Notes: generated by a model from the letters alone, not told the origin. Positions 1 through 64,000 are shown, counted from the first letter of the stretch. The stretch is DNA of 64,000 nucleotides from Longimicrobiales bacterium (GCA_041690395.1 JAWLHJ010000002.1:564751-628750), one strand, 5' to 3'. Numbers and translations: made by a program.

Positions 1-186
1 GCGGAGGCCGCTTGCGAGGAGGTCATGAGGCTCGGGGCCGAAGCCGGCATGCCCAGCATGATGACGGCCGGCGCGGAGAACATCGTCCACCGCATCGATC
101 AGGGATACCTGGGCCTCCTGCTCATGGGATCCACCGAGCAGGTGAACGAGATCATCGCGACCGGACGCGCCGCTTCGGGCGGTTGA
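1..186 (+). CDS. 3' end of a gene cut by the window edge, probably HpcH/HpaI aldolase family
   Basis: Frame 1 is open from base 1 to TGA at 184-186 (AEAACEEVMRLGAEAGMPSMMTAGAENIVHRIDQGYLGLLLMG...GRAASGG). It resembles aldolase C-termini and is followed by a hairpin. Confidence 0.5.
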   Translation, partial: AEAACEEVMRLGAEAGMPSMMTAGAENIVHRIDQGYLGLLLMGSTEQVNEIIATGRAASGG

Positions 187-207
187 GGCCGAAGCACCCC
201 GGAACGA

Positions 208-248
208 CGGAAGGCCGCGGGCCCCTCGAGGGGACCCGCGGCCTTCTG
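208..248. terminator. GC-rich hairpin between convergent genes
   Basis: GAAGGCCGCGGG...CCCGCGGCCTTC inverted repeat. Confidence 0.6.
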
Positions 249-273
249 CGTTTCGCGACCCGCGGGACCGGCG

Positions 274-1521
274 TCAGCCCGCCGTCGCGTTCGCCGCCTT
301 CACGCCTTCGGCCAGGGCGTCCACGAGACGGGGCAGCGCACGCGTGGGCGTCGCACACAGGCCGACCCTGACGGCTCCGTTGATCGGGATCACGAACACC
401 CCCGCGTCCCGCATCGTCGCTGCCGTGACCTCCGGGTCCGGCGTGAAGACGGACACGAAGAACCCGCTCTCGAAGCGCGGCCAGTCGAGTCCGTGCTTGC
501 GGGCGGCCTCGTTGAAGACGTTCGTCCTCGACGACAGCAGGTCGATGAGCTCCTGGCGTTCCGCGTCTGAACGCTTCCTGAGGTCCGGATCCACGATGAG
601 ATCGGTGATGGCCCGGATGCCGAGGCGGTTGCAGTTCGACCACGTCGCGCGCGACGTGTAGTTGAACGCGTTGGTGAGCTGGACACGCTCGTCCGGGTCC
701 CGGTGGCATGCGATGAGGGCGCCGACCCGGAGCCCGTACTGGGTGAACGCCTTCGAGGCCGTCCAGGCGAAGAGCACGGTGGTAGCCTCGAGCAGGCGCG
801 GCAGCGCCGCGTCCCACGCGTCGATGGCGTCGCCCCCGAACTTCAGGTAGGCGCAGTCCATGAGCACCGTCACGGGCACCCGCTCGCTCGCTCGCACGAG
901 CACGTCTGTGACGTCGCTCCACTCGGCCTCGTTCAGGGAGTAGCCGGTCGGGTTGTGGCTCGGGAAGTTCAGGATGATCACGACTCGACCCTGGCCCGCG
1001 GCCTGGCGCCGGACGCCCTCCTCCATCGCTTCCACGTCGAACGAGCCGTCGGCGCGGAACATGTTGAACGTCTCGCACCCGCGGCCGGCGTGGGCCGCGA
1101 TGTCCCGGTACGGCCCCCACCGGTAGTTGGTGGTGAGGAGCGCCTGTCCCGGCTCCAGGAAGTTCACGACGGTGTGGTAGATCGCGCCCGTGCCTCCCGG
1201 GGTCGCGAGGGCCAGCGCGTGCTCTTCGAGCTCGCTTCCACCGAGCAGGTCCTGAATCGCCGCCTCCCGGAAGCGCGGGTCGCCCGCGATGGGGCCGTAC
1301 CCGGACACGCTGGCGACGTCGACATTGGCGATGGCTTCGAGCACCGAGGGCATCACCGAGAGCTTTCCTTCCTCGTCGGTGAGAACGCCCATCGTGCAGT
1401 CGAGGATATCCTCACCCTCGGAGGCGCGCCGATTCGCCTCGCCGTGGAGCTTGAAGATCGGATCCATCCCGATACGGTCCCGGGACGTCGGGGTCAGGGT
1501 GCAGCGCGTGCTCGTGATCAC
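274..1521 (-). CDS. PLP-dependent aminotransferase class I/II (aspartate aminotransferase-like)
   Basis: TPGGTGA, NFPSHNPTG, DCAY, TASKAFTQYGLRVG (PLP lysine). The GTG start overlaps the upstream stop (GTGA). Confidence 0.9.
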   Translation of the reverse strand: MITSTRCTLTPTSRDRIGMDPIFKLHGEANRRASEGEDILDCTMGVLTDEEGKLSVMPSVLEAIANVDVASVSGYGPIAGDPRFREAAIQDLLGGSELEEHALALATPGGTGAIYHTVVNFLEPGQALLTTNYRWGPYRDIAAHAGRGCETFNMFRADGSFDVEAMEEGVRRQAAGQGRVVIILNFPSHNPTGYSLNEAEWSDVTDVLVRASERVPVTVLMDCAYLKFGGDAIDAWDAALPRLLEATTVLFAWTASKAFTQYGLRVGALIACHRDPDERVQLTNAFNYTSRATWSNCNRLGIRAITDLIVDPDLRKRSDAERQELIDLLSSRTNVFNEAARKHGLDWPRFESGFFVSVFTPDPEVTAATMRDAGVFVIPINGAVRVGLCATPTRALPRLVDALAEGVKAANATAG

Positions 1522-2537
1522 CGGTCACCACCTGGCAGTTCGCCGTTCAGCTCCGCATAGACTTGTCGAATCGCCACGGGACCCTGGCTGGAGCGGAGCG
1601 ACCACGTCTCCAGGTCCCCGAAGCTTGCTTGTTCTTGGGCCGCCTCGAGCGGCACCCCATCCTCGTGGAGACGTTCCGCCTCCGCGATGACCTGCATGAC
1701 CGCCTGGCGGTACACCTCGAGCTCGTCCTCCAGGATCTCGGGCGAGTCCACGAAGCCGTGCCCAGGCACGTAGATGTCGATGTCCATGGCCTGCGCCCTC
1801 TCGATCATCTCGACCCATTCGCTCGGGAAAGCCGAACGCATCGCCGGGAAGACCCTGTGAAGGTACGCCTCGCTCATGAAGAGGATCTTCTCTTCGGGGA
1901 GGTGCACGACGAGGTCACCACCGGTATGGGCACGGCCGAGGAAGAGCAACTCGACGGTCTTGTCGCCGAGCTCGAGCACCTCGCGATCCTCGACGAGATC
2001 CGTCGCAAGCGGCATGGGCGGGTCGTCCGCGCTCCGGCTCTCGGCGGTGCGGCGAAGCGCCTCGGCCGATGTCGGGTGCGCGTAGTACCGCACGCCCTCC
2101 GGAAATGCCGAGTTGCCGGCCGTGTGGTCGCCGTGGTCCGACCCGATGACCACGTCGGTGATCGGCTGGTCCGTCAGCTCCGCGACGTGGTCGACGAGCC
2201 GCTCGGTCTCCTCGACGCTTCCCTGACCGTCCCCGATAAGGACGCCCTCATCGGTCACGACGATCAGGCTCACCGTGGTGAACCGCTCGTCGCCGGCCGA
2301 GCGCAGCTGCTCGTAGGAGTAGACGCCTTCGGCGAGCTCCCGCACGCGTGGGAAGTCCGCATCGGTGTAGCCGCGTGCGTAGGGATCAGCAGTGCGGATC
2401 GACTCCGCGGCATCGGCGGTGTCGGCGGCTCGCGCCGCCTCGTCGGAGGGCCCTTCGGACGGTCCGCAGGCAGTGAGCGTGGCCACGCCGGCCACGGCGA
2501 GGGTGCGCGCGAACGAGGCGCGCCGGAATGTCATCAT
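1518..2537 (-). CDS. MBL-fold metallo-hydrolase lipoprotein
   Basis: Lipobox LTAC; SDHGDHTAG, AHTGGD and VPGHG motifs. Confidence 0.85.
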   Translation of the reverse strand: MMTFRRASFARTLAVAGVATLTACGPSEGPSDEAARAADTADAAESIRTADPYARGYTDADFPRVRELAEGVYSYEQLRSAGDERFTTVSLIVVTDEGVLIGDGQGSVEETERLVDHVAELTDQPITDVVIGSDHGDHTAGNSAFPEGVRYYAHPTSAEALRRTAESRSADDPPMPLATDLVEDREVLELGDKTVELLFLGRAHTGGDLVVHLPEEKILFMSEAYLHRVFPAMRSAFPSEWVEMIERAQAMDIDIYVPGHGFVDSPEILEDELEVYRQAVMQVIAEAERLHEDGVPLEAAQEQASFGDLETWSLRSSQGPVAIRQVYAELNGELPGGDR

Positions 2538-2696
2538 GGGTGGTCGATGGGTTCGGGCCCGGGGGCGATTTCGCGAACCGGTAGCAATAGGGGTGAGGCG
2601 CTCGATGTGCAAGGCTACGCAAAGAGCGGCCGGACCGCTTCGGCCCGGCCGCCCTCGCCAGCGTGACCCGCGTCGCGGGATCGGAGGATCAGCTGA

Positions 2697-4649
2697 TCAG
2701 CACCCCACGCAGTTGTTGTTGTTCTTCGCGCCCAGACTCTCGAGCAACTCAATGGTCCGGGGGAAAGGAGAGATGCGCTGCACCGGCCCGTTCGCCATGT
2801 CGACCGTGGTCTGACCACGACGGCTCACCAGCGTGACGTCGGCACCCTGGGAAACCAGGTACTCGATGAGCGTGTTGTCGCCGCGCGCCGCCGCGTGATG
2901 AGCCGGAGCGTAACCATTGTGGTCCCGGGCGTTGACGTCGGCCCCGAGCTCCTCGACCAGGTACCGCATCGCCGGAAGCCACGCATCGGGCGCATGGCGA
3001 TGCGCATTGGCCGCGAATCCCTCTCCGTACCCCACGCCCGCTGCAGCGTGGATCGGGTAGACCGCCGGTCCGCCCGGCGGTACCGGTTCGAGGCCTGACT
3101 TGTCCTCGGAATCACCGCCACGGCGGAACCGCCGACTGGCCGGCTTCTGAGTCGGGATGTTCGGATCCGCGCCGTTCTCGATCAGGAGGCGCATCGCCGG
3201 AACGTCCAGAGCGTACGCGGCCCGCCAGAACGGAGTGGCACCCATGAAGTCGACGCCGAGCAGGTCGAAGTTGAACGACGTGTACCAGATGTGCCGCTTG
3301 GTGCGGTGGTTCACATCCGCTCCGGCCTCGATCAAGGCCTCCATCATCTGGAGGTAGTCCGTCTCCTGCTGCTTGAACGCGGTCGGTTGCGGGAAGAGCG
3401 CCTTGGGCGCCCAACGATTGTTCAACGTCGCGAAGAGCGGCGTCGCCCCGTCCTCGCTCTCGAGCGTCGGATCGGCGCCTTCAGCCAGATAGCGCATCGC
3501 GAGGTCGTAGTGGCCGTTGATCGTGGCCATGAGGAGCGGCGACGTCCCGTCTCCGCTGGGGCCATCGATGTCGGCACCCCGTGCGATCAGGAGCTCTGCC
3601 GCCTCGAAATAGCCGTCTCTCGAGGCGTAGTGGAGCGCGGTCAGCCCTCCCTCCTTGCCCACGAGGTCCGCGTAGCCGAGCGGCTCAGGCTCGGAGCCGG
3701 GTTGCTCGTCCTCGCCCTCCTCCTGCGGCTGCTCGGTCTCGTCTTCGTCCTCGGCAGGAGCCTCGTCCTCGTTCGCCGCCTCCTGGCGCGCGTCCTCGAG
3801 CGCCTGCCGAGCGGCGGCTCGCTCCTCATCTTCCTCGAGGGGCTCTTCAGCCCCCTCCTCCGCGGGCGCCTCTTCCTCGGCGGGCTCTTCTGCAGCCTCT
3901 TCCGGCTCCTCGGGAGTAGCGGCGGCCTCAGCCTCCGCCTCCTCGGGAGCCGCGGCCTCGGCTTCCCGGGCTTCACGCTCGGCCCGCTCCTCGCGGTCCG
4001 CCGCGATGCGCGCCTGCAGGATGCGCTCCCTGCGCTGGCGATCAGGCCCGTCCAACTCGGCGATCTGCCCGTAGTCGATCACCTTGGTCGCGGCGTTCAC
4101 GTCTGCGCCGGCATCGAGCAGGACCGCCATGGCAGGCACGCGGTTCTTCGCCGTGGCCCACATGAGCGGTGTCTGCTCGTAGACGTTCTCACGCCCGTCG
4201 ACCTCCGCCCCCGCCTCGATGAGGACGGACAGCGCGTCGACGTTTCCGGAACCGGCCGCCAGGTGCAGCGGCATGGCACCGGTAGTCGTGCGCGCGGAGA
4301 CGTCCGCCCCCTGCGCCACGAGGGCTCCGATCGCCTCGGCATGCCCCACGCGGCTCGCCAGATGGAGCGCAGTGTATCCGCCCAGCCGGGTCGTCGCCTC
4401 GGAGGCGGCCCCGGCATACAGCAGGACCTCCACCAGCTCGGCGTTCCCGTTCATGGCCGCCCAGTGCAACGCGGTCATGCCGTCGCCCTGAGCCGCGTTG
4501 ACGTCCGCACCCTGCTGAAGCAGGGCGACGACCGTCTCGACGTCCCCGCGCTCCGCCGCATCCGCCACCGGCGAGTCGTTGGTGCCGGCCGTCAGAAGCA
4601 GCGTCGCGAGGAGCGCACCCAGAACGTTGACCCGAAACTTCGTATTCAT
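2697..4649 (-). CDS. secreted ankyrin-repeat protein with an acidic insertion
   Basis: Many GxTALHxAA/TPL repeats, signal peptide, GGAGG RBS before ATG 4649, C-terminal CVGC. Confidence 0.9.
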   Translation of the reverse strand: MNTKFRVNVLGALLATLLLTAGTNDSPVADAAERGDVETVVALLQQGADVNAAQGDGMTALHWAAMNGNAELVEVLLYAGAASEATTRLGGYTALHLASRVGHAEAIGALVAQGADVSARTTTGAMPLHLAAGSGNVDALSVLIEAGAEVDGRENVYEQTPLMWATAKNRVPAMAVLLDAGADVNAATKVIDYGQIAELDGPDRQRRERILQARIAADREERAEREAREAEAAAPEEAEAEAAATPEEPEEAAEEPAEEEAPAEEGAEEPLEEDEERAAARQALEDARQEAANEDEAPAEDEDETEQPQEEGEDEQPGSEPEPLGYADLVGKEGGLTALHYASRDGYFEAAELLIARGADIDGPSGDGTSPLLMATINGHYDLAMRYLAEGADPTLESEDGATPLFATLNNRWAPKALFPQPTAFKQQETDYLQMMEALIEAGADVNHRTKRHIWYTSFNFDLLGVDFMGATPFWRAAYALDVPAMRLLIENGADPNIPTQKPASRRFRRGGDSEDKSGLEPVPPGGPAVYPIHAAAGVGYGEGFAANAHRHAPDAWLPAMRYLVEELGADVNARDHNGYAPAHHAAARGDNTLIEYLVSQGADVTLVSRRGQTTVDMANGPVQRISPFPRTIELLESLGAKNNNNCVGC

Positions 4650-4671
4650 CGTACCTCCCGGAGGGCGCGCT

Positions 4672-6078
4672 TTACAGTGAGGACATCGTGGGCGCGGACA
4701 GCGAGAAGTCGCCGGTGCTGTCACCGAACTCCTCGATGTCGTCGAGCCCCAGCCCGTGCATGGCCGTCAGAAGCACGTTGGCCATGGGCGTCCCGTCCGG
4801 CGCCTTCAGGTGCACGCCGCCGCGCGGCAGAGCGCCGTTGGCCCCACCGAGGAAGACGAGGGGGCAGCGCCGGTGGTTGTGGATGTTGCTGTCCGCCATC
4901 GGCGACCCGTACACGATCATCGTCTTGTCGAGGAGGTTCGAATCGCCCTCGGTCGACGCCTTGAGCCGCTCCAGGAAGTACGGGAGCAGGCTCACGTGGT
5001 ACTCGTTGATCTTCGCGAAGTCCATGACCCGCTCCGGATTCCCGCCGTGGTGCGAGGCGTTGTGGAAGCCGGCCTCGACGCCGCTGCCCGGGTACACGCG
5101 TCCGGACCCGTCGCGTCCCATCTTGAACGAGAAGGTCCGCGTCATGTCGGACTGGAAGGCCAGGACCTGGAGGTCGAACATGAGCTTGACGTGCTCCTCG
5201 AAGTCGTCCGGCACACCCGCGGGGGCGCCGGCCAGCTCGCGGATCTCGCCGCTCCGGTTCCGCTCCTCGACGCGCTGGATGCGACGCTCGATCTCGCGGA
5301 CGTTCTCCATGTACTGATCCATGCGCCGACGGTCCGTCGGCCCGAGCGTGGCCTTGAGACCCTGCACTTCGCTCGCGACCCAGTCGAGGATGCTGCGATC
5401 GGTCTGCATCCGCTGGGCCCGCTCTTCAGCGGTCGCACCGGCTCCGAAGAGCTGGTCGAACGCTACCCGCGGATCGCGGATCATCGGGAGCGGCTGCGTC
5501 GGCGTGGCCCAGCTGATCGAGTCCGTGTAGACGCAGGCGTAGCCGTACGCACAGCCACCGGCCTGGTCGACGTTCTCGATGCAGAGCTGCATCGAGGGAA
5601 TCGGCGCGTCGTTTCCGAAGCGCTGGGCGTAGATCTGGTCCATCGAGGTTCCGACGTACACGTCCGAACCTTCGGTCTGCTTCGGATGCGACTGCGTCAG
5701 GAAGACCGCGCTCGACCGGAAGTGGTCGCCACCGATCTCCTTGGGCTCGAACGCCTCGGCCATCCGCACGTCGGTGTTGCTGACGATCGTCATGTAGTCA
5801 CGGAACGGCTCGAGCGGGCTCAGGCTGCTCGGCGACAGGTCGAAGTCCCGGCCCACCTCGGCGGGATTCCAAAGATGCTGCTGCGCACCCCATTCGTTCG
5901 ACCCGGCGGCTCCGTGCACCATCTCGATGGCCACGAACCGGGTGCGGTCCGCTTCGGCGGGAGCGTTCGACCAGACCCGACCGGCGGGCTCCATCGCGTC
6001 GAGGAGCGGCAGCGCCACGGTCGCGCCCATACCCCTCAAGAAGGTCCGACGCGGGAGGTGCTTTTGTGTCAGAAACAT
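4672..6078 (-). CDS. DUF1552 family protein (Tat signal)
   Basis: RRTFLRGMGATVALPLLDAM Tat-like N-terminus, SMDQ, HNASHH; typical position after a DUF1592 gene. Confidence 0.88.
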   Translation of the reverse strand: MFLTQKHLPRRTFLRGMGATVALPLLDAMEPAGRVWSNAPAEADRTRFVAIEMVHGAAGSNEWGAQQHLWNPAEVGRDFDLSPSSLSPLEPFRDYMTIVSNTDVRMAEAFEPKEIGGDHFRSSAVFLTQSHPKQTEGSDVYVGTSMDQIYAQRFGNDAPIPSMQLCIENVDQAGGCAYGYACVYTDSISWATPTQPLPMIRDPRVAFDQLFGAGATAEERAQRMQTDRSILDWVASEVQGLKATLGPTDRRRMDQYMENVREIERRIQRVEERNRSGEIRELAGAPAGVPDDFEEHVKLMFDLQVLAFQSDMTRTFSFKMGRDGSGRVYPGSGVEAGFHNASHHGGNPERVMDFAKINEYHVSLLPYFLERLKASTEGDSNLLDKTMIVYGSPMADSNIHNHRRCPLVFLGGANGALPRGGVHLKAPDGTPMANVLLTAMHGLGLDDIEEFGDSTGDFSLSAPTMSSL

Positions 6079-6132
6079 CTTCGTGTAACTCCTGGCTTGG
6101 GTTCTGTCGTCGTCAGTTTCGAGAGGGTCGGT

Positions 6133-8610
6133 TCAGTTCTGCGCGTCCATGTCCGCGACGGTCGTCTCGGCGCGGGCCATCCGGAAGGCGGGGCTGTTCA
6201 CCACGCCGAGGATGAAGGAGGACATCGCGTAATCGTTCTCGGCGGCCGCGTCCTCGATGTCCCGGACGGTCGGCATGTCGAAGTACTCCACGCGACGGCC
6301 GATGGCGTAGGCCATGAGGTTCCTGGTGAAGGTCCGCACGAACACCGAGGGGCGCTTCAGAATGGCCTGCCTCAGATCCGTGGGGCTTTCGATCGGCGTG
6401 CCGTCGTAGAGCTCACCGGAAGCGTCGATCGGATTGCCGTTCTCCTTGATCCTCCACGCGCCGGTCACGTCGAAGTTCTCGAGCGCGAGGCCGATCGGGT
6501 CGATCACGCTGTGGCAGGAGTTGCAGGACGGGTTCGCCCGGTGCTGCTCCATGCGCTCCCTCGTGGTCAACTCACGACCGTTCTGCGCCGTCTCGACCTC
6601 GTCGAGCGAGGGCACGACGGGCGGCGGGGGAGGCGGCGGCGATCCCAGGAGGACCTCCATCACCCACTTTCCGCGGAGCACCGGAGAAGTGTGGTTCGCG
6701 TGAGACGTCATCATGAGGATGCTCGCGTGCCCGAGAACGCCGCGGCGATGCGGACTCTCGTGCCGCACCATCCGGAAGTCCGAGCCGGAGACACCGGGCA
6801 CCCCGTAATGCCTCGCCAGCCGCTCGTTCACGAACGTGTAGTCGGCGGTGAGCAACTCGAGTAGGCTCCGATCCTCGCGGACGAGATGCTCGAAGAGCAG
6901 TTCGGTCTCACGCTCCATCGCTACCGTCAGCGTCTGGTCGAAGTACGGGAAGTGCTGGGCGTCCGGATGGATCTTGTAGAGGTCCTGCAGGCGGAGCCAC
7001 TGGGACGCGAACCGCGTCGCCAGCGCTTCGGCGCGGGGATCCTGGAGCATGCGGCGCGCCTGTGCCTCGAGCACGTCCGGCTCGGACAGGCGTCCCTCGC
7101 TCGCGACCCGGATCAACTCCTGGTCGGGCGGCGAAGCCCACAGGAAGAAGGACAGGCGCGAAGCGAGATCCATGTCCGCGACATCGTAGAGGCCTTCGTC
7201 CTCGGCAAGGGTGTTCTCGAGACGGAAGACGAAGTGCGGGCTCGCGAGCATCGCCTGGATGGCGAGGCGCACACCGCCCTCGAATCCGCCCTCGGCGCGA
7301 CCCTGGTCATAGAAGCCCATCAGGCTCTGGACGTCGCCGTCGTTCACCGGGCGCCGGTAGGCCTGTGCGGCGAGGCGCTCGATGATCGACCGGGCGCAGG
7401 GACGCTCCTCGTCGGACCGCGTCGGCCGACAGGTGAAGATGCGCTCGCGGCTCTCGGTGCTCGACACGCCGGTCACCCGGAACGGCCCGGTGATGACGAG
7501 GTCGCGCAGATGGGGCGCGGTCGTCACGCCGTAGTCGGAACCGATCTGGGAGTCGGCGAGCGTGTAGTCGACGGGGGTGATCAGGTCGACCACCGGACCC
7601 TCGATCTTCTGCACGAACGCCGCGGCGACCCTGTGCTGTCCAGCCGTGATGTGGATCGGCGGGGTCTCCATGCGCAGGCCGCTCGGATCGGACTCCGAAC
7701 CCCACCGGTCGATGTTCAGCACGGCGACGCGCTCGCCGTTGACCGAGATCTCGAGCTGCTCGTCCGGAGAGGTCGAACCGTAGAGCTGACCCGTCGGGAT
7801 GGCATGGAGATCGATCTGGAAGATGTAGTCCCCGTCGGCCGGGAAGGTGTGGTAGACCGCCGTTCCTCCGCGGGTGCCGAAGGGGGTGCCCTCGACGTGC
7901 CTCATCTGCGAGAGGGTCTTGTCGACCTTGTAGACGGCCGACGTCGCCGAAGCGTTCGGATCACCGACCGCGGCGCGGCTCACCGCGCCCGCCGCCTTCA
8001 GGTACCCCTCCATCAGGGTGGCGGACAGCATCTGCACGTCCGCGATGTTGTCGAAGCTTTCGCTGATGGTCTCCGTGGGGAGATAAGCGGACGCGTCGAC
8101 CCTGAGGCCGAAGAGCTCCCTGATCGACGCCTCGTAGTCGTTCCGGGTCAGGCGTTGGAACGTCCGGCGGCCCGGGTTCGGATCACGGGAGGCCACCTCG
8201 TCGAGGCTGTTCTCGAGGGACGTGGCGAGGAAGGTCAGGGAGTCCTCGGGAGGTCGGCGCGCCCCGGCGGGCGGCATCATGCCGGCCCGGAGCTTGTGGA
8301 TCACACGCTCGGCGATCTCCGCACTCTCGTGCGGCGCCGCGGCGTCGAACTCCTCGAGCGACAGGTTGCCGGTCATGCGCCGGTCACTGTGGCAGCGAAC
8401 GCAGTACTGGTCGACGACCTCGTTGAGGGCCTGGTCGACATTCGCGCCGGAAGCGCTCATGTCCACGGCCACGGGAGGCGACTCGTTCCCTGCGCGGTCG
8501 GCTCGTGGCTCGACGGCTACTCCCAGAAGGAGCAGGCCGGCGACGAGCATCGTGGGTGCTGCAGCGTTCATGCCTTCCTCGGACGACGCGTGATCAGGTG
8601 TTGGCTTCAC
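6133..8610 (-). CDS. DUF1587/1595/1592/1588/1585 (PSD/PSCyt) di-heme cytochrome c domain protein
   Basis: CVRCH and CNSCH heme motifs; RLTRNDY, LASRLSFFLW, TSPVLRGKWV, LENFD. Confidence 0.9.
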   Translation of the reverse strand: MKPTPDHASSEEGMNAAAPTMLVAGLLLLGVAVEPRADRAGNESPPVAVDMSASGANVDQALNEVVDQYCVRCHSDRRMTGNLSLEEFDAAAPHESAEIAERVIHKLRAGMMPPAGARRPPEDSLTFLATSLENSLDEVASRDPNPGRRTFQRLTRNDYEASIRELFGLRVDASAYLPTETISESFDNIADVQMLSATLMEGYLKAAGAVSRAAVGDPNASATSAVYKVDKTLSQMRHVEGTPFGTRGGTAVYHTFPADGDYIFQIDLHAIPTGQLYGSTSPDEQLEISVNGERVAVLNIDRWGSESDPSGLRMETPPIHITAGQHRVAAAFVQKIEGPVVDLITPVDYTLADSQIGSDYGVTTAPHLRDLVITGPFRVTGVSSTESRERIFTCRPTRSDEERPCARSIIERLAAQAYRRPVNDGDVQSLMGFYDQGRAEGGFEGGVRLAIQAMLASPHFVFRLENTLAEDEGLYDVADMDLASRLSFFLWASPPDQELIRVASEGRLSEPDVLEAQARRMLQDPRAEALATRFASQWLRLQDLYKIHPDAQHFPYFDQTLTVAMERETELLFEHLVREDRSLLELLTADYTFVNERLARHYGVPGVSGSDFRMVRHESPHRRGVLGHASILMMTSHANHTSPVLRGKWVMEVLLGSPPPPPPPVVPSLDEVETAQNGRELTTRERMEQHRANPSCNSCHSVIDPIGLALENFDVTGAWRIKENGNPIDASGELYDGTPIESPTDLRQAILKRPSVFVRTFTRNLMAYAIGRRVEYFDMPTVRDIEDAAAENDYAMSSFILGVVNSPAFRMARAETTVADMDAQN

Positions 8611-8703
8611 TCATAGACACACGTGCGGCGCCTCGAATGTTGAGCGCTGCATGCACCAAATGGTGCTTGAGTTGGGCCTCGATCGTTACCATACGGGTGG
8701 GCC

Positions 8704-8735
8704 GGCCCCCGGGGCGGTAGCTCGCCCCGGGGGCC
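8704..8735 (-). terminator. hairpin downstream of DUF4399 gene
   Basis: GGCCCCCGGGGCG-N6-CGCCCCGGGGGCC perfect stem, no U tract. Confidence 0.5.
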
Positions 8736-8741
8736 TCCGGC

Positions 8742-9203
8742 TCAGCGGACCCGGAACGTGACCGTGTCGACGACCCACGGCTGGAGCGGGAAGTGCGCAC
8801 CGTCCGCCACAACGGCGATGATGCGATGCTCGCCGGGCGCCACGTTCTCGAACGTGTACGTGGACGACGCGTCGCCCATGTGGATGATGCTGCCCTCCAC
8901 GGTCGGGACCGGCTGGCTCGCCGGCGTCAGGTCGGCGTCGAGATAGAGGTGGTGATGTCCGGTTCCGGCGGTCATGTCCCCGGCCTCGACGATCGGGAAG
9001 CCGTTCACGGAGAGCTCGACCGTGACCGACGAGCCTTCGATCTCGGAGCCCTCGGCGGGCGACAGGATGGTCACGGTGCCGACGGGCTCCGAGGCCATGG
9101 CCGGGGTCTCGCCAGCGGGCATCGAGTCGGTTTCGGAGGTATCACCGCCGCAGGCGGCGAGCGTCAGCGTTAAGGCCAGAGTGAGTCCGAGCGCGTTCTT
9201 CAT
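8742..9203 (-). CDS. DUF4399-like lipoprotein
   Basis: Lipobox LAAC; GTGHHHLYLD, IIHMG, PGEH, ADGAH motifs. Confidence 0.8.
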   Translation of the reverse strand: MKNALGLTLALTLTLAACGGDTSETDSMPAGETPAMASEPVGTVTILSPAEGSEIEGSSVTVELSVNGFPIVEAGDMTAGTGHHHLYLDADLTPASQPVPTVEGSIIHMGDASSTYTFENVAPGEHRIIAVVADGAHFPLQPWVVDTVTFRVR

Positions 9204-9318
9204 GGCGTCCTTTCGAGGGTCCGAGGTTCGCGTCGAGCGGTTCGGGCACAGCCCTGACCGCCGCAAGTGATCGGATGGTTCCGATGCACTTCAATGTTAA
9301 TGGGAACGGTCACGCCGC

Positions 9319-12300
9319 TCATCCGCCAGGGCCGGTGTCGGTCGGCGCCGTCGCGTCGGGCTCGTCCCCATTCTTCTCTTTGGGAGGGCGCGGCCGGTCG
9401 ATCGCGAGGGTGACGCCTCCCAGGAAGGTCGAGCCCGACCGCTCCACCTCGTGCGCCCCGTCGGCGAGGTAATCCAGGATCGCGCGGTCCCAGGCGAGCC
9501 CCGCACTCGCGACGACCCCGAGGTAGGGGCCGTACGCGGTCTCGTCGGGAGCCTCCGTGAGCCCGCTCCAGATGGTCACGCGCGGGTTGAACCCGTTCCC
9601 CTCCCCGCTCGACCCCTTCAGGGGCATCTCGATGAGCACGCCGTCGGTCAGCGGAATGCGGAAGACGTCCGGGTCGAAGCTCGCGCCGTACCGGTCGTAG
9701 CGGTCGTACATGCGACGATTGAGCGCCACGACGTCCGGCACGCCGTTGATGGCGTCGGTGATGTAGTCGCGGATGCGGAACGCCGCGTCCCGGTGCCGGG
9801 GAAAGCGCGGGCTGTCGACGTAGCCGAAGCCGGGCATGAACCATCCCTTGTTCATCCCCCAGTTCCGCTCGGTCACCCGTCCGCCGCGGACGAGGCCCGA
9901 GTACTCGGAGAAAAGCTGGACGACCTGATGCGACGGGTATCCGTGGGGATTCAGGAAGACGTCGGGCAGCCAGGTGCTCCAGAGGCGCTGACGGACGGGG
10001 GCTTCGGGATAGATCGGATGGTCGTCGTCACCGCCCGAGGTCGCGCCCTGGCCGAGCGACCCCAGGTACCCCGCGTGCAACAGATAGTCGGGCGTGATGC
10101 GGTACAGGTCGTAGGCGAGCTGCGCGCCGTCCGGATTCGTGAACGGGTGCACGACCACGTTGACGCGGTCCAGCTTCCGGCGGGTCGCCGAGTCGGTCAG
10201 CAGGAGCTCGGCGTGCCGGAGCACGTGGCTCGTGGACGACACCTCGTTGGCGTGCTCTCTGGCCGAATAGATCACGGTGGGCTTGTACGTCGTCGCCTTC
10301 GCGTGCGACCAGTGGCTCGCCTCGACGGGAGACATGAGGTCCATCGCCCAGATGTCCTTCCCGAGGTAGCTCTCCCCCACCCGGTAGATGCTCGCCTCGT
10401 CGAAGGCCGCTGCCATCTTGCCGAGGATCTCGTGGCCTTCGGGCGGCGGGATCGGGGTGTCCCACTGGACCAGACGCTCCCCTCCGTAGCTCCATCCCTC
10501 GGGGACGAGCGTGCTCGGGTCGGGGAGCGCCCTCGGCGTCCCGTTGGCCGCGAGCGTCGCCGTGCGCCGTGACTCCGCGTCCTCCCGGTGGGTCCACTCG
10601 GCCCAAACCTCCAGGGTCCCGAGCCCGGGCAGCGCGAGCCCGGACTGGTAGAGACCCGCCGCCCGGAGCGCCTCGAGCTCGCGGAGCGTGGCCGTGACCT
10701 GCTCGGCCGACACCATGGTCCGGTCGACCTGACGCGGCGTCGCGTGGTTGAGCAGGCTGTCCCTCATGTCGGCGTCGGTGTCCACGCGAACGCGGAGCGC
10801 GACGTGCGACAGCCCCGAGCCGTCGGCAGCCACGCGGGCCAGCCGGGCCGACGGCCGCTCGAGCGTGGTGCGGGGGATGTCGAGGCGGCGCTCCCCTTCC
10901 ATGCCGGATCGGTCGCGATACCGGACCACCACCGCGGGCCGCGACGTTTCGAAGCCCGTCGCTCGCACGCGCACCGACGCGGCACTCCCGTCCGAGCGGG
11001 GGCGCATGACGGGGATGACCCGCCCCGGAAAGGTGAGGCCGCGCCCACGCGAGTTGCGGCCGATGAGGTCGAAGAACTCCAGCGTGCCGAAGTAGATCTC
11101 CTCGTGCAGCGCGTCGAGGGGGGCATGGATCTCGTTGTCGACCCCGAGCCGGTAGTCCGGCTCGCTCATCTCGAGCTCGACGGTGAGCTCGCCGAAGTAG
11201 GGGGCGTCGGTCTCGCCTCCCTCCGGCAACCCGTCGTGCCGGCCCATCACGTAGTCGTAGAGGGCCGGAAGCACGTCGGCCTGAAAATGGTCCCAGAATG
11301 CCTCCGGGTCGGTCCGGATGCGCTCGTCGACGAGGGTTCGGCCCCCGCTGACGGCGGTGAGCCAGCCCGTCGTCACACGCACCTGCTCGTAGTCCCGGAA
11401 ACGGTCGAAATAGGGGCGGAGCACCCAGCGGGGATCGAAGGTGTCGCGAAGCAGCTCGGCGCCCGCGTCGTCGGAGACGAGCACCTCGTAGGTCGGACCG
11501 TCCTCGACCTGCTCGAAGACGATCTGCCCGAGCTCCAGGTCGAGCTCGTCGGCGAACACCTCGTCGATCGGAAAGATCTCGTGGAGCCAGCGCACGGGCG
11601 TGTGCATCGCCTGCTGGGTCCACTCGGGCGGCGGCTCGTTGCGACGGAACCGGATCCGGATCTCGCCGATCTCCATCCCGTCCAGCCGGGGACGCACGAT
11701 GTCGTGGAGCCAGGAGTATCCCTGCTTGAAGGCCGACAGGACGTGGACCTCGGTTCCCTCCGGATCGGCTCCCGCGGCCAGCAGCGCCTCCCGTGCCTCG
11801 CGCTCGAGCTCCTCGCGAAGCTCGGGGGGCTCGCTGAGGCGCGCCTCGACGCGCACGGGCTCCCCCGAACGGACGGCGGGCACCACCGCGTCCGCCATCA
11901 GCTCCCGGAAGCGATCGACCTCCGACGGCAGACGGAGATCCGACTCGTAGACGGGCGACGCGAAGCGGACATCGCGGTCGTCGACCTCCGCGGTCGTTGC
12001 GACCGCAGAGCCCAGCCGCCCGGCGACGCGGCCACGCAGGAACGTCTCCAGCGCGGGATCCGCACGGTCGACGGAGAGCAGGACGTGCGCCGAATCGAGG
12101 GTCATCGTGTCGAGCTCGGCCAGGATCCGGTCGAGCTTGTAGAGGCCGATCGCGGCCTGTCCTTCCGGCGCGTGCCCGGCTAGCGCGTGCCAGAGCAGCG
12201 CCTCCACGTCGTCGAGCGTGGGGCGGTCCTTGCCCCGCTCGGCGAGGTTCGGGTAGGTGGTCGACAGGTACTCGAGCGCCCGGGCCGCGCCCGCCGGGTC

Positions 12301-13512
12301 GCTCCCCGTGACCACGAAGGCCGGCTTCTCGCCGAACGCCCGCGGGACGACCCGCAGGAGCCCCTCTCCGGGGCCGACGCTCGCCGTGGTCACGCGGCCG
12401 CTGTCGGCCAGCTCGACGGTGAGCTCGTTGTCGGACCCGGTCAGCACGAGGGTGGGCAACCCGCCGGGGCCGTCCACCGAAGCGGCCGGCTCGACGAGGG
12501 GAACCACCAGCCCGGTCGACTCGAGCCCGAGACGGGCGGCGAGCTCCACGAGACCGGCATCCGGCGCGGCTCCCGGCGCCAGCACGGCATCGATCCGGTC
12601 GGGGATCAGGTTGCTGTCACCGTCGCCGAGCAGCCCGTCGGGGGTGTAGAGGTTGGAGAGGTCGAGATCGTCCTTGGCCCCGGCGCCCGGCCGTCCGGAG
12701 ACGGTGCCGGCCTCCTCGGGCTCGGCTCGCCCGAGGAGGCGCACGGCCTCGCTGCCTAGCCGCACCTCGACGGACCGGAGGCCCTCCTGGGCGAGGAGGC
12801 TGTCCGGACCACCCGAGCCGAACGCGCGGAGACGGTCGGCCGCCCCCGCCAGGGCCTGACCCGCTCCGCCGACTTCGACGACCGCGCGATCCAGTCCGTC
12901 GGCTCCGGCGCGCGCTCTGGCCTGCACCACACGCACCGTATACGCCTCCGAGTCCGTCGCGTCTCCACGAGCGATCGTCTCGATGTCGTCACGCACATCA
13001 GCGAGCGTCGGAGCGGACAGGGTGCGTGTGTGGGGAAGAACCCCCGCGAACATGCGGGCGGCGGCGCGCAGCCCGTCATCGTCTCCCCCGAGCACCAATA
13101 GCCAGCGACGCCCCGACTCCTCGTGCGTGGCAACCACCCCCTCCCCCGCGTCGAGCGAGGCCGGATCCACGCCAGGTGACGCCAGGCCCGCCTCGGCGAG
13201 CCCACCGCGCCCCACGACGATCGTGATCCCGTCGGTCGACCGTCCTCTCGCGACGGGCAGGTCCATCGCCATGGTCTCGAAGCCCAACCGCGCGGCGATC
13301 TCGGCCGCGGCCACGGTCTCCGCGGGCGTCGGGGCCGGACCGAGAAGGAGCGACGCGTCGACCCGGTCCGGGAAGCCGTCCCCGTTCGTGTCGACCACGA
13401 CGCCCCCCAGGTCGAACACCCCGGTCAGGTCGAACGGCGCCTCCTGGGCGGCGAGCCCGCCGGACATCCCCAGGAACGCGGCCAGGACGAGCCAGAGCGG
13501 GCGAGTCGTCAT
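9319..13512 (-). CDS. large secreted protein with C-terminal M14 zinc carboxypeptidase domain
   Basis: Signal peptide; REHANE, NPDG and NPHGY motifs; ATGA overlap with upstream gene. Confidence 0.85.
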   Translation of the reverse strand: MTTRPLWLVLAAFLGMSGGLAAQEAPFDLTGVFDLGGVVVDTNGDGFPDRVDASLLLGPAPTPAETVAAAEIAARLGFETMAMDLPVARGRSTDGITIVVGRGGLAEAGLASPGVDPASLDAGEGVVATHEESGRRWLLVLGGDDDGLRAAARMFAGVLPHTRTLSAPTLADVRDDIETIARGDATDSEAYTVRVVQARARAGADGLDRAVVEVGGAGQALAGAADRLRAFGSGGPDSLLAQEGLRSVEVRLGSEAVRLLGRAEPEEAGTVSGRPGAGAKDDLDLSNLYTPDGLLGDGDSNLIPDRIDAVLAPGAAPDAGLVELAARLGLESTGLVVPLVEPAASVDGPGGLPTLVLTGSDNELTVELADSGRVTTASVGPGEGLLRVVPRAFGEKPAFVVTGSDPAGAARALEYLSTTYPNLAERGKDRPTLDDVEALLWHALAGHAPEGQAAIGLYKLDRILAELDTMTLDSAHVLLSVDRADPALETFLRGRVAGRLGSAVATTAEVDDRDVRFASPVYESDLRLPSEVDRFRELMADAVVPAVRSGEPVRVEARLSEPPELREELEREAREALLAAGADPEGTEVHVLSAFKQGYSWLHDIVRPRLDGMEIGEIRIRFRRNEPPPEWTQQAMHTPVRWLHEIFPIDEVFADELDLELGQIVFEQVEDGPTYEVLVSDDAGAELLRDTFDPRWVLRPYFDRFRDYEQVRVTTGWLTAVSGGRTLVDERIRTDPEAFWDHFQADVLPALYDYVMGRHDGLPEGGETDAPYFGELTVELEMSEPDYRLGVDNEIHAPLDALHEEIYFGTLEFFDLIGRNSRGRGLTFPGRVIPVMRPRSDGSAASVRVRATGFETSRPAVVVRYRDRSGMEGERRLDIPRTTLERPSARLARVAADGSGLSHVALRVRVDTDADMRDSLLNHATPRQVDRTMVSAEQVTATLRELEALRAAGLYQSGLALPGLGTLEVWAEWTHREDAESRRTATLAANGTPRALPDPSTLVPEGWSYGGERLVQWDTPIPPPEGHEILGKMAAAFDEASIYRVGESYLGKDIWAMDLMSPVEASHWSHAKATTYKPTVIYSAREHANEVSSTSHVLRHAELLLTDSATRRKLDRVNVVVHPFTNPDGAQLAYDLYRITPDYLLHAGYLGSLGQGATSGGDDDHPIYPEAPVRQRLWSTWLPDVFLNPHGYPSHQVVQLFSEYSGLVRGGRVTERNWGMNKGWFMPGFGYVDSPRFPRHRDAAFRIRDYITDAINGVPDVVALNRRMYDRYDRYGASFDPDVFRIPLTDGVLIEMPLKGSSGEGNGFNPRVTIWSGLTEAPDETAYGPYLGVVASAGLAWDRAILDYLADGAHEVERSGSTFLGGVTLAIDRPRPPKEKNGDEPDATAPTDTGPGG

Positions 13513-14405
13513 CGGAGATGTGCCTCCATGGCGGGTCCACGTTCGGGATGAGCGGCCCACAGCTGCACCTCCTGATCGGGCGAGTCGTCGGACGGGGCGG
13601 TGAGGATCTCGAACTCCTCGTCGCAGAAGAGCGGGGCGAGCGCGCGGTACTCGAAGGCCGCGACGTCTCCCGAGCGTAGGGCGGCACCTGCGTCCAGCAG
13701 TAGGAGCGCGAGGAGCGGCCCGTGGACGACCAAGCCGGGATACCCCTCCGCGTGCGTCGCATAGGGGTGGTCGTAGTGGATGCGGTGCGCGTTGAACGTG
13801 AGCGCGGAGAAGCGGAAGAGCGTCACCGCGTCGGCCCGGAAGCGACCGACCACGCGGGCCCGCTCGGGCGCGACATACCGGGCCGGCTCGGCGGCGGCGC
13901 CCCGCTCCGGCGGCGACCGGTACACGATGTCCTGCTCCTCCTCGACGGCGAGCCCGTCCGGACCGTGGATCTCGTGCTTCACCGTGACGAACACGAGCGT
14001 CCCGGTCCGGCCCCGCTTCGGCGTGATCCGATCGACCGTCGAGACGCGCCGCGCCGGCTCACCCAACACCAGGGGCGCGTGGAAACGGATTCGGCCACCG
14101 GCCCACATCCTTCGCTCGAGCGGTACGTCGGGCAGGAAGCGCCCCAGCGCCTCGTGCCCGTCCGTCCCCAGCTCCGAGGCGCGCACGGGATCGTGGAAGT
14201 GGAGCCAGTGCCACCCCCAAGGGAGCCGGGACCCCTCGACGAGCCCCTCAGGGTCGCGGTCGAGCGTCGCTGCCAACGCGCGGGCGGGCCAGGGGCGGAC
14301 GACCTCCTCGCGCACGCGCCGCCTACCCAGCCACGCACCGTAGTCGCGAGCGAGCGCCTCCTCCTCGGACGGGCTCATGGCACGGGGCGGCTCGCCGGAG
14401 CTCAT
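13509..14405 (-). CDS. double hot-dog acyl-CoA hydratase (itaconyl-CoA / mesaconyl-C4-CoA hydratase family)
   Basis: LGTDGH, RRMWAGG, LFRFSALTFNAHRIHYD, EGYPGLVVHGPL. Confidence 0.85.
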   Translation of the reverse strand: MSSGEPPRAMSPSEEEALARDYGAWLGRRRVREEVVRPWPARALAATLDRDPEGLVEGSRLPWGWHWLHFHDPVRASELGTDGHEALGRFLPDVPLERRMWAGGRIRFHAPLVLGEPARRVSTVDRITPKRGRTGTLVFVTVKHEIHGPDGLAVEEEQDIVYRSPPERGAAAEPARYVAPERARVVGRFRADAVTLFRFSALTFNAHRIHYDHPYATHAEGYPGLVVHGPLLALLLLDAGAALRSGDVAAFEYRALAPLFCDEEFEILTAPSDDSPDQEVQLWAAHPERGPAMEAHLR

Positions 14406-14412
14406 CGGGATC

Positions 14413-15561
14413 TCAGAACGAGCGCGGCATGCCCAGCACGTGCTGGGCGACGTGGGACAGGACCAGGTTGTTCGCGACCGGGGCCACCAGGTACAGCCTC
14501 GCCTCGCGGAACTTCCGCTCGATGCCGTACTCCTCGGCCAGCCCGTAGCCGCCGAAGGTGTCCATGGCGGCGTTGGCCGCCTCCCACGCGGCTTCCGAGG
14601 CCAGGTACTTGCTCATGTTCGCTTCCGCGCCGCACGGCTCCCCGGCGTCGTAGAGCGCCACGGCCCGGTCCCGGAGCGCCGCGGCGCCCATGGTGCGGAT
14701 GTACGCTCCCGCGATGGGGAACTGCACGCCCTGGTTCTGGCCGATGGGGCGCTGGAAGACCACCCTCTCGCCCGCGTAGGCGCTGGCGCGATCCACGAAG
14801 AAGAGCGCGTCGCCCACGGACTCGGACGCCAACAGGAGCCGCTCCGCGTTCATCCCGCTCAGGATGTAGCGGAACCCCTTCCCTTCCTCGCCGAGCAGGT
14901 TGTCCGCGGGCACCTCGAGCTCGTCGAAGAAGACCTCGTTCGTCTCGTGGTTGATCATCGTGTCGACCGGCACGACGCGCAGCGCGTCGCCGGCCTCCCG
15001 CAGGTCCACCACGAAGACGCTCAGACCGTCGGTGCGCTTCGCGACCTCGTCCGCCGGCGTCGTCCGGGCCAGCAGGATCATCAAGTCGGAATGCTGCACG
15101 CGTGAGATGAAGATCTTCTGACCGCGTACGACGTACCGGTCGCCCTTCCGTTCGGCGAACGTCGAGATGCTCGTCGTGTCCGATCCCGCGTCGGGCTCGG
15201 TCACGGCGAACGCCTGGAGCCGCAGGTCGCCCGAGGCGATGCCCGGTAGCCACCTGCGCTTCTGCTCCTCCGAGCCGTGCCGGAGCAGCGTGCCCATCGT
15301 GTACATCTGCGCGTGGCACGCGGCGCCGTTCGCGCCCGAGCGGTTGATCTCCTCGAGGATCACCGCCGCCTCGCGCATCCCGAGCCCCGCGCCACCGTAG
15401 GCCTCCGGGATCAGCGCGCCGAGGTATCCCGCCTCGGTCAGCTCACGGACGAACGCCTCCGGATACGCGCGCTCGCGGTCCAGCTTCCGCCAGTACTCAC
15501 CGTCGTAGCGGGCGCACAGCTTCCGCACCTGGTCCCGCAGCTCCTGGGTCACGTCGCTCAT
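14413..15561 (-). CDS. acyl-CoA dehydrogenase
   Basis: FAVTEPDAGSD, GQKIFIS, GGYG, IERKFRE motifs. Confidence 0.93.
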   Translation of the reverse strand: MSDVTQELRDQVRKLCARYDGEYWRKLDRERAYPEAFVRELTEAGYLGALIPEAYGGAGLGMREAAVILEEINRSGANGAACHAQMYTMGTLLRHGSEEQKRRWLPGIASGDLRLQAFAVTEPDAGSDTTSISTFAERKGDRYVVRGQKIFISRVQHSDLMILLARTTPADEVAKRTDGLSVFVVDLREAGDALRVVPVDTMINHETNEVFFDELEVPADNLLGEEGKGFRYILSGMNAERLLLASESVGDALFFVDRASAYAGERVVFQRPIGQNQGVQFPIAGAYIRTMGAAALRDRAVALYDAGEPCGAEANMSKYLASEAAWEAANAAMDTFGGYGLAEEYGIERKFREARLYLVAPVANNLVLSHVAQHVLGMPRSF

Positions 15562-16433
15562 CGTGGTGTCGCCGCACGCTGAAGGGTACGTCGCGCGGCC
15601 TCGACCACCGGCCGGTCCACCATGCCGCCCTCGAAGGAGATGACCCCTCCACCGGCTCGGTGGTAGGCGTCGAGGAGCCGCCGCGCGCGGTCCGCCGCCT
15701 CGGGATCAGGGCGGAAGGCATCGTGGATCGGCTCGATCTGGCGTGGATGGATGGCGGCTTTAGCCGTGAAGCCCAGGCCGGCCACGGCGCGGGCCTCAGC
15801 CGCGACGCCCGCCACGTCGTCCAGCTCGAGATACGGAACGTCGATGACGCCGACGCCACCGAGGGCCGCGGCATGGACCACCCGCGAGCGGGCGTACAGC
15901 AGCGCGTCCCACTCCAGGGAGCAGCCGAGCTCCGCCGCCAGGTCTACGGCGCCGAGGAACAGGGCCGACACACCGGGGACCGCGGCGATGTCCGCCGCGC
16001 TCTCCAGCCCCCGCGCCGTCTCGACCATCGCCACGAGGTTCACGTCGCGACCGCCCGCGGCCAACGCGTCGCGCACCCGCTCGACGTCGGCCGGCCCGTC
16101 GACCTTCGGCACCACGACCGTGAGCGGCTCGGCCGCGGGAAGCGAGGCGAGGGCCGCGAGGTCGTCCGCTCCCGCCTCCGTCCGGGCCGGATTCACCCGC
16201 AAGGCCGACCGGTCCGCCCGCCACGTCGCGCCCTGGATGAGATCCAATACCGAGCGCCGGGCCGCGTCCTTGTCCCCGAGGGCGACCGCGTCCTCGAGAT
16301 CGACGCAGACCAGGTCCGCCCCCGAGGCCAGGGCCTTCGGGTACCTGTCCGTGCGGCTTCCCGGCACGAACAGGAGCGACCTCCACCAGGAAGTGCCGGG
16401 GTGGCGCGCGCCACCCCGGCTCCCCTCATGCAT
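15558..16433 (-). CDS. CitE-like CoA ester lyase (citramalyl-CoA lyase-like)
   Basis: RSLLFVPG, DLEDAV, MVETARG, GAVDL, KAAIHPRQ. Start trimmed to the ATG just after the upstream stop. Confidence 0.88.
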   Translation of the reverse strand: MHEGSRGGARHPGTSWWRSLLFVPGSRTDRYPKALASGADLVCVDLEDAVALGDKDAARRSVLDLIQGATWRADRSALRVNPARTEAGADDLAALASLPAAEPLTVVVPKVDGPADVERVRDALAAGGRDVNLVAMVETARGLESAADIAAVPGVSALFLGAVDLAAELGCSLEWDALLYARSRVVHAAALGGVGVIDVPYLELDDVAGVAAEARAVAGLGFTAKAAIHPRQIEPIHDAFRPDPEAADRARRLLDAYHRAGGGVISFEGGMVDRPVVEAARRTLQRAATPR

Positions 16434-16438
16434 GCCCG

Positions 16439-18079
16439 TCAATTCGGGCGGAAGTAGCGGTTGCGCTGGTACAGATTGAACGGCTGTACCCCGGCGACCG
16501 ACATCGGCTGATGGGTCATCACGCGCATCATCGGCACCTGCTGCCGCTCGTCGCCACCCGTTTCGTTGGTCTGGAGGATGTGGTCCGCCCATCCCCAGGT
16601 GATCAGGTTGTCGTCCGTCTCGGGCTCGAAGATGTAGTTGATCAGGTTGGCCCGCGACTGAGCCGACGGAATCCAGAACCATCCGGGCACCACGTCGACG
16701 CGCTCGACCTCCTTCTCGGCCTCGACGGCCATCAGATAGTGCCCCTGGAAGTAGCTCTCGACGCTCACGTCGGTGGCGTAATACACCTCGGCATCGAGCG
16801 TCGTCGGCTCACGGAACCGGAAGACCGCGATGTCGTGGTCCTGGAGGATCGGCACGACCGAGGCCATCGACGGCGGGAGCAGGTATCCCACGGGACGAGG
16901 CGTCGTGCGCGTGGGCTCCCAGCGGAGGAAGACGGGAACGTCCTCACGGGAATAGCCCATCGGCGCGTCGTCGTTCGGCATCCAGACGGACTCCGTGCCG
17001 CGCGACGTCAGCTCGTAGTCGAGGATGATCGGGTCTCCACCGGTCGATCCGGCCTCGATGGCCCGCAGGCGCGACGCCGTGGTGAGCGCCCGGATCTCCT
17101 CACGGCGCTCGGCCGCGACCTCGAGGATGGCCGTCGTGGCGAGCACGCCGCCGCGGATCTGATGGAAGTACCGGTCCTCCTCGGCGATCTCCTCGAGCTG
17201 TCCGTTCCGCGAGAGGACACGGGCGTTCGGCGTCTCGAGCAGGATGCCGATCGAGTTGGTCAGCCCCGTGTACACGTGGTGCTTCCGCGGCTCGACCGAC
17301 GTCGAGCCCCAGCCCCGCACACCGTTCTCGGTGCGCACGCCCGAGTAGTCGAACGCCTCGTACCCTTCCGTGCCCACCGCCTGGCGGAGGCGCGGGAAGA
17401 TGACGTCGTACGGATAGGCCCGCAGCTCGTCGTCGGCCGCCGGGTTCAGCGTGCCCTGGTAGGTGATGACGTAGGGCGGGGAGCCGCCGTGGTGTCCGTC
17501 CACGTGGATGTCCGGCGTCCACTCGTTCATGACCTGCGTCACGAGCGCATGGATCTCCTGGGACTCGAGCTTCACGTAGTCGCGGTTCATGTCGTAGCCG
17601 GCCTCGTTCGTGCGCCGCTGCACCTCGCCCCCATCGGGGTTGATCAGCGGAATCGCGAGCACGATCACGTCCTCGAGGAGGGCGCGGAGGTCGCCGCCGA
17701 CGAGATCCTTCGCCACGAGCTGCACCGCTTCCTTCGGGGATACCTCGCCGCCGTGCACCGACGGAGCGAGGAGGACGATCGTCTTCCCGGAGCGGAGCGC
17801 GTCCTGGGGCGTCGCGACCATCGGCTCGGCGATCGTCACCATCATGAACTCACGGTCGAGGAGCGTGTTCGTGAGCGGCTGCATGCTCACGATGTCGCTG
17901 ACCCGGTCGAGCTCGTACCAGAAGTCCATGAGGGGCTCGAACGGCGTGGGCCCGGACCGGAAGTTCTCCTGCTCCTGCCAGGTCTGGGGAAGCTGCTGCG
18001 CGTCGACCGACGTGGCTGATACCGCGAACGGCATCGAGACCACGGCCGCGAGCGCTAAGGCACGGACGAAAGATGACAT
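16439..18079 (-). CDS. secreted M14 family zinc carboxypeptidase
   Basis: Signal peptide; VHGGE, NPDG, RRTN, DMNRD, DGHH, LLET. Confidence 0.88.
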   Translation of the reverse strand: MSSFVRALALAAVVSMPFAVSATSVDAQQLPQTWQEQENFRSGPTPFEPLMDFWYELDRVSDIVSMQPLTNTLLDREFMMVTIAEPMVATPQDALRSGKTIVLLAPSVHGGEVSPKEAVQLVAKDLVGGDLRALLEDVIVLAIPLINPDGGEVQRRTNEAGYDMNRDYVKLESQEIHALVTQVMNEWTPDIHVDGHHGGSPPYVITYQGTLNPAADDELRAYPYDVIFPRLRQAVGTEGYEAFDYSGVRTENGVRGWGSTSVEPRKHHVYTGLTNSIGILLETPNARVLSRNGQLEEIAEEDRYFHQIRGGVLATTAILEVAAERREEIRALTTASRLRAIEAGSTGGDPIILDYELTSRGTESVWMPNDDAPMGYSREDVPVFLRWEPTRTTPRPVGYLLPPSMASVVPILQDHDIAVFRFREPTTLDAEVYYATDVSVESYFQGHYLMAVEAEKEVERVDVVPGWFWIPSAQSRANLINYIFEPETDDNLITWGWADHILQTNETGGDERQQVPMMRVMTHQPMSVAGVQPFNLYQRNRYFRPN

Positions 18080-18224
18080 CGTATGAAACCTCGAATCTCA
18101 GGGGGGGAATGGAAGAGCGAAAACGAACACGCGGCGACCCCGCGCGCCATCCCGGGTGAAGGACGGCCTGCCGGAAATAGACCCCTATCGTTGCCGGAAC
18201 GCTTGGATCCGGCGACCGTCCGCC

Positions 18225-18743
18225 ATGCGAATTCTGAAGGGCGAGCACGCGACTCGCCACCTCACGTCACCCGGACGCGGCGTGCGTCCCACCGCCGAGA
18301 CCGTCCGGGACCGCGCCCTCGCGCTGGTCGCGGACGATTTCCAGGGAGGGCGGTTCCTCGACCTCTTCGCCGGCACGGGGGCGGTGGGCCTGGAAGCCCT
18401 CTCGCGCGGGGCCCGGTACGTCGACTTCGTCGAGAACGGAGCGTCGGCCCTGCACGCGCTGAAGGCGAACGTCGCGGCGCTCCGCGTCCGGGACCGCGCG
18501 CGCATCTACAAGAAGGACGTGATCCCGTGGGTGGAGCGCCTCGAGGCCGGCGCGTACGATGTCGCGTACGTCGATCCTCCGTACGGGTCGAAGAAGCTCG
18601 ACCGCGTGGTCGAGCGATGGTTGGCCGTCCCGTTCGCTCGCGTCCTCGTCGTGGAGCACGAGCCCGGGCACGAGCTGCCGGCCAAGGGGCTGGCCTACGA
18701 CTTCGAAGGGGGCACCCGGGTCACGATCGTCCGCGGGCCGTAG
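18225..18743 (+). CDS. rsmD: 16S rRNA m2G966 methyltransferase RsmD family
   Basis: MRILKGE, VRPT, LDLFAGTGAVGLEALSRGA, VDPPY. Confidence 0.88.
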   Translation: MRILKGEHATRHLTSPGRGVRPTAETVRDRALALVADDFQGGRFLDLFAGTGAVGLEALSRGARYVDFVENGASALHALKANVAALRVRDRARIYKKDVIPWVERLEAGAYDVAYVDPPYGSKKLDRVVERWLAVPFARVLVVEHEPGHELPAKGLAYDFEGGTRVTIVRGP

Positions 18744-18747
18744 CGGG

Positions 18748-19911
18748 TCATTCCAGGCGCCGCGACACCAACGTGAGCGATCCCTCGGCCCCGCGCTGAC
18801 GCGGCCTCAGCACCGCCAGGAGCTCGTGCCGACGGTCCTCGAGATCGGCGTCATCCCGACCCTGCAGCGCTCCCCGGCCCCGCCAGACACGCTCCTCCCC
18901 CTCGAGAGCGTCGACCTCCGCGCGTAGCGCGCCCGCGGTGTCCGGATCGATCAGGTCGAACACGCTACGCTGCCCGGCCTCGGCCGGCCCCGCCAACCCG
19001 AGCCGCTCCCGGGCCGCTTCGTTCATGTGGAGCACCCGCCCGTCGAGTCCGGCGTGAAGCACGACGCTGTCGGTCGCCTCGACGAGGGCGTGCAGCTCCG
19101 ACCGCGCACGCTCGAGCTCCACGACCGGACGGGCGTCCTCGAGCGAGATGATCCGGCGGGAGCCCTCCGGTCCGTCCACGACATTGACGCTGCACCGCGC
19201 CGGAAACGTCTCGCCACGACCGTCGCGGACCTCGACCCGGCGCGAGCCCAGATGGAAGTGGCTCAGCGCGGGCCCGAACACCTCGTGCGTCGGCCGCGCA
19301 TCCACCGGCGCGAGGACGTCGACCGGACGCCCGAGCAGGTCCTCCCGGCGGTAGCCGAGCAACGCTTCGGCCGCCCGATTCACGCGGAGCACCCGTCCCG
19401 CCAGGTCGGCCACGAGGAGCGCCACGGGCGCCCCCTCCATGACGACATCGACCTCGCGGGCCTTGTCCTCGACGGCGCGCGTCCGTTCCTCGACCATTCG
19501 CTCCAGCCGGAGGCCGTACTCGGCCAGTTCCAGGCGCTTTCTCGCGAGCTCGAGGAAGACGTTGACCTTCGACGTCAGCACCCGGGGATCGAACGGCTTG
19601 AACAGATAGTCGACGGCACCGCTCTCGTATCCCCGGAACACGTGTCGCTGCTCACCGTGCGATCCCGACAGGAAGATGATGGGGAGGCCATCGGTGTCGG
19701 TGGTGCGGCGGAGCCGCTCGGCGAGCTCGTACCCGTCCATCCCCTCCATCTGGACGTCGAGGATGGCGAGCGCGAACTCGCGTGTCTTCACCAGCGCGAG
19801 CGCGTCCTCCCCGCCCTTGGTCCCGATCACGTCGGCGGGAACGTTCGACAGCGTCCGGCGAACCGTGGCGAGGCTCCGCTCGTCGTCGTCGACGACGAGG
19901 ATGCTCAGCAT
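18748..19911 (-). CDS. response regulator, REC-PAS-PAS, no recognisable output domain
   Basis: ILVVDDD/ILDVQM/FKPF receiver, coiled coil, two PAS-like segments. Confidence 0.8.
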   Translation of the reverse strand: MLSILVVDDDERSLATVRRTLSNVPADVIGTKGGEDALALVKTREFALAILDVQMEGMDGYELAERLRRTTDTDGLPIIFLSGSHGEQRHVFRGYESGAVDYLFKPFDPRVLTSKVNVFLELARKRLELAEYGLRLERMVEERTRAVEDKAREVDVVMEGAPVALLVADLAGRVLRVNRAAEALLGYRREDLLGRPVDVLAPVDARPTHEVFGPALSHFHLGSRRVEVRDGRGETFPARCSVNVVDGPEGSRRIISLEDARPVVELERARSELHALVEATDSVVLHAGLDGRVLHMNEAARERLGLAGPAEAGQRSVFDLIDPDTAGALRAEVDALEGEERVWRGRGALQGRDDADLEDRRHELLAVLRPRQRGAEGSLTLVSRRLE

Positions 19912-19935
19912 GGCGGCCATGGCGGGCGGGGCCCG

Positions 19936-20307
19936 TCAGTCCTCTTGGAGCGCTTCGGCGACGGCGGCCTGCACGGCTTCGCGGGTGAGCGGCTTCGTCA
20001 AGGTCCGCACCACGCCGAGCGCCTCGGCCGCCTGAAGCACGGGACCCGCGTCCATCTGGCCGCCCCCGCTCATGGCCACGATGGGTGCCTCGGGAAACGT
20101 CTCGCGAACCCGCATGACGAATTCGAGGCCGTCCATGTGCGGCATGAAGATATCCGTGAACACCAGATCGGCCGGGCTGCCGGCGAAGCGTCGCAGCGCC
20201 TGCGAACCGTCCGCGGCCTCCTCCACTTCGTGTCCTTCGGACTCGAGCAGTCGGCGAAGACCGGTGCGGGCCTGGCTGTCGTCGTCGATGATCAGGATTC
20301 TTGCCAA
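19936..20307 (-). CDS. single-domain response regulator
   Basis: TTG start after GGAGA; ILIIDDD, TDIFMP, MSGG, TKP. Confidence 0.88.
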   Translation of the reverse strand: MARILIIDDDSQARTGLRRLLESEGHEVEEAADGSQALRRFAGSPADLVFTDIFMPHMDGLEFVMRVRETFPEAPIVAMSGGGQMDAGPVLQAAEALGVVRTLTKPLTREAVQAAVAEALQED

Positions 20308-20559
20308 GCTGGTCTCCCGGTGTCGGGTCGCGCGTGCCGGTCCAAGAGGGAGCGTGCATGGCGCCGCCCCGTGATGGGCGAAACATGCCCGGAATGCAGC
20401 CGGGCCGCCACCCCGGGGGGATCTCACCTGTCGCGTCTCACGCTCTGCCTGTAGCTTGTTGCGCTGCGCACCCCCCCCTTTTGGCGCATCACGGCCCACC
20501 GGCGCTCCATGCCGGAAGGTCATCTCGCCGTCCGAAGAATGGGATATCCGGGGGATCGC

Positions 20560-22503
20560 ATGTCGCGAACGCACCACGACGGGGGCCATCCCGCTCAGAG
20601 GGTGCTCATCGTCGAGGACGAAGCGTCCGACGCGGTCGTGCTCACGCATGCGTTGGCCGGACTCGGCATTCCGCACGCTTCGATCTTCCGGGCATCGAGT
20701 CTCGGCGAGGCGCTGAGCCGGCTCGCGAGCGCCCGTCCCACCCTGGCCATCGTCGACCTGGGCCTGCCCGACAGCGAGGGGCCGGATACCGTGCGTCAAC
20801 TCCGGGCCCGGGCGCCGGACCTCCCGCTCATCGTCATCTCCGGGGCAGCCGACACCGTGGCGGCGGCCCGCAGCCTCCAGGAAGGCGCCGACGACTACCT
20901 GGTGAAGGGCGACTTCGATGCGCGCGCCCTCGACCGTGCCGTCCGCCACGCGGGCGAGCGCCGCCGCCTCTGGACCGAGGCCAGGCTGAAGACGTTGGAG
21001 ATCGAGCGCGCGGAGCGTCGGCTCCGGGCGGTCGTCGAGGCCAACGCGGACGGCATGTTGATCGTCGACGGAGCCGGTGTGGTCCGCTTCTCCAACGAGA
21101 GCGCCCGTGCGCTCTTCGGGCGGCCCGGCAGGAGCCTGAACGGCGTCGAGCTGGCGCTGCCGGTCACGAACGAGACGGATGCCGTCGAAATGGACGGCCC
21201 CGACCGCGGAGACGGCCCCGTGCGCCTCGAGCTGCGGGCGCGTCCGATCGAGTGGGAAGGATCTCCGGCCCAGCTCGTCGTGCTCCGCGACGTCACGACA
21301 CAGCGCCAGCTCGAGGAGCGGCTACGGCAGTCCCATAAGATGGAAGCCCTGGGCAAGCTGACCGGCGGTATCGCGCACGACTTCAACAACGTCCTGGCGG
21401 TGATCCTGAGCGGGACGGACGTGCTCGCCGAGCTCGTTCCCGTCGAGCTGAACGACGCCCACCGGGAGCTTCGGGAGATCGAGGTGTCGGCCCGGCGCGC
21501 CGCCGGAATGGTGCGCCGCCTGCTCGGCTTCAGCCGCAAGGAGTACCTGAGGTTCGAGACGCTGGACGTGCGCGGCTTCACGAACGACGCCCTCTCCCTC
21601 GTGCGACGCATGCTCGACGACCGGGTTAGGCTCGAGCATACCTTCGAGGACGGGATCGGGGAGATCCGGGCTGATCCCGCGGCGTTACAGCAGATCTTCC
21701 TCAACGTCGCCGCGAACGCCCGCGACGCCATGCCCGAGGGCGGCACGCTCTCGATCGCGGTCGCCCGCATGGCGCTCGACGAGTCCCACCGGAGCCGCTA
21801 TCCGTGGGTCCGCCCCGGCACCTACGAGCGGATCTCGATCCAGGACACAGGGACCGGCATGACCGGCGAAGTCGTCGGGCGGATCTTCGAGCCGTTCTTC
21901 ACGACCAAGGGGCCGGACGAGGGCACAGGGCTCGGCATGGCCATGGTCTACGGTCTCATGAAGCAGCACCGCGGACTGGTCCACGTGGAGTCGGAGCTCG
22001 GCCGCGGAACCCGGGTGGACCTCTTCTTCCCGAGTGCCCACGACGACGACAGGGAGCAGCCCGCGTGTGCCATCCCCGAGCGGAAGCCGGCAGGAGACGC
22101 GGCGGCCGGCGGCCACGAGACCTTGCTCGTCATCGAGGACGAGCCCGCCCTCCGCCGGGCGATGGAGCGGGTCCTGGGCACCGCGGGCTACGTCGTGCTG
22201 CTCGCCGGCGACGGCCGGGAGGGACTCGAGATCTACGAGCGCGAGCGGGACCGGATCGACATGGTGGTGTCGGACCTCGTCATGCCGCAGCTGGGCGGAC
22301 GGGAGGTGCTGGCGGGACTTCGGCGCAGCGATGCCCACATCCCCTTCCTCCTCGTCACCGGCTACGGCGTGGAGTACGTGGAAGAGCTCCGGGACGACCA
22401 CGTGTCCATGCTGACGAAGCCGTGGAGCCGTGACACGCTACTGGGAGCGGTGCGCTCGGCTCTCGACGGGCGGGGTGCGCTCAGAAACAGGGCGAGCGGA
22501 TGA
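20560..22503 (+). CDS. hybrid sensor kinase REC-PAS-HisKA-HATPase-REC
   Basis: GGIAHDFNN H-box, NARDAM, DTGTG, PFFTTK, GTGLG; receivers at both ends. Confidence 0.92.
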   Translation: MSRTHHDGGHPAQRVLIVEDEASDAVVLTHALAGLGIPHASIFRASSLGEALSRLASARPTLAIVDLGLPDSEGPDTVRQLRARAPDLPLIVISGAADTVAAARSLQEGADDYLVKGDFDARALDRAVRHAGERRRLWTEARLKTLEIERAERRLRAVVEANADGMLIVDGAGVVRFSNESARALFGRPGRSLNGVELALPVTNETDAVEMDGPDRGDGPVRLELRARPIEWEGSPAQLVVLRDVTTQRQLEERLRQSHKMEALGKLTGGIAHDFNNVLAVILSGTDVLAELVPVELNDAHRELREIEVSARRAAGMVRRLLGFSRKEYLRFETLDVRGFTNDALSLVRRMLDDRVRLEHTFEDGIGEIRADPAALQQIFLNVAANARDAMPEGGTLSIAVARMALDESHRSRYPWVRPGTYERISIQDTGTGMTGEVVGRIFEPFFTTKGPDEGTGLGMAMVYGLMKQHRGLVHVESELGRGTRVDLFFPSAHDDDREQPACAIPERKPAGDAAAGGHETLLVIEDEPALRRAMERVLGTAGYVVLLAGDGREGLEIYERERDRIDMVVSDLVMPQLGGREVLAGLRRSDAHIPFLLVTGYGVEYVEELRDDHVSMLTKPWSRDTLLGAVRSALDGRGALRNRASG

Positions 22504-22524
22504 GGTCCTCGGCCGCTGAGCTGC

Positions 22525-22896
22525 TCAAGGGGCGCTCAGAGCCGCCGCGACCACCGAGCGCACGCGTTCCGGATCGAGCGGCTTCTCCACGACGTCGAAG
22601 GCGCCCAGGGCTCTCGCGTCACCCAGGGCGGCGTCCATCGGCATGGCACCGCCCCCCGACATCGCGACGACGGGTCGCTCCGGGAAACGCTCGACGACCC
22701 ACAGGACGAACTCGATCCCGTCCATCTCCGGCATGAAGATGTCCGTGAAAACGAGATCGACCGGCTCGCCCTCGACGATGTCGACCGCCTCCGCGCCGTT
22801 GCCGGCTTCGAGGATCTCGTGCCCGTCCCGGGAGAGGATGCGGGCGAGCGCGGATCGCACGGGGGCTTCGTCGTCGATGATGAGAATCTTCGCCAT
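22525..22896 (-). CDS. single-domain response regulator
   Basis: MAKILIIDDE, TDIFMP, MSGGG, EKP. Confidence 0.9.
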   Translation of the reverse strand: MAKILIIDDEAPVRSALARILSRDGHEILEAGNGAEAVDIVEGEPVDLVFTDIFMPEMDGIEFVLWVVERFPERPVVAMSGGGAMPMDAALGDARALGAFDVVEKPLDPERVRSVVAAALSAP

Positions 22897-23076
22897 CGTT
22901 TGCCGAGGGCTGAGCGTGTCCGAAGGGTACGCCCAAACGTACCGGATTCCCGCGCGCGCGCCACGGCGGGTGTCGATTCGGCGCGACGGTGACCATCTTT
23001 CGATGCGACCATCCCCCCACGTGCCGGGCACGCGCATACCGCCCGTACCGGCGAATCCCCAGAGGAGGTACCGTCC

Positions 23077-24615
23077 GTGAGCAACGGCGCCGCGAGATTC
23101 GGGTCCGACGCCTTCGCCACCGAGATCGCCGGAGCGCTCGCGAACTCGAGCGCCCTGGCCGTGATCCTCGTCGACGCTTCCCTCGTCGTCAGGGACGCCA
23201 ACCCGGGAGCGAGTAACACCCTGGGCGACGCCCTCCGGTCGGGAGCCCCGATCGGGGACGCGGTATGCGACGAGGACGTGGTGCGGCTGCGAGAGGCGAT
23301 CGACGAGCCGGCCGGCGACGGTGGCCCGTATCTGCTGCGCTCCGGGTCGGACCCCGAGCGCCCGGACGGCGCGCTCCTCGTGTCGCTGCTCCCGCTCTCG
23401 CACGAAGCCTTCGCGCTCGTGGGCAGGGCCGCCACGGAAGAGCTCGAGCGCGAGGCCCGGATCATCCGGGCGCGGCGCTGGGAGATCGTCGGGCAGCTGA
23501 CCAGCGGCGTGGCGCACGACCTGAACAACCGGCTCTCGACCGTCACGACGTTCTCGGACCTGATGCTGGGCGACGCCGAGCCGGACTCCCAGGACGCGGA
23601 GGATCTCGCGGAGATCAAGCAGGCCGGTCTCGACAGCGCGACGATCACGCGGAAGCTCGACCTCTTCGCCGGAGGACACGCGGGCGGCGCGGTCGACGCC
23701 GCGCTCCCGGATGTCGTACGGGGCTTCGAGAAGCTCATTCGCCGCTTCCTGGGGTCGGAGATCACCCTAGAGACCGAGTTGGACGAGGCATGCCCGCGCG
23801 TCGCGGCTCCGCCGATCCGGATCGAGGAGATGCTGATCGCGCTCGTGGCCAACGCGCGCGACGCGATGGCGGACGGCGGCACGCTCACCGTGCGGGTGCG
23901 TCCGTCGACGCCGTCCGAGGGGCCGGCGGGAGCGGCGGTTCTCGAAGTCCACGACACCGGCCCGCACGACGCCATTCCTCCGCTCGAGCGCGCGCTGGAG
24001 CCGTTCTTCTCGTCGAAGCCCCACGGCATCGGCTCGGGGCTGGGGCTCGGCACGGTGCACGGGATCGCCACGGAGCTCGGCGGCACGGTGCGGATGGCCC
24101 GGGAGGATGGCGGGACTCGTGTCACGCTGGTGCTGCCGGGACTTACCGAGGGGGGCGTGGACGAAGCCGAAGGACGGAGCGCAGCGTCCGATGTCCACGG
24201 TGTGTCGGGTGGCCCCACGCGGGTGGGCCTCGTCGAGCCGGGGGACGAAGCCAGGAGCGGGCTGGCTCGCGGCCTCGAGCGGCACGGCCTTCAGGTGTTC
24301 GGTGGGGCGGACATCTCGGCGCTCCGTGGCGACGACGGTCCCCTGGACGCCGTGATCGCCGACGTCCCGGACAGGCCGGGGGCCGGCGCCGCACTGGTGC
24401 AGGCGATCCGCGAGCGCTCCGGCGAGGTGCCGGTCGTCCTGCTTCGGCGCCGGGCGAGCCCGCGCGCGACGCTGCCCGGCACGCCCGGCGTGGTGGAGCT
24501 CGCCAAGCCTGTCGACCTGGCGCGGATCCGGGCGGCGCTGCTGTCGCTCCCCCGCCCCGGGGGCGACGTGCCCGAGGGTGACGTGGGGTACTCGCCCGGA
24601 GCCCGCGCCCGGTGA
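23077..24615 (+). CDS. histidine kinase with PAS-like N-terminus and degenerate C-terminal receiver
   Basis: GVAHDLNN, NARDAM, DTGPH, PFFSSK, GSGLGL. Confidence 0.85.
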   Translation: MSNGAARFGSDAFATEIAGALANSSALAVILVDASLVVRDANPGASNTLGDALRSGAPIGDAVCDEDVVRLREAIDEPAGDGGPYLLRSGSDPERPDGALLVSLLPLSHEAFALVGRAATEELEREARIIRARRWEIVGQLTSGVAHDLNNRLSTVTTFSDLMLGDAEPDSQDAEDLAEIKQAGLDSATITRKLDLFAGGHAGGAVDAALPDVVRGFEKLIRRFLGSEITLETELDEACPRVAAPPIRIEEMLIALVANARDAMADGGTLTVRVRPSTPSEGPAGAAVLEVHDTGPHDAIPPLERALEPFFSSKPHGIGSGLGLGTVHGIATELGGTVRMAREDGGTRVTLVLPGLTEGGVDEAEGRSAASDVHGVSGGPTRVGLVEPGDEARSGLARGLERHGLQVFGGADISALRGDDGPLDAVIADVPDRPGAGAALVQAIRERSGEVPVVLLRRRASPRATLPGTPGVVELAKPVDLARIRAALLSLPRPGGDVPEGDVGYSPGARAR

Positions 24616-27020
24616 AGATGATCACCAACGAGCGAAACGCCGAGTCAGGGCGTCGCTCCGTTCCACCCCGGGCGCTGATCCTTTCGATCGCGACGCTGCT
24701 GGTGCCGCTCGTGAGCGTCGGTGTCGTGCCGGACGTCACGGGCGAGGAGCTCGGCCTACTCGTCTGGATCTCCGCGCTGATCCCGGGCTTCCTGCTCTCC
24801 TACTACCGGGGATGGTCCGGCAGCGCCATGGCGTTGGCCGGCGGCATGGCGCTCATCGCGCTGTCCAACGTCGTGCTGAACCTCCGGGGGCTCCCCCTGC
24901 CCAGCCCGGGCATGACCGTGTTGCTGGTCGGGGGATACCTCGCGGTCAGCTTCGGTCTCGGGCTCGTGACCGAGCTCCTGCACCGGGAGCGGAGGGCGGC
25001 GCAGGAGCAGGCGCTCACCGACGCTCTCACCGGCCTTCCGAACCGCCGGCACGCCGAGGTCTTCCTCGACGCGGCGATGGGCACGGCCCGCTCGACCAGG
25101 GGCCCGCTCTCGGTCGTGGTCTTCGACCTCGACCACTTCAAGTGGCTGAACGACACGCACGGGCACGCGGCAGGAGACGACGTGCTGAGGGAGTTCGCCG
25201 GCATCCTGAAAGCTCACGAGAACCCGAGTTGGCTCTTCGCGCGCATGGGCGGAGAGGAGTTCCTGGCGGTCCTCGGCCACACACCGGTGGAGGAGGCCGT
25301 GCAGTTCGCCGAGGGGACCCGGGCCGCACTGGCCGGCCTCGACCTCCGCTGGCAGCCGATCACCGCGAGCGCCGGTGTCGCGGGGCTGGGCAACGCCCGG
25401 CACGCCCGAGAGCTCCTGGAGGCCGCGGACGGCGCCCTCTATCAGGCGAAGGAGCTCGGGCGGGACCGGGTCCACGTGGCGGGCGAGAAGCTCGCACGTC
25501 GGGATACCGACAGCGACGCCCGCGACGCGGACGTCCTCTCGCCGGTCTCCGGCCGCGGGCTGATCGTCCTGCGGGACCCCGCCGACCGGAAGTCGGTGCG
25601 GCGCATCCTCGAGCTCAACGGTCTGAGGGTCGAGGAGTACGAGAGCTCCGAGGACGTGCCCATCCAGGTGAACCGCGGAGAGGGCCCGGTCGCCGTGGTG
25701 GTCACCGCGTCCAAGAACGCAGAGCGCTTCGAACACGAGCTGGCGACCCTCGCGACCGTCGTCGGAGAGGACGTGCCGCGCGTCTTCTTCGTGCCTCCGG
25801 AGTCCGATCTCGCATCGCGCGCGCTCGAGGCGGACGCGACCCTGGTCGGGTGGCCTCCGTCGGGAGACAGGCTCCTCCCGGTGTTGGCGGGCCTCCTGAC
25901 GCGCCCGATCGTGAGAGGTCTCGAGCAGGATCTCTCGGCCGGCGGCTCGGCTTCGAGACTCGGCGGAGAGGACACCCCGCTCACGGAGGGACTCGTGCTC
26001 GTCGTCGACGACGAGCGCTCCAACCGCGTGGCGCTCCAGCGCACGCTCGAGGACATCGGGTTCAAGCGGATCGTCACGGCGGAGGACGGCGAGAGCGCCC
26101 TCGAGGCCGTGGTCTCGGAGCACCCCGACCTTCTGATCCTCGACCTGCACATGCCGGGCATGGACGGCTTCGCCGTGCTCGATTCGCTCCGGGCTCAACT
26201 GTCCGACGACGACTTCCTGCCGGTGCTCATCGTGACCGGGGACAAGCAGTGGGAGCTCCGGCAGCGAGCGCTCAGCATGGGCGCGAAGGATTTCCTCAAC
26301 AAGCCCTTCGACGTGTCCGAGCTCGGCGCCCGGGTGCTGAACCTCCTCGAGACGCGCCGGCTGCACCTGCAGATGCGGGAGCTGAACCACCTCCTGGAGC
26401 GTCGGGTCTGGACCCGGACCCGGGAGCTCGAGCGGGCCAAGGACGAGATCCTGTTCCGATTGGCGCAGGCCGCGGAGTACCGGGACGACGTCACCGGGAA
26501 GCATGCCGAACGCGTGGGCGCCGCATCCGCGATCCTGGCCGAGGTCCTCGGACTCAGCCCGGCCCAGTGCGACATCCTGCGTCGGGCGGCTCCCCTGCAC
26601 GACGTCGGGAAGATCGCCATCCCGGACTCCATCCTCCTCAAGCGTGGGCCACTCACGCCCGAGGAGCGCGAGGTCATGGAGAGCCACACGACCATCGGCG
26701 CCCACCTGCTCACCGAGAGCACCAGCGAGATCATCGAGAGCGCCCGGGTCATCGCCCTCACGCATCACGAGCGCTGGGACGGGCGCGGCTACCCCAACGG
26801 CATCTCGGCGTCCGAGATCCCGATCGAAGGTCAGATCGTCTCGGTGGTCGATGCCCTCGACGCCCTCACCCACACCCGTCCCTACAAGACGAGCATGGGC
26901 TACGCGGAGGCGGAGGCGCGCCTGCTCGCGGACGAGGGTACGGCCTTCGCACCGGAGCTGGCTCGCGCGCTGGTCCGCGCCAGGGGCCGCCTCCAGGTCG
27001 TGATGTCCGAGGGCTCCTGA
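24612..27020 (+). CDS. membrane GGDEF - REC - HD-GYP c-di-GMP enzyme
   Basis: About 4 TM helices; DALTGLPNRR, RMGGEEF; VVDDE/LDLHMP/NKPF; LHDVGK, HHERWDGRGYP, RPYK. Confidence 0.92.
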   Translation: MKMITNERNAESGRRSVPPRALILSIATLLVPLVSVGVVPDVTGEELGLLVWISALIPGFLLSYYRGWSGSAMALAGGMALIALSNVVLNLRGLPLPSPGMTVLLVGGYLAVSFGLGLVTELLHRERRAAQEQALTDALTGLPNRRHAEVFLDAAMGTARSTRGPLSVVVFDLDHFKWLNDTHGHAAGDDVLREFAGILKAHENPSWLFARMGGEEFLAVLGHTPVEEAVQFAEGTRAALAGLDLRWQPITASAGVAGLGNARHARELLEAADGALYQAKELGRDRVHVAGEKLARRDTDSDARDADVLSPVSGRGLIVLRDPADRKSVRRILELNGLRVEEYESSEDVPIQVNRGEGPVAVVVTASKNAERFEHELATLATVVGEDVPRVFFVPPESDLASRALEADATLVGWPPSGDRLLPVLAGLLTRPIVRGLEQDLSAGGSASRLGGEDTPLTEGLVLVVDDERSNRVALQRTLEDIGFKRIVTAEDGESALEAVVSEHPDLLILDLHMPGMDGFAVLDSLRAQLSDDDFLPVLIVTGDKQWELRQRALSMGAKDFLNKPFDVSELGARVLNLLETRRLHLQMRELNHLLERRVWTRTRELERAKDEILFRLAQAAEYRDDVTGKHAERVGAASAILAEVLGLSPAQCDILRRAAPLHDVGKIAIPDSILLKRGPLTPEEREVMESHTTIGAHLLTESTSEIIESARVIALTHHERWDGRGYPNGISASEIPIEGQIVSVVDALDALTHTRPYKTSMGYAEAEARLLADEGTAFAPELARALVRARGRLQVVMSEGS

Positions 27021-27158
27021 CGGCGCCTGCCCGGTGCCCTGAGTGGTCCTCCGGTCGCCTTCCCCGGCCCACTCGTTCCGTCTAAGTTCGGAACGAGTCC
27101 ATGCGCCGGAGCGACGCACCGCTCGTCGGCGCCCCACAGAGCTCGGAGAAGGATCGTC

Positions 27159-27956
27159 ATGGGTCTCGAACGAACCGTCCTGCTGGCCGCCGGCCTGGCC
27201 CTCGCCAGCGGCTGTTATTCCTACGCCCCCGTGCGCGTCGAATCCCTGACTCCGGGGCAGACCGTGCGTGTGCGCCTCACGCCGGAGGAGGCCATGAGGC
27301 TGGAGGAGATGCGCCGGACGGACGACCGTCTCATGGAAGGGACCTATCTCGAGACGTCCGGGCTCGAAATGACCGTGAACACGCAGGTGTCACGGAACGA
27401 TCCCATGGCGGGAACGCGCGCGCTGATCCAGACCATCGACGTGCCGCTGAGCCAGGTGGTGGAGGTCGAGGAGAAGGCCTTCGATCGGCTGAAGACCGGG
27501 GCCGTGGTCGCTGGGCTGGCTGCCGGGCTGGTCTGGGCGATCATCGAATCCACCGGTGACGCGGTCGCGCCCGGCACGAATCCGCCTCCTCCGCCTCCGC
27601 CGGAGTCGCGAATCCCGTCGTTCTCCCTCGTCCGGTTCGCGCTGCCGTTCTCGCCGGGTCCGCCGCGCGGCGGGGAACGAAAACGGGGGTGGGGCCGCTC
27701 GCGGCCCCACCCCCTTCGTTCATCCGGGATCCGGTGCCGGCGGCCAAGCCCCCGACACCACCCGTCGAGCCTCAGGTCCCCGGAGGGCTACCGAGATTCT
27801 GGTTCGTCTCGTACTCCGCTTCCGGAATCGGATAGCAGAGCGTCTGGTTCGCGACCAGGTACGAGTCCGGATGTCCTGCAGTCTCGTACGTCGAGAGCGT
27901 GCCCGGGGTGCTGTTCTCCTCCCACCGGGTCAGGTCGATCATGCGGCGGGCGTTGA
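27159..27956 (+). CDS. hypothetical lipoprotein; protein-like sequence probably ends near 27650, with a read-through tail
   Basis: Lipobox ASGC, AAGGA RBS; ORF crosses a terminator hairpin and overlaps the susD 3' end. Confidence 0.65.
   Translation: MGLERTVLLAAGLALASGCYSYAPVRVESLTPGQTVRVRLTPEEAMRLEEMRRTDDRLMEGTYLETSGLEMTVNTQVSRNDPMAGTRALIQTIDVPLSQVVEVEEKAFDRLKTGAVVAGLAAGLVWAIIESTGDAVAPGTNPPPPPPPESRIPSFSLVRFALPFSPGPPRGGERKRGWGRSRPHPLRSSGIRCRRPSPRHHPSSLRSPEGYRDSGSSRTPLPESDSRASGSRPGTSPDVLQSRTSRACPGCCSPPTGSGRSCGGR
27676..27720. terminator. bidirectional intrinsic terminator
   Basis: GGGGGTGGGGCCG-CTCG-CGGCCCCACCCCC, flanked by AACGAAAAC and TTCGTT. Confidence 0.75.
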
Positions 27957-29103
27957 GCCAGAGCTCGATGCCGCGCTCACGCTTGTAGACCGTCCACGCC
28001 TCGGCCAGCGACCCAGCAGCCCAGGGGTCCAGGCCGAGTTCCACCCGGTGCCGGTTGATCAGCTCCATGGTCGTGGCTCCGAAGTCCCCGCCCATGAGAC
28101 GGTTCTCGGCCTCCAGAAGCCGCATCTCCCAACCCGAGGACAACTCGTGCGGGGAATCCGGCTGGTCGTGCTTCAGCTGGAAGTACCACAGCGCACGCTC
28201 GTTGTCGAGCAGCGCCAGCCCCGCGTCACCCAGCGGAATGTTGGGGTTGAGGTCCCACGGCGTGCGGGGATCCTCGGTGTCGAGGTAGTAGTCCTCGTAG
28301 AACGTGTTCCACACCGTGTGCGCGCGGTACGGCGAGTTCGCCCCGGCCATGTAGATCCGGTTGTACTGCGACTGCTGCTGGGTGGTGTAGTTCATGTTGA
28401 ACGAGAAATCGTCCGGCACCTGACCGGCGTCCGCCATCGCGCCCGTCCAGTCGCCCAGATTCGCGCGAACCGCCGCGCGACCGGCGTAGGCCGCAGTCAC
28501 CTCGTCGTCGAACGCGGCGTCGCCGCCCGCCAGGCTGATGACCTCGCCGAACAGCTCTTCGGACCGCTCCCAGAACACGGAACGATCCTGGGCGGCGCTG
28601 CCGTCGATGACCGCCTGGCAGAACGCGTCACCGAGAAGCCTGTACGTATAGGCTCCCCAGAGGGCCGTCTCGACCGCCGGCTCGTATCCCTGGAGCGTGA
28701 CGTTCTCGTTCTCCGCGAATCGCGTCAGGAAGTCCTCGGCCATGCGGCGTGCGCGCTGGCCAGCCGTCCAAGGGGTCCCGACGTGCGTGTCGTCGTACCG
28801 GATGATACCGGTCTGCTGCGCACCCGTGATCCCGAAGGACCCCGTCGAGCCGGCCGGGAAGATCTCCCGAGTCACGGCACCGGTGGTGTACGCGGCGTTG
28901 GTCAGTGCGTCCGCCAACTGGACCATGACACCGTTCGCCATGGCCTCGTGCGCGGTCGCGTTGTCGAGGAAGTCGTCCTCGACCGGTCCGGGGTTCGTGA
29001 CTTCGAAGTCACAGGCCGCCGGGGCGAGGGCGAGCATCAAAGCCGCCCCCATGCCGCCGGCGCGCCTACGCCAGGACCCGTTGGTATTCGAGTCGAATAT
29101 CAT
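27772..29103 (-). CDS. RagB/SusD family nutrient-binding outer membrane lipoprotein
   Basis: Lipobox PAAC-D; LLEAE, ERGIELWL, RRMIDL, YPIPEAE; directly after susC. Confidence 0.88.
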   Translation of the reverse strand: MIFDSNTNGSWRRRAGGMGAALMLALAPAACDFEVTNPGPVEDDFLDNATAHEAMANGVMVQLADALTNAAYTTGAVTREIFPAGSTGSFGITGAQQTGIIRYDDTHVGTPWTAGQRARRMAEDFLTRFAENENVTLQGYEPAVETALWGAYTYRLLGDAFCQAVIDGSAAQDRSVFWERSEELFGEVISLAGGDAAFDDEVTAAYAGRAAVRANLGDWTGAMADAGQVPDDFSFNMNYTTQQQSQYNRIYMAGANSPYRAHTVWNTFYEDYYLDTEDPRTPWDLNPNIPLGDAGLALLDNERALWYFQLKHDQPDSPHELSSGWEMRLLEAENRLMGGDFGATTMELINRHRVELGLDPWAAGSLAEAWTVYKRERGIELWLNARRMIDLTRWEENSTPGTLSTYETAGHPDSYLVANQTLCYPIPEAEYETNQNLGSPPGT

Positions 29104-29120
29104 TCTCTATTCCTCCGGGC

Positions 29121-32075
29121 TCAGAAGTTGATGCGCAGCGACGCGGTGAACGTCGCGGGCGGCGGAATGTGCTCGGTGATCCCCGGGTTCTGGTTGTCGA
29201 AACCAGTGTTCGTGACCATCTCCGGATCGAAGACCGGGAATTCATCGTTCCGCCAGCGGTACCAGTTCTGGCCCGACAGCGTAAGTACTGCGTTGGAGCT
29301 ACGCGGAATCAGGTCGCCCAGCGGAACCCGCAGGGTGACGTCACGCAGCTTGAAGAAGTCGGCCGGACGAATCACGTCGCCACGGAGGAGCGAGGCTTCA
29401 CAGTTGAAGCGCTGCTCGGCCGTCGTCGCGTCGCGGTTGCCCACGTCCGCGAGAAGGTAGTAGTCCGAGCAGGTCGGCCAACGGATGGAGCGGCCGACGG
29501 CGTTGTCGGTCGGACCGTCCTGGATGTAGTGGCCCGCCTGGTACTCACCCATGGCCGACAGCTCGAGGCCGTACGGCATGCGGAGCGAAGGACGGACGCC
29601 GAGCACGAAGGTTGGCTGCTGCGGCCCGAGCACCTGGTCCAGGTTGTAGCAAGGATCGCCAGCCGGAGTCGTGTCCGAGCACTGAACCGGATCGGCCGTC
29701 ACATCCGGGTTCTGCCACGTCGTACCGCGCGCGGCCATCACGGGGTAGCCCACCTCGACCCAACCACCACCGGCCGAGAACGGCGCGGCACCACCGAGGT
29801 CGAGGACCTCGGAAGAGTTGGTGTAGACGTTACCGTCGAGGTTGAAGCCCCAGTTCTCCTGATCCACAAGGGCGAAGCCGAGGTTCAGCTCGATGCCCTC
29901 GTTCTTCATCTCGCCGACGTTCTCCTGCTGCGAGAGCGGGAGACCCTGCGACGGCGCCTGACGCACGTTGAAGAGCGCGTCGGTGGTCTTCTGGCGGTAC
30001 CAGGTGAAGTCCGCGGTGACGCGGTTGTCGAACCCGGCCCAGTCGAAGCCGACTTCCATCTCGGTGGTCCGCTCCGGACCGAGGTCCGGGTTACCGAGGT
30101 TCTCGGGCTCGAGGTACGGCAGGCCGCCGTAACCGAGCGCTTCCCACGTCCGCACGGCGTCGAAGGTTCCGGGCGCACGACCGGACTGGCCGAGCGCGGC
30201 GCGGAGCTTCAGGTCGCCCATGCCCTCGCCCCAGAAGCTCTCGTCCGAGACGACGTAGGAGACGGACACCTTCGGGTACGCCTGGAGACCCAGGCTCTCA
30301 CCGAAGGCGCTGTTTCCGTCCATCCGGAGGCCGGCGGTGATGAAGTACCGGTCCATGATACCGAAGAGCGCCTGGCCGAAGAAGCCGGCGTTGATGGTGC
30401 GCTCACGGTCCTCGTAGGTGAGCTGCGTCGTACCGGCATCGAGCGTCGGGTTACCGGGGCCCGGGAAGTTCTGGGCCTCGCCACGCACCGCGCGCTCGTT
30501 GTTGGTGACCGTCTGACCGCCGACGGAAAGCGTGAGGTTGTAGTCGTCAGCCAACTCGAGGTCGTAGTTACCCACGTAGTCGAGGGTCAGGACCTCGAAG
30601 GAGTGCGCGCCCGTGTAGAGCACGCCGCCCGGGAACTGGAAGTAACCGAACTTCCGGATGTTCCGGTTGTCCTGGACCGCCTGGTCGTACCCGACCGTGA
30701 GACGGTTCGTGAACGCGTCGCTGGCCTGGTAGGTCAGCGTACCACCGAGCACGAAGCGGTCGATCCGGGTCGTGATGTCCTGGTCGAGCACCTTCCGGAT
30801 CGAGTCCGGGTTCGGGTCGCCGAAGTAGTTCCGCTCGCGGCGGAAGGCGTTCAGCGTCAGGCCCTGCGCGTTGTTGCCGGCCGGGGTACCGGTGATGTCG
30901 GTCCGGTTGTAGGCCGTGTTCACCTGCAGGGTGACGTTGTTCAGCGGCGTGAACGTGAAGTTACCGCGGATACCCGCCTTGTCCTCTTCGTCCAGCGGGA
31001 GCACGCCGTCGTTCGCGTCGAACTGACCGGACACGAAGTACTGGAGGTTCTCGCTTCCGCCCGTGACCGAGGCGGAGTAACGCTGGCGGAAACCGTCCCG
31101 GAGGTACGGCTCCATGTTCAGGTACTTGTAGCTGTAGCTACCGAGCGGGCCCGTGTAGGTGGCCGCGTTCGGGTCTTCCCACTCGCTCGGCGGACGCACG
31201 TCGACGTCCGGCGCGAACGGGCGGAGGCGGCTGAAGCCCTGATCCATCTGGACCGTCCAGCGCGGTGCGCCGCTCGACCCACGCTTCGTGAAGATCTGGA
31301 TCACGCCGGCCGCTGCCTCGGTGCCGTACAGCGTCGAAGCCGCGGACCCCTTGATGACCTCGATCCGGTCGATGTCCGACGGGTTGATGTCGTTCAGCGG
31401 CGACGCGGTGACGTTGTTGCCGCGCCCGGCGCCGGACGACGCCTGCTGGTTACGAGCATAGGAGCCGCTGCGCATCCGCACGCCGTCGATGTAGATGATC
31501 GGCTGGTTGGACTGCGACACGGAGACCGCGCCGCGCAGACGGATCTGCGCACCGCCACCGACCGAGCCGTTGCCCTGCGTGACCGTCAGGCCGGGAGCCC
31601 GCGCCTGCAGGAGCTGGTCGACGTTCGACGGCGGCGAGGGGATCTCGCTGACGTTGAGCTGGCTGATCGAGTTACCGACCTCGCGGCGACGCGCCTGGCC
31701 GGCGGTACCGGTCACGACGATCTCGTCGAGTCCGAGCGCCTCGTCTTCGAGCCTGAAGTTGACGACCGCGGGCGATCCGCCCTGGACGTCGACCGTCTGC
31801 TCGGCGGTGGCGTAACCGATCCGCTCCGCGCGCACCGTATACGTGCCGGGCGCGACGTTGACGATCAGGAAGCGTCCGTTGGATCCGGTCAGGACGCCGC
31901 GCTGGTTTTCGACCAGGTACACCTGGACGTCGGAAATCGGATTGCCGCCACGGGCTCCGACAACCTGGCCGGTGACCGTGGCCTGCTGCTGTGCCGCGAT
32001 ATGATCGGCCGGGAGCAACAACGCTCCCAGGGCGATCACCGCGGCGGTGAACACTCCGAACGGGTGTGGAGACAT
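29121..32075 (-). CDS. SusC/RagA family TonB-dependent outer membrane receptor
   Basis: LDEIVVTG, PIIYIDG, IEVIKGSAASTLYG plug, GNPDLGPE, C-terminal Phe. Confidence 0.93.
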   Translation of the reverse strand: MSPHPFGVFTAAVIALGALLLPADHIAAQQQATVTGQVVGARGGNPISDVQVYLVENQRGVLTGSNGRFLIVNVAPGTYTVRAERIGYATAEQTVDVQGGSPAVVNFRLEDEALGLDEIVVTGTAGQARRREVGNSISQLNVSEIPSPPSNVDQLLQARAPGLTVTQGNGSVGGGAQIRLRGAVSVSQSNQPIIYIDGVRMRSGSYARNQQASSGAGRGNNVTASPLNDINPSDIDRIEVIKGSAASTLYGTEAAAGVIQIFTKRGSSGAPRWTVQMDQGFSRLRPFAPDVDVRPPSEWEDPNAATYTGPLGSYSYKYLNMEPYLRDGFRQRYSASVTGGSENLQYFVSGQFDANDGVLPLDEEDKAGIRGNFTFTPLNNVTLQVNTAYNRTDITGTPAGNNAQGLTLNAFRRERNYFGDPNPDSIRKVLDQDITTRIDRFVLGGTLTYQASDAFTNRLTVGYDQAVQDNRNIRKFGYFQFPGGVLYTGAHSFEVLTLDYVGNYDLELADDYNLTLSVGGQTVTNNERAVRGEAQNFPGPGNPTLDAGTTQLTYEDRERTINAGFFGQALFGIMDRYFITAGLRMDGNSAFGESLGLQAYPKVSVSYVVSDESFWGEGMGDLKLRAALGQSGRAPGTFDAVRTWEALGYGGLPYLEPENLGNPDLGPERTTEMEVGFDWAGFDNRVTADFTWYRQKTTDALFNVRQAPSQGLPLSQQENVGEMKNEGIELNLGFALVDQENWGFNLDGNVYTNSSEVLDLGGAAPFSAGGGWVEVGYPVMAARGTTWQNPDVTADPVQCSDTTPAGDPCYNLDQVLGPQQPTFVLGVRPSLRMPYGLELSAMGEYQAGHYIQDGPTDNAVGRSIRWPTCSDYYLLADVGNRDATTAEQRFNCEASLLRGDVIRPADFFKLRDVTLRVPLGDLIPRSSNAVLTLSGQNWYRWRNDEFPVFDPEMVTNTGFDNQNPGITEHIPPPATFTASLRINF

Positions 32076-32225
32076 AACACGACTCCTCGTGGTTCGTGAC
32101 AGGACCCCGCGCTTGCCACGTAGGGTGGAACTAAGGATCAGCCTAATCTAATGAGGCCATACCCCACGGCCCGATCTCCGCGCGCCGACGGGGCGACACG
32201 GTGGGGGTTTCTAGGGTACTGGCCG

Positions 32226-32255
32226 AATGTAGGGGCCTTCCCGCCAGGTTGTCAA
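32226..32255 (-). promoter_or_regulatory. sigma70-type promoter of susCD
   Basis: TTGACA-N18-TACATT on the minus strand, preceded by a T-tract (UP-like). Confidence 0.7.
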
Positions 32256-32282
32256 AGAAAAAAAGCGCCCCGACCCCATGCC

Positions 32283-34802
32283 TCAGACCCCTTCCGCCCA
32301 TCGGGTCCACGACCCGGCCGGACGTAGCAGCGTGGCCCGCACGCAGTCGGCCAGAACCCCCGCGGCCGTGACGTCGTATCCGGCGCCCGCGCCCCGCACG
32401 ACGAGCGGATCGTCGTATCTGCGCGTCCGGAAAGCCACCAGGTTATGCGCGCCCCGGAGTCCGTGGCAGGGGTGCTCCGCCCCCACCTCCGCGACCCGCA
32501 CGTGCGCGTCGTCCTGGGTCACGGTCGCCAGATGGCACAGCCTGGCCCCCTCGGCGACGGCGGCCTCCCGCATCGCCTCGAAGTGGTCGTCGACCTCCGG
32601 CAGGCGCTCGAAGAACGTCTCGACCGTGCCTTCGTCCCAGCCGTCTCCGGGCAGGACCGGATCCAACCGCACCTGGGCCGGATCCAGCGGCCATCCCGAC
32701 TCTCGAGCGAGGATCACGAGCTTGCGCAGCACGTCCTGGCCCGACAGGTCCTCACGCGGATCGGGCTCCGTGTACCCTCGCGCCCGTGCTTCCGCGACGA
32801 CCTCGCTGAAGCGGCGGCCCTCCATGACCTCGTTGAAGAGGAAGGACAGGGTGCCCGACACGACGCCCTCGATCGAGACGATGTGGTCGCCGGTGGCGCG
32901 CAGGTCTTCGAGCGTGGACAGAATCGGAAGCCCCGCGCCGACGGTGGTCTCGAGGAACGCCCGCGCCTGACCCGGCCTCGGCTCGCGCACCCGTCGGTAC
33001 AGGTCGTAGGAGCCGGAGAAGCCGCGCTTGTTGGCCGCCACGACCGAGACACCGGCGTCCAGCAGCTCACGATATCGCTCGGGAAGGGCCCCGTCCGCCG
33101 TCACGTCCACGAAGATCCGGAGCGCCGCCCGGTCGTCGCGTGCGGCGTCGATCAGCGCTCGGCTCGGTGCCTCCGACGCATCGAGCCGCTCGAGCACGTC
33201 TTCGACCGCAATCCCGTCGGCCGAAGTCACGCTGTGACGCGAGTTCGCCGCGCCCGCGAGGCAGAGCGCCACGCCACGCTCGGCTTCGAGGTCCGTCGAG
33301 GCCTCGCGGATCTGCGACAGGAGCGCCCGGCCGACCCCACCCACACCCGCCAGGTAGATGCGGGCCTCGGTCTTCGGGCTCGGGAAGAACGTCGTATGGA
33401 GCCCCCGGAGCGCCCGGCCCACGTCCGCCTGGTCCACGACCAGGGAGATGTTCAGCTCCGAGGAGCCCTGCGCGATGGCGTGGACGTTGATCCCGAGGTC
33501 CCCGAGGATCGAGAAGAGCCTGCCGGCGATCCCCGGAGTGCTACGCATCCCTTCCCCGACGGCCGCGATGACGGCCCGGTCCTCGTCCACGAAGAGGTCC
33601 TCGACGAGGCCGACGCGCCGCTCGAGCGCGAACTCCTCCTGGACCGCCCTCCGGACGAGGGGGAGCGCCGAGGGCTCGACGGCGAAGCAGATGGAGTGCT
33701 CGCTCGACGCCTGACTGATCAGGATGAGGTTCACGCGCCGCGCCGCGAGCGCCTCGAAGAGCCGCGCCGCGATCCCCGGGACCCCGACCATGCCGTCGCC
33801 CTCGAACCGGACGAGCGCGACGCTTGAGATCGAGGAGATCCCCCGCACCGGCCGGTCGTCGACCGGCACGCCTTCGAATCCGACCCAGGTGCCGCCGAAG
33901 TCCGGGGCGAGCGCGTTGCGAATGAGGAGCGGGATCCTCCCTTCGCGAGCCGGATGGACCGACGGCGCGTGCACGACCTTCGCGCCGAAGTGGGAGAGCT
34001 CGAGCAGCTCCTTGTACGTGAGGGACTGCAGGGAGAAGGCGTCCGGCACGAGGCGGGGGTCGGCGCTCATGACGCCGTCCACGTCCGTCCAGAGATCGAT
34101 GCGGTCGGCGTCGACCATCGAGCCGATGAGCGAAGCCGTGTAGTCGGAGCCGCCGCGGCCGAGCGTCGTCGTCTCGCCTCGCGGGGTCGCGGCCACGAAG
34201 CCCGGCACGACCGGCAGCCCCTCGACCCGCGCCAGCCGCTCGACGACCCGGGGGGTGGAGCGCGCCAGGTCCACGCGGGCGCAGCCGAACGTGTCGTCGG
34301 TGACCAGAAGGTCCTCTGCGGGCACCGCCTCGGCGGGCATTCCGGCCGCGCGGAGGGCCGCGGCGACCACCAGGCTCGACACCCGCTCCCCGAGCGCGAG
34401 AATCCGGTCCAGCATGCGGGGCGTGCACTCCCGAACCAGCTCGATCCCGCCGAGAACGTCCCGGACCTCGTTCGTCCACCGGGTCATCGTGGCGGCGAGC
34501 GCGCCCCGCTCGGCGTCGGGCGCGCAGGCGCCCAGGATCTCGCGATGCTTCGCGGCGACCCGGTCGAGCACCGCGCGACCGCCCGAGCCCCTTTCCGCGG
34601 CGCGGGCCGCCTCGTCGAGCAGCTCGGTGACGCCGGCGAACGCGGACACCACGACGACGAAGCGCAGGTCGGGCGCGGAGGCTCGTTCCTCGCGGACGAT
34701 CTCCACGGCTCTCCGGACACGCGCCGCGTCGGCGATGGCCCCGCCGCCGAACTTGAGGACTCTGTGGGATCCGGCTTTATCGGATGGGTCTGCTGTGGTC
34801 AT
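32283..34802 (-). CDS. thrA: bifunctional aspartokinase/homoserine dehydrogenase
   Basis: VLKFGG, LGRGGSDY, WTDVDG, two ACT domains, GVGGVG, ETTVGAGLP, EPDPREDLSG. Confidence 0.93.
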   Translation of the reverse strand: MTTADPSDKAGSHRVLKFGGGAIADAARVRRAVEIVREERASAPDLRFVVVVSAFAGVTELLDEAARAAERGSGGRAVLDRVAAKHREILGACAPDAERGALAATMTRWTNEVRDVLGGIELVRECTPRMLDRILALGERVSSLVVAAALRAAGMPAEAVPAEDLLVTDDTFGCARVDLARSTPRVVERLARVEGLPVVPGFVAATPRGETTTLGRGGSDYTASLIGSMVDADRIDLWTDVDGVMSADPRLVPDAFSLQSLTYKELLELSHFGAKVVHAPSVHPAREGRIPLLIRNALAPDFGGTWVGFEGVPVDDRPVRGISSISSVALVRFEGDGMVGVPGIAARLFEALAARRVNLILISQASSEHSICFAVEPSALPLVRRAVQEEFALERRVGLVEDLFVDEDRAVIAAVGEGMRSTPGIAGRLFSILGDLGINVHAIAQGSSELNISLVVDQADVGRALRGLHTTFFPSPKTEARIYLAGVGGVGRALLSQIREASTDLEAERGVALCLAGAANSRHSVTSADGIAVEDVLERLDASEAPSRALIDAARDDRAALRIFVDVTADGALPERYRELLDAGVSVVAANKRGFSGSYDLYRRVREPRPGQARAFLETTVGAGLPILSTLEDLRATGDHIVSIEGVVSGTLSFLFNEVMEGRRFSEVVAEARARGYTEPDPREDLSGQDVLRKLVILARESGWPLDPAQVRLDPVLPGDGWDEGTVETFFERLPEVDDHFEAMREAAVAEGARLCHLATVTQDDAHVRVAEVGAEHPCHGLRGAHNLVAFRTRRYDDPLVVRGAGAGYDVTAAGVLADCVRATLLRPAGSWTRWAEGV

Positions 34803-34994
34803 GATCCATGGTGCCCGCGGTGCGGGAGCGCGCGCGAGTGCTGCGGTACGGGATGAGCGGAAAGCTCGAAAGCTAGTCCCTCTGCCGGTGTGGCAAAGCG
34901 CCCCTCGCGGGTGGCCGTGGCCGGTCGGGGGTGGCGCGTGGCTTCCGTGCTGACATTCTTTCTGGGCGAACAACCCCCAACAAGGACGAGCACG

Positions 34995-35513
34995 ATGGCA
35001 GGCGCGGCGTTCCCCAACCTCCACGGCGATGCGGACCCCAGGGTCGGCGTCGTGTTCGGCAGCGCGTCGGACTGGCCCACCATGCGGATCGCCACCGAAG
35101 TGCTCGACTCGTTCGGCATCCCGACCGAGTACGGCGTCGTCTCGGCGCATCGCACGCCCGACCGTCTGCGCGACTACGCCAAAGGCGCGGCCGGGCGCGG
35201 CCTCCGCGTGATCATTGCCGGCGCGGGCGGGGCGGCCCACCTGCCCGGCATGCTGGCCGCCTGGACCATCCTTCCGGTGCTGGGCGTCCCGGTCGAGAGT
35301 CGGAAGATGAAGGGCATCGACTCGCTCTATTCCATCGTGCAGATGCCGGGAGGGGTGCCCGTCGGCACGCTCGCGATCGGGGAGTCGGGCGCCAAGAACG
35401 CCGCGCTGCTCGCGGCCAGGATCCTGGCGCTGACGGACCCAGAGCTGGCCGAGCGACTGACCCGCTTCCATGCCGAGCAGGCGGAATCGTCCGTCACCGC
35501 GGAGCTGAAGTGA
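34995..35513 (+). CDS. purE: N5-CAIR mutase
   Basis: [34 protein letters not shown]. Confidence 0.96.
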
Positions 35514-36667
35514 CCGAGCCCATCCTGCCGGGTGCGACGCTCGGCGTGCTCGGCGGCGGACAGCTCGGGCGCATGTTCGCCGCCGCGGCGAAGCGCATGG
35601 GGTACCGGGTGGCCGTGCTGGCCCCCGGTGAGGACGGCCCCACGGCGCAGCTCGCCGACCTGGTCTTCTCCGCGGCCTACGATGATCTGGACGCCGTCGA
35701 GCGGTTCGCGCGGGCCTCGGACGCCGTCACGCTAGAGTTCGAGAACGTCCCCACCGCGGCGGCCGAGATGGCCGCGCGCCACGCTCCGGTCCGGCCGTCG
35801 GGCCAGGTCCTCCACGCGACCCAGAACCGGCTCCGGGAGCGGGAGCTGCTCGACCGGCTCGCCCTCCCGTCCGCCCGCCACGCGCCCGTGCGGACCGAGG
35901 CCGATCTCGAAGAGGCGGTGCGGCGAGTAGGTGTCCCGGCCGTCCTGAAGTCGGCCTCCACGGGATACGACGGGAAGGGTCAGCGGAAGGTGGATCGTGC
36001 GGAGGACGCCCTCGCGCTCTGGGACGAGCTGGGGCGCCAGCCGTGCCTCTACGAGGCGTTCGTGCCGTTCGAGGTCGAGCTCTCGGTGGTCGGCGCCCGG
36101 GGCCACGACGGAGCCCTCGCGCTCTACGAGCCGTCGCGCAACGACCACGTCGACCACATTCTGGATGTCAGCGTCGTGCCCGGCGGCTTCACCGACGGGG
36201 TCGTCACCCGCGCCCGCGAGCTGGCCGCCGCGGTGTTCGAGGGACTCGAGCTCGTCGGGGTCGCGTGCGTCGAGATGTTCCTGCTCGAGGACGGCTCGCT
36301 CCTGGTGAACGAGATCGCGCCCCGCCCGCACAACTCCGGCCACCTCACCATCGAGGCGGCGGCGACCAGCCAGTTCGAGGCTCAGGTCCGCGCGCTCGCC
36401 GGCCTTCCGCTGGGCGCCACGGAGCGGCTCGCGGGAGGCGCGGCGATGGTGAACCTGCTCGGAGACCTCTGGCTGGACGGCGCGCCCGACTGGGCGGCCG
36501 CGCTCGCCCACCCGGCCGTCCGGCTCCACCTGTACGGGAAGGACGACGCGCGGCCGGGCCGGAAGATGGGGCACCTCACCGCCACGGCCGACACCGCCGA
36601 GGAGGCCGAGCGTCGCGTGCGGGCCGCTCGGGCCGCGCTCACCGGGTCGGCGATCCGGTCCGGCTGA
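35510..36667 (+). CDS. purK: N5-CAIR synthase
   Basis: [50 protein letters not shown] overlap with purE. Confidence 0.96.
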
Positions 36668-36668
36668 A

Positions 36669-36711
36669 AGCGAAGAGGGCCCCGGGGCGTGACGCCCCGG
36701 GGCCCTTCGCT
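36669..36711. terminator. hairpin between convergent purK and cytochrome c genes
   Basis: AGCGAAG-AGGGCCCCGGGGCG/CGCCCCGGGGCCCT-TCGCT inverted repeat. Confidence 0.7.
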
Positions 36712-36771
36712 CTGTCCTTGTCCGACCTTTCCGGAAGCGCGGCGCTCGAGCCGCGGCGCTCCGGCCCACGG

Positions 36772-37257
36772 TCAGCGATCCCAGACGATCCAGTACTGGT
36801 CGATGTCGTCGTCCGTCGTTCCGAGCTCTTCGTCGCCGGCCGGCAGATCGTTCAGCTGGAAGATGTAGGTCATCACGTCGGTGACCTGCTGGCGCGAGAG
36901 GCTCCACGGATTGTCGTAGGGCATCCGGTCGTTGATGTAGTACCAGAGCTGGAACGTCGACTGGTCGGTCCAGCGCCCCTGGAACGCAGGCTCCGTCCAG
37001 TCCTCGGTGTCGTGGCACTCGGCGCACAGCTCCTGGAACACCTCTTCGCCCCGCTGGGCCTGGGCGACCGTGTAGATGGCGTCCATGGTCGAGGGCTCCT
37101 CGGTCGAGGTCTCGGCGGCGGCGGGCTCCGGCTGAGCCGTCTCGGCCGGTGCCGGGGCGGGCGCGGGCGCTTCCACGGCAGGCTGCGATCCGGAGGAGCA
37201 CGCCGCGAGAAGAGCCAGGGCGAGGAATCCACCCGTCGCGAAAGAGGTCCTGAGCAT
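36772..37257 (-). CDS. monoheme class I cytochrome c lipoprotein
   Basis: Lipobox LAAC, Pro/Ala linker, CAECH, RMP axial Met. Confidence 0.85.
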   Translation of the reverse strand: MLRTSFATGGFLALALLAACSSGSQPAVEAPAPAPAPAETAQPEPAAAETSTEEPSTMDAIYTVAQAQRGEEVFQELCAECHDTEDWTEPAFQGRWTDQSTFQLWYYINDRMPYDNPWSLSRQQVTDVMTYIFQLNDLPAGDEELGTTDDDIDQYWIVWDR

Positions 37258-37531
37258 TGATCGATCGTCCTGAGTTTTGGGTCCGCTGGGCGCCGACACT
37301 CTCGGCACGCTCCTGAGCCCGCGGGGGCGCGGAAAGCTCGGGAATATGCCTACTCCCGGCCGGATCGGGGGTTCCAGGGCCACCGTCCGACCCCGCCCGG
37401 GCGCTCCAGTCGCGGGGCGCAGCGTGGACGCCCGGCGCTCGGCCCGTGAGATTCCACGCTTCGAACGGCACCGAACAACCGCCGAGTCCCTCCCGGCTCG
37501 CCGCGGCGTTCCCCGAGCGAGGGATGCAGCG

Positions 37532-38245
37532 ATGGCGACATCCGAGACGATCCTGGAGGCCAGGGACCTCTCCAAGATCTACGACATGGGCTCCGTGCAG
37601 GTACACGCCCTCCGCTCGGTCGACTTCGAGCTGAAGAGCGGAGAGCTCCTGGTCCTGCTCGGGGCGTCGGGAAGTGGGAAGTCCACGCTCCTGAACATCA
37701 TCGGCGGGCTCGACCGCCCCTCATCCGGAACGCTGCGGTATCGTGACCATGACCTCTCCGTCGCGGACGACGAGGACCTCACGCTCTATCGGCGGCGCTA
37801 CGTCGGCTTCGTCTTCCAGCTCTACAACCTGATCCCCAGCCTGACCGCCCGGGAGAACGTCGCCCTGGTCAGCGAGATCGCCGAGCGTCCCATGAACCCG
37901 GCCGACGCGCTCGCTCTCGTCGGCCTCGAGGAGCGGCTCGATCACTTCCCCGCGCAGCTGTCGGGTGGCGAGCAGCAGCGCGTGGCGATCGCCCGCGCCG
38001 TGGCCAAGCAGCCGGAGCTGCTGCTCTGCGACGAGCCGACGGGAGCCCTCGACGCGGAGACCGGGAAGCTCGTCCTGAGAGTCCTCGACCAGGTGAACCG
38101 CGAGACCCGGACGACCACCGCGATCATCACCCACAACGTGGCCATCGCGGCCATGGGAGACCGCGTCGTCCACATGAGCAGCGGTGAGATCACGGAGACG
38201 ACCGAGAACGCGGAGCGGGCGTCCCTGGAGGAGATCAGCTGGTGA
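37532..38245 (+). CDS. ABC transporter ATP-binding protein (LolD/MacB type)
   Basis: [24 protein letters not shown]. Confidence 0.94.
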
Positions 38246-40614
38246 GGTTCGGACGCACCCTCGACGTCAAGATGATGCGCGAGATCTGGCGCCTCCGCGC
38301 GCAGCTCGTGTCCATCGGGCTGGTCGTCGCGACCGGGGTCGTCACCGTCGTCTCCATGCGCGGGACGTACGAGTCGCTGGTGGTGGCCCGGGACGGCTAC
38401 TACCGGAGCGCCCGCCTGGCCGACGTCTGGTCGAGCCTGGAGCGGGCTCCGGTGTCCGCCCGCGACCGGATTCTCGAGATCCCCGGCGTGAGCGCCGTTT
38501 CGACGAGGGTGTCGGCCTACGCGACCCTCGACCTTCCCTGGCTCGACGCCCCGGGGATGGGGCTGTTCGTATCCCTGCCCGACGACGGGCCGCCGGCTCT
38601 CAACCGGATCCACCTGACCCGCGGACGCGAGCTCGCTCCCGGGCGGTCGACCGAAGCCATCGTGGGCGAGGCGTTCTTCCTGGCGAACGACCTTTCCCTG
38701 GGGGATACCATCTCCGCCGTCCTGAACGGGCAGGCGACGGACCTCGTCATCGTGGGTGCCGCCATCTCCCCCGAGCATTCGTACTCGGTACCCCCGGGGG
38801 CCCTCTACCCCGACGACGAGCGCTATGCGGTCTTCTGGATGAGCGAATCGGCGCTGGCGCCCACGCTCGATGCCGAGGAGGCGTTCACCGAGGTCGCGCT
38901 GACGCTGTCTCCGGGAGCTGGGGAGGCGCAGGTCATCCGCAGTCTGAATCGCGTGCTGGAGCCGTACGGCGGGCTCGGCGCGTACGGGCGGGACCGGCAG
39001 ATGTCGGTTCAGATCGTGGCCGACGAGATCGCCCAGAACCGCACGACCGGCACCGTCGTGCCGGCGGTCTTCCTCGGTGTCGCCGCCTTCCTTCTGAACC
39101 TGGTGCTCGGTCGGCTCATCTCGACGCAGCGCACGGAGATCGGGACGCTCAAGGCGTTCGGGTACACGCAGCGCGAGGTCGGGTGGCACTACCTCAGCTA
39201 CGCCCTGGTCGCCGTCGGAATCGGGACCGTGCTCGGGGCGGTGGGCGGTGCCTGGACCGGCGCCGCGATGGTCGAGCTCTACGCCGACTTCTTCCGGTTC
39301 CCAGACCTCGAGTACCGGCTCTCCCCGACCCTGATCCTGATCGGGGGGATGGTGAGCCTGGCGGCCGCGCTGGGTGGCGGTTGGACCGCGGTCCGGCGCG
39401 CAACCCGCCTGACACCGGCCGAGGCGATGCGTCCGGAGCCGCCGGCGCGCTTCGAGCCCGGGTGGCTGGAGCGTGCGGGGCTCGGGAACGCGCTTCCCAC
39501 CGGAGGGCGACTCGTGCTGCGCAACCTGGAACGCCGTCCCCTGAGGAACGCGGTCTCCATGCTGGGGATCGCGTTCTCGGTCGCGATCCTCGTCGTGGGC
39601 GCGTTCATGTTCGACGGCGTCAACCGGCTCATGGAGCTCCAGTTCTCGGTCGCGCAGCGCGAGGACCTCTCGGTGTCCTTCAACCAGCCCCGGAGCCGCG
39701 CGGCGATCCTCGAGCTGGCCGGCCTGGAGGGTGTCGGCCGGGTCGAGCCGTACCACGCCGTGCCGGTCCGTCTCCGGGTGGGCCACCGTCAACGCGAGAC
39801 CTCCCTCACCGGCCTCGTCCCCGGCGCCGAGCTGCGCCGGATCGTGGGCGAGGACGGCAGGTCCCGACCGCTTCCGCTCGAAGGCGTGGTGCTGAGCTCC
39901 TTCGTCGCCGAGGCGCTGGCCGTCCGTCCGGGCGACGACGTGTCGGTCGAAGTGCTGACGGGGCGGCGGGCGACGGGCGTGCTGCGGGTGGCGAGCGTGG
40001 TGGACGACTTCCTGGGCGCGTCCGCGTGGGTGACGCTCGACGTGCTCGACGCCCTCACTGGAGAGGGGGCGCTCCGATCGGGTGCGTATCTGCTGGTGGA
40101 CGAGGCGCGGGAGGACGAGATCAACCGTACGCTCAAGCGCACCCCGGCGGTCGCGAGCGTGATCTCTCCGGGCACCATGCTCGACTCCTTCCGTGAGCAG
40201 CTGGAAGGGTCGCTCCTGGTGAGCGTGGCGTTCATGCTCGGCTTCGCGGGGATCATCTCGGTGGCGGTCGTCTACAACGGGACGCGCATCGCGCTCTCGG
40301 AGCGGGGGCGTGAGCTCGCGTCGCTACGCGTGCTCGGCTTCACCCGCAAGGAAGTCGCGAGGCTGCTGCTCGGCGAGCAGGGGACGCTGACCGTCATCGC
40401 CATCCCGGTGGGGTGCGCCATCGGGTACGCCCTCGCCGCGCTGGTCCTCGCCGGACTCGAGTCGGAGACGTACCGGGTGCCTCTGGTGGTGAGCGCTCGC
40501 ACCTATCTGCTCGCCGGAGGCGCCACCCTTCTGTTCGCCGGCGTGAGCGGCTGGCTCGTTCGTCGGCGACTCGACCGCATCGACCTGATCTCCGTCCTGA
40601 AGACGAGGGAATGA
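38242..40614 (+). CDS. FtsX/MacB-like ABC permease (duplicated)
   Basis: Two permease halves: [10 protein letters not shown] and [11 protein letters not shown]. Confidence 0.9.
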
Positions 40615-40618
40615 CGAC

Positions 40619-41800
40619 ATGACGCTCAAAAAGCGATCCATCTTCATCGCGGGGGCGGCGCTGGCGGTGATCGCCGTGGGTTACGCGCTGCTCGGGAACG
40701 GCGGCGTCGAGGTCTCCGTGGAGGCCGTGACGCGCGATACCCTGAGCGTCTCCCTAGGGGTCGAAGGGCGGACGCGGGCCCGCGAGCTGTTCACCGTCGC
40801 GGCGCCCGTCCACGGGCAGCTGGCCCGCCTCGAGTTCGAGGAGGGCGACCCGGTCGAGGCCGGCGACGTCGTAGCGCGTATCCTCCCTTCCCTCGAGAAT
40901 CCGCGCACGCTGGCCACGCTCAGGGCGGACGTGGAGGCAGCCCGGGCGGCACAGCTCGAGGCCGGCGCCGCGGTCGCCCAGGCCGAGACCAGAGCGGAGC
41001 AGGCCGCCCGGGAAGCCGATCGCCGGACGGCGCTGGCCGAGGCCGAGCCCGGGTCGCTCAGCCGCGAGGCCGTCGAGCAGGCGGTCACCGCCGCGGACGT
41101 GGCGGCTCGCGAGCTCGAAGCCGCGCGGGCCATGCTCGACGCGTCGGAGGCGAGGCTCGCCGCGGCGCGTGCCCGGGTGTTGGGCGCGTCCGGCACATCG
41201 GATTCGGCCCCCGCGCTCGACGTCGTCGCGCCCGTGAGTGGACGGGTCCTCCGCATCCCGGACCGGAGCGAGCGGGCGGTCACCGCGGGTACGCCGCTCG
41301 TCGAGCTCGCGGACGTGCGTGGTCTCGAGCTCGTCTTCGACGTCCTCTCCGAGGATGCCGTGCGGATCGAGCCGGGCCAGGAGATCCTGGTGTCCGACTG
41401 GGGTGGCGACGAGGTGCTGGAGGGCCGCGTGCGGGCCGTCACCATGGCCGGGTACACCAAGGTCTCGGCGCTGGGCGTCGAGGAACAGCGAGTGGACGTG
41501 ATCGGGGACCTCGACGCCACGCCCGCCTCGCTCGGCGCCGAGTACCGGGTGGGCGGATCGATCGTCGTCTGGCGGGGAAGCGACGTGCTCACGGTGCCGA
41601 CCTCGGCGATCTTCCGGGACGCCGACGGGTGGGCGGTCTTCGCCGTGGAAAACGGACGCGCCCGCCTCCGCCCGGTCACGCTCGGGCGCCGCAACCCGGA
41701 GCGCGCGGAGTTGCTCGATGGGCTCGACCCCGGCAGCCTCGTGGTCGTTTTTCCGCCGTCCGATCTGACCGACGGAGCGAGCGTGCGGACGTCCGGCTGA
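40619..41800 (+). CDS. efflux periplasmic adaptor subunit (HlyD family)
   Basis: N-terminal TM, APVHG/APVSG lipoyl halves, helical hairpin, SALGVEEQRV. Confidence 0.9.
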   Translation: MTLKKRSIFIAGAALAVIAVGYALLGNGGVEVSVEAVTRDTLSVSLGVEGRTRARELFTVAAPVHGQLARLEFEEGDPVEAGDVVARILPSLENPRTLATLRADVEAARAAQLEAGAAVAQAETRAEQAAREADRRTALAEAEPGSLSREAVEQAVTAADVAARELEAARAMLDASEARLAAARARVLGASGTSDSAPALDVVAPVSGRVLRIPDRSERAVTAGTPLVELADVRGLELVFDVLSEDAVRIEPGQEILVSDWGGDEVLEGRVRAVTMAGYTKVSALGVEEQRVDVIGDLDATPASLGAEYRVGGSIVVWRGSDVLTVPTSAIFRDADGWAVFAVENGRARLRPVTLGRRNPERAELLDGLDPGSLVVVFPPSDLTDGASVRTSG

Positions 41801-41842
41801 ACCCGCGCACCGCCCACCCGACCCCCACGCATCGACGCATCC

Positions 41843-42880
41843 ATGGACATCGGCATCTACAGCTTCGGCGAGACCTCCTTCGACCCCGAGACCGGGCGCC
41901 AACTCGACCCGGGCGAGCGGCTCCGCAACCTGGTCGAGGAGATCGAGCTGGCGGACCAGGTCGGCCTGGACGTCTTCGGCGTGGGCGAGCATCACCGGGC
42001 GGACTACGCCGTTTCCGCGCCGGCGATCGTCCTCGCGGCCGCCGCGGCCCGGACCGAGTCGATCCGCCTCACGAGCGCGGTCTCCGTGTTGAGCTCGGAC
42101 GATCCGGTGCGCGTCTTCCAGCAGTTCGCGACACTCGACCACCTCTCGGCCGGCCGGGCCGAGATCATGGTCGGCCGCGGCTCGTTCACCGAGTCGTTCC
42201 CGCTCTTCGGATACGATCTCGGCCAGTACGACGCGCTCTTCAGCGAGAAGCTAGAACTCCTGCTCCGTCTCCGGGACGAGGAGCGGATCCGGTGGGAAGG
42301 GCGGCTCCGCCCGTCCATCCCCGACCGGCCTGTCTACCCGCGGCCAGCCCAGGACCCGCTCCCGATCTGGATCGCGGTGGGCGGGAACCCCCAGTCGGTG
42401 ATCCGGGCCGGCACGCTGGGGCTTCCGATGGCGCTCGCGATCATCGGAGGTCCACCCGAGCGGTTCCGCCCCATGGTGGAGCTCTACCGCGAGGCCGCGG
42501 ACCGGGCGGGTCACGACGCCCAGGCGCTTCCCGTGAGCATCAACGCGCACGGGTTCATCGCGGACTCCGACGACCACGCGGCGGATCTCTCCTTCCCGGC
42601 ATTCCACGACACGATGGGCCGGATCGGTCGCGAGCGGGGCTGGCCGCCGCCGACACGGGCGCAGTTCGACGCGGAGGCCGAGCTGAGGGGGGCCCACTTC
42701 GTCGGCGCGCCCGAGCGCATCGTGGAGAAGATGCTGTTCCAGCACCGTTTGTTCGGTCACCAGCGGTGTCTGATTCAACTCACCGTAGGGGTCTTGCCGC
42801 ACCGCGAGGTGCTGCGCGCCATCGAGCTGTTCGGCACGGAGGTGGCGCCCGTGGTTCGGAAGGAGCTCGGGGGCGGCTGA
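41843..42880 (+). CDS. LLM class flavin-dependent oxidoreductase
   Basis: [26 protein letters not shown]. Confidence 0.92.
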
Positions 42881-43058
42881 GCGGAGGGCGGGGCCGAAGC
42901 ACACGCGGGGCGGGGCGAGCGCCGGGGTCGCGGGTCAGTGTCACCATGTGCACGGCCGCGGCCGCCGCGGGTATCAGGAAGGCACGCGGGCAGCGGAACA
43001 TGCCGGCCGTCCCGCCGTTTCATAGGTTCCGGTTCGTCACTCGAGCACGGAGGCACGC

Positions 43059-43598
43059 ATGACCGAGGTCGCCACAGGTTCCCAGGAAGGATCGCCCGGC
43101 CAGGGACGGCAAGGTTCGTCATCGACCGTGGCCGACATCCTCTACGAGACGTTCTACGGTGGCGCCATCGGCGGCAGCATCCTCGCGCTCTTCTTCGCCG
43201 TGATGGACGTCGTTCAGGGGCGAGCGCTCTTCACCCCGTCCGCGCTCGGCACCGCGTTTTTCACGGACGCGGCCGCCTCCGCCGACGTCGAGATCCGGCT
43301 GGACATGGTCGCCTACTTCAGCGTGGTGCACCTCGCCGTGTTTCTGCTCATCGGCTTCGGCCTCGCGATCGCGTACCGCCGACTCGGAGCGTACGCACGC
43401 CGCCCCACGCTCATGGCTGCGCTGACCTTCGCGGTCCTCACCGGAGGGTTCGCGGCGGCCGGCGCCGTTCTCGCTCCCGGGGTCGTCGCCGTCATCGGCC
43501 TCCCGTGGATCGCCGCGGGTAATCTCCTGACCGCGATCGGCATGATCGCGTTCATGGAGTGGGCGCATCGGGAGGGCGGCGGGTCGAGCTACTCCTGA
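43059..43598 (+). CDS. hypothetical integral membrane protein
   Basis: GGAGG RBS; about 4 hydrophobic helices. Confidence 0.75.
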   Translation: MTEVATGSQEGSPGQGRQGSSSTVADILYETFYGGAIGGSILALFFAVMDVVQGRALFTPSALGTAFFTDAAASADVEIRLDMVAYFSVVHLAVFLLIGFGLAIAYRRLGAYARRPTLMAALTFAVLTGGFAAAGAVLAPGVVAVIGLPWIAAGNLLTAIGMIAFMEWAHREGGGSSYS

Positions 43599-43822
43599 CG
43601 ACACGGAGCGGCCGGCCCGCCGCCATGGAGGCACCAGCCCGCCGTCACGGAGGGGCCACCCCGTCGTCACGGACACGCCGGACCGCCGTCGGCCAGCGCC
43701 GCCGACCGCGGCCGGAGCGAGGGGGTTCCGAGACGAGGGGGGCGCGATCGGGCGCGGAAGCCTATCTTCGCCTCATCGGAGTGGTTCCTGGTCCAGCCGG
43801 ATGCAACGATGGAGGGTCTTAG

Positions 43823-44257
43823 ATGAATACCGACGAAGCCGCAGCCCCGGACCACGCTCGCAGAAGCAGCCCCGAGACGCTGCGACTCCGCCGTGTCACC
43901 CCTTCCTTGACGGTCGACGACGTCGGCCGGAGCCTCGACTTCTATCGAGATGTCATGGGCTTCGTGGTCGACGAGATCTGGGAGCACGAAGGCCGCAGGG
44001 TCGGCGCCGCGCTGGTCGCGGGATCCGTCACCCTCCTCCTCAGCGCCGACGACGGCAAGGCCGGGACCGACCGAGTGAAGGGCCAGGGCTTCCGTCTCCA
44101 TCTCAGCACCGCGCAGGACGTCGACCGCCTCGCCTCGAACGTCGAGTCGCGCGGCGGCACGATCGACGAGGGCCCGACGGACATGCCGTGGGGCGCGCGC
44201 GCCTTCACCATCGTCGACCCGGACGGCTTCAAGCTCACGGTGGCGGCGGACAGCTGA
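43823..44257 (+). CDS. VOC/glyoxalase family protein
   Basis: SLDFYRDVMGF, DMPWGARAF..DPDG. Confidence 0.88.
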   Translation: MNTDEAAAPDHARRSSPETLRLRRVTPSLTVDDVGRSLDFYRDVMGFVVDEIWEHEGRRVGAALVAGSVTLLLSADDGKAGTDRVKGQGFRLHLSTAQDVDRLASNVESRGGTIDEGPTDMPWGARAFTIVDPDGFKLTVAADS

Positions 44258-44302
44258 CGCGATGGGGTGGGCCCGTGGCTAGCCGTCGTGGGCGTGGGCC
44301 GC

Positions 44303-44380
44303 GGTGGGCCGGTGGGCCGGTGGGCCGGTGGGCCGGTGGGCCGGTGGGCCGGTGGGCCGGTGGGCCGGTGGGCCGGTGGC
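44303..44380. repeat. 8-bp tandem repeat (GGTGGGCC)x9 plus a partial copy
   Basis: Nine perfect units counted at 44303-44374. Confidence 0.97.
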
Positions 44381-44388
44381 AGAGAAAT

Positions 44389-44543
44389 ACACAGTCGCGA
44401 AGCGTCCGCCAACGCTTGTGAGGTTTCCGCCGCTGAGCGGCAGAAAAATGCCACGCCTCGCCTCCGCGCCTCCGCCCTTGTGCGATTGTCATCCATAAAT
44501 GGCGGAAAGCCCACATCGCTCCCGTCCGCCCGCACGAGTGTGT
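44389..44543. repeat. long imperfect inverted repeat (about 43-bp arms)
   Basis: TGTGAGGTTTCCGCC (44417-44431) vs GGCGGAAAGCCCACA (44501-44515), 13/15 complementary; outer ACACAGTCG / CGAGTGTGT. Confidence 0.6.
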
Positions 44544-44597
44544 GACTTCCCGCCGGTCGTTGCCGCCCCTTCGTTCCCGCCCGTCAGCTCCCGCCAG

Positions 44598-45896
44598 TCA
44601 GCTCTCGGCGTACCGGTCGATCGCTTCCCGCAACGACCGGAACACCCATGCGCGCTTCTCGTCGTCGGTCTCGAGCAGCGTCGCCCGGAAGCCGTGATGC
44701 GTGCTCTGGAAGCCGGTGAGCGGGACGACCACGATGCCCGTCGCTCCCATGAGGTAGTAGACGAACCGCTTGTCCGGCTCGACGCCCGCGACCAGGCGCT
44801 CGACCGTCTCGCGGATCCGGCGATCCTCGATGTGGAGCGTCTGTGAGCCGTTGAGGAGCCCGTCGTCGAACTGGACGGTGAAGTAGAACGCGCCCCCCGG
44901 CCGATTCACGGTGACGTGCCGGCATCCCTCGAAGGCCGCCATCATCTCGTCGGCCCGCGCGGCGAACATCCGCCGTCGACGCTCGAGGTGCTCGGGGTAC
45001 CGGGGGTCCCCCATCACCCTGGGGATCGAGAGCTGCGGCAGCGTCGTCGACGACACCTCGAGGCGCTTCGCGGCGAGCAGGCTGTCGACGTACTGCGCGA
45101 AGATCGGGTCACGCCCCTTGTTCAGGATCTCGAGCCAGCCGCATCGCGCACCGGGCCACGGGTATTCCTTGCTGATCCCTCGCATGGCGATGCCCGGCAC
45201 GTCGCCGATCCACTCGCTCAAATGCAGGGGCGGCTGCCCGTTGTAGACGATGTTGGCGTAGATCTCGTCGGCGATGATGAAGATGTCGTTCGCACGCGCG
45301 ATGGCCGCGATCTCCTCGAGGACCTCCCGCGGATACACCGCGCCGGTCGGGTTGTCCGGCGACAGGAGGAGGATCCCCGCGATGGAATCATTGTAGCGCA
45401 CTTTGTTGCGGATATCGTCCAGATCCGGCATCCAGCCGGTGGCCGGATCGAGCGCGTACGTCACGTGGCTGTATCCGGAGTGCGCGGCCTCCGCCGAGGA
45501 GTGCGTGCTGTAGGCGGGCGACGGTCCGAGAATCCGGGCCTCACGGCGCATGAACCCATAGACCTTGGCGATCGCGTCGCCGAGGCCGTTGAAGAACATG
45601 ATGTCCTGGGCGGTGATCTGGACGCCGCCGCGACGGTTCACCTCGTCCGCGAGGAAGGCGCGCACCGCGGGGACGCCCTGCGTATCGCAGTAGCCCCACG
45701 ACTCGTTCTCGTGCACGAGCCCGGAGACGATGTCGCGGATCCACTCCGGAGGGACCTCCCCCTTGTGCACCGGATCACCGATGTTCTCCCAGGTCACTTC
45801 GCGACCCAGGGACTCGATCTCCTGAGCCGCCGTGACGATCTCGCGAATCTCGTATTTCAGGCTGGCTGCACCGACGTGCAGGATATTGCGACGCAT
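44598..45896 (-). CDS. PLP-dependent aminotransferase class I/II (AlaA/AspC-like)
   Basis: YEIR, NIGDP, PDNPTG, ADEIY, ISKEYPWPGARCGW. Confidence 0.9.
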   Translation of the reverse strand: MRRNILHVGAASLKYEIREIVTAAQEIESLGREVTWENIGDPVHKGEVPPEWIRDIVSGLVHENESWGYCDTQGVPAVRAFLADEVNRRGGVQITAQDIMFFNGLGDAIAKVYGFMRREARILGPSPAYSTHSSAEAAHSGYSHVTYALDPATGWMPDLDDIRNKVRYNDSIAGILLLSPDNPTGAVYPREVLEEIAAIARANDIFIIADEIYANIVYNGQPPLHLSEWIGDVPGIAMRGISKEYPWPGARCGWLEILNKGRDPIFAQYVDSLLAAKRLEVSSTTLPQLSIPRVMGDPRYPEHLERRRRMFAARADEMMAAFEGCRHVTVNRPGGAFYFTVQFDDGLLNGSQTLHIEDRRIRETVERLVAGVEPDKRFVYYLMGATGIVVVPLTGFQSTHHGFRATLLETDDEKRAWVFRSLREAIDRYAES

Positions 45897-45983
45897 GCTC
45901 TGGCTCTCGTGGGTCCCCGGGTGGGTGCTCGGAGGGTCGATGAAGCTCACCCGGCGCCCCGGCGAATTCAACGGGTGGGGCGC

Positions 45984-48167
45984 ATGCTGCGGTCGGCCCG
46001 AGTGGCGTCCGTGCCCCGCGGAACACGGCGGCCGACCCACCGGCTGGCCCGCGCACGCTCCGCCTTCGTCGCGGTCACCGTGGTCTCATTCGTCCAGTGG
46101 CTCGCCCCCACGGAAGCCGCGGCCCAGGACCGGCGGGACGCGTCGAGCCCGGGGACCTCGGCCGAGCGGACGGCCGAGTCGGAGTGGCAGCTCGGCGTCG
46201 AGATCGGAGACGACCCGGCGGGACTGCTCCGGTGGGAGACGCACCGAGACGGCTGGACCTTCGGCGCGGGGGCCACGGCCGGACCCGGCGCCGGGGACAT
46301 CCAGCTCCGGATCGCTCCGCACGTGCGCCTGCAACGCACCCTGGTGCCACGCGTTCTGGTCGGCGCCGGGCTCGGGTTGGAGTGGACACGCCTCGACCGC
46401 GAGGGGAACGACGAAGAGTCCGAGCTCCAGTGGGACGTGGGCGTCGGCTGGCGGCCGGTGGAGCGGCTCCTCACCGAGGCGGGAGTGCGTTGGACGGACT
46501 ACCGGAACCGGCGGACCCGTGCCTACGTCCGGATCGCCGTGCCGCTGAGGATGAGGGGCGCGGGCGCCCGGCCGGAGCCGCCGGGGCCCGCCCGGTCGCC
46601 AGAGTCTGCCGTGACCCCCGACACCGCCCCGGGCCGTACACCGGGCGCCGCTACCGACCCCACGCCCGCCCCGGACCCCACGCCCGCCCCGGCCTCCCCC
46701 CTCCGAGCGGCCGCCGCCGTCCACGCGGCCCTCCGGCACCTTGGCGTTCCCCCCTCCGCCACGCGGGACGGGCGCCTGGACCTGTCGGTGGACGCGGTCG
46801 AGCGGAGCGGCTCGGGAATCGTCATGATCGCAGCCAATCCGCGCGGCGACCCCGATCCGCGCACCGGCATCGCACCCGGCACTGGCTCCGGCACCGGCGC
46901 CGCCCCCGGCGCAACGAACGTCGACCGCCTCGGCCTGGGCAGCGAGGCGTGGACGTCCGCGGACGCGTGGAACGGCTGGGCCCGTTGGCGGTCCGACCTC
47001 CACACCGACCCCTCGATCGCGGAACGGACCCGGGCGGCGACCGAGGGCCTCTTCTTCCCCGTCTCGATCTCGTTCTCCGGCGGCGCTCGGTGGAGCCCGG
47101 GCGACGGACGCGCCCTCGACGTCGTGGCGCGACACGATCCGCAGGCTCTCATCTGGCTCCCGCACCTGGGCCGGGAGCGGACGGCAGAGGTCGGGTTCGC
47201 CCGGGCAGGAGGGGCGTTCGGCCGCACCTCGGTCGCGGTGACCGGAACCCGCCTCGAGCCGATCGAGGGTCGAGCCGTCGACGACCTCGACCACCTACAG
47301 GTCGGAGTGGCTGTCGCTGCGGGCCCCACGCTGAGCGTCGGGGTCGAGCACGAGCGGTTGGACACGCGCGGCGGGGAGTGGCGGCGGAGCCGTGCCGTCG
47401 TCGAGCGGGCGGGCCGGCTCTCCGCCCGACTCCTGGCCGGGGACGACCTCGCCGTGCGGGTGGGCGCCTCGACCGAGCACGGCGCATGGCGAGCGGAGGC
47501 GTGGGGATCCTACCGCTCCGAGCCGGAGCTGCTCCATTACGACCGACTGGTGGCCAGCGGCTGGGCACGACCGGGCCCAGCGGACCCCACAAACCCCGCA
47601 GACCCGCCCGACCCGTCGGGCCCCACCACCCCCGACGGCGACGTATGGGCGTACGGCCTGACCGCCACCCGCGGCCCCATCCAGCTCGCCCTGGACGGCA
47701 CGGTCGGCGACCCGGTCTGGACGCCCGACTCCATCGAGCGAGGCGCCGGTGGAAGGGTGGGCCTGGTCTGGACGGACCGGCTCGCAGGCGACAGGATCGA
47801 AGGAAGGCTGGCGGTACGCGTCGCCGAGTGGGGGCCGGACCGCGCCTGGTGGCTGGAGCACCCGACCGCCGAGGCTTGGATCGAAACCAACACGCCGCTC
47901 GGCCCTGCTCTGCTGAGCGCCCGTGTTGCGGCCCGCACCGAGCTGAAGAGCGTACGCGCCGGGCTGGAGCACCCGGCGGGCGCCGAGCTCGGGCTGGGCC
48001 TCCTGGGTCCACTTCCCGACATCGGATCCCTGAAGGGTATGACGGTGAGCATGCGCCTGGACGACCTGCTCGACTCGGGCCTCCCGGTGCGTGTGGGCGC
48101 GCCCGAGCGGGGCCGGCGCCTGACGCTCGCCCTGGCATGGATGTCGAGATCCGGAGTCGACCGATGA
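45984..48167 (+). CDS. hypothetical exported protein, possibly a beta-barrel
   Basis: Signal-like N-terminus (AAA-Q), Trp/Gly-rich alternating strands, Pro-rich linkers; ATGA overlap with the next gene. Confidence 0.6.
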   Translation: MLRSARVASVPRGTRRPTHRLARARSAFVAVTVVSFVQWLAPTEAAAQDRRDASSPGTSAERTAESEWQLGVEIGDDPAGLLRWETHRDGWTFGAGATAGPGAGDIQLRIAPHVRLQRTLVPRVLVGAGLGLEWTRLDREGNDEESELQWDVGVGWRPVERLLTEAGVRWTDYRNRRTRAYVRIAVPLRMRGAGARPEPPGPARSPESAVTPDTAPGRTPGAATDPTPAPDPTPAPASPLRAAAAVHAALRHLGVPPSATRDGRLDLSVDAVERSGSGIVMIAANPRGDPDPRTGIAPGTGSGTGAAPGATNVDRLGLGSEAWTSADAWNGWARWRSDLHTDPSIAERTRAATEGLFFPVSISFSGGARWSPGDGRALDVVARHDPQALIWLPHLGRERTAEVGFARAGGAFGRTSVAVTGTRLEPIEGRAVDDLDHLQVGVAVAAGPTLSVGVEHERLDTRGGEWRRSRAVVERAGRLSARLLAGDDLAVRVGASTEHGAWRAEAWGSYRSEPELLHYDRLVASGWARPGPADPTNPADPPDPSGPTTPDGDVWAYGLTATRGPIQLALDGTVGDPVWTPDSIERGAGGRVGLVWTDRLAGDRIEGRLAVRVAEWGPDRAWWLEHPTAEAWIETNTPLGPALLSARVAARTELKSVRAGLEHPAGAELGLGLLGPLPDIGSLKGMTVSMRLDDLLDSGLPVRVGAPERGRRLTLALAWMSRSGVDR
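46656..46691 (+). repeat. in-frame 18-bp direct repeat x2 (DPTPAP)
   Basis: GACCCCACGCCCGCCCCG twice in tandem. Confidence 0.85.
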
Positions 48168-49003
48168 TCACCGAGACGGACCCGTCGCTGGACACGCTCG
48201 TGGAGCTGCTGCGGCGACACTCATGCGTGGTACTCTCCGGCGCCGGGTGCAGCACGGAATCCGGCATCCCCGACTACCGGGGCCCCGACGGCTCGCTCAA
48301 GGGCCGGCAGCCGATCCGGTTCCAGGAGTTCATGAGGAATCCGGCCTCCCGCACGCGCTACTGGGCGCGCAGCATGGTCGGCTGGCCACGCTTCTCGAAG
48401 TCGCGGCCGAACGAGGCGCATCGAGCCCTGGCGGCGCTGGAGAACGCGGGCTTCGTCGAGGGCATCATCACGCAGAACGTGGACGAGCTGCACCAGGCCG
48501 CGGGCAGCGAGTCCGTGGTGGATCTGCATGGACGGCTGTCGGAGGTCGTCTGCATGGCGTGCGGAGCGGTGGAGTCCCGGGATTCCGTGCAGGAGCGACT
48601 GCGGGCACTGAACCCGGACTTCGCGGCCACGGCCGACCACTACATCGCCGACGGCGACGCCCAACTCCCGGAAGGATCGGAGGCCGGCTTCCGCGTGGCG
48701 TCCTGCCGCTCCTGCGGGGGCCTGCTGAAGCCGCACGTGGTATTCTTCGGGGAGAACGTCCCCGGAGAGCGGCTCGAGCGCACCTGGACCCTCTTCCGTC
48801 GGGCGAGCGCGCTCCTCGTCGTCGGCTCCTCACTGACCGTATTCTCCGGGAGACGCTTCGTGTTGCGCGCCGAGCAGGAAGGCAAGCCCGTCGCCATCGT
48901 GAACGTCGGCCCGACCCGCGGCGACGAAACCGCCCTGTGCAAGGTGGAAGACCGTGCCGGCACCGTCCTCCCGCAGATCGCCGAGGCGTTGGGCGCCGCT
49001 TGA
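48164..49003 (+). CDS. NAD-dependent deacylase, sirtuin (class II / SIRT4-like)
   Basis: GAGCSTESGIPDYRG, TQNVD, LHG, CxxC...CxxC, LKPHVVFFGENVP, NVGPTRGD. Confidence 0.92.
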   Translation: MITETDPSLDTLVELLRRHSCVVLSGAGCSTESGIPDYRGPDGSLKGRQPIRFQEFMRNPASRTRYWARSMVGWPRFSKSRPNEAHRALAALENAGFVEGIITQNVDELHQAAGSESVVDLHGRLSEVVCMACGAVESRDSVQERLRALNPDFAATADHYIADGDAQLPEGSEAGFRVASCRSCGGLLKPHVVFFGENVPGERLERTWTLFRRASALLVVGSSLTVFSGRRFVLRAEQEGKPVAIVNVGPTRGDETALCKVEDRAGTVLPQIAEALGAA

Positions 49004-49020
49004 CCCCCAATGAGAAGACC

Positions 49021-49908
49021 ATGACCCGCAAGCTCGACAAGATCCTCATCGGCATCGACCTCACACCTGCGTCCCTGGACGGCGCGGCCTGGACCGCCCG
49101 GACGTTCGTCCCGAACTCGCGCCTGACCCTGGCGCACGTGCTCGAGACCCGGCCGATCCTGAGCTTCTTCTCCCCGTCCGAGGCGGAGCGCAAGACGGAG
49201 CAGATCCGGGCCGACGTGGACGAGCGCCTCGGGAAGCTCCGGTCCGACTTCGGGGCCGCCCGGGTCGCGGTACGCTTCTCCGACGGATCGCCCGGGATCG
49301 AGCTGGCGAAGCTCGCCGAAGAGCTGGATGTCGACGCGATCTCCATCGGCGCGGAGCGGGAGGGCATGGCGGGCGGCCTGTTGGGCAGCATCGTGTCGAC
49401 GCTGCTCGGGCATGCGACGGTCCCGGTGCTCATCGCCCACGACGTTCCCGACCACGCGCCCCGCAGGATCCTCGTCGCCGTGGGCGACCCCGAGGGCGCA
49501 CGATCGGTCCTGGCGTGGGCGGACGCCCTCGCCGAACGCTTCGACGCGAGCGGCGTGGTCGCCACCGCGGTCGAGCCACCTGGGATTCCCGTGGACCAGA
49601 CGCTCTTCGCGTCCGAGGAGGAATACCGGAGTGCCCGGAGTGATGTCATGGAGCGCGCGCGGAAGCGCGTCGCACAGGAGATGGAAGCGGCAGGCGTCGA
49701 CCTCGACCGCTTCACCGCGGAAGCCAGGTACGGGCGCCCGGAGGAGGAGATCGTGTCGGTCGCCCGCGAGATGGGCGCGGACCTGATCGTCCTCGGAACA
49801 CGGGGCTTCACCCACGGGCATGCCCTGATGGTCGGAAGCGTCTCGCGGAGGGTCATCGAGGCGTCGCAATGTCCGGTGTTCGTCGTCCCGCCGGACTCAC
49901 GTCCGTGA
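49021..49908 (+). CDS. universal stress protein (tandem USP domains)
   Basis: KILIGID, GLLGSI, RILVAV, DLIVLGTRG, VGSVS. Confidence 0.9.
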   Translation: MTRKLDKILIGIDLTPASLDGAAWTARTFVPNSRLTLAHVLETRPILSFFSPSEAERKTEQIRADVDERLGKLRSDFGAARVAVRFSDGSPGIELAKLAEELDVDAISIGAEREGMAGGLLGSIVSTLLGHATVPVLIAHDVPDHAPRRILVAVGDPEGARSVLAWADALAERFDASGVVATAVEPPGIPVDQTLFASEEEYRSARSDVMERARKRVAQEMEAAGVDLDRFTAEARYGRPEEEIVSVAREMGADLIVLGTRGFTHGHALMVGSVSRRVIEASQCPVFVVPPDSRP

Positions 49909-50813
49909 CCCGGGCCGCGGGAGGGACGCGGCACGTGCTCGTGGCGGGCTGCGGGTACGTGGGGGGCGCTCTCGCGAGCATGCTCGTCGACGACGGGGAC
50001 CGGGTCACGGGGCTGAAGCGGAGCCCCGGCGGGCTGGAGCCGGGCGTCGAGCGGCTCGCCGCGGACGTGCTCGAGCCGGCCAGCCTCGCCGGCGTCCCGA
50101 AGCACCCCGATGCCGTCGTGTACGCCGTCTCCCCTGCCGGGCGTGGCGGACCCGCGTACCGGAACGCCTACGTGCACGGGCTCGAGAACGTCCTGCGCGC
50201 ATGCTCCACCCCGGACGAGCCCTTCCGGGGCCGCCTCGTTCTCGTCTCCAGCACCGGCGTCTACGGAGAGTCGGAGGGAGCATGGGTCGACGAGGAGACG
50301 GCGCCCGACCCCGCCGACGAGACCGGCGTGGCCCTGCTCGAGGGGGAGACGCTCGCCCGGACGTTCGGAGGAACCGGCATCGTGCTGAGGCTCGGGGGGA
50401 TCTACGGGCCGGGGCGCGACCGCACGGTCCGGACCGTCGCGAACGGCGAAGCCCGCTGCCCGGAGCCCGGCCGCTTCGGGAACCGCATCCACCGGGACGA
50501 CGCCGCGGCCGCCGCACGGCATCTCCTGTCGCTCGACCATCCGGACGAAGTCTACGTCGGTGTGGACCGGGACCCCGCCCCGCTCAGGGACGTCTACCGC
50601 TGGATCGCAGGACGGCTGCGCGTGCCCGATCCGTGCGCGCCCGCCGGGGCCGAGGCCGCGGCACCCGACGGCGGCTCCTCGGGAAGCACCCGGCGGCGGT
50701 CCAACAAGCGGTGCTCGAGCGACCGCCTCGTGGCCTCGGGCTTCGCCTTCCGGTACCCGACCTTCCGCGAAGGCTATACGCCGTTCATCGAGGCGATCCT
50801 CGAGAGTCGCTGA
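49905..50813 (+). CDS. NAD-dependent epimerase/SDR (YeeZ-like)
   Basis: VAGCGYVG, SSTGVYG, RLGGIYGPGR, NRIHRDD; GTGA overlap. Confidence 0.88.
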   Translation: MTRAAGGTRHVLVAGCGYVGGALASMLVDDGDRVTGLKRSPGGLEPGVERLAADVLEPASLAGVPKHPDAVVYAVSPAGRGGPAYRNAYVHGLENVLRACSTPDEPFRGRLVLVSSTGVYGESEGAWVDEETAPDPADETGVALLEGETLARTFGGTGIVLRLGGIYGPGRDRTVRTVANGEARCPEPGRFGNRIHRDDAAAAARHLLSLDHPDEVYVGVDRDPAPLRDVYRWIAGRLRVPDPCAPAGAEAAAPDGGSSGSTRRRSNKRCSSDRLVASGFAFRYPTFREGYTPFIEAILESR

Positions 50814-50822
50814 CGCGCCTCC

Positions 50823-52019
50823 TCAGAACCGCCCGCTGAACAAGGTGAAGCGCAGGCCTGGTCTGAGTCGCTCACGCCCGGTCGCGTCCGGCACGCGGAC
50901 CACGGTCGGCTGGGGCGTGGGGATCCCGGCGGACCAGTCGTCCCCGTCGAACCGGAGGAGCGCCTCCGCCCCGGCCTCGCCTCCAGGCACCCCCGCCCCG
51001 GACGCTCGGTCGTAGTCGCGGGTCAGGTGCGCGGCCGTTCCGAGACCACCCAGGCTGAGCAAGAACGGAATCCCCACCGCGACCTTATCGTCGTCCGGTT
51101 GGATCATCAGGTCGAGCCCAACGCCGGCCAGCCCCCCGAGCAGGGCGCCCAGGCCGATGAGCCTCACTCGATTGCGGCTCAGGCCGAAGCGATCGGCCGC
51201 CCACGCACCTCCGACGAGGCCCGCGTTTCCCGCGAGGAGGGTGAGGGCCCATACGTTGTCGTCCTCCTCCACCCCCGACAGCGTGGAGCCGGCCAGCCCC
51301 ACCCAGCTGCCCCAGATCGACCCGTAGTGGGCGGCTTGGGCTACGCCCGCGTCGATCTCCCGGCGCGACAGGATTCCGCCCACGACGACGCCGACCAGCC
51401 CGCCCGCGATCATCGACGCGAACTGTTCCTCGGTCCGGTCGCCGCCGTCGAAACAGACATCTCCCGAGCAGAACTCCTCCGTCCCCACGTCGAACACCTC
51501 CCCCCACCCGAGCCCCTGGTAGGTCCCCCAGGTGCCGCCCCACGTGATCGCCCGGGTCTGACCTTCGGTGAGCGAGCGCGAGCGGGTGACCGCCCGCGCC
51601 GCCAGGAACCCGGCCGGTGCGCCGAGCAGGATGCCCGCGCCGTAGGCTTCCGTGTCGTCCGCGCTCAGGGCGGTGGGCACCGCAACGCCAAGCCACAGGC
51701 CGTACAACGTCCCCCAGACCTGGAGTTCCACACGCCCGCTCCGGTCGGGCTCGGCGGCACGCCATCTCACGAGGGCGGCCCGGGCGTCGGCCGCCGCGGG
51801 CGTCACTCCGAACTGCTCCACGATGTAGGCGTAGAGCGCCTCCGCGACGTCACCCTGCCCCCTCGCCTCGAAGTCGCGCGCCGTCTCGAGAAGCACGGCC
51901 GCGGAGTCGGCCGCGGCGGGCACCTGAGCGGACAGCCCGCACGGCGCGAGCAGGAGGAGCGCGGCGACCAACGCGGCGGCCAGGGGCTGGCAGGGGCGTC
52001 GACCATGAAGCGATGGCAT
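50823..52019 (-). CDS. hypothetical exported/membrane protein
   Basis: Signal peptide, TPR-like helix pair, repeated Gly-rich hydrophobic helices, C-terminal Phe. Confidence 0.7.
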   Translation of the reverse strand: MPSLHGRRPCQPLAAALVAALLLLAPCGLSAQVPAAADSAAVLLETARDFEARGQGDVAEALYAYIVEQFGVTPAAADARAALVRWRAAEPDRSGRVELQVWGTLYGLWLGVAVPTALSADDTEAYGAGILLGAPAGFLAARAVTRSRSLTEGQTRAITWGGTWGTYQGLGWGEVFDVGTEEFCSGDVCFDGGDRTEEQFASMIAGGLVGVVVGGILSRREIDAGVAQAAHYGSIWGSWVGLAGSTLSGVEEDDNVWALTLLAGNAGLVGGAWAADRFGLSRNRVRLIGLGALLGGLAGVGLDLMIQPDDDKVAVGIPFLLSLGGLGTAAHLTRDYDRASGAGVPGGEAGAEALLRFDGDDWSAGIPTPQPTVVRVPDATGRERLRPGLRFTLFSGRF

Positions 52020-52225
52020 GGAAGGTCTCTGTGGTGGGGGCGCGCGAGGGCCGTGGCGGATTCGCCGCAGCGGGTTGGTACCCGGCGGCTCCGCTCCGGT
52101 TGCCGGAAGTCCCGCCTGCCGGGATGTCCGTGGCCGTTCCGGCTCTGGACGAACGACCCGCAAGCGGTGATCGTGACGGCTCGCGCGGCGTCGGCCGCGG
52201 GATCCACAGCGAAGGAGAGGGGACG

Positions 52226-54454
52226 ATGGGGAACGGGGACAGGGTGGAAGCGCCGCGGACGGGCACCACGAGGTTCGGGAAGCACCCGGAGGTCGCGCGC
52301 CTCGCATGCGCCCTGGCCGTGGTCGCGCTGGTGACGGCTCCGGCCGCCACGCTGGCCCAGGAGGCGACCGACCCCGCCCGGACGGCGACGGCAGTCCGGG
52401 TTCCGACCCCACCCGTCATCGACGGTGTCCTCGACGACGACGCCTGGGCCCTCATCGAGCCCATCACCGACTTCCGGCAGCGGGAGCCGGTCGACGGGGG
52501 CGATCCCACGGAGCGCACCGAGGTCCGGATCGGATACGACGAGACCCACCTGTACTTCGGGCTGATGCTGCACGACTCCGACCCGGAAGCCATCCGGCGG
52601 AGCATCCTCCACCGGGAGGGCCGCATCGACCAGGACGACCACTTCTGGATCGTGCTCGACACGTACCACGACCGGCGCAACGGCTACATCTTCGAGATCA
52701 ACCCGTTCGGCACGCAGGGCGACGCGCTCTTCAGCGACGAGAGCATGGCTCTCGACGACTGGAACTGGGAAGGCGTCTACGAGAGCGAGGCCCGGATCAC
52801 CGACGAGGGCTGGGTGGCCGAGGTCGCCATCCCGTTCACGACCATCCGGTTCTCCGAGGCCGAGGCGCCGACGATGGGGATCGCCATCCGGCGCGCCATC
52901 AGGCGCAAGAACGAGGAAGTGTTCTGGCCGCACATCCCGCAGCGGTACCGGAGCGGCATCACCCAGGTGTCGCAGTTCGCGACCCTGGACGGCCTCCAGG
53001 ACCTCCGGCGGGGCCGGCACATGGAGCTCAAGCCGTTCGTGATCGGTGGCGTGCAGAAGCACGCGCCCTCCACGGAGACGGACGTGCTCCGGGACGTCGG
53101 GCTCGACTTCAAGTACGGCATCACGTCCAATCTCACCATGGACCTGACCTGGAACACCGACTTCGCTCAGGTGGAATCCGACAACGTCCAGATCAACCTC
53201 ACCCGCTTCAACCTCTTCTTCCCCGAGAAGCGGGAGTTCTTCCTGGAGCGCGCGGGGCTGTTCGCGTTCGGCAACGCGCGCGACACCGAGCTCTTCTTCA
53301 GCCGCCGCATCGGGCTCACGAGCGAGATCGTCGGCGGCGGCCGCGTGACCGGGCAGATGGGCAAGCTCTCCATCGGCGCCCTCAGCCTCCAGACCGAGGA
53401 AACTACCCTCGGCGAGGTGACGGCGGCCGGCGCCAACCACTCGGTGGTGCGGCTCAAGGCCGACGTCCTTCCGCGGAGCACCATCGGAGGGATCTTCACG
53501 AACCTGCAGGGCGGCGGGGGCTACAACCGCTCGGCCGGCGCGGACGCCCAGCTCCGCTTCTGGGGGAGCAGCTCGCTGGACGCGTGGGCGGCCGGCGTGT
53601 GGGACGACGAGCGCGACGTGGCGGGCGCCGGGAGCGTGGCGCTCCAGATCCGTCCGAGCCGCTCGTGGTCGGCGGGGGCGGATTTCCTGAGCGTGGGCGC
53701 CGCCTTCCAGCCGGACCTCGGCTTCGTCCGGCGTCGCGACATGGTCCAGCTCGGCGGCAACGTCGCCTGGACCCCGCGGTTCGAGCAGAGCACCTGGGCG
53801 CGCTCGCTCGTGATGTCGCTCGGCGGCGACGTCACCGACGGGCAGGACGGGGCGCGCCAGTCGTCGAGCCAGCTCCTGCACAACATGCTGAGCTTCCAGG
53901 CGGGAGGCTTCGCGTCGCTCAACGTGCGGCGCCAGTTCGAGCGGCTCGAGGACGCGGCGAGCATCCAGGGCCGCACGCTGGCCGCCGGGGACTACACCTT
54001 CACCTCGGTCGACGCGTCGTTCCGCACCGATCAGAGCCGCACGCTGTCGGGCAACGCCTCCCTCCGGCTCGGCGACTTCTGGAACGGCACGCGCACGGAG
54101 TACGGCGGCGGCCTGATGTGGAAGACCGGGCCCTACCTCACGCTCACCGGCTCGGCCACCCGCAATGATATCGACCTGCCGGTGCCCGACGGGACCTTCA
54201 GCACGAATCTGCTGAGTCTCGACGTGCTCGGCGCCGTGTCCCGCTCGCTGTTCGCCAACGCCCTGGTCCAATGGGACGACGTGTCGCGAGCGCTGCAGGC
54301 CAGCATCCGCATCAACTGGATCCACACGCCGGGCTCGGACCTCTTCCTGGTGCTGGACACCGGCTATCTGACCGGAGATCTGCTCGACCCGCGGGATTCC
54401 CGCTGGCTCCGCAGGACCGGCGTCGTGAAGGTGACCTTCATGCGGGCGTTCTGA
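52226..54454 (+). CDS. CBM9-like + DUF5916 exported protein
   Basis: IDGVLDD..W, GWVAEVAIPF, NTDFAQVESD, FFPEKREFFLE, FFSRRIG; GAAGGAG RBS. Confidence 0.87.
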   Translation: MGNGDRVEAPRTGTTRFGKHPEVARLACALAVVALVTAPAATLAQEATDPARTATAVRVPTPPVIDGVLDDDAWALIEPITDFRQREPVDGGDPTERTEVRIGYDETHLYFGLMLHDSDPEAIRRSILHREGRIDQDDHFWIVLDTYHDRRNGYIFEINPFGTQGDALFSDESMALDDWNWEGVYESEARITDEGWVAEVAIPFTTIRFSEAEAPTMGIAIRRAIRRKNEEVFWPHIPQRYRSGITQVSQFATLDGLQDLRRGRHMELKPFVIGGVQKHAPSTETDVLRDVGLDFKYGITSNLTMDLTWNTDFAQVESDNVQINLTRFNLFFPEKREFFLERAGLFAFGNARDTELFFSRRIGLTSEIVGGGRVTGQMGKLSIGALSLQTEETTLGEVTAAGANHSVVRLKADVLPRSTIGGIFTNLQGGGGYNRSAGADAQLRFWGSSSLDAWAAGVWDDERDVAGAGSVALQIRPSRSWSAGADFLSVGAAFQPDLGFVRRRDMVQLGGNVAWTPRFEQSTWARSLVMSLGGDVTDGQDGARQSSSQLLHNMLSFQAGGFASLNVRRQFERLEDAASIQGRTLAAGDYTFTSVDASFRTDQSRTLSGNASLRLGDFWNGTRTEYGGGLMWKTGPYLTLTGSATRNDIDLPVPDGTFSTNLLSLDVLGAVSRSLFANALVQWDDVSRALQASIRINWIHTPGSDLFLVLDTGYLTGDLLDPRDSRWLRRTGVVKVTFMRAF

Positions 54455-54611
54455 CGGGACGGGGGTGGCTGCGCCGGCCCGACCACCCCCTGCCCTGGCG
54501 GTCCGCGCTTCGCACCGCCATTCTGCCCACGACAGGGGTGGGCCGGAACGGGTCCGCCCGACCGGACACCCGGGCGGCTTCCGAACGCGTAGCGCCCATC
54601 AGGAGAACCCC

Positions 54612-56372
54612 ATGCGTACGATCCGAATCTCCGGCGCCCTGCTGATCGCGGGTAGCCTGCTCGCCCACGCTCCTCTCGCCGCGCAGTCCCAACAGGCGTC
54701 ACGCTCCATGGGCGGCGGCGACTGCGAGGAGAACGTCTACAACTGCGCGGACACCCCGAACCCGCTACCGGCGGCCAATACCGTCTGGGTCGAGGAGATG
54801 ACCTGGATGGACGTCCGTGACGCGCTGGCGTCGGGCACGGAGACCGTCATCATCCCGACGGGCGGCGTGGAGCCGAACGGCCCGTGGCTCGTGACCGGCA
54901 AGCACAACTACGTGCTGCGCGCCAACTGCGACGCCATCGCCCGCGAGCTCGGCGACGCGCTGTGCGCCCCGATCGTGAAGCTGGTCCCCGAGGGATCGAT
55001 CGACCCGCCGTCCAGCCACATGACGAGCCCCGGCACCCTGTCCGCCACGCAGGAGACGTACGAGGCGCTCCTCACCGACATCGCGCACAGCTTCAAGATG
55101 CACGGCTTCCGCAACATCGTCTTCATCGGCGACAGCGGCGGGAACCAGGCCGGCCAGCGCAACGTCGCCGAGCGGCTGAACGCCATGTGGGACGGCACCG
55201 TGGTGGCGCACGTCCAGGAGTACTACGACTACGCCAGCGTCGACCGGTACATGACCTTCCGCGGCTTCGAGCAGGGTGAGAGCGACGGGCTTCACGACGA
55301 CCCGATCATCACCCTCAACATGCTCGTGGACGACCCCGCTTCGGTGCGCTGGGACGAGCGGGTCGCCGCCGGTCACGCGAGCATCAACGGCGTCTCCATC
55401 GCCGACCGGGTCCAGGCGCTCGAATGGGGCCGGGAGATCGTCGACTTCCGCGCCAGGGAGACGTCACGCCACATCCGGAACGCCATCGCGTACCGCGGCA
55501 CGATTCCTCCGGCCCCGCGTGAGCGGCCGGCCGGGGGTGGCGGCTTCCAGCGCACCGAGCCGCACCCGAACTCCATGGGGGGCGGAGACTGCAACGCGAA
55601 CGAGTACAACTGCGCGGACACCCCGAACCCGCTCCCGCCCGCGAGCACCGTCTGGATCGAGGAGATGACCTGGATGGACGTCCGCGACGCGCTGGCGGAC
55701 GGGAAGACCACGGCCATCATCGCCACCGGCGGCGTGGAGCCGAACGGCCCGTGGCTCGCGACCGGAAAGCATCAGTACGTGCTGCACGCCAACTGTGAGG
55801 CGATCGCCCGTGAGCTGGGCAATGCACTCTGCGCGCCGCTGGTTCCGTTCGTGCCCGAAGGCGGTATCGAGCCGCCCACCGGCCACATGACCAGCCCCGG
55901 CACCATCAGCCTCCGGCAGGAGACGTTCGAGGCGATGCTCACCGACATGGCGAGGAGCCTGCAGGTACACGGCTTCGAAAACGTCGTCTTCATCGGCGAC
56001 AGCGGCGGCAACCAGAGCGGCATGCGGAACGTCGCGGAGCGGCTCGACGCGGCCTGGGGCGGAGCAGCCTCGGCGCACTTCATCCCCGAGTACTACGACT
56101 ACGCGACGGTCGCCGAGCACATGCGCGGCCAGGGGCTCGTGCCGGGCGAGAGCGACAACATGCACGACGATCCGGTGATCACGCTCAACATGTTCATCAC
56201 GGATCCCTACTCGGTGCGCTACGAGGAGCGGCTGAAGACGCGCCAGGCGCATATCAACGGCTTCTCGATCGCGGACCGGGAGGAAGCGCTCCGCCTCGCC
56301 CGCGAGATCGTCGACTTCCGCGCGGGAGTCACGTCCGACGCCATCCGCCGGAGCATCGGCGCCACCAACTGA
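54612..56372 (+). CDS. secreted protein with two tandem creatininase-family domains
   Basis: AGGAG RBS, signal peptide; EEMTWMDV, GGVEPNGP, PGT, GDSGGN each occur twice. Confidence 0.85.
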   Translation: MRTIRISGALLIAGSLLAHAPLAAQSQQASRSMGGGDCEENVYNCADTPNPLPAANTVWVEEMTWMDVRDALASGTETVIIPTGGVEPNGPWLVTGKHNYVLRANCDAIARELGDALCAPIVKLVPEGSIDPPSSHMTSPGTLSATQETYEALLTDIAHSFKMHGFRNIVFIGDSGGNQAGQRNVAERLNAMWDGTVVAHVQEYYDYASVDRYMTFRGFEQGESDGLHDDPIITLNMLVDDPASVRWDERVAAGHASINGVSIADRVQALEWGREIVDFRARETSRHIRNAIAYRGTIPPAPRERPAGGGGFQRTEPHPNSMGGGDCNANEYNCADTPNPLPPASTVWIEEMTWMDVRDALADGKTTAIIATGGVEPNGPWLATGKHQYVLHANCEAIARELGNALCAPLVPFVPEGGIEPPTGHMTSPGTISLRQETFEAMLTDMARSLQVHGFENVVFIGDSGGNQSGMRNVAERLDAAWGGAASAHFIPEYYDYATVAEHMRGQGLVPGESDNMHDDPVITLNMFITDPYSVRYEERLKTRQAHINGFSIADREEALRLAREIVDFRAGVTSDAIRRSIGATN

Positions 56373-56491
56373 GCGGTGCGGCGGCGGGGCGAGGTCGTCC
56401 CGCCGCCGCGTCCGGGGTTGGACCGGAGCGCCCGGGACGAAGACCGGAGCGCGGTACAGGCGCCCCGGGGCGCCCGGCCGGCGACCACTCC

Positions 56492-57109
56492 TCAGGGTGC
56501 CGGCCGCACCCCCATGACCCGGATCGTGGCCCCGTCCACGCAAGCGCTCTCGTCCACGTACTCGGCCTCCAGGACGACCTGCTGGCCCGCGCGGAGCCGG
56601 GAGATCGACCCCACCAGCTCGTAGGCGTAGCCGTCCACGTCCTCGAACGTCGCACACGCCCCGGAGTTGGACAGCACCTGGCCCGTCCGCTCGATCCGCC
56701 CGCGCTCGTCGGTGACGTGGAACGGCCTCGACATCGCGATCGGGCTGAAGATCGCGTTGAAGGCGACGAAGACGATGGGACGCTGCCAGCTGACCGCTTC
56801 CGGCACCGGAAGCGTCACCGCGATCTCCCCGAGCCCGAGCTGCGTCGCCTCGAAGAGGGCCTCGAAGCCGGAGCGCGTCGCGCCCACGCCGACATGGAAC
56901 TTCGCCTCGAGCGGCATGTTGTCCGAGTAGACCTCGACCGGCGTCCCGACCGGACCGCTCCTGGGCGTGATCGACTGGATCTGGAGGAGCGAGTCGACCG
57001 GCTCGATGCGCTGCTGCGCCTCGACCGCGGCGGGGGAAAGCGCGGCCATCACGACCCCGATCAAGGTGGTCCCCAGCGCCCACCGGCGCACCGCTTCGAG
57101 CTGGCCCAT
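56492..57109 (-). CDS. hypothetical exported protein
   Basis: GGGAG RBS, signal peptide (VEA-Q), Ig-like start ITPRSGPVGT, Cys pair. Confidence 0.7.
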   Translation of the reverse strand: MGQLEAVRRWALGTTLIGVVMAALSPAAVEAQQRIEPVDSLLQIQSITPRSGPVGTPVEVYSDNMPLEAKFHVGVGATRSGFEALFEATQLGLGEIAVTLPVPEAVSWQRPIVFVAFNAIFSPIAMSRPFHVTDERGRIERTGQVLSNSGACATFEDVDGYAYELVGSISRLRAGQQVVLEAEYVDESACVDGATIRVMGVRPAP

Positions 57110-57303
57110 CGTCTCGCGCTCCCTCGGCCGTGCACGCTGCCCGTCCCGTCGAGCGGCCGGAGATCCGACGGGGGCACCCCGGAATCTTCCATGAAGACCG
57201 GGCCCCGCACCAGGGGTGCTGGCGGCCGGAGGGCGGGTCGGTCCGTCACCTGCCCCCGCGGCCGTGCCCTCACCCCTCCGGCCGCCCGCACCGGACGGTC
57301 ACG

Positions 57304-58152
57304 TCATCCCACCGGGTGCTGCTTCGCGAACTCGAAGTAGAGCTCCTTGGCCCGGTCCCCGACTGGCCCCCGACCGATCTCGCGGTCCTCGAGCTTCACG
57401 CAGGGCACGACCTTACCGTAGTTCCCCGTGCTGAAGATCTCGTCGGCCGCCATGAGCTCCGGCCAGGTGATGCGCGTCTCCACGACCTCCACGCCGTCTT
57501 CCCTGAGCAGACCCTGCACGCGCTGCTTGGTGATCCCGTTCAGGAACGTTCCGTTCGGCGACGGCGTGTAGGCCACGCCGTCCTTCACCATGAACAGATT
57601 CGACGTCGCGAACTCGGCCACGTTGCCGTTCAGATCCAGCTTCACGGCGTTGTCGAAGCCACGGTCCCGCGCCTCGGCGAGCGCACGAGCCACGTTCGGA
57701 TAAAGCGCGGAGGCCTTCGCGTCGGTGACCGCCGTCTCGGGGGATGGCCGGCGGAACGTCGACCGGCACGCGCTGAAGCCGCTGTCGTCGGGCATCGGGA
57801 GCTCGTGGACGACCAGCGCGAACCGTGCGCTGTCCGGCTCCGGAATGATGAAGCCGCCCTCCCCGAAGAACATCGGCCGGATGTAGAGCGCCGTGCCGGC
57901 TGGAAACTTCTTCACGCCCTCCCGGGCCAGCGCCACGATCTCCTCCACCCGCTCCTTCGGCTCGAGCCCCATCTTCCGCGCCGAGTCGATGGCGCGCGCG
58001 GCGTGCAGGTCGAGGTCCGGCGCGAGGCCGTCGAAGGCGCGCGCTCCGTCGAAGACGATCGAGGCGAGCCATACGGCCTGGGTCGTGGATCCGATGAGGG
58101 GAACGTTGCCGGATTGCCACTCGCCGTCGAAGAAGGTCCAGGCAGCACTCAT
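57304..58152 (-). CDS. ilvE: class IV PLP aminotransferase, probably branched-chain amino acid aminotransferase
   Basis: VFDGARAF, YIRP, AKASALY, EFATSNLF, FLNGIT, ADEIFSTGN; ILV-rich attenuator upstream. Confidence 0.85.
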   Translation of the reverse strand: MSAAWTFFDGEWQSGNVPLIGSTTQAVWLASIVFDGARAFDGLAPDLDLHAARAIDSARKMGLEPKERVEEIVALAREGVKKFPAGTALYIRPMFFGEGGFIIPEPDSARFALVVHELPMPDDSGFSACRSTFRRPSPETAVTDAKASALYPNVARALAEARDRGFDNAVKLDLNGNVAEFATSNLFMVKDGVAYTPSPNGTFLNGITKQRVQGLLREDGVEVVETRITWPELMAADEIFSTGNYGKVVPCVKLEDREIGRGPVGDRAKELYFEFAKQHPVG

Positions 58153-58173
58153 GATGTTGGTCTCCCGTGGGTG

Positions 58174-58209
58174 AAAAAAAACGGGACCCCTCGAGGAAGA
58201 GGGGTCCCG
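58174..58209 (-). terminator. attenuator terminator in the aminotransferase leader
   Basis: CGGGACCCCTC-TTCCTC-GAGGGGTCCCG followed by 8 T, ending 21 nt before the ATG. Confidence 0.9.
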
Positions 58210-58236
58210 GTGTCGCGAGCTGTGTGGAGGCGACGT

Positions 58237-58365
58237 CTACGCGCGCGCTCCCCTGCCGCGACCCCTCCCCTCACGGGTGAGCTCTACTACCGGGAGCTCC
58301 GTCCGTACGAGATCGAGGTCGCTGATAAGGCCCAAGAGCACGATGTCCATGGCGTGGTGCGTCAT
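58237..58365 (-). CDS. Ile/Leu/Val-rich leader peptide (42 aa; alternative start 58350)
   Basis: MTHHAMDIVLLGLISDLDLVRTELPVVELTREGRGRGRGARA*; 13 I/L/V codons within positions 8-29. Confidence 0.78.
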   Translation of the reverse strand: MTHHAMDIVLLGLISDLDLVRTELPVVELTREGRGRGRGARA

Positions 58366-58372
58366 GCCGGAG

Positions 58373-58401
58373 ATAAGACACCGCCCCACCCCGGATGTCA
58401 A
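58373..58401 (-). promoter_or_regulatory. sigma70-type promoter for leader and aminotransferase
   Basis: TTGACA-N17-TCTTAT, then 7 nt, then the leader ATG. Confidence 0.65.
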
Positions 58402-58412
58402 GCCGGAGTGAT

Positions 58413-58829
58413 CTACGGCAGCACCTGCACCTCGAACTCATGGTCCCGAGTCACTCCGTCCTCTCCCTCGCCGCGCACCACGACCGTACCCGTCCCCGCC
58501 GAGTAGAACGTGATCGGAGCTTCCACGACGACGCTCCCCCCCGCATGGCACACCGAGTTGACGCCCCGCTGCACGTGCCAGACGGTGATCAGCCGAGTCC
58601 TGACACCCAACTCGTCGATGGTGGGCGCATCTACTGCGTGACACGAGTCGATCAACAGACCCACTTCCACCACTTCCGCCTGCCCGACCACGAAGCTCTC
58701 GGGCAAGACCACCTGAGGCTCCGGGGCAACGGCCAGCGGAGCGATCGTTGGCGGCGCAACGGGTGAGCCGTCAGAGCACGCCGTGAGCAGAAGAGCCACC
58801 AGGGCGGCACCTGCGAGTCCGCGCTGCAT
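58413..58829 (-). CDS. hypothetical lipoprotein
   Basis: GGAGG RBS, lipobox LTAC, Cys pair, beta-rich. Confidence 0.65.
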   Translation of the reverse strand: MQRGLAGAALVALLLTACSDGSPVAPPTIAPLAVAPEPQVVLPESFVVGQAEVVEVGLLIDSCHAVDAPTIDELGVRTRLITVWHVQRGVNSVCHAGGSVVVEAPITFYSAGTGTVVVRGEGEDGVTRDHEFEVQVLP

Positions 58830-58985
58830 GCCCCTCCGGTGGTGAGTGCTCCGTAGGGGGCGATCGGAGAGGTCATGCCACACAGCGAGGCGCTCCGTCG
58901 TAGACGTAGACGTTGAAGGACGCATTTGCGACCTGGCTATCCGCCGAGGTCACAATCACATAGAGCACACCGTGACCGCCACGCA

Positions 58986-59023
58986 AGAAAAACGGCCGAC
59001 CCCCTGGGATGGGGCCGGCCGTT
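58986..59023 (-). terminator. intrinsic terminator after DEAD-box helicase gene
   Basis: AACGGCCGGCCCC...GGGGTCGGCCGTTTTTCT on the minus strand. Confidence 0.75.
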
Positions 59024-59072
59024 CGACCTGAGAAGCGAGGTCGCGCGGTGCGCGCCCCCGTCCAGCGAGCTC

Positions 59073-60404
59073 CTACCGCCGCCCGCGACCACCCCCGCCC
59101 CGCCGACGGCCACGCCCGTTCGACGATCCACCACCACCCGAGCGCTGACCGGACGAAGGCTGCCCGCCGCCGCCGTTGTTCTTCTGTTTCGCGGCCGCAC
59201 GCTTACGATCGTCGGCCTTGCGGGCCCGGATCGCCGCGATCCGCTCGCCGCGCGGCACCTCGAGGGGCTCGTCGGCGCTGGCGCCGTAGGCGAAGCCGTC
59301 GAGCTTCACCTTGGGGATCTTCTGGCCCACCTGGCGCTCGATGCGGCCCAGATCGCCCTCTTCGGCGGGACACACGAAGCTGAACGCCGCACCCGTCGCC
59401 GATGCGCGGCCCGTCCGGCCCACCCGGTGGATGTAGTCCTCCGGGACCTCGGGCAGGTCGAAGTTGACCACGTGCCCGAGCTCCTCCACGTCGATGCCGC
59501 GGGCGGCGACGTCGGTGGCGACCAGCACGCGGAAGTCGCCGGCCTTGAAGCCGTCGAGCGCCTTGGTGCGCTGCGCCTGCGACCGGTTCCCGTGGATCCG
59601 CTCGGCGGGGATGCCGTTCCGCTCGAGCACCTTGGTCAGCCGGTTGGCGCGGTGCTTGGTGCGGGTGAAGACGAGGGCGTCGTCGATGACCCGCTGCTGA
59701 AGGAGCGCGACCAGCAGGTCGCTCTTCAGGTCCGCCGGCACCGGGTAGACCGACTGCTGCACGCCCTCGGCCGGCTTGGCCGTGCGCTGCAGCGCGATGG
59801 TCGCCGGCTGCCGCAGGATCTCACGCGTGAGCGCTTCGATCGGCGGTGGCATCGTGGCGCTGAAGAAGAACGTCTGTTTGGGCTTGGGCACATGCTTCAG
59901 CACCCTCCGGATATCCGGCAGGAAACCCATGTCGAGCATGCGGTCCGCCTCGTCCAGGACGAGGAACTCGAGGCCCGAGAGCTTCGCGTACCCGTACTGG
60001 AAGTGGTCGAGCAGACGGCCGGGGGTGGCGGCGATCAGGTCGACGCCGTTGCGGAAGGCGCGCTCCTGGGGCTTCATACCGACGCCGCCGTAGACGGCCG
60101 CGGCGGTGAGCTTCGTGTGCCGTGCCAGGTCCTCGAAGTCGGCGACGATCTGGAGCGCGAGCTCACGGGTCGGCGCCATGACGAGGGCCCGGGTCGTACC
60201 GCGCGGCGCCTCGAGCAGATGGTTCAGGATCGGAAGCAGGAACGCGGCTGTCTTGCCGCTCCCCGTGGCCGCGCAGGCCAGGAGGTCACGCCCGCCGAGG
60301 GCGTGGGGGATCGCTTCGGACTGGATGGGGGTCGGGCTGGTGAAGCCCATGTCCTCGACGCCTCGGAGGAGGGTCGGGTGCAATTCTAGTGCTGAAAAAG
60401 CCAA
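59073..60404 (-). CDS. DEAD-box RNA helicase (RhlE-like)
   Basis: PTPIQ, ATGSGKT, PTRELA, TPGR, DEAD, SAT, ARGID, HRVGRTGR, Gly/Arg tail; TTG start inferred. Confidence 0.94.
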   Translation of the reverse strand: MAFSALELHPTLLRGVEDMGFTSPTPIQSEAIPHALGGRDLLACAATGSGKTAAFLLPILNHLLEAPRGTTRALVMAPTRELALQIVADFEDLARHTKLTAAAVYGGVGMKPQERAFRNGVDLIAATPGRLLDHFQYGYAKLSGLEFLVLDEADRMLDMGFLPDIRRVLKHVPKPKQTFFFSATMPPPIEALTREILRQPATIALQRTAKPAEGVQQSVYPVPADLKSDLLVALLQQRVIDDALVFTRTKHRANRLTKVLERNGIPAERIHGNRSQAQRTKALDGFKAGDFRVLVATDVAARGIDVEELGHVVNFDLPEVPEDYIHRVGRTGRASATGAAFSFVCPAEEGDLGRIERQVGQKIPKVKLDGFAYGASADEPLEVPRGERIAAIRARKADDRKRAAAKQKNNGGGGQPSSGQRSGGGGSSNGRGRRRGGGGRGRR

Positions 60405-60636
60405 GGAAATTCCGGTGGATGAGCGCACGGCGGCCGGCCGGAACATCCGGCACAGGTAAGCTGGCGCGAGATCGGGTGGCGGAGCGCCGCCCGGGTGGGG
60501 GAGAGGCTCCAGAAGGTCGCAGGAAGCGACCCTCTCGGCGCCGGTCGTCGTTCGTTCTGTCGACGCCCCGGACGCAGGTGGGTTTCCCACAAGCTGTAAG
60601 TATAGCGGAAAAGGCCGTGTCCAGTGAGTGTTGGGG

Positions 60637-61113
60637 ATGAGTGAGACCAAGCCGACCCTCTGGATCGACGCCGACGCGGCGCCGGTCGACGTGAAGGACA
60701 TCGTCGCCCGCGCGGCCCTCCGGCTCGAGCTGCCTGCCGTCCTGGTGGCCAACCAGCGCCTCCAGACCCCCGCGAACAACCCGTTCGTCAGCGCCGTGCG
60801 CGTGGCGGGCGGGCCCGACGTGGCCGACGACCACATCGCCGACGAGGCGTCGCCGGGCGACCTGGCCGTCACGGCCGATATCCCGTTGGCCGCGCGTCTG
60901 GTCGAGAAGGGCGTGGTCACGCTCGACCCCCGGGGCGAGGAATACACCCGGGAGAACATCGGCGAGCGGCTCTCCATCCGGGACTTCATGGACGGGCTCC
61001 GCTCCACGGGCGTCGAGACCGGCGGCCCGAACGCCTGGGGCAGGAAGGAGAAGCAGGCGTTCGCGGCGGCGTTCGACCGCGCACTGACACGGTTGCTGCG
61101 GGCCGGGGGCTGA
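60637..61113 (+). CDS. YaiI/YqxD family protein
   Basis: WIDADAAP, DVADDHI, TADIPLA, DPRG. Confidence 0.9.
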   Translation: MSETKPTLWIDADAAPVDVKDIVARAALRLELPAVLVANQRLQTPANNPFVSAVRVAGGPDVADDHIADEASPGDLAVTADIPLAARLVEKGVVTLDPRGEEYTRENIGERLSIRDFMDGLRSTGVETGGPNAWGRKEKQAFAAAFDRALTRLLRAGG

Positions 61114-61332
61114 CGCCCGTCGCGCGGGCCCGGCCCGTGGAGGGAGGAGACGGACACGGGCGTCCGCCCGAGCGGGCCCGCTCCGCCCCCATGTGCAAGC
61201 ACGGGCGGCGCGCTCGTCCAATGGACAGACGCGTTGACAGACGCGCGCCGGACGGAGCACCATGAGCGACCTCGTGGGAGCCTCACGCTCCCGCGGCCAC
61301 GATCCCACAGCAAGCCCCTGAACGAGGCCCCG

Positions 61333-62163
61333 ATGAAGAAGCTCCTCTGGCTCCTGGCCCTCGCGGCCCTCTCGCTCCCGGCGCCGGCGTCCGCCACGTG
61401 GTCCATCATCGCGATGGACCGGAACACGGGTCGTGTCGTGATCTCCTCGGCCACGTGCGCCGCGCAGGGTCCGAACCAGCTCAAGCTGCTCCAGGCGATC
61501 GTCATTCCGGGTATCGGCGTGGCGGCCGCCCAGGCGGGCGTCGACCGGACGCAGGCCAACCACCGGCTCATCTTCGACGAGATGAACCGCAGGACCCACC
61601 CGGAGCAGATCATCCGCATGCTCGAGTCGGACCCCTCCGTCGAGAACCGGCAGTTCGGTATCGTGGACATCCTGGGCCGGAGTGCCGGACGGACGGGCGC
61701 CGAGAACCGCGACGTGGCGCTCCACATGTCGGGCGAGACCGACGACGGGATCATCTGGTCCGTGCAGGGCAACATCATCGCCACGACCGAGGCCCTGACG
61801 GAGGCCGCCGAGATCATGCAGAACAGCGACCTCGATATGATCGAGCGGGTCATGGTCGCCATGGAGAAGGCCGACGAGCTGGGCGGCGATGCACGCTGCA
61901 CCTGCCAGACGGAGCCGCTCCCGGGCGCCCAGTGCACCGGCAAGACCTCGCACGTCGCCTACATCGTCGCGGCCGACCCGGAGGACCCGATGGGCACCTT
62001 CCACGTGAACCATCCCGAAGACCTGAGGGCGCCGTACAACAACGGGGACTACTACCTGCAGATCGCGGTCTGGCCGGCCAACACCGAGCCGCACGAGGAC
62101 GCGAACCCCGTGAGAACGCTCCGCATGCGATACGACGCCTGGAAAGCCAGGCAGGGAAGCTGA
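61333..62163 (+). CDS. DUF1028 Ntn-hydrolase-like exported protein
   Basis: Signal peptide ending ASA then TWSII (N-terminal Thr); RQFGIVD, VQGNI, GGDARC. Confidence 0.85.
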   Translation: MKKLLWLLALAALSLPAPASATWSIIAMDRNTGRVVISSATCAAQGPNQLKLLQAIVIPGIGVAAAQAGVDRTQANHRLIFDEMNRRTHPEQIIRMLESDPSVENRQFGIVDILGRSAGRTGAENRDVALHMSGETDDGIIWSVQGNIIATTEALTEAAEIMQNSDLDMIERVMVAMEKADELGGDARCTCQTEPLPGAQCTGKTSHVAYIVAADPEDPMGTFHVNHPEDLRAPYNNGDYYLQIAVWPANTEPHEDANPVRTLRMRYDAWKARQGS

Positions 62164-62164
62164 T

Positions 62165-62407
62165 ATGAGACCCGTCGGAAGATCATTCGGACGCACCCTC
62201 GCGGTCGCCATTCTGGCGGTGGCGCTCCACGCCTGCGGCGGCTCGGAGGGCGACGCGGTCAGCGCGGCGGACACCCTCACGCGCGCCCAGAAGGACAGCA
62301 TCGCGGCCAGCCTGCCGATTCCCGGAGCGGGAGCGGTGGGCGCGGCGATGCGCGCCCGGGACGCGACCCAGGCCCGTGCGGCGGCACACGACAGCATGGG
62401 CGGCTGA
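62165..62407 (+). CDS. small hypothetical lipoprotein
   Basis: Lipobox LHAC; starts 1 nt after the previous stop. Confidence 0.7.
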   Translation: MRPVGRSFGRTLAVAILAVALHACGGSEGDAVSAADTLTRAQKDSIAASLPIPGAGAVGAAMRARDATQARAAAHDSMGG

Positions 62408-62411
62408 GACC

Positions 62412-63338
62412 ATGCTTCGGCGGATCGCCTGGACCGCGCTGGTCTTCGTCGTCGGCACGATCGGCGCCGTCTACCCACGTCCTGATGCGTTCGGCCCCCT
62501 CCCCTTCTCCTACGACCTCTACACCTTCCGCGGTGAAGGCGGAATGACTACGGTCGTGGCTTCGTTCGCCGTGCCGGTGCGGGAACTCCACCGCGAGTCC
62601 GTCGACGGCGAGGCCCGCTACCGCTTCGACGTGACCTTCATGCTCACCGATACGGTGCTGCACACGGTGAACCGAAGCGACGATTCGGTCTTCGTCGGCT
62701 CGCCGAGCTCACTCGACGGCGACCATCTGCTCCACACGTGGGTCGAGCTCGACGCCGACCCGTCGCGCAGCACGCATCAGCGCGTGATCATGACCGACGC
62801 CTCGACGCCGGGCGTGGGCCAGATGTACCAGTCCCCGTATCCGATTCCGGACTACGGCGGGACCGAGCTCATGTTGAGCGACGTCGCGCTCGGTCTCCCG
62901 GACCGCGCGCACGGGTGGAAGCGCGGTGGCGCGGCGCTGGCCTTGCTGCCGACCAGTCAGTTCCCGGAGAGCGCGTTCGACCTCTACTACGAGATCTACA
63001 ACCTACCCGCCGATCACGAGTACTCGACCGAGATCTCCGTCGCGTCGCTCGACGGACCCGACGACGGACCGGAGCTCCAGACGCCGGTCGTCCGCACGAT
63101 CTTCTCGGGTCGCTCCGGGGCCGGGCCCGACGGGACGGTCTCGGAGCTCCGGCGCGTGACCTCTGCCCTGGAGGCCGGCGCCTACAGGCTCACCGTCACG
63201 GTTCGTGACGACGAGTCCGGGGCGGTCGCCACCACGGTCCGACGCTTCCAGGTCCGGGGATGGCGGGCAGGAACGACGCTCGTGCCGGCGCTGCCACGGC
63301 GCACTCCGACCCGCGTCGACGGGCGGGTCGTTCCGTAG
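62412..63338 (+). CDS. hypothetical exported protein resembling C-terminal domains of GWxTD proteins
   Basis: LMLSDV, YYEIYNL, GAYRLTVTVRD. Confidence 0.65.
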   Translation: MLRRIAWTALVFVVGTIGAVYPRPDAFGPLPFSYDLYTFRGEGGMTTVVASFAVPVRELHRESVDGEARYRFDVTFMLTDTVLHTVNRSDDSVFVGSPSSLDGDHLLHTWVELDADPSRSTHQRVIMTDASTPGVGQMYQSPYPIPDYGGTELMLSDVALGLPDRAHGWKRGGAALALLPTSQFPESAFDLYYEIYNLPADHEYSTEISVASLDGPDDGPELQTPVVRTIFSGRSGAGPDGTVSELRRVTSALEAGAYRLTVTVRDDESGAVATTVRRFQVRGWRAGTTLVPALPRRTPTRVDGRVVP

Positions 63339-63360
63339 GAGGCTCCTCGCCCCCATGCGA

Positions 63361-63396
63361 AGAGGCCGGCGCGGGATCGCTCCCGCGCCGGCCTCT
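63361..63396. terminator. bidirectional terminator hairpin
   Basis: Perfect 16-bp stem AGAGGCCGGCGCGGGA-TCGC-TCCCGCGCCGGCCTCT between convergent genes. Confidence 0.8.
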
Positions 63397-63435
63397 CTTA
63401 CCCGCCGGTCGACCGGCAATCGTTACCGCGGACTG

Positions 63436-63795
63436 CTACTCGTTGCCGACCACATTGCCGTGGCAGTCGATCGTGACGTACTGGCCGTCGGGCGTGAAGG
63501 TGTTGGTCGTCGGGCAGTCCTCTTCAGGCGCCGGCTCCGGCGCGGGGGCCGGCTCGGGCTGGAGTACGGGCTCCGGCTGCTCAGGCTGGGGCGCCAGGTC
63601 GGGGAAGCGACGCTGGAGCGCGGCAGGGGGCGTACGTCCCTCCATCGCCTTGCGAAGCCCTTCCGGAGCCTCGGACGGACGATTCTCCTGGGCGGCGGCC
63701 GCACGGTCGGAGCCGCGCTGCTGCGCGTCGACGTGGGCGGGGGCGAGCATCAACGGGGCGGCGACGAGCGCAGCCATCAGGATCTTCTGAAACAC
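63436..63795 (-). CDS. small secreted Pro/Glu-rich protein
   Basis: Strong AAGGAGGAGG RBS, signal peptide (VDA-Q), PE repeats, C-terminal Cys pair. Confidence 0.75.
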   Translation of the reverse strand: MFQKILMAALVAAPLMLAPAHVDAQQRGSDRAAAAQENRPSEAPEGLRKAMEGRTPPAALQRRFPDLAPQPEQPEPVLQPEPAPAPEPAPEEDCPTTNTFTPDGQYVTIDCHGNVVGNE

Positions 63796-63874
63796 GGTCC
63801 TCCTCCTTGACTTCGGTCATGCCATCGAGCTCTGGCCCGAGGGCAGAGCACGTGCGTTTTCGTACGCCTCGAAT

Positions 63875-63891
63875 CGCAGGATGCGTGCCCC
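63875..63891 (-). promoter_or_regulatory. candidate sigma54 (-24/-12) promoter
   Basis: GGGGCACGCATCCTGCG: GG-N10-GC with a GGCACG core; AT-rich tract upstream. Confidence 0.5.
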
Positions 63892-64000
63892 GGCCGAGCT
63901 CCACCGGCTGACAAGAAATGAGACACACATCACTCAAATCATTGTGAAGCAAGGATATACGACACAGTGCCCCGCTTCGGAGGGGACCACCCCGTCCGGA

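Follow-up and report, generated by a model that had tools for sequence, protein, structure and literature searches.

A class IV PLP aminotransferase gene of a Longimicrobiales bacterium is preceded by what is very probably a genuine transcription attenuator. We consider it probable that the element is specific for isoleucine, leucine and valine (ILV) and is switched on by starvation, and reasonably likely that it is a classical attenuator that turns on the aminotransferase, likely a salvage enzyme, when charged Leu-, Val- or Ile-tRNA is low. The mechanism is textbook; the informative part is its setting. All positions are those of the window, the whole stretch of 64,000 nt that was analysed (GCA_041690395.1 JAWLHJ010000002.1:564751-628750), and the element is read on the minus strand. 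The features are as follows.

58396..58401, minus strand: -35 hexamer TTGACA of a predicted promoter, read from the sequence (TTGACA or TTGACT in 9/9 orthologue loci)
58373..58378, minus strand: predicted non-canonical -10 hexamer TCTTAT after an N17 spacer (T[CT]TnnT at N17 in 9/9 loci)
58237..58365, minus strand: leader ORF of 42 codons plus TAG, likely leaderless (41-42 codons in 6/9 loci)
58279..58344, minus strand: likely regulatory codons 8-29, with 13 I/L/V (columns 10, 13, 17 and 26 are I/L/V in 6/6 leaders)
58309..58322, minus strand: segment 1, 5' arm of the protector (1:2), pairing with segment 2
58274..58305, minus strand: inner part of the protector hairpin, with its stems and apical loop (predicted fold and six-sequence pairing)
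58256..58272, minus strand: segment 2, predicted to pair with segment 1 or segment 3
58199..58218, minus strand: segment 3, 3' arm of a bipartite antiterminator, overlapping the 5' arm of the terminator (94% paired, two two-sided changes)
58182..58209, minus strand: intrinsic terminator stem-loop of 11 bp (terminator in 9/9 loci)
58174..58181, minus strand: U8 tract, read from the sequence
58161..58166, minus strand: predicted ribosome-binding site GGGAGA (invariant among six aligned loci)
57304..58152, minus strand: the regulated gene, a class IV PLP aminotransferase of the PRK13356 family, 282 aa (NF009896, 410.6 bits against a cut-off of 262)
56492..57109, minus strand: probably exported protein without assigned function, after a 195-nt gap behind the aminotransferase

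A preliminary description, made from the sequence alone, had listed the promoter, ORF, terminator and U8, and all were found on the minus strand where it placed them. The aminotransferase ATG, at 58152, lies behind the GGGAGA motif. The same description called the aminotransferase 'stand-alone', which is not certain: the next gene runs in the same direction, no terminator was detected in the 195 nt that separate the two, and this gene for a probably exported protein may be co-transcribed with the aminotransferase. A similar gene is found behind the aminotransferase in 7/7 relative loci listed; the protein itself has no Pfam or NCBIfam match. On the other side, this genome alone carries a lipoprotein-like ORF (58413-58829, minus strand, no family match) between the leader promoter and a DEAD-box helicase gene; four relatives have the helicase directly upstream. 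A protein with two tandem creatininase domains is encoded on the plus strand (54612-56372), convergently with the aminotransferase unit, and several relatives share this synteny.

Promoter, leader ORF and their conservation

The TTGACA hexamer (58401-58396) is separated by 17 nt from TCTTAT (58378-58373), and the leader ATG follows 7 nt further on, at 58365. TCTTAT has no A at position 2 of the -10, and a consensus promoter scan called no site here. Genome-wide there are 155 intergenic TTGAC[AT] sites, 15 with TAnnnT at a 16-18 spacer and two with the TYTnnT form, which at N17 is retained in all nine orthologue loci. The 7-nt spacing between the -10 and the ATG suggests that the leader ORF is likely to start leaderless. 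The distance is 5-7 nt in five of the six leader loci; in the sixth the ATG is 36 nt from the -10, behind a purine-rich SD-like stretch. In 7/9 loci the -35 and the sequence around the -10 (58373-58401) also make up an imperfect inverted repeat, TGACA-N15-TGTCT, possibly an operator, possibly no more than the promoter itself.

The leader ORF ends with TAG at 58239-58237. It carries, as had been described, 13 I/L/V within codons 8-29, including one TTG, one CTT and three GTA. The expectation that these codons are rare was borne out: in 2704 crudely called genes of this genome, GTA accounts for 3% of Val, CTT and TTG for 4% each of Leu, and ATT for 5% of Ile. GTA, CTT and ATT recur in the relatives; TTG is not conserved. 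The ILV content of the whole ORF (13/41) is not elevated over the proteome rate of 22.7% (p=0.12). For 13 ILV in a 22-codon window, p=2.6e-4, the window having been picked post hoc, and for the five rare ILV codons p=1e-3; none of 7177 stop-free nucleotide shuffles had 13 ILV. Across the six leaders, p ranges from 0.05 to 0.43 for total ILV against the proteome and from 1e-5 to 0.04 for rare ILV codons. The ILV codons are scattered, not in runs. In a relaxed scan of the genome, which covered 627 terminator-like sites and gave 141 uORF rows, this leader ranks only 25th-26th by codon enrichment. Among the 30 rows listed of these 141, a TTGAC-type -35 at leaderless distance occurs only in this leader and in one His leader. 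By itself the single sequence is suggestive; conservation carries the argument. A start at Met6 was rejected, as it is not conserved, and a Pfam search with the leader peptide returned no families.

Orthologues 79-93% identical to the aminotransferase were found in 6/6 same-genus genomes, the other 34 genomes of the search giving partial or distant matches at most, and metagenome contigs supplied two further loci. The identity of the relatives is consistent with the probable Gemmatimonadota host proposed at the outset. A 41-42-codon ORF is present in 6/9 loci. It is indel-free, and its stop falls in a single alignment column (TAG in five, TAA in one). This is so at a divergence of about 33% per site among the six leaders, with indels in the spacers and none within the ORF; the leader peptides of the relatives are 44-62% identical to this one. 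All six have I/L/V in columns 10, 13, 17 and 26. Val26 (58290-58288), which sits unpaired in the apical loop of the protector, is encoded by GTA in five leaders and by GTT in the sixth; Val20 (58308-58306), in an internal loop, is GTA in four. The G005 leader retains ten ILV, having lost Ile14, Leu19 and Val20. Alignment of the orthologue regions had been proposed as a check on the attenuator, and it gave conserved ILV columns in the six leaders and compensatory changes in the protector and antiterminator stems.

The peptides share a conserved R-x-E-L-P-V stretch and vary in their C-terminal residues (A/L/V). Divergence is equal at the three codon positions (0.33/0.32/0.34), with 92 synonymous and 302 non-synonymous differences among 600 codon pairs, and the peptide sequence itself is therefore not under selection. 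This is as expected if the frame, the sensor codons and the RNA fold matter but the peptide does not.

The remaining three of the nine loci (G002, G001 and L049) have the promoter and then the terminator, with the leader ORF absent; these ORF-less regions are L002:1402-1503, L007:1354-1503 and L049:216-363. Two of them carry a small GC hairpin immediately before the terminator. A quick tree (89 rows, comprising P0002-P0060, P0068 and P0087 of 120 listed proteins plus selected loci, no clade test) places G002, whose protein is 93% identical, inside the leader-bearing clade, and its state is therefore read as loss of the ORF; G001 and L049 fall just outside, with support of 81.

When leader DNA was compared with 61 genomes, strong matches were confined to the genus. 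A peptide HMM searched against 301 genomes of the order gave strong matches only in the three genus genomes sampled, and four weak ones (E 0.004-0.01). A covariance model search of the genome itself found no second leader copy. Among contigs assembled from RNA runs, one of 348 nt spans 58157-58492; it crosses promoter and terminator alike, may therefore be DNA, and does not address termination.

RNA structure and the proposed switch

The terminator (58209-58182) has 11 bp and a predicted energy of -25.0 kcal/mol and is followed directly by U8 (58181-58174). It is present in 9/9 loci, at -15.6 to -26.3 kcal/mol. Upstream of it, two mutually exclusive helices are predicted to compete for segment 2. 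In the protector hairpin, segment 1 (codons 15-19) pairs with segment 2 (codons 32-37): over the six sequences 94% of 126 cells are paired, four pairs show two-sided changes, and 2/500 shuffles score as high. In the bipartite antiterminator (2:3), 94% of 90 cells are paired with two two-sided changes, 31/500 shuffles score as high, and slid controls reach 37-61% paired; the 2:3 fold has -37.6 to -43.3 kcal/mol across the six loci. These structure controls are indicative only, since they use six related sequences and structures drawn from those same sequences, and the antiterminator covariation by itself is weak.

The preliminary description had proposed an antiterminator formed through 58256-58272. 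Its exclusive pairing with the terminator arm stands; the register proposed is possible in this sequence but is the weaker one over the six (86% paired, no two-sided changes, against 94% and two for the bipartite form) and was set aside as the main register. The attenuator had also been called complete. Its components are indeed there, but the best-supported helix, the protector (1:2), was missing from that account. An Rfam scan of 57900-59100 at E<=10 gave eight matches, all of them well short of their gathering scores and none to a leader family, and the region therefore shows no known riboswitch, T-box or leader family.

The effect of a translating ribosome was modelled by masking 30 nt around it in each of the six sequences, with the transcript ending in the terminator loop. 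The mean probability of the antiterminator was 0.51-0.92 with A-site codons 8-27, 0.00-0.01 with codons 30-38, and 0.26 without a ribosome. Folding with leader codons masked, suggested earlier as a check, thus agrees with the proposal: in the model a ribosome at codons 8-27 favours the antiterminator and one at codons 30-38 abolishes it. With the ribosome at codon 42, the protector re-formed in 5/6 models (P>=0.5). A ribosome placed on the stop codon let the antiterminator come back in 4/6 models (mean 0.59), which counts against the switch; and for the full transcript at equilibrium the terminator was dominant at each ribosome position tested (P 0.87-1.0). Because equilibrium favours the terminator and the antiterminator returns at the stop codon, the switch hinges on the order of folding. 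That folding order decides the outcome is a standard assumption for attenuators, and the starvation-on logic fits, provided it holds here. The original proposal, a ribosome-mediated attenuator in which stalling at ILV codons frees the antiterminator, is thereby supported both by conservation and by the modelling.

The mechanism that we propose is as follows. Transcription would start at or just before the leader ATG, as the spacing suggests, so that the ribosome loads without a 5' leader. When ILV are plentiful, the ribosome would pass codons 30-38, covering segment 2, and the conserved protector (1:2) would refold before segment 3 is made, a matter of presumed timing; the 3:4 terminator would then form and RNA polymerase would stop at U8. 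Under starvation, the modelled ribosome pauses at the Leu, Val or Ile codons 10-27 and covers segment 1. Segments 2 and 3 would then pair, sequestering the terminator 5' arm and letting transcription proceed into the aminotransferase.

The aminotransferase and branched-chain metabolism in the genus

The preliminary description called the regulated gene 'ilvE-like'. It is an aminotransferase, but the term understates its distance from ilvE: it is a PRK13356 xenolog, 30% identical to the canonical ilvE of its own genome and with a changed active site. It scores below the canonical IlvE cut-offs (151 against 245.55 bits for TIGR01122; 158.5 against 279 bits for PRK06606). The canonical ilvE_I of this genome is on another contig (C6) and has no terminator upstream. 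Compared with E. coli IlvE, the PRK13356 protein has WLAS for HYGT, FDG for FEG, GFII for GMGV and GNYG for GTAA, four motifs that we take to be important in the active site. The PLP lysine and the Tyr that follows it are retained, as is the Tyr-x-Arg pair (YIR); the carboxylate site of BCAT is a Tyr polarised by an Arg (PMC5131300). The closest structures by sequence are 4JXU (Sinorhizobium meliloti) and 4TVI (Brucella abortus), both listed in that paper as putative aminotransferases, with PDB entries without characterisation forming extra subgroups (PMC5131300).

PRK13356 is a large family (7289/8000 scored candidates at E<=1e-80) with two solved structures, and our literature search found no biochemical study of it. 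The balance is somewhat in favour of this member acting on branched-chain substrates. Two other homologues, L083 and L086, adjoin what by eye are presumably homoserine O-succinyltransferase-type and amino acid:carrier-protein ligase-like genes; such neighbours hint at other substrates in that branch.

Within the phylum, PRK13356 is above cut-off in 5/401 genomes. The nearest named homologues outside the genus are from Alphaproteobacteria, at 60-67% identity, and in the quick tree the genus copies form one clade among alphaproteobacterial proteins. The gene was likely gained by horizontal transfer; as the tree is quick and carries no clade test, the donor is not established. A leader-model search covered 74 sources, of which 68 are homologue loci outside the genus clade and the other six are L048 and five loci of this genome. 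None of the 68 matched, and a terminator-like hairpin within 200 nt upstream was found in 1/62 homologue loci tested. The leader was therefore probably attached within the genus.

The genome is 98% complete. A biosynthetic role, which the preliminary description implied, fails on gene content: ilvB is found in 0/7 genomes of the genus against 89/200 in the family, leuA in 0/7 against 92/200, and ilvC is above cut-off in 0/7. In the five genus genomes tested for each, leuC and leuB are below cut-off throughout, with one borderline protein (373 against 393 bits for the 3-isopropylmalate dehydrogenase model), and ilvD is intact throughout. In this genome the intact ilvD stands alone, without ilvB or ilvC, at G000:C2:538026-539719 (L105:8026-9720) and with no terminator upstream. 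Completeness is below 88% for two of the seven genus genomes, but assembly gaps are an unlikely cause of seven joint absences.

With ilvB, ilvC and leuA absent, an ILV-starvation switch cannot raise de novo synthesis. The simplest purpose would be salvage of 2-oxo or dihydroxy acids. The lone ilvD and the aminotransferase would cover the two final steps of the Val/Ile route, kept as the gene content shows, and we put at about even the chance that the enzyme re-aminates scavenged or recycled branched-chain 2-oxo acids. Our literature search returned nothing directly on salvage via ilvD and ilvE. In the Gemmatimonadota order Palauibacterales, ILV auxotrophy is reportedly common (PMC10469786).

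Sibling leaders, alternative explanations and significance

The preliminary description put forward attenuation directly on an aminotransferase gene as something apparently new. Its novelty is lower than claimed, since such leaders are common across the family. Among 15 weak matches inspected from a covariance model search of 151 family genomes, three are leaders before leuA or hisG. A shared terminator motif occurs in 27/30 leuA upstream regions, and about 17 of the 30, by eye, have an ATG ORF of at least 25% ILV ahead of the terminator. Of 29 regions upstream of ilvB, seven show, again by eye, an ILV leader followed by a terminator; the others appear operon-internal or divergent. A leaderless hisG leader with His runs is present in 5/5 genus genomes tested, including this one, where the candidate attenuator (L232; G000:C2:746952 onward, plus strand) has a TTGACG-type promoter, a leaderless 26-codon ORF with six His and a terminator. 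His leaders like it were seen in G001, G002, G003 and G005, and also in G004 and G647. With His before hisG and Leu/ILV before leuA and ilvB, the family matches the codons of a leader to the gene behind it.

These leaders share with the present one a TTGAC-type promoter, a similar terminator core, a purine-rich antiterminator arm and a short ORF that ends 50-70 nt before a GC-rich terminator. They head biosynthetic operons such as leuA-leuB-ilvE, leuA-leuB-ilvC-ilvE-leuCD or ilvB-ilvH-ilvC-ilvE-ilvD (names other than leuA, ilvB and aminotransferases being read from N-terminal sequences), whereas here the leader stands before a gene of another family. Its 5' coding part resembles those of L173 and L205. 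In 68 sibling loci the model gave 28 matches at E<=1, of which 26 are at leader positions (13 leuA, six ilvB, five his and two short aminotransferase forms), many of them mostly through the terminator, and His leaders also match the whole model. An HMM of the 5' coding part gave only four matches among 42 regions, all leu/ilv leaders; at 13.7 bits against a genome background of 13.9, such a match is not significant at genome scale. For four chosen leaders, 0, 1, 1 and 6 of 400 codon shuffles reached the score, and two others were unmatched. In the reverse direction, an HMM built from 27 leuA leaders scored this leader at 1.5 bits, did not find it in the genome at E<=10, and gave 10-12 bits for the best genus copies; this failure counts against an easy proof of homology. 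That the leader was recycled from a lost leu/ilv operon, a family leader of that kind having become attached to the incoming gene, we hold only marginally more probable than its having another origin.

Some further leaders were noted in passing. L170-L199, L201, L205, L207, L216, L218, L222, L229 and L156 are Leu/ILV leaders before leuA or ilvB with a common terminator core. Several family leu/ilv leaders have no obvious ATG, or start with TTG or GTG, and some may be decayed. The scan also brought up two short ORFs rich in Met and Cys, alike in their tails and each with a strong terminator, candidate sulfur-amino-acid attenuators, both on the minus strand (L235, G000:C6 near 9089-9137; L236, G000:C1 near 597557); the genes behind them encode a TonB-dependent receptor and an ATP-grasp (RimK-like) protein. 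An array of 17 tRNA genes occupies about 3.3 kb at G000:C1:919395-922679.

Among known systems, enterobacterial ilvL (ilvGMEDA) and ivbL (ilvBN) have a short ORF with ILV codons, a protector, an antiterminator, a terminator and a U tract and are switched on by starvation; E. coli ilvE sits inside the attenuated ilvGMEDA operon. The present element has in common with them the ILV ORF, the three helices, the U tract and the proposed starvation-on logic. Unlike these leaders with their codon runs, it has codons dispersed over a 42-codon ORF and a start that is likely leaderless; its first gene is a PRK13356 aminotransferase, and its host is without ilvB, ilvC and leuA. The Vitreschak 2004 and Lopatovskaya 2010 attenuator surveys may list aminotransferase-first cases. 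In the openly accessible literature, our search turned up neither this element nor any other attenuator in Gemmatimonadota. The Corynebacterium ilvBNC attenuator has anti-antiterminator, antiterminator and terminator hairpins (PMC11857589; PMC10272879). The ilvBNC/ilvB-II motif shares with our element the three-hairpin model, a uORF whose start, stop and frame are conserved along with a few I/L/V positions, and a high-GC host. Its uORF is usually of 15-17 aa and lies before acetolactate synthase in prototrophs (PMC11857589; PMC10272879); ours is of 41-42 aa and lies before a likely xenologous aminotransferase in an auxotrophic genus. The mycobacterial polycysteine attenuators reportedly likewise use a leaderless short ORF as sensor, for another amino acid (10.1101/834739), whereas a clear intrinsic terminator and antiterminator are present here.

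Several other explanations were weighed. One is that the attenuator is real but senses a general slowing of ribosomes, caused by shortage of any amino acid or by a translation inhibitor, as does the mycobacterial whiB7 uORF, a ribosome-stalling sensor, the ILV codons being inherited or set by the fold. We think this unlikely, although the ILV content of the whole ORF is not significant, the antitermination zone is broad (codons 5-27, any stall there being effective), and the codons of Arg21 and Glu23 are as invariant as the Leu and Val codons. Against it, Glu23 and two bases of Arg21 form protector pairs, whereas the rare Val codons are kept at unpaired positions; the sibling leaders fit their targets (His before hisG, Leu before leuA), and the gene downstream is annotated as a branched-chain aminotransferase. 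In Streptomyces coelicolor, mutations of similar ilvB leader codons had no effect, and such leaders did not behave classically (PMC1262725), which is a further point for general slowing and a caution for the main reading. It is also improbable, in our estimate, that an ILV-sensing leader governs an enzyme of different chemistry, acting on another amino or oxo acid, a D-amino acid or an amine and meeting a different need tied to ILV shortage. The putative status of 4JXU and 4TVI, the extra subgroups, the four altered motifs and the canonical ilvE already in the genome would all allow it; the retained YIR, PLP lysine and following Tyr, with Tyr-Arg as the BCAT carboxylate site, and the NCBIfam family name, which is branched-chain aminotransferase, speak for a branched-chain enzyme, as does the ILV leader in front, an independent though circumstantial support.

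That the locus is a decaying relic, in which the terminator merely keeps expression low while neither the ORF nor the alternative helices remain in use, seems quite improbable. The three loci with promoter and terminator but without the ORF, the loss in G002 inside the leader-bearing clade and the absence from the genus of the biosynthetic operon that such leaders serve speak for it; yet six leaders at 44-62% peptide identity keep the frame, the stop position, the rare codons and the compensated helices, and one has an SD-like motif where its ATG is far from the promoter. Reverse logic, with a TnaC-like arrest peptide that stalls when branched-chain amino acids are abundant and so induces a catabolic transaminase, is very improbable. 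The absence of third-position bias (it is not the peptide sequence that is conserved), the variable C-terminal residues and a layout like that of the starvation-type leu and his leaders of the family all weigh more with us than the points that suit it, namely that an auxotroph plausibly catabolises ILV, that the R-x-E-L-P-V stretch is conserved and that a ribosome at the stop codon permits the antiterminator in 4/6 models. The starvation-on attenuator remains the reading that we prefer. A fuller history, in which the genus lost its leu/ilv operon and rewired the attenuator to an alphaproteobacterial aminotransferase, as a starvation switch for the salvage of cross-fed oxo or dihydroxy acids together with the lone ilvD, is offered as a tentative proposal, to which we give well under even weight.

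A gauge of ILV in a cell without ilvB, ilvC and leuA would mean that the cell has a response to ILV shortage other than synthesis, and points to salvage of precursors. For the uncultured genus this gives a cultivation hint, that branched-chain 2-oxo or dihydroxy acids might be supplied, and the ORF-less loci are natural leader-deleted variants that could be used as controls. The leader is also evidence on the PRK13356 substrate that is independent of the enzyme. As a probable attenuator, the element extends leader-peptide attenuation to Gemmatimonadota. If the recycling is true, it would be the first regulatory evidence for a PRK13356 protein acting on branched-chain substrates, and the element would belong with the Leu/Ilv, His and Met/Cys leader attenuators of Gemmatimonadota, a set not described so far.
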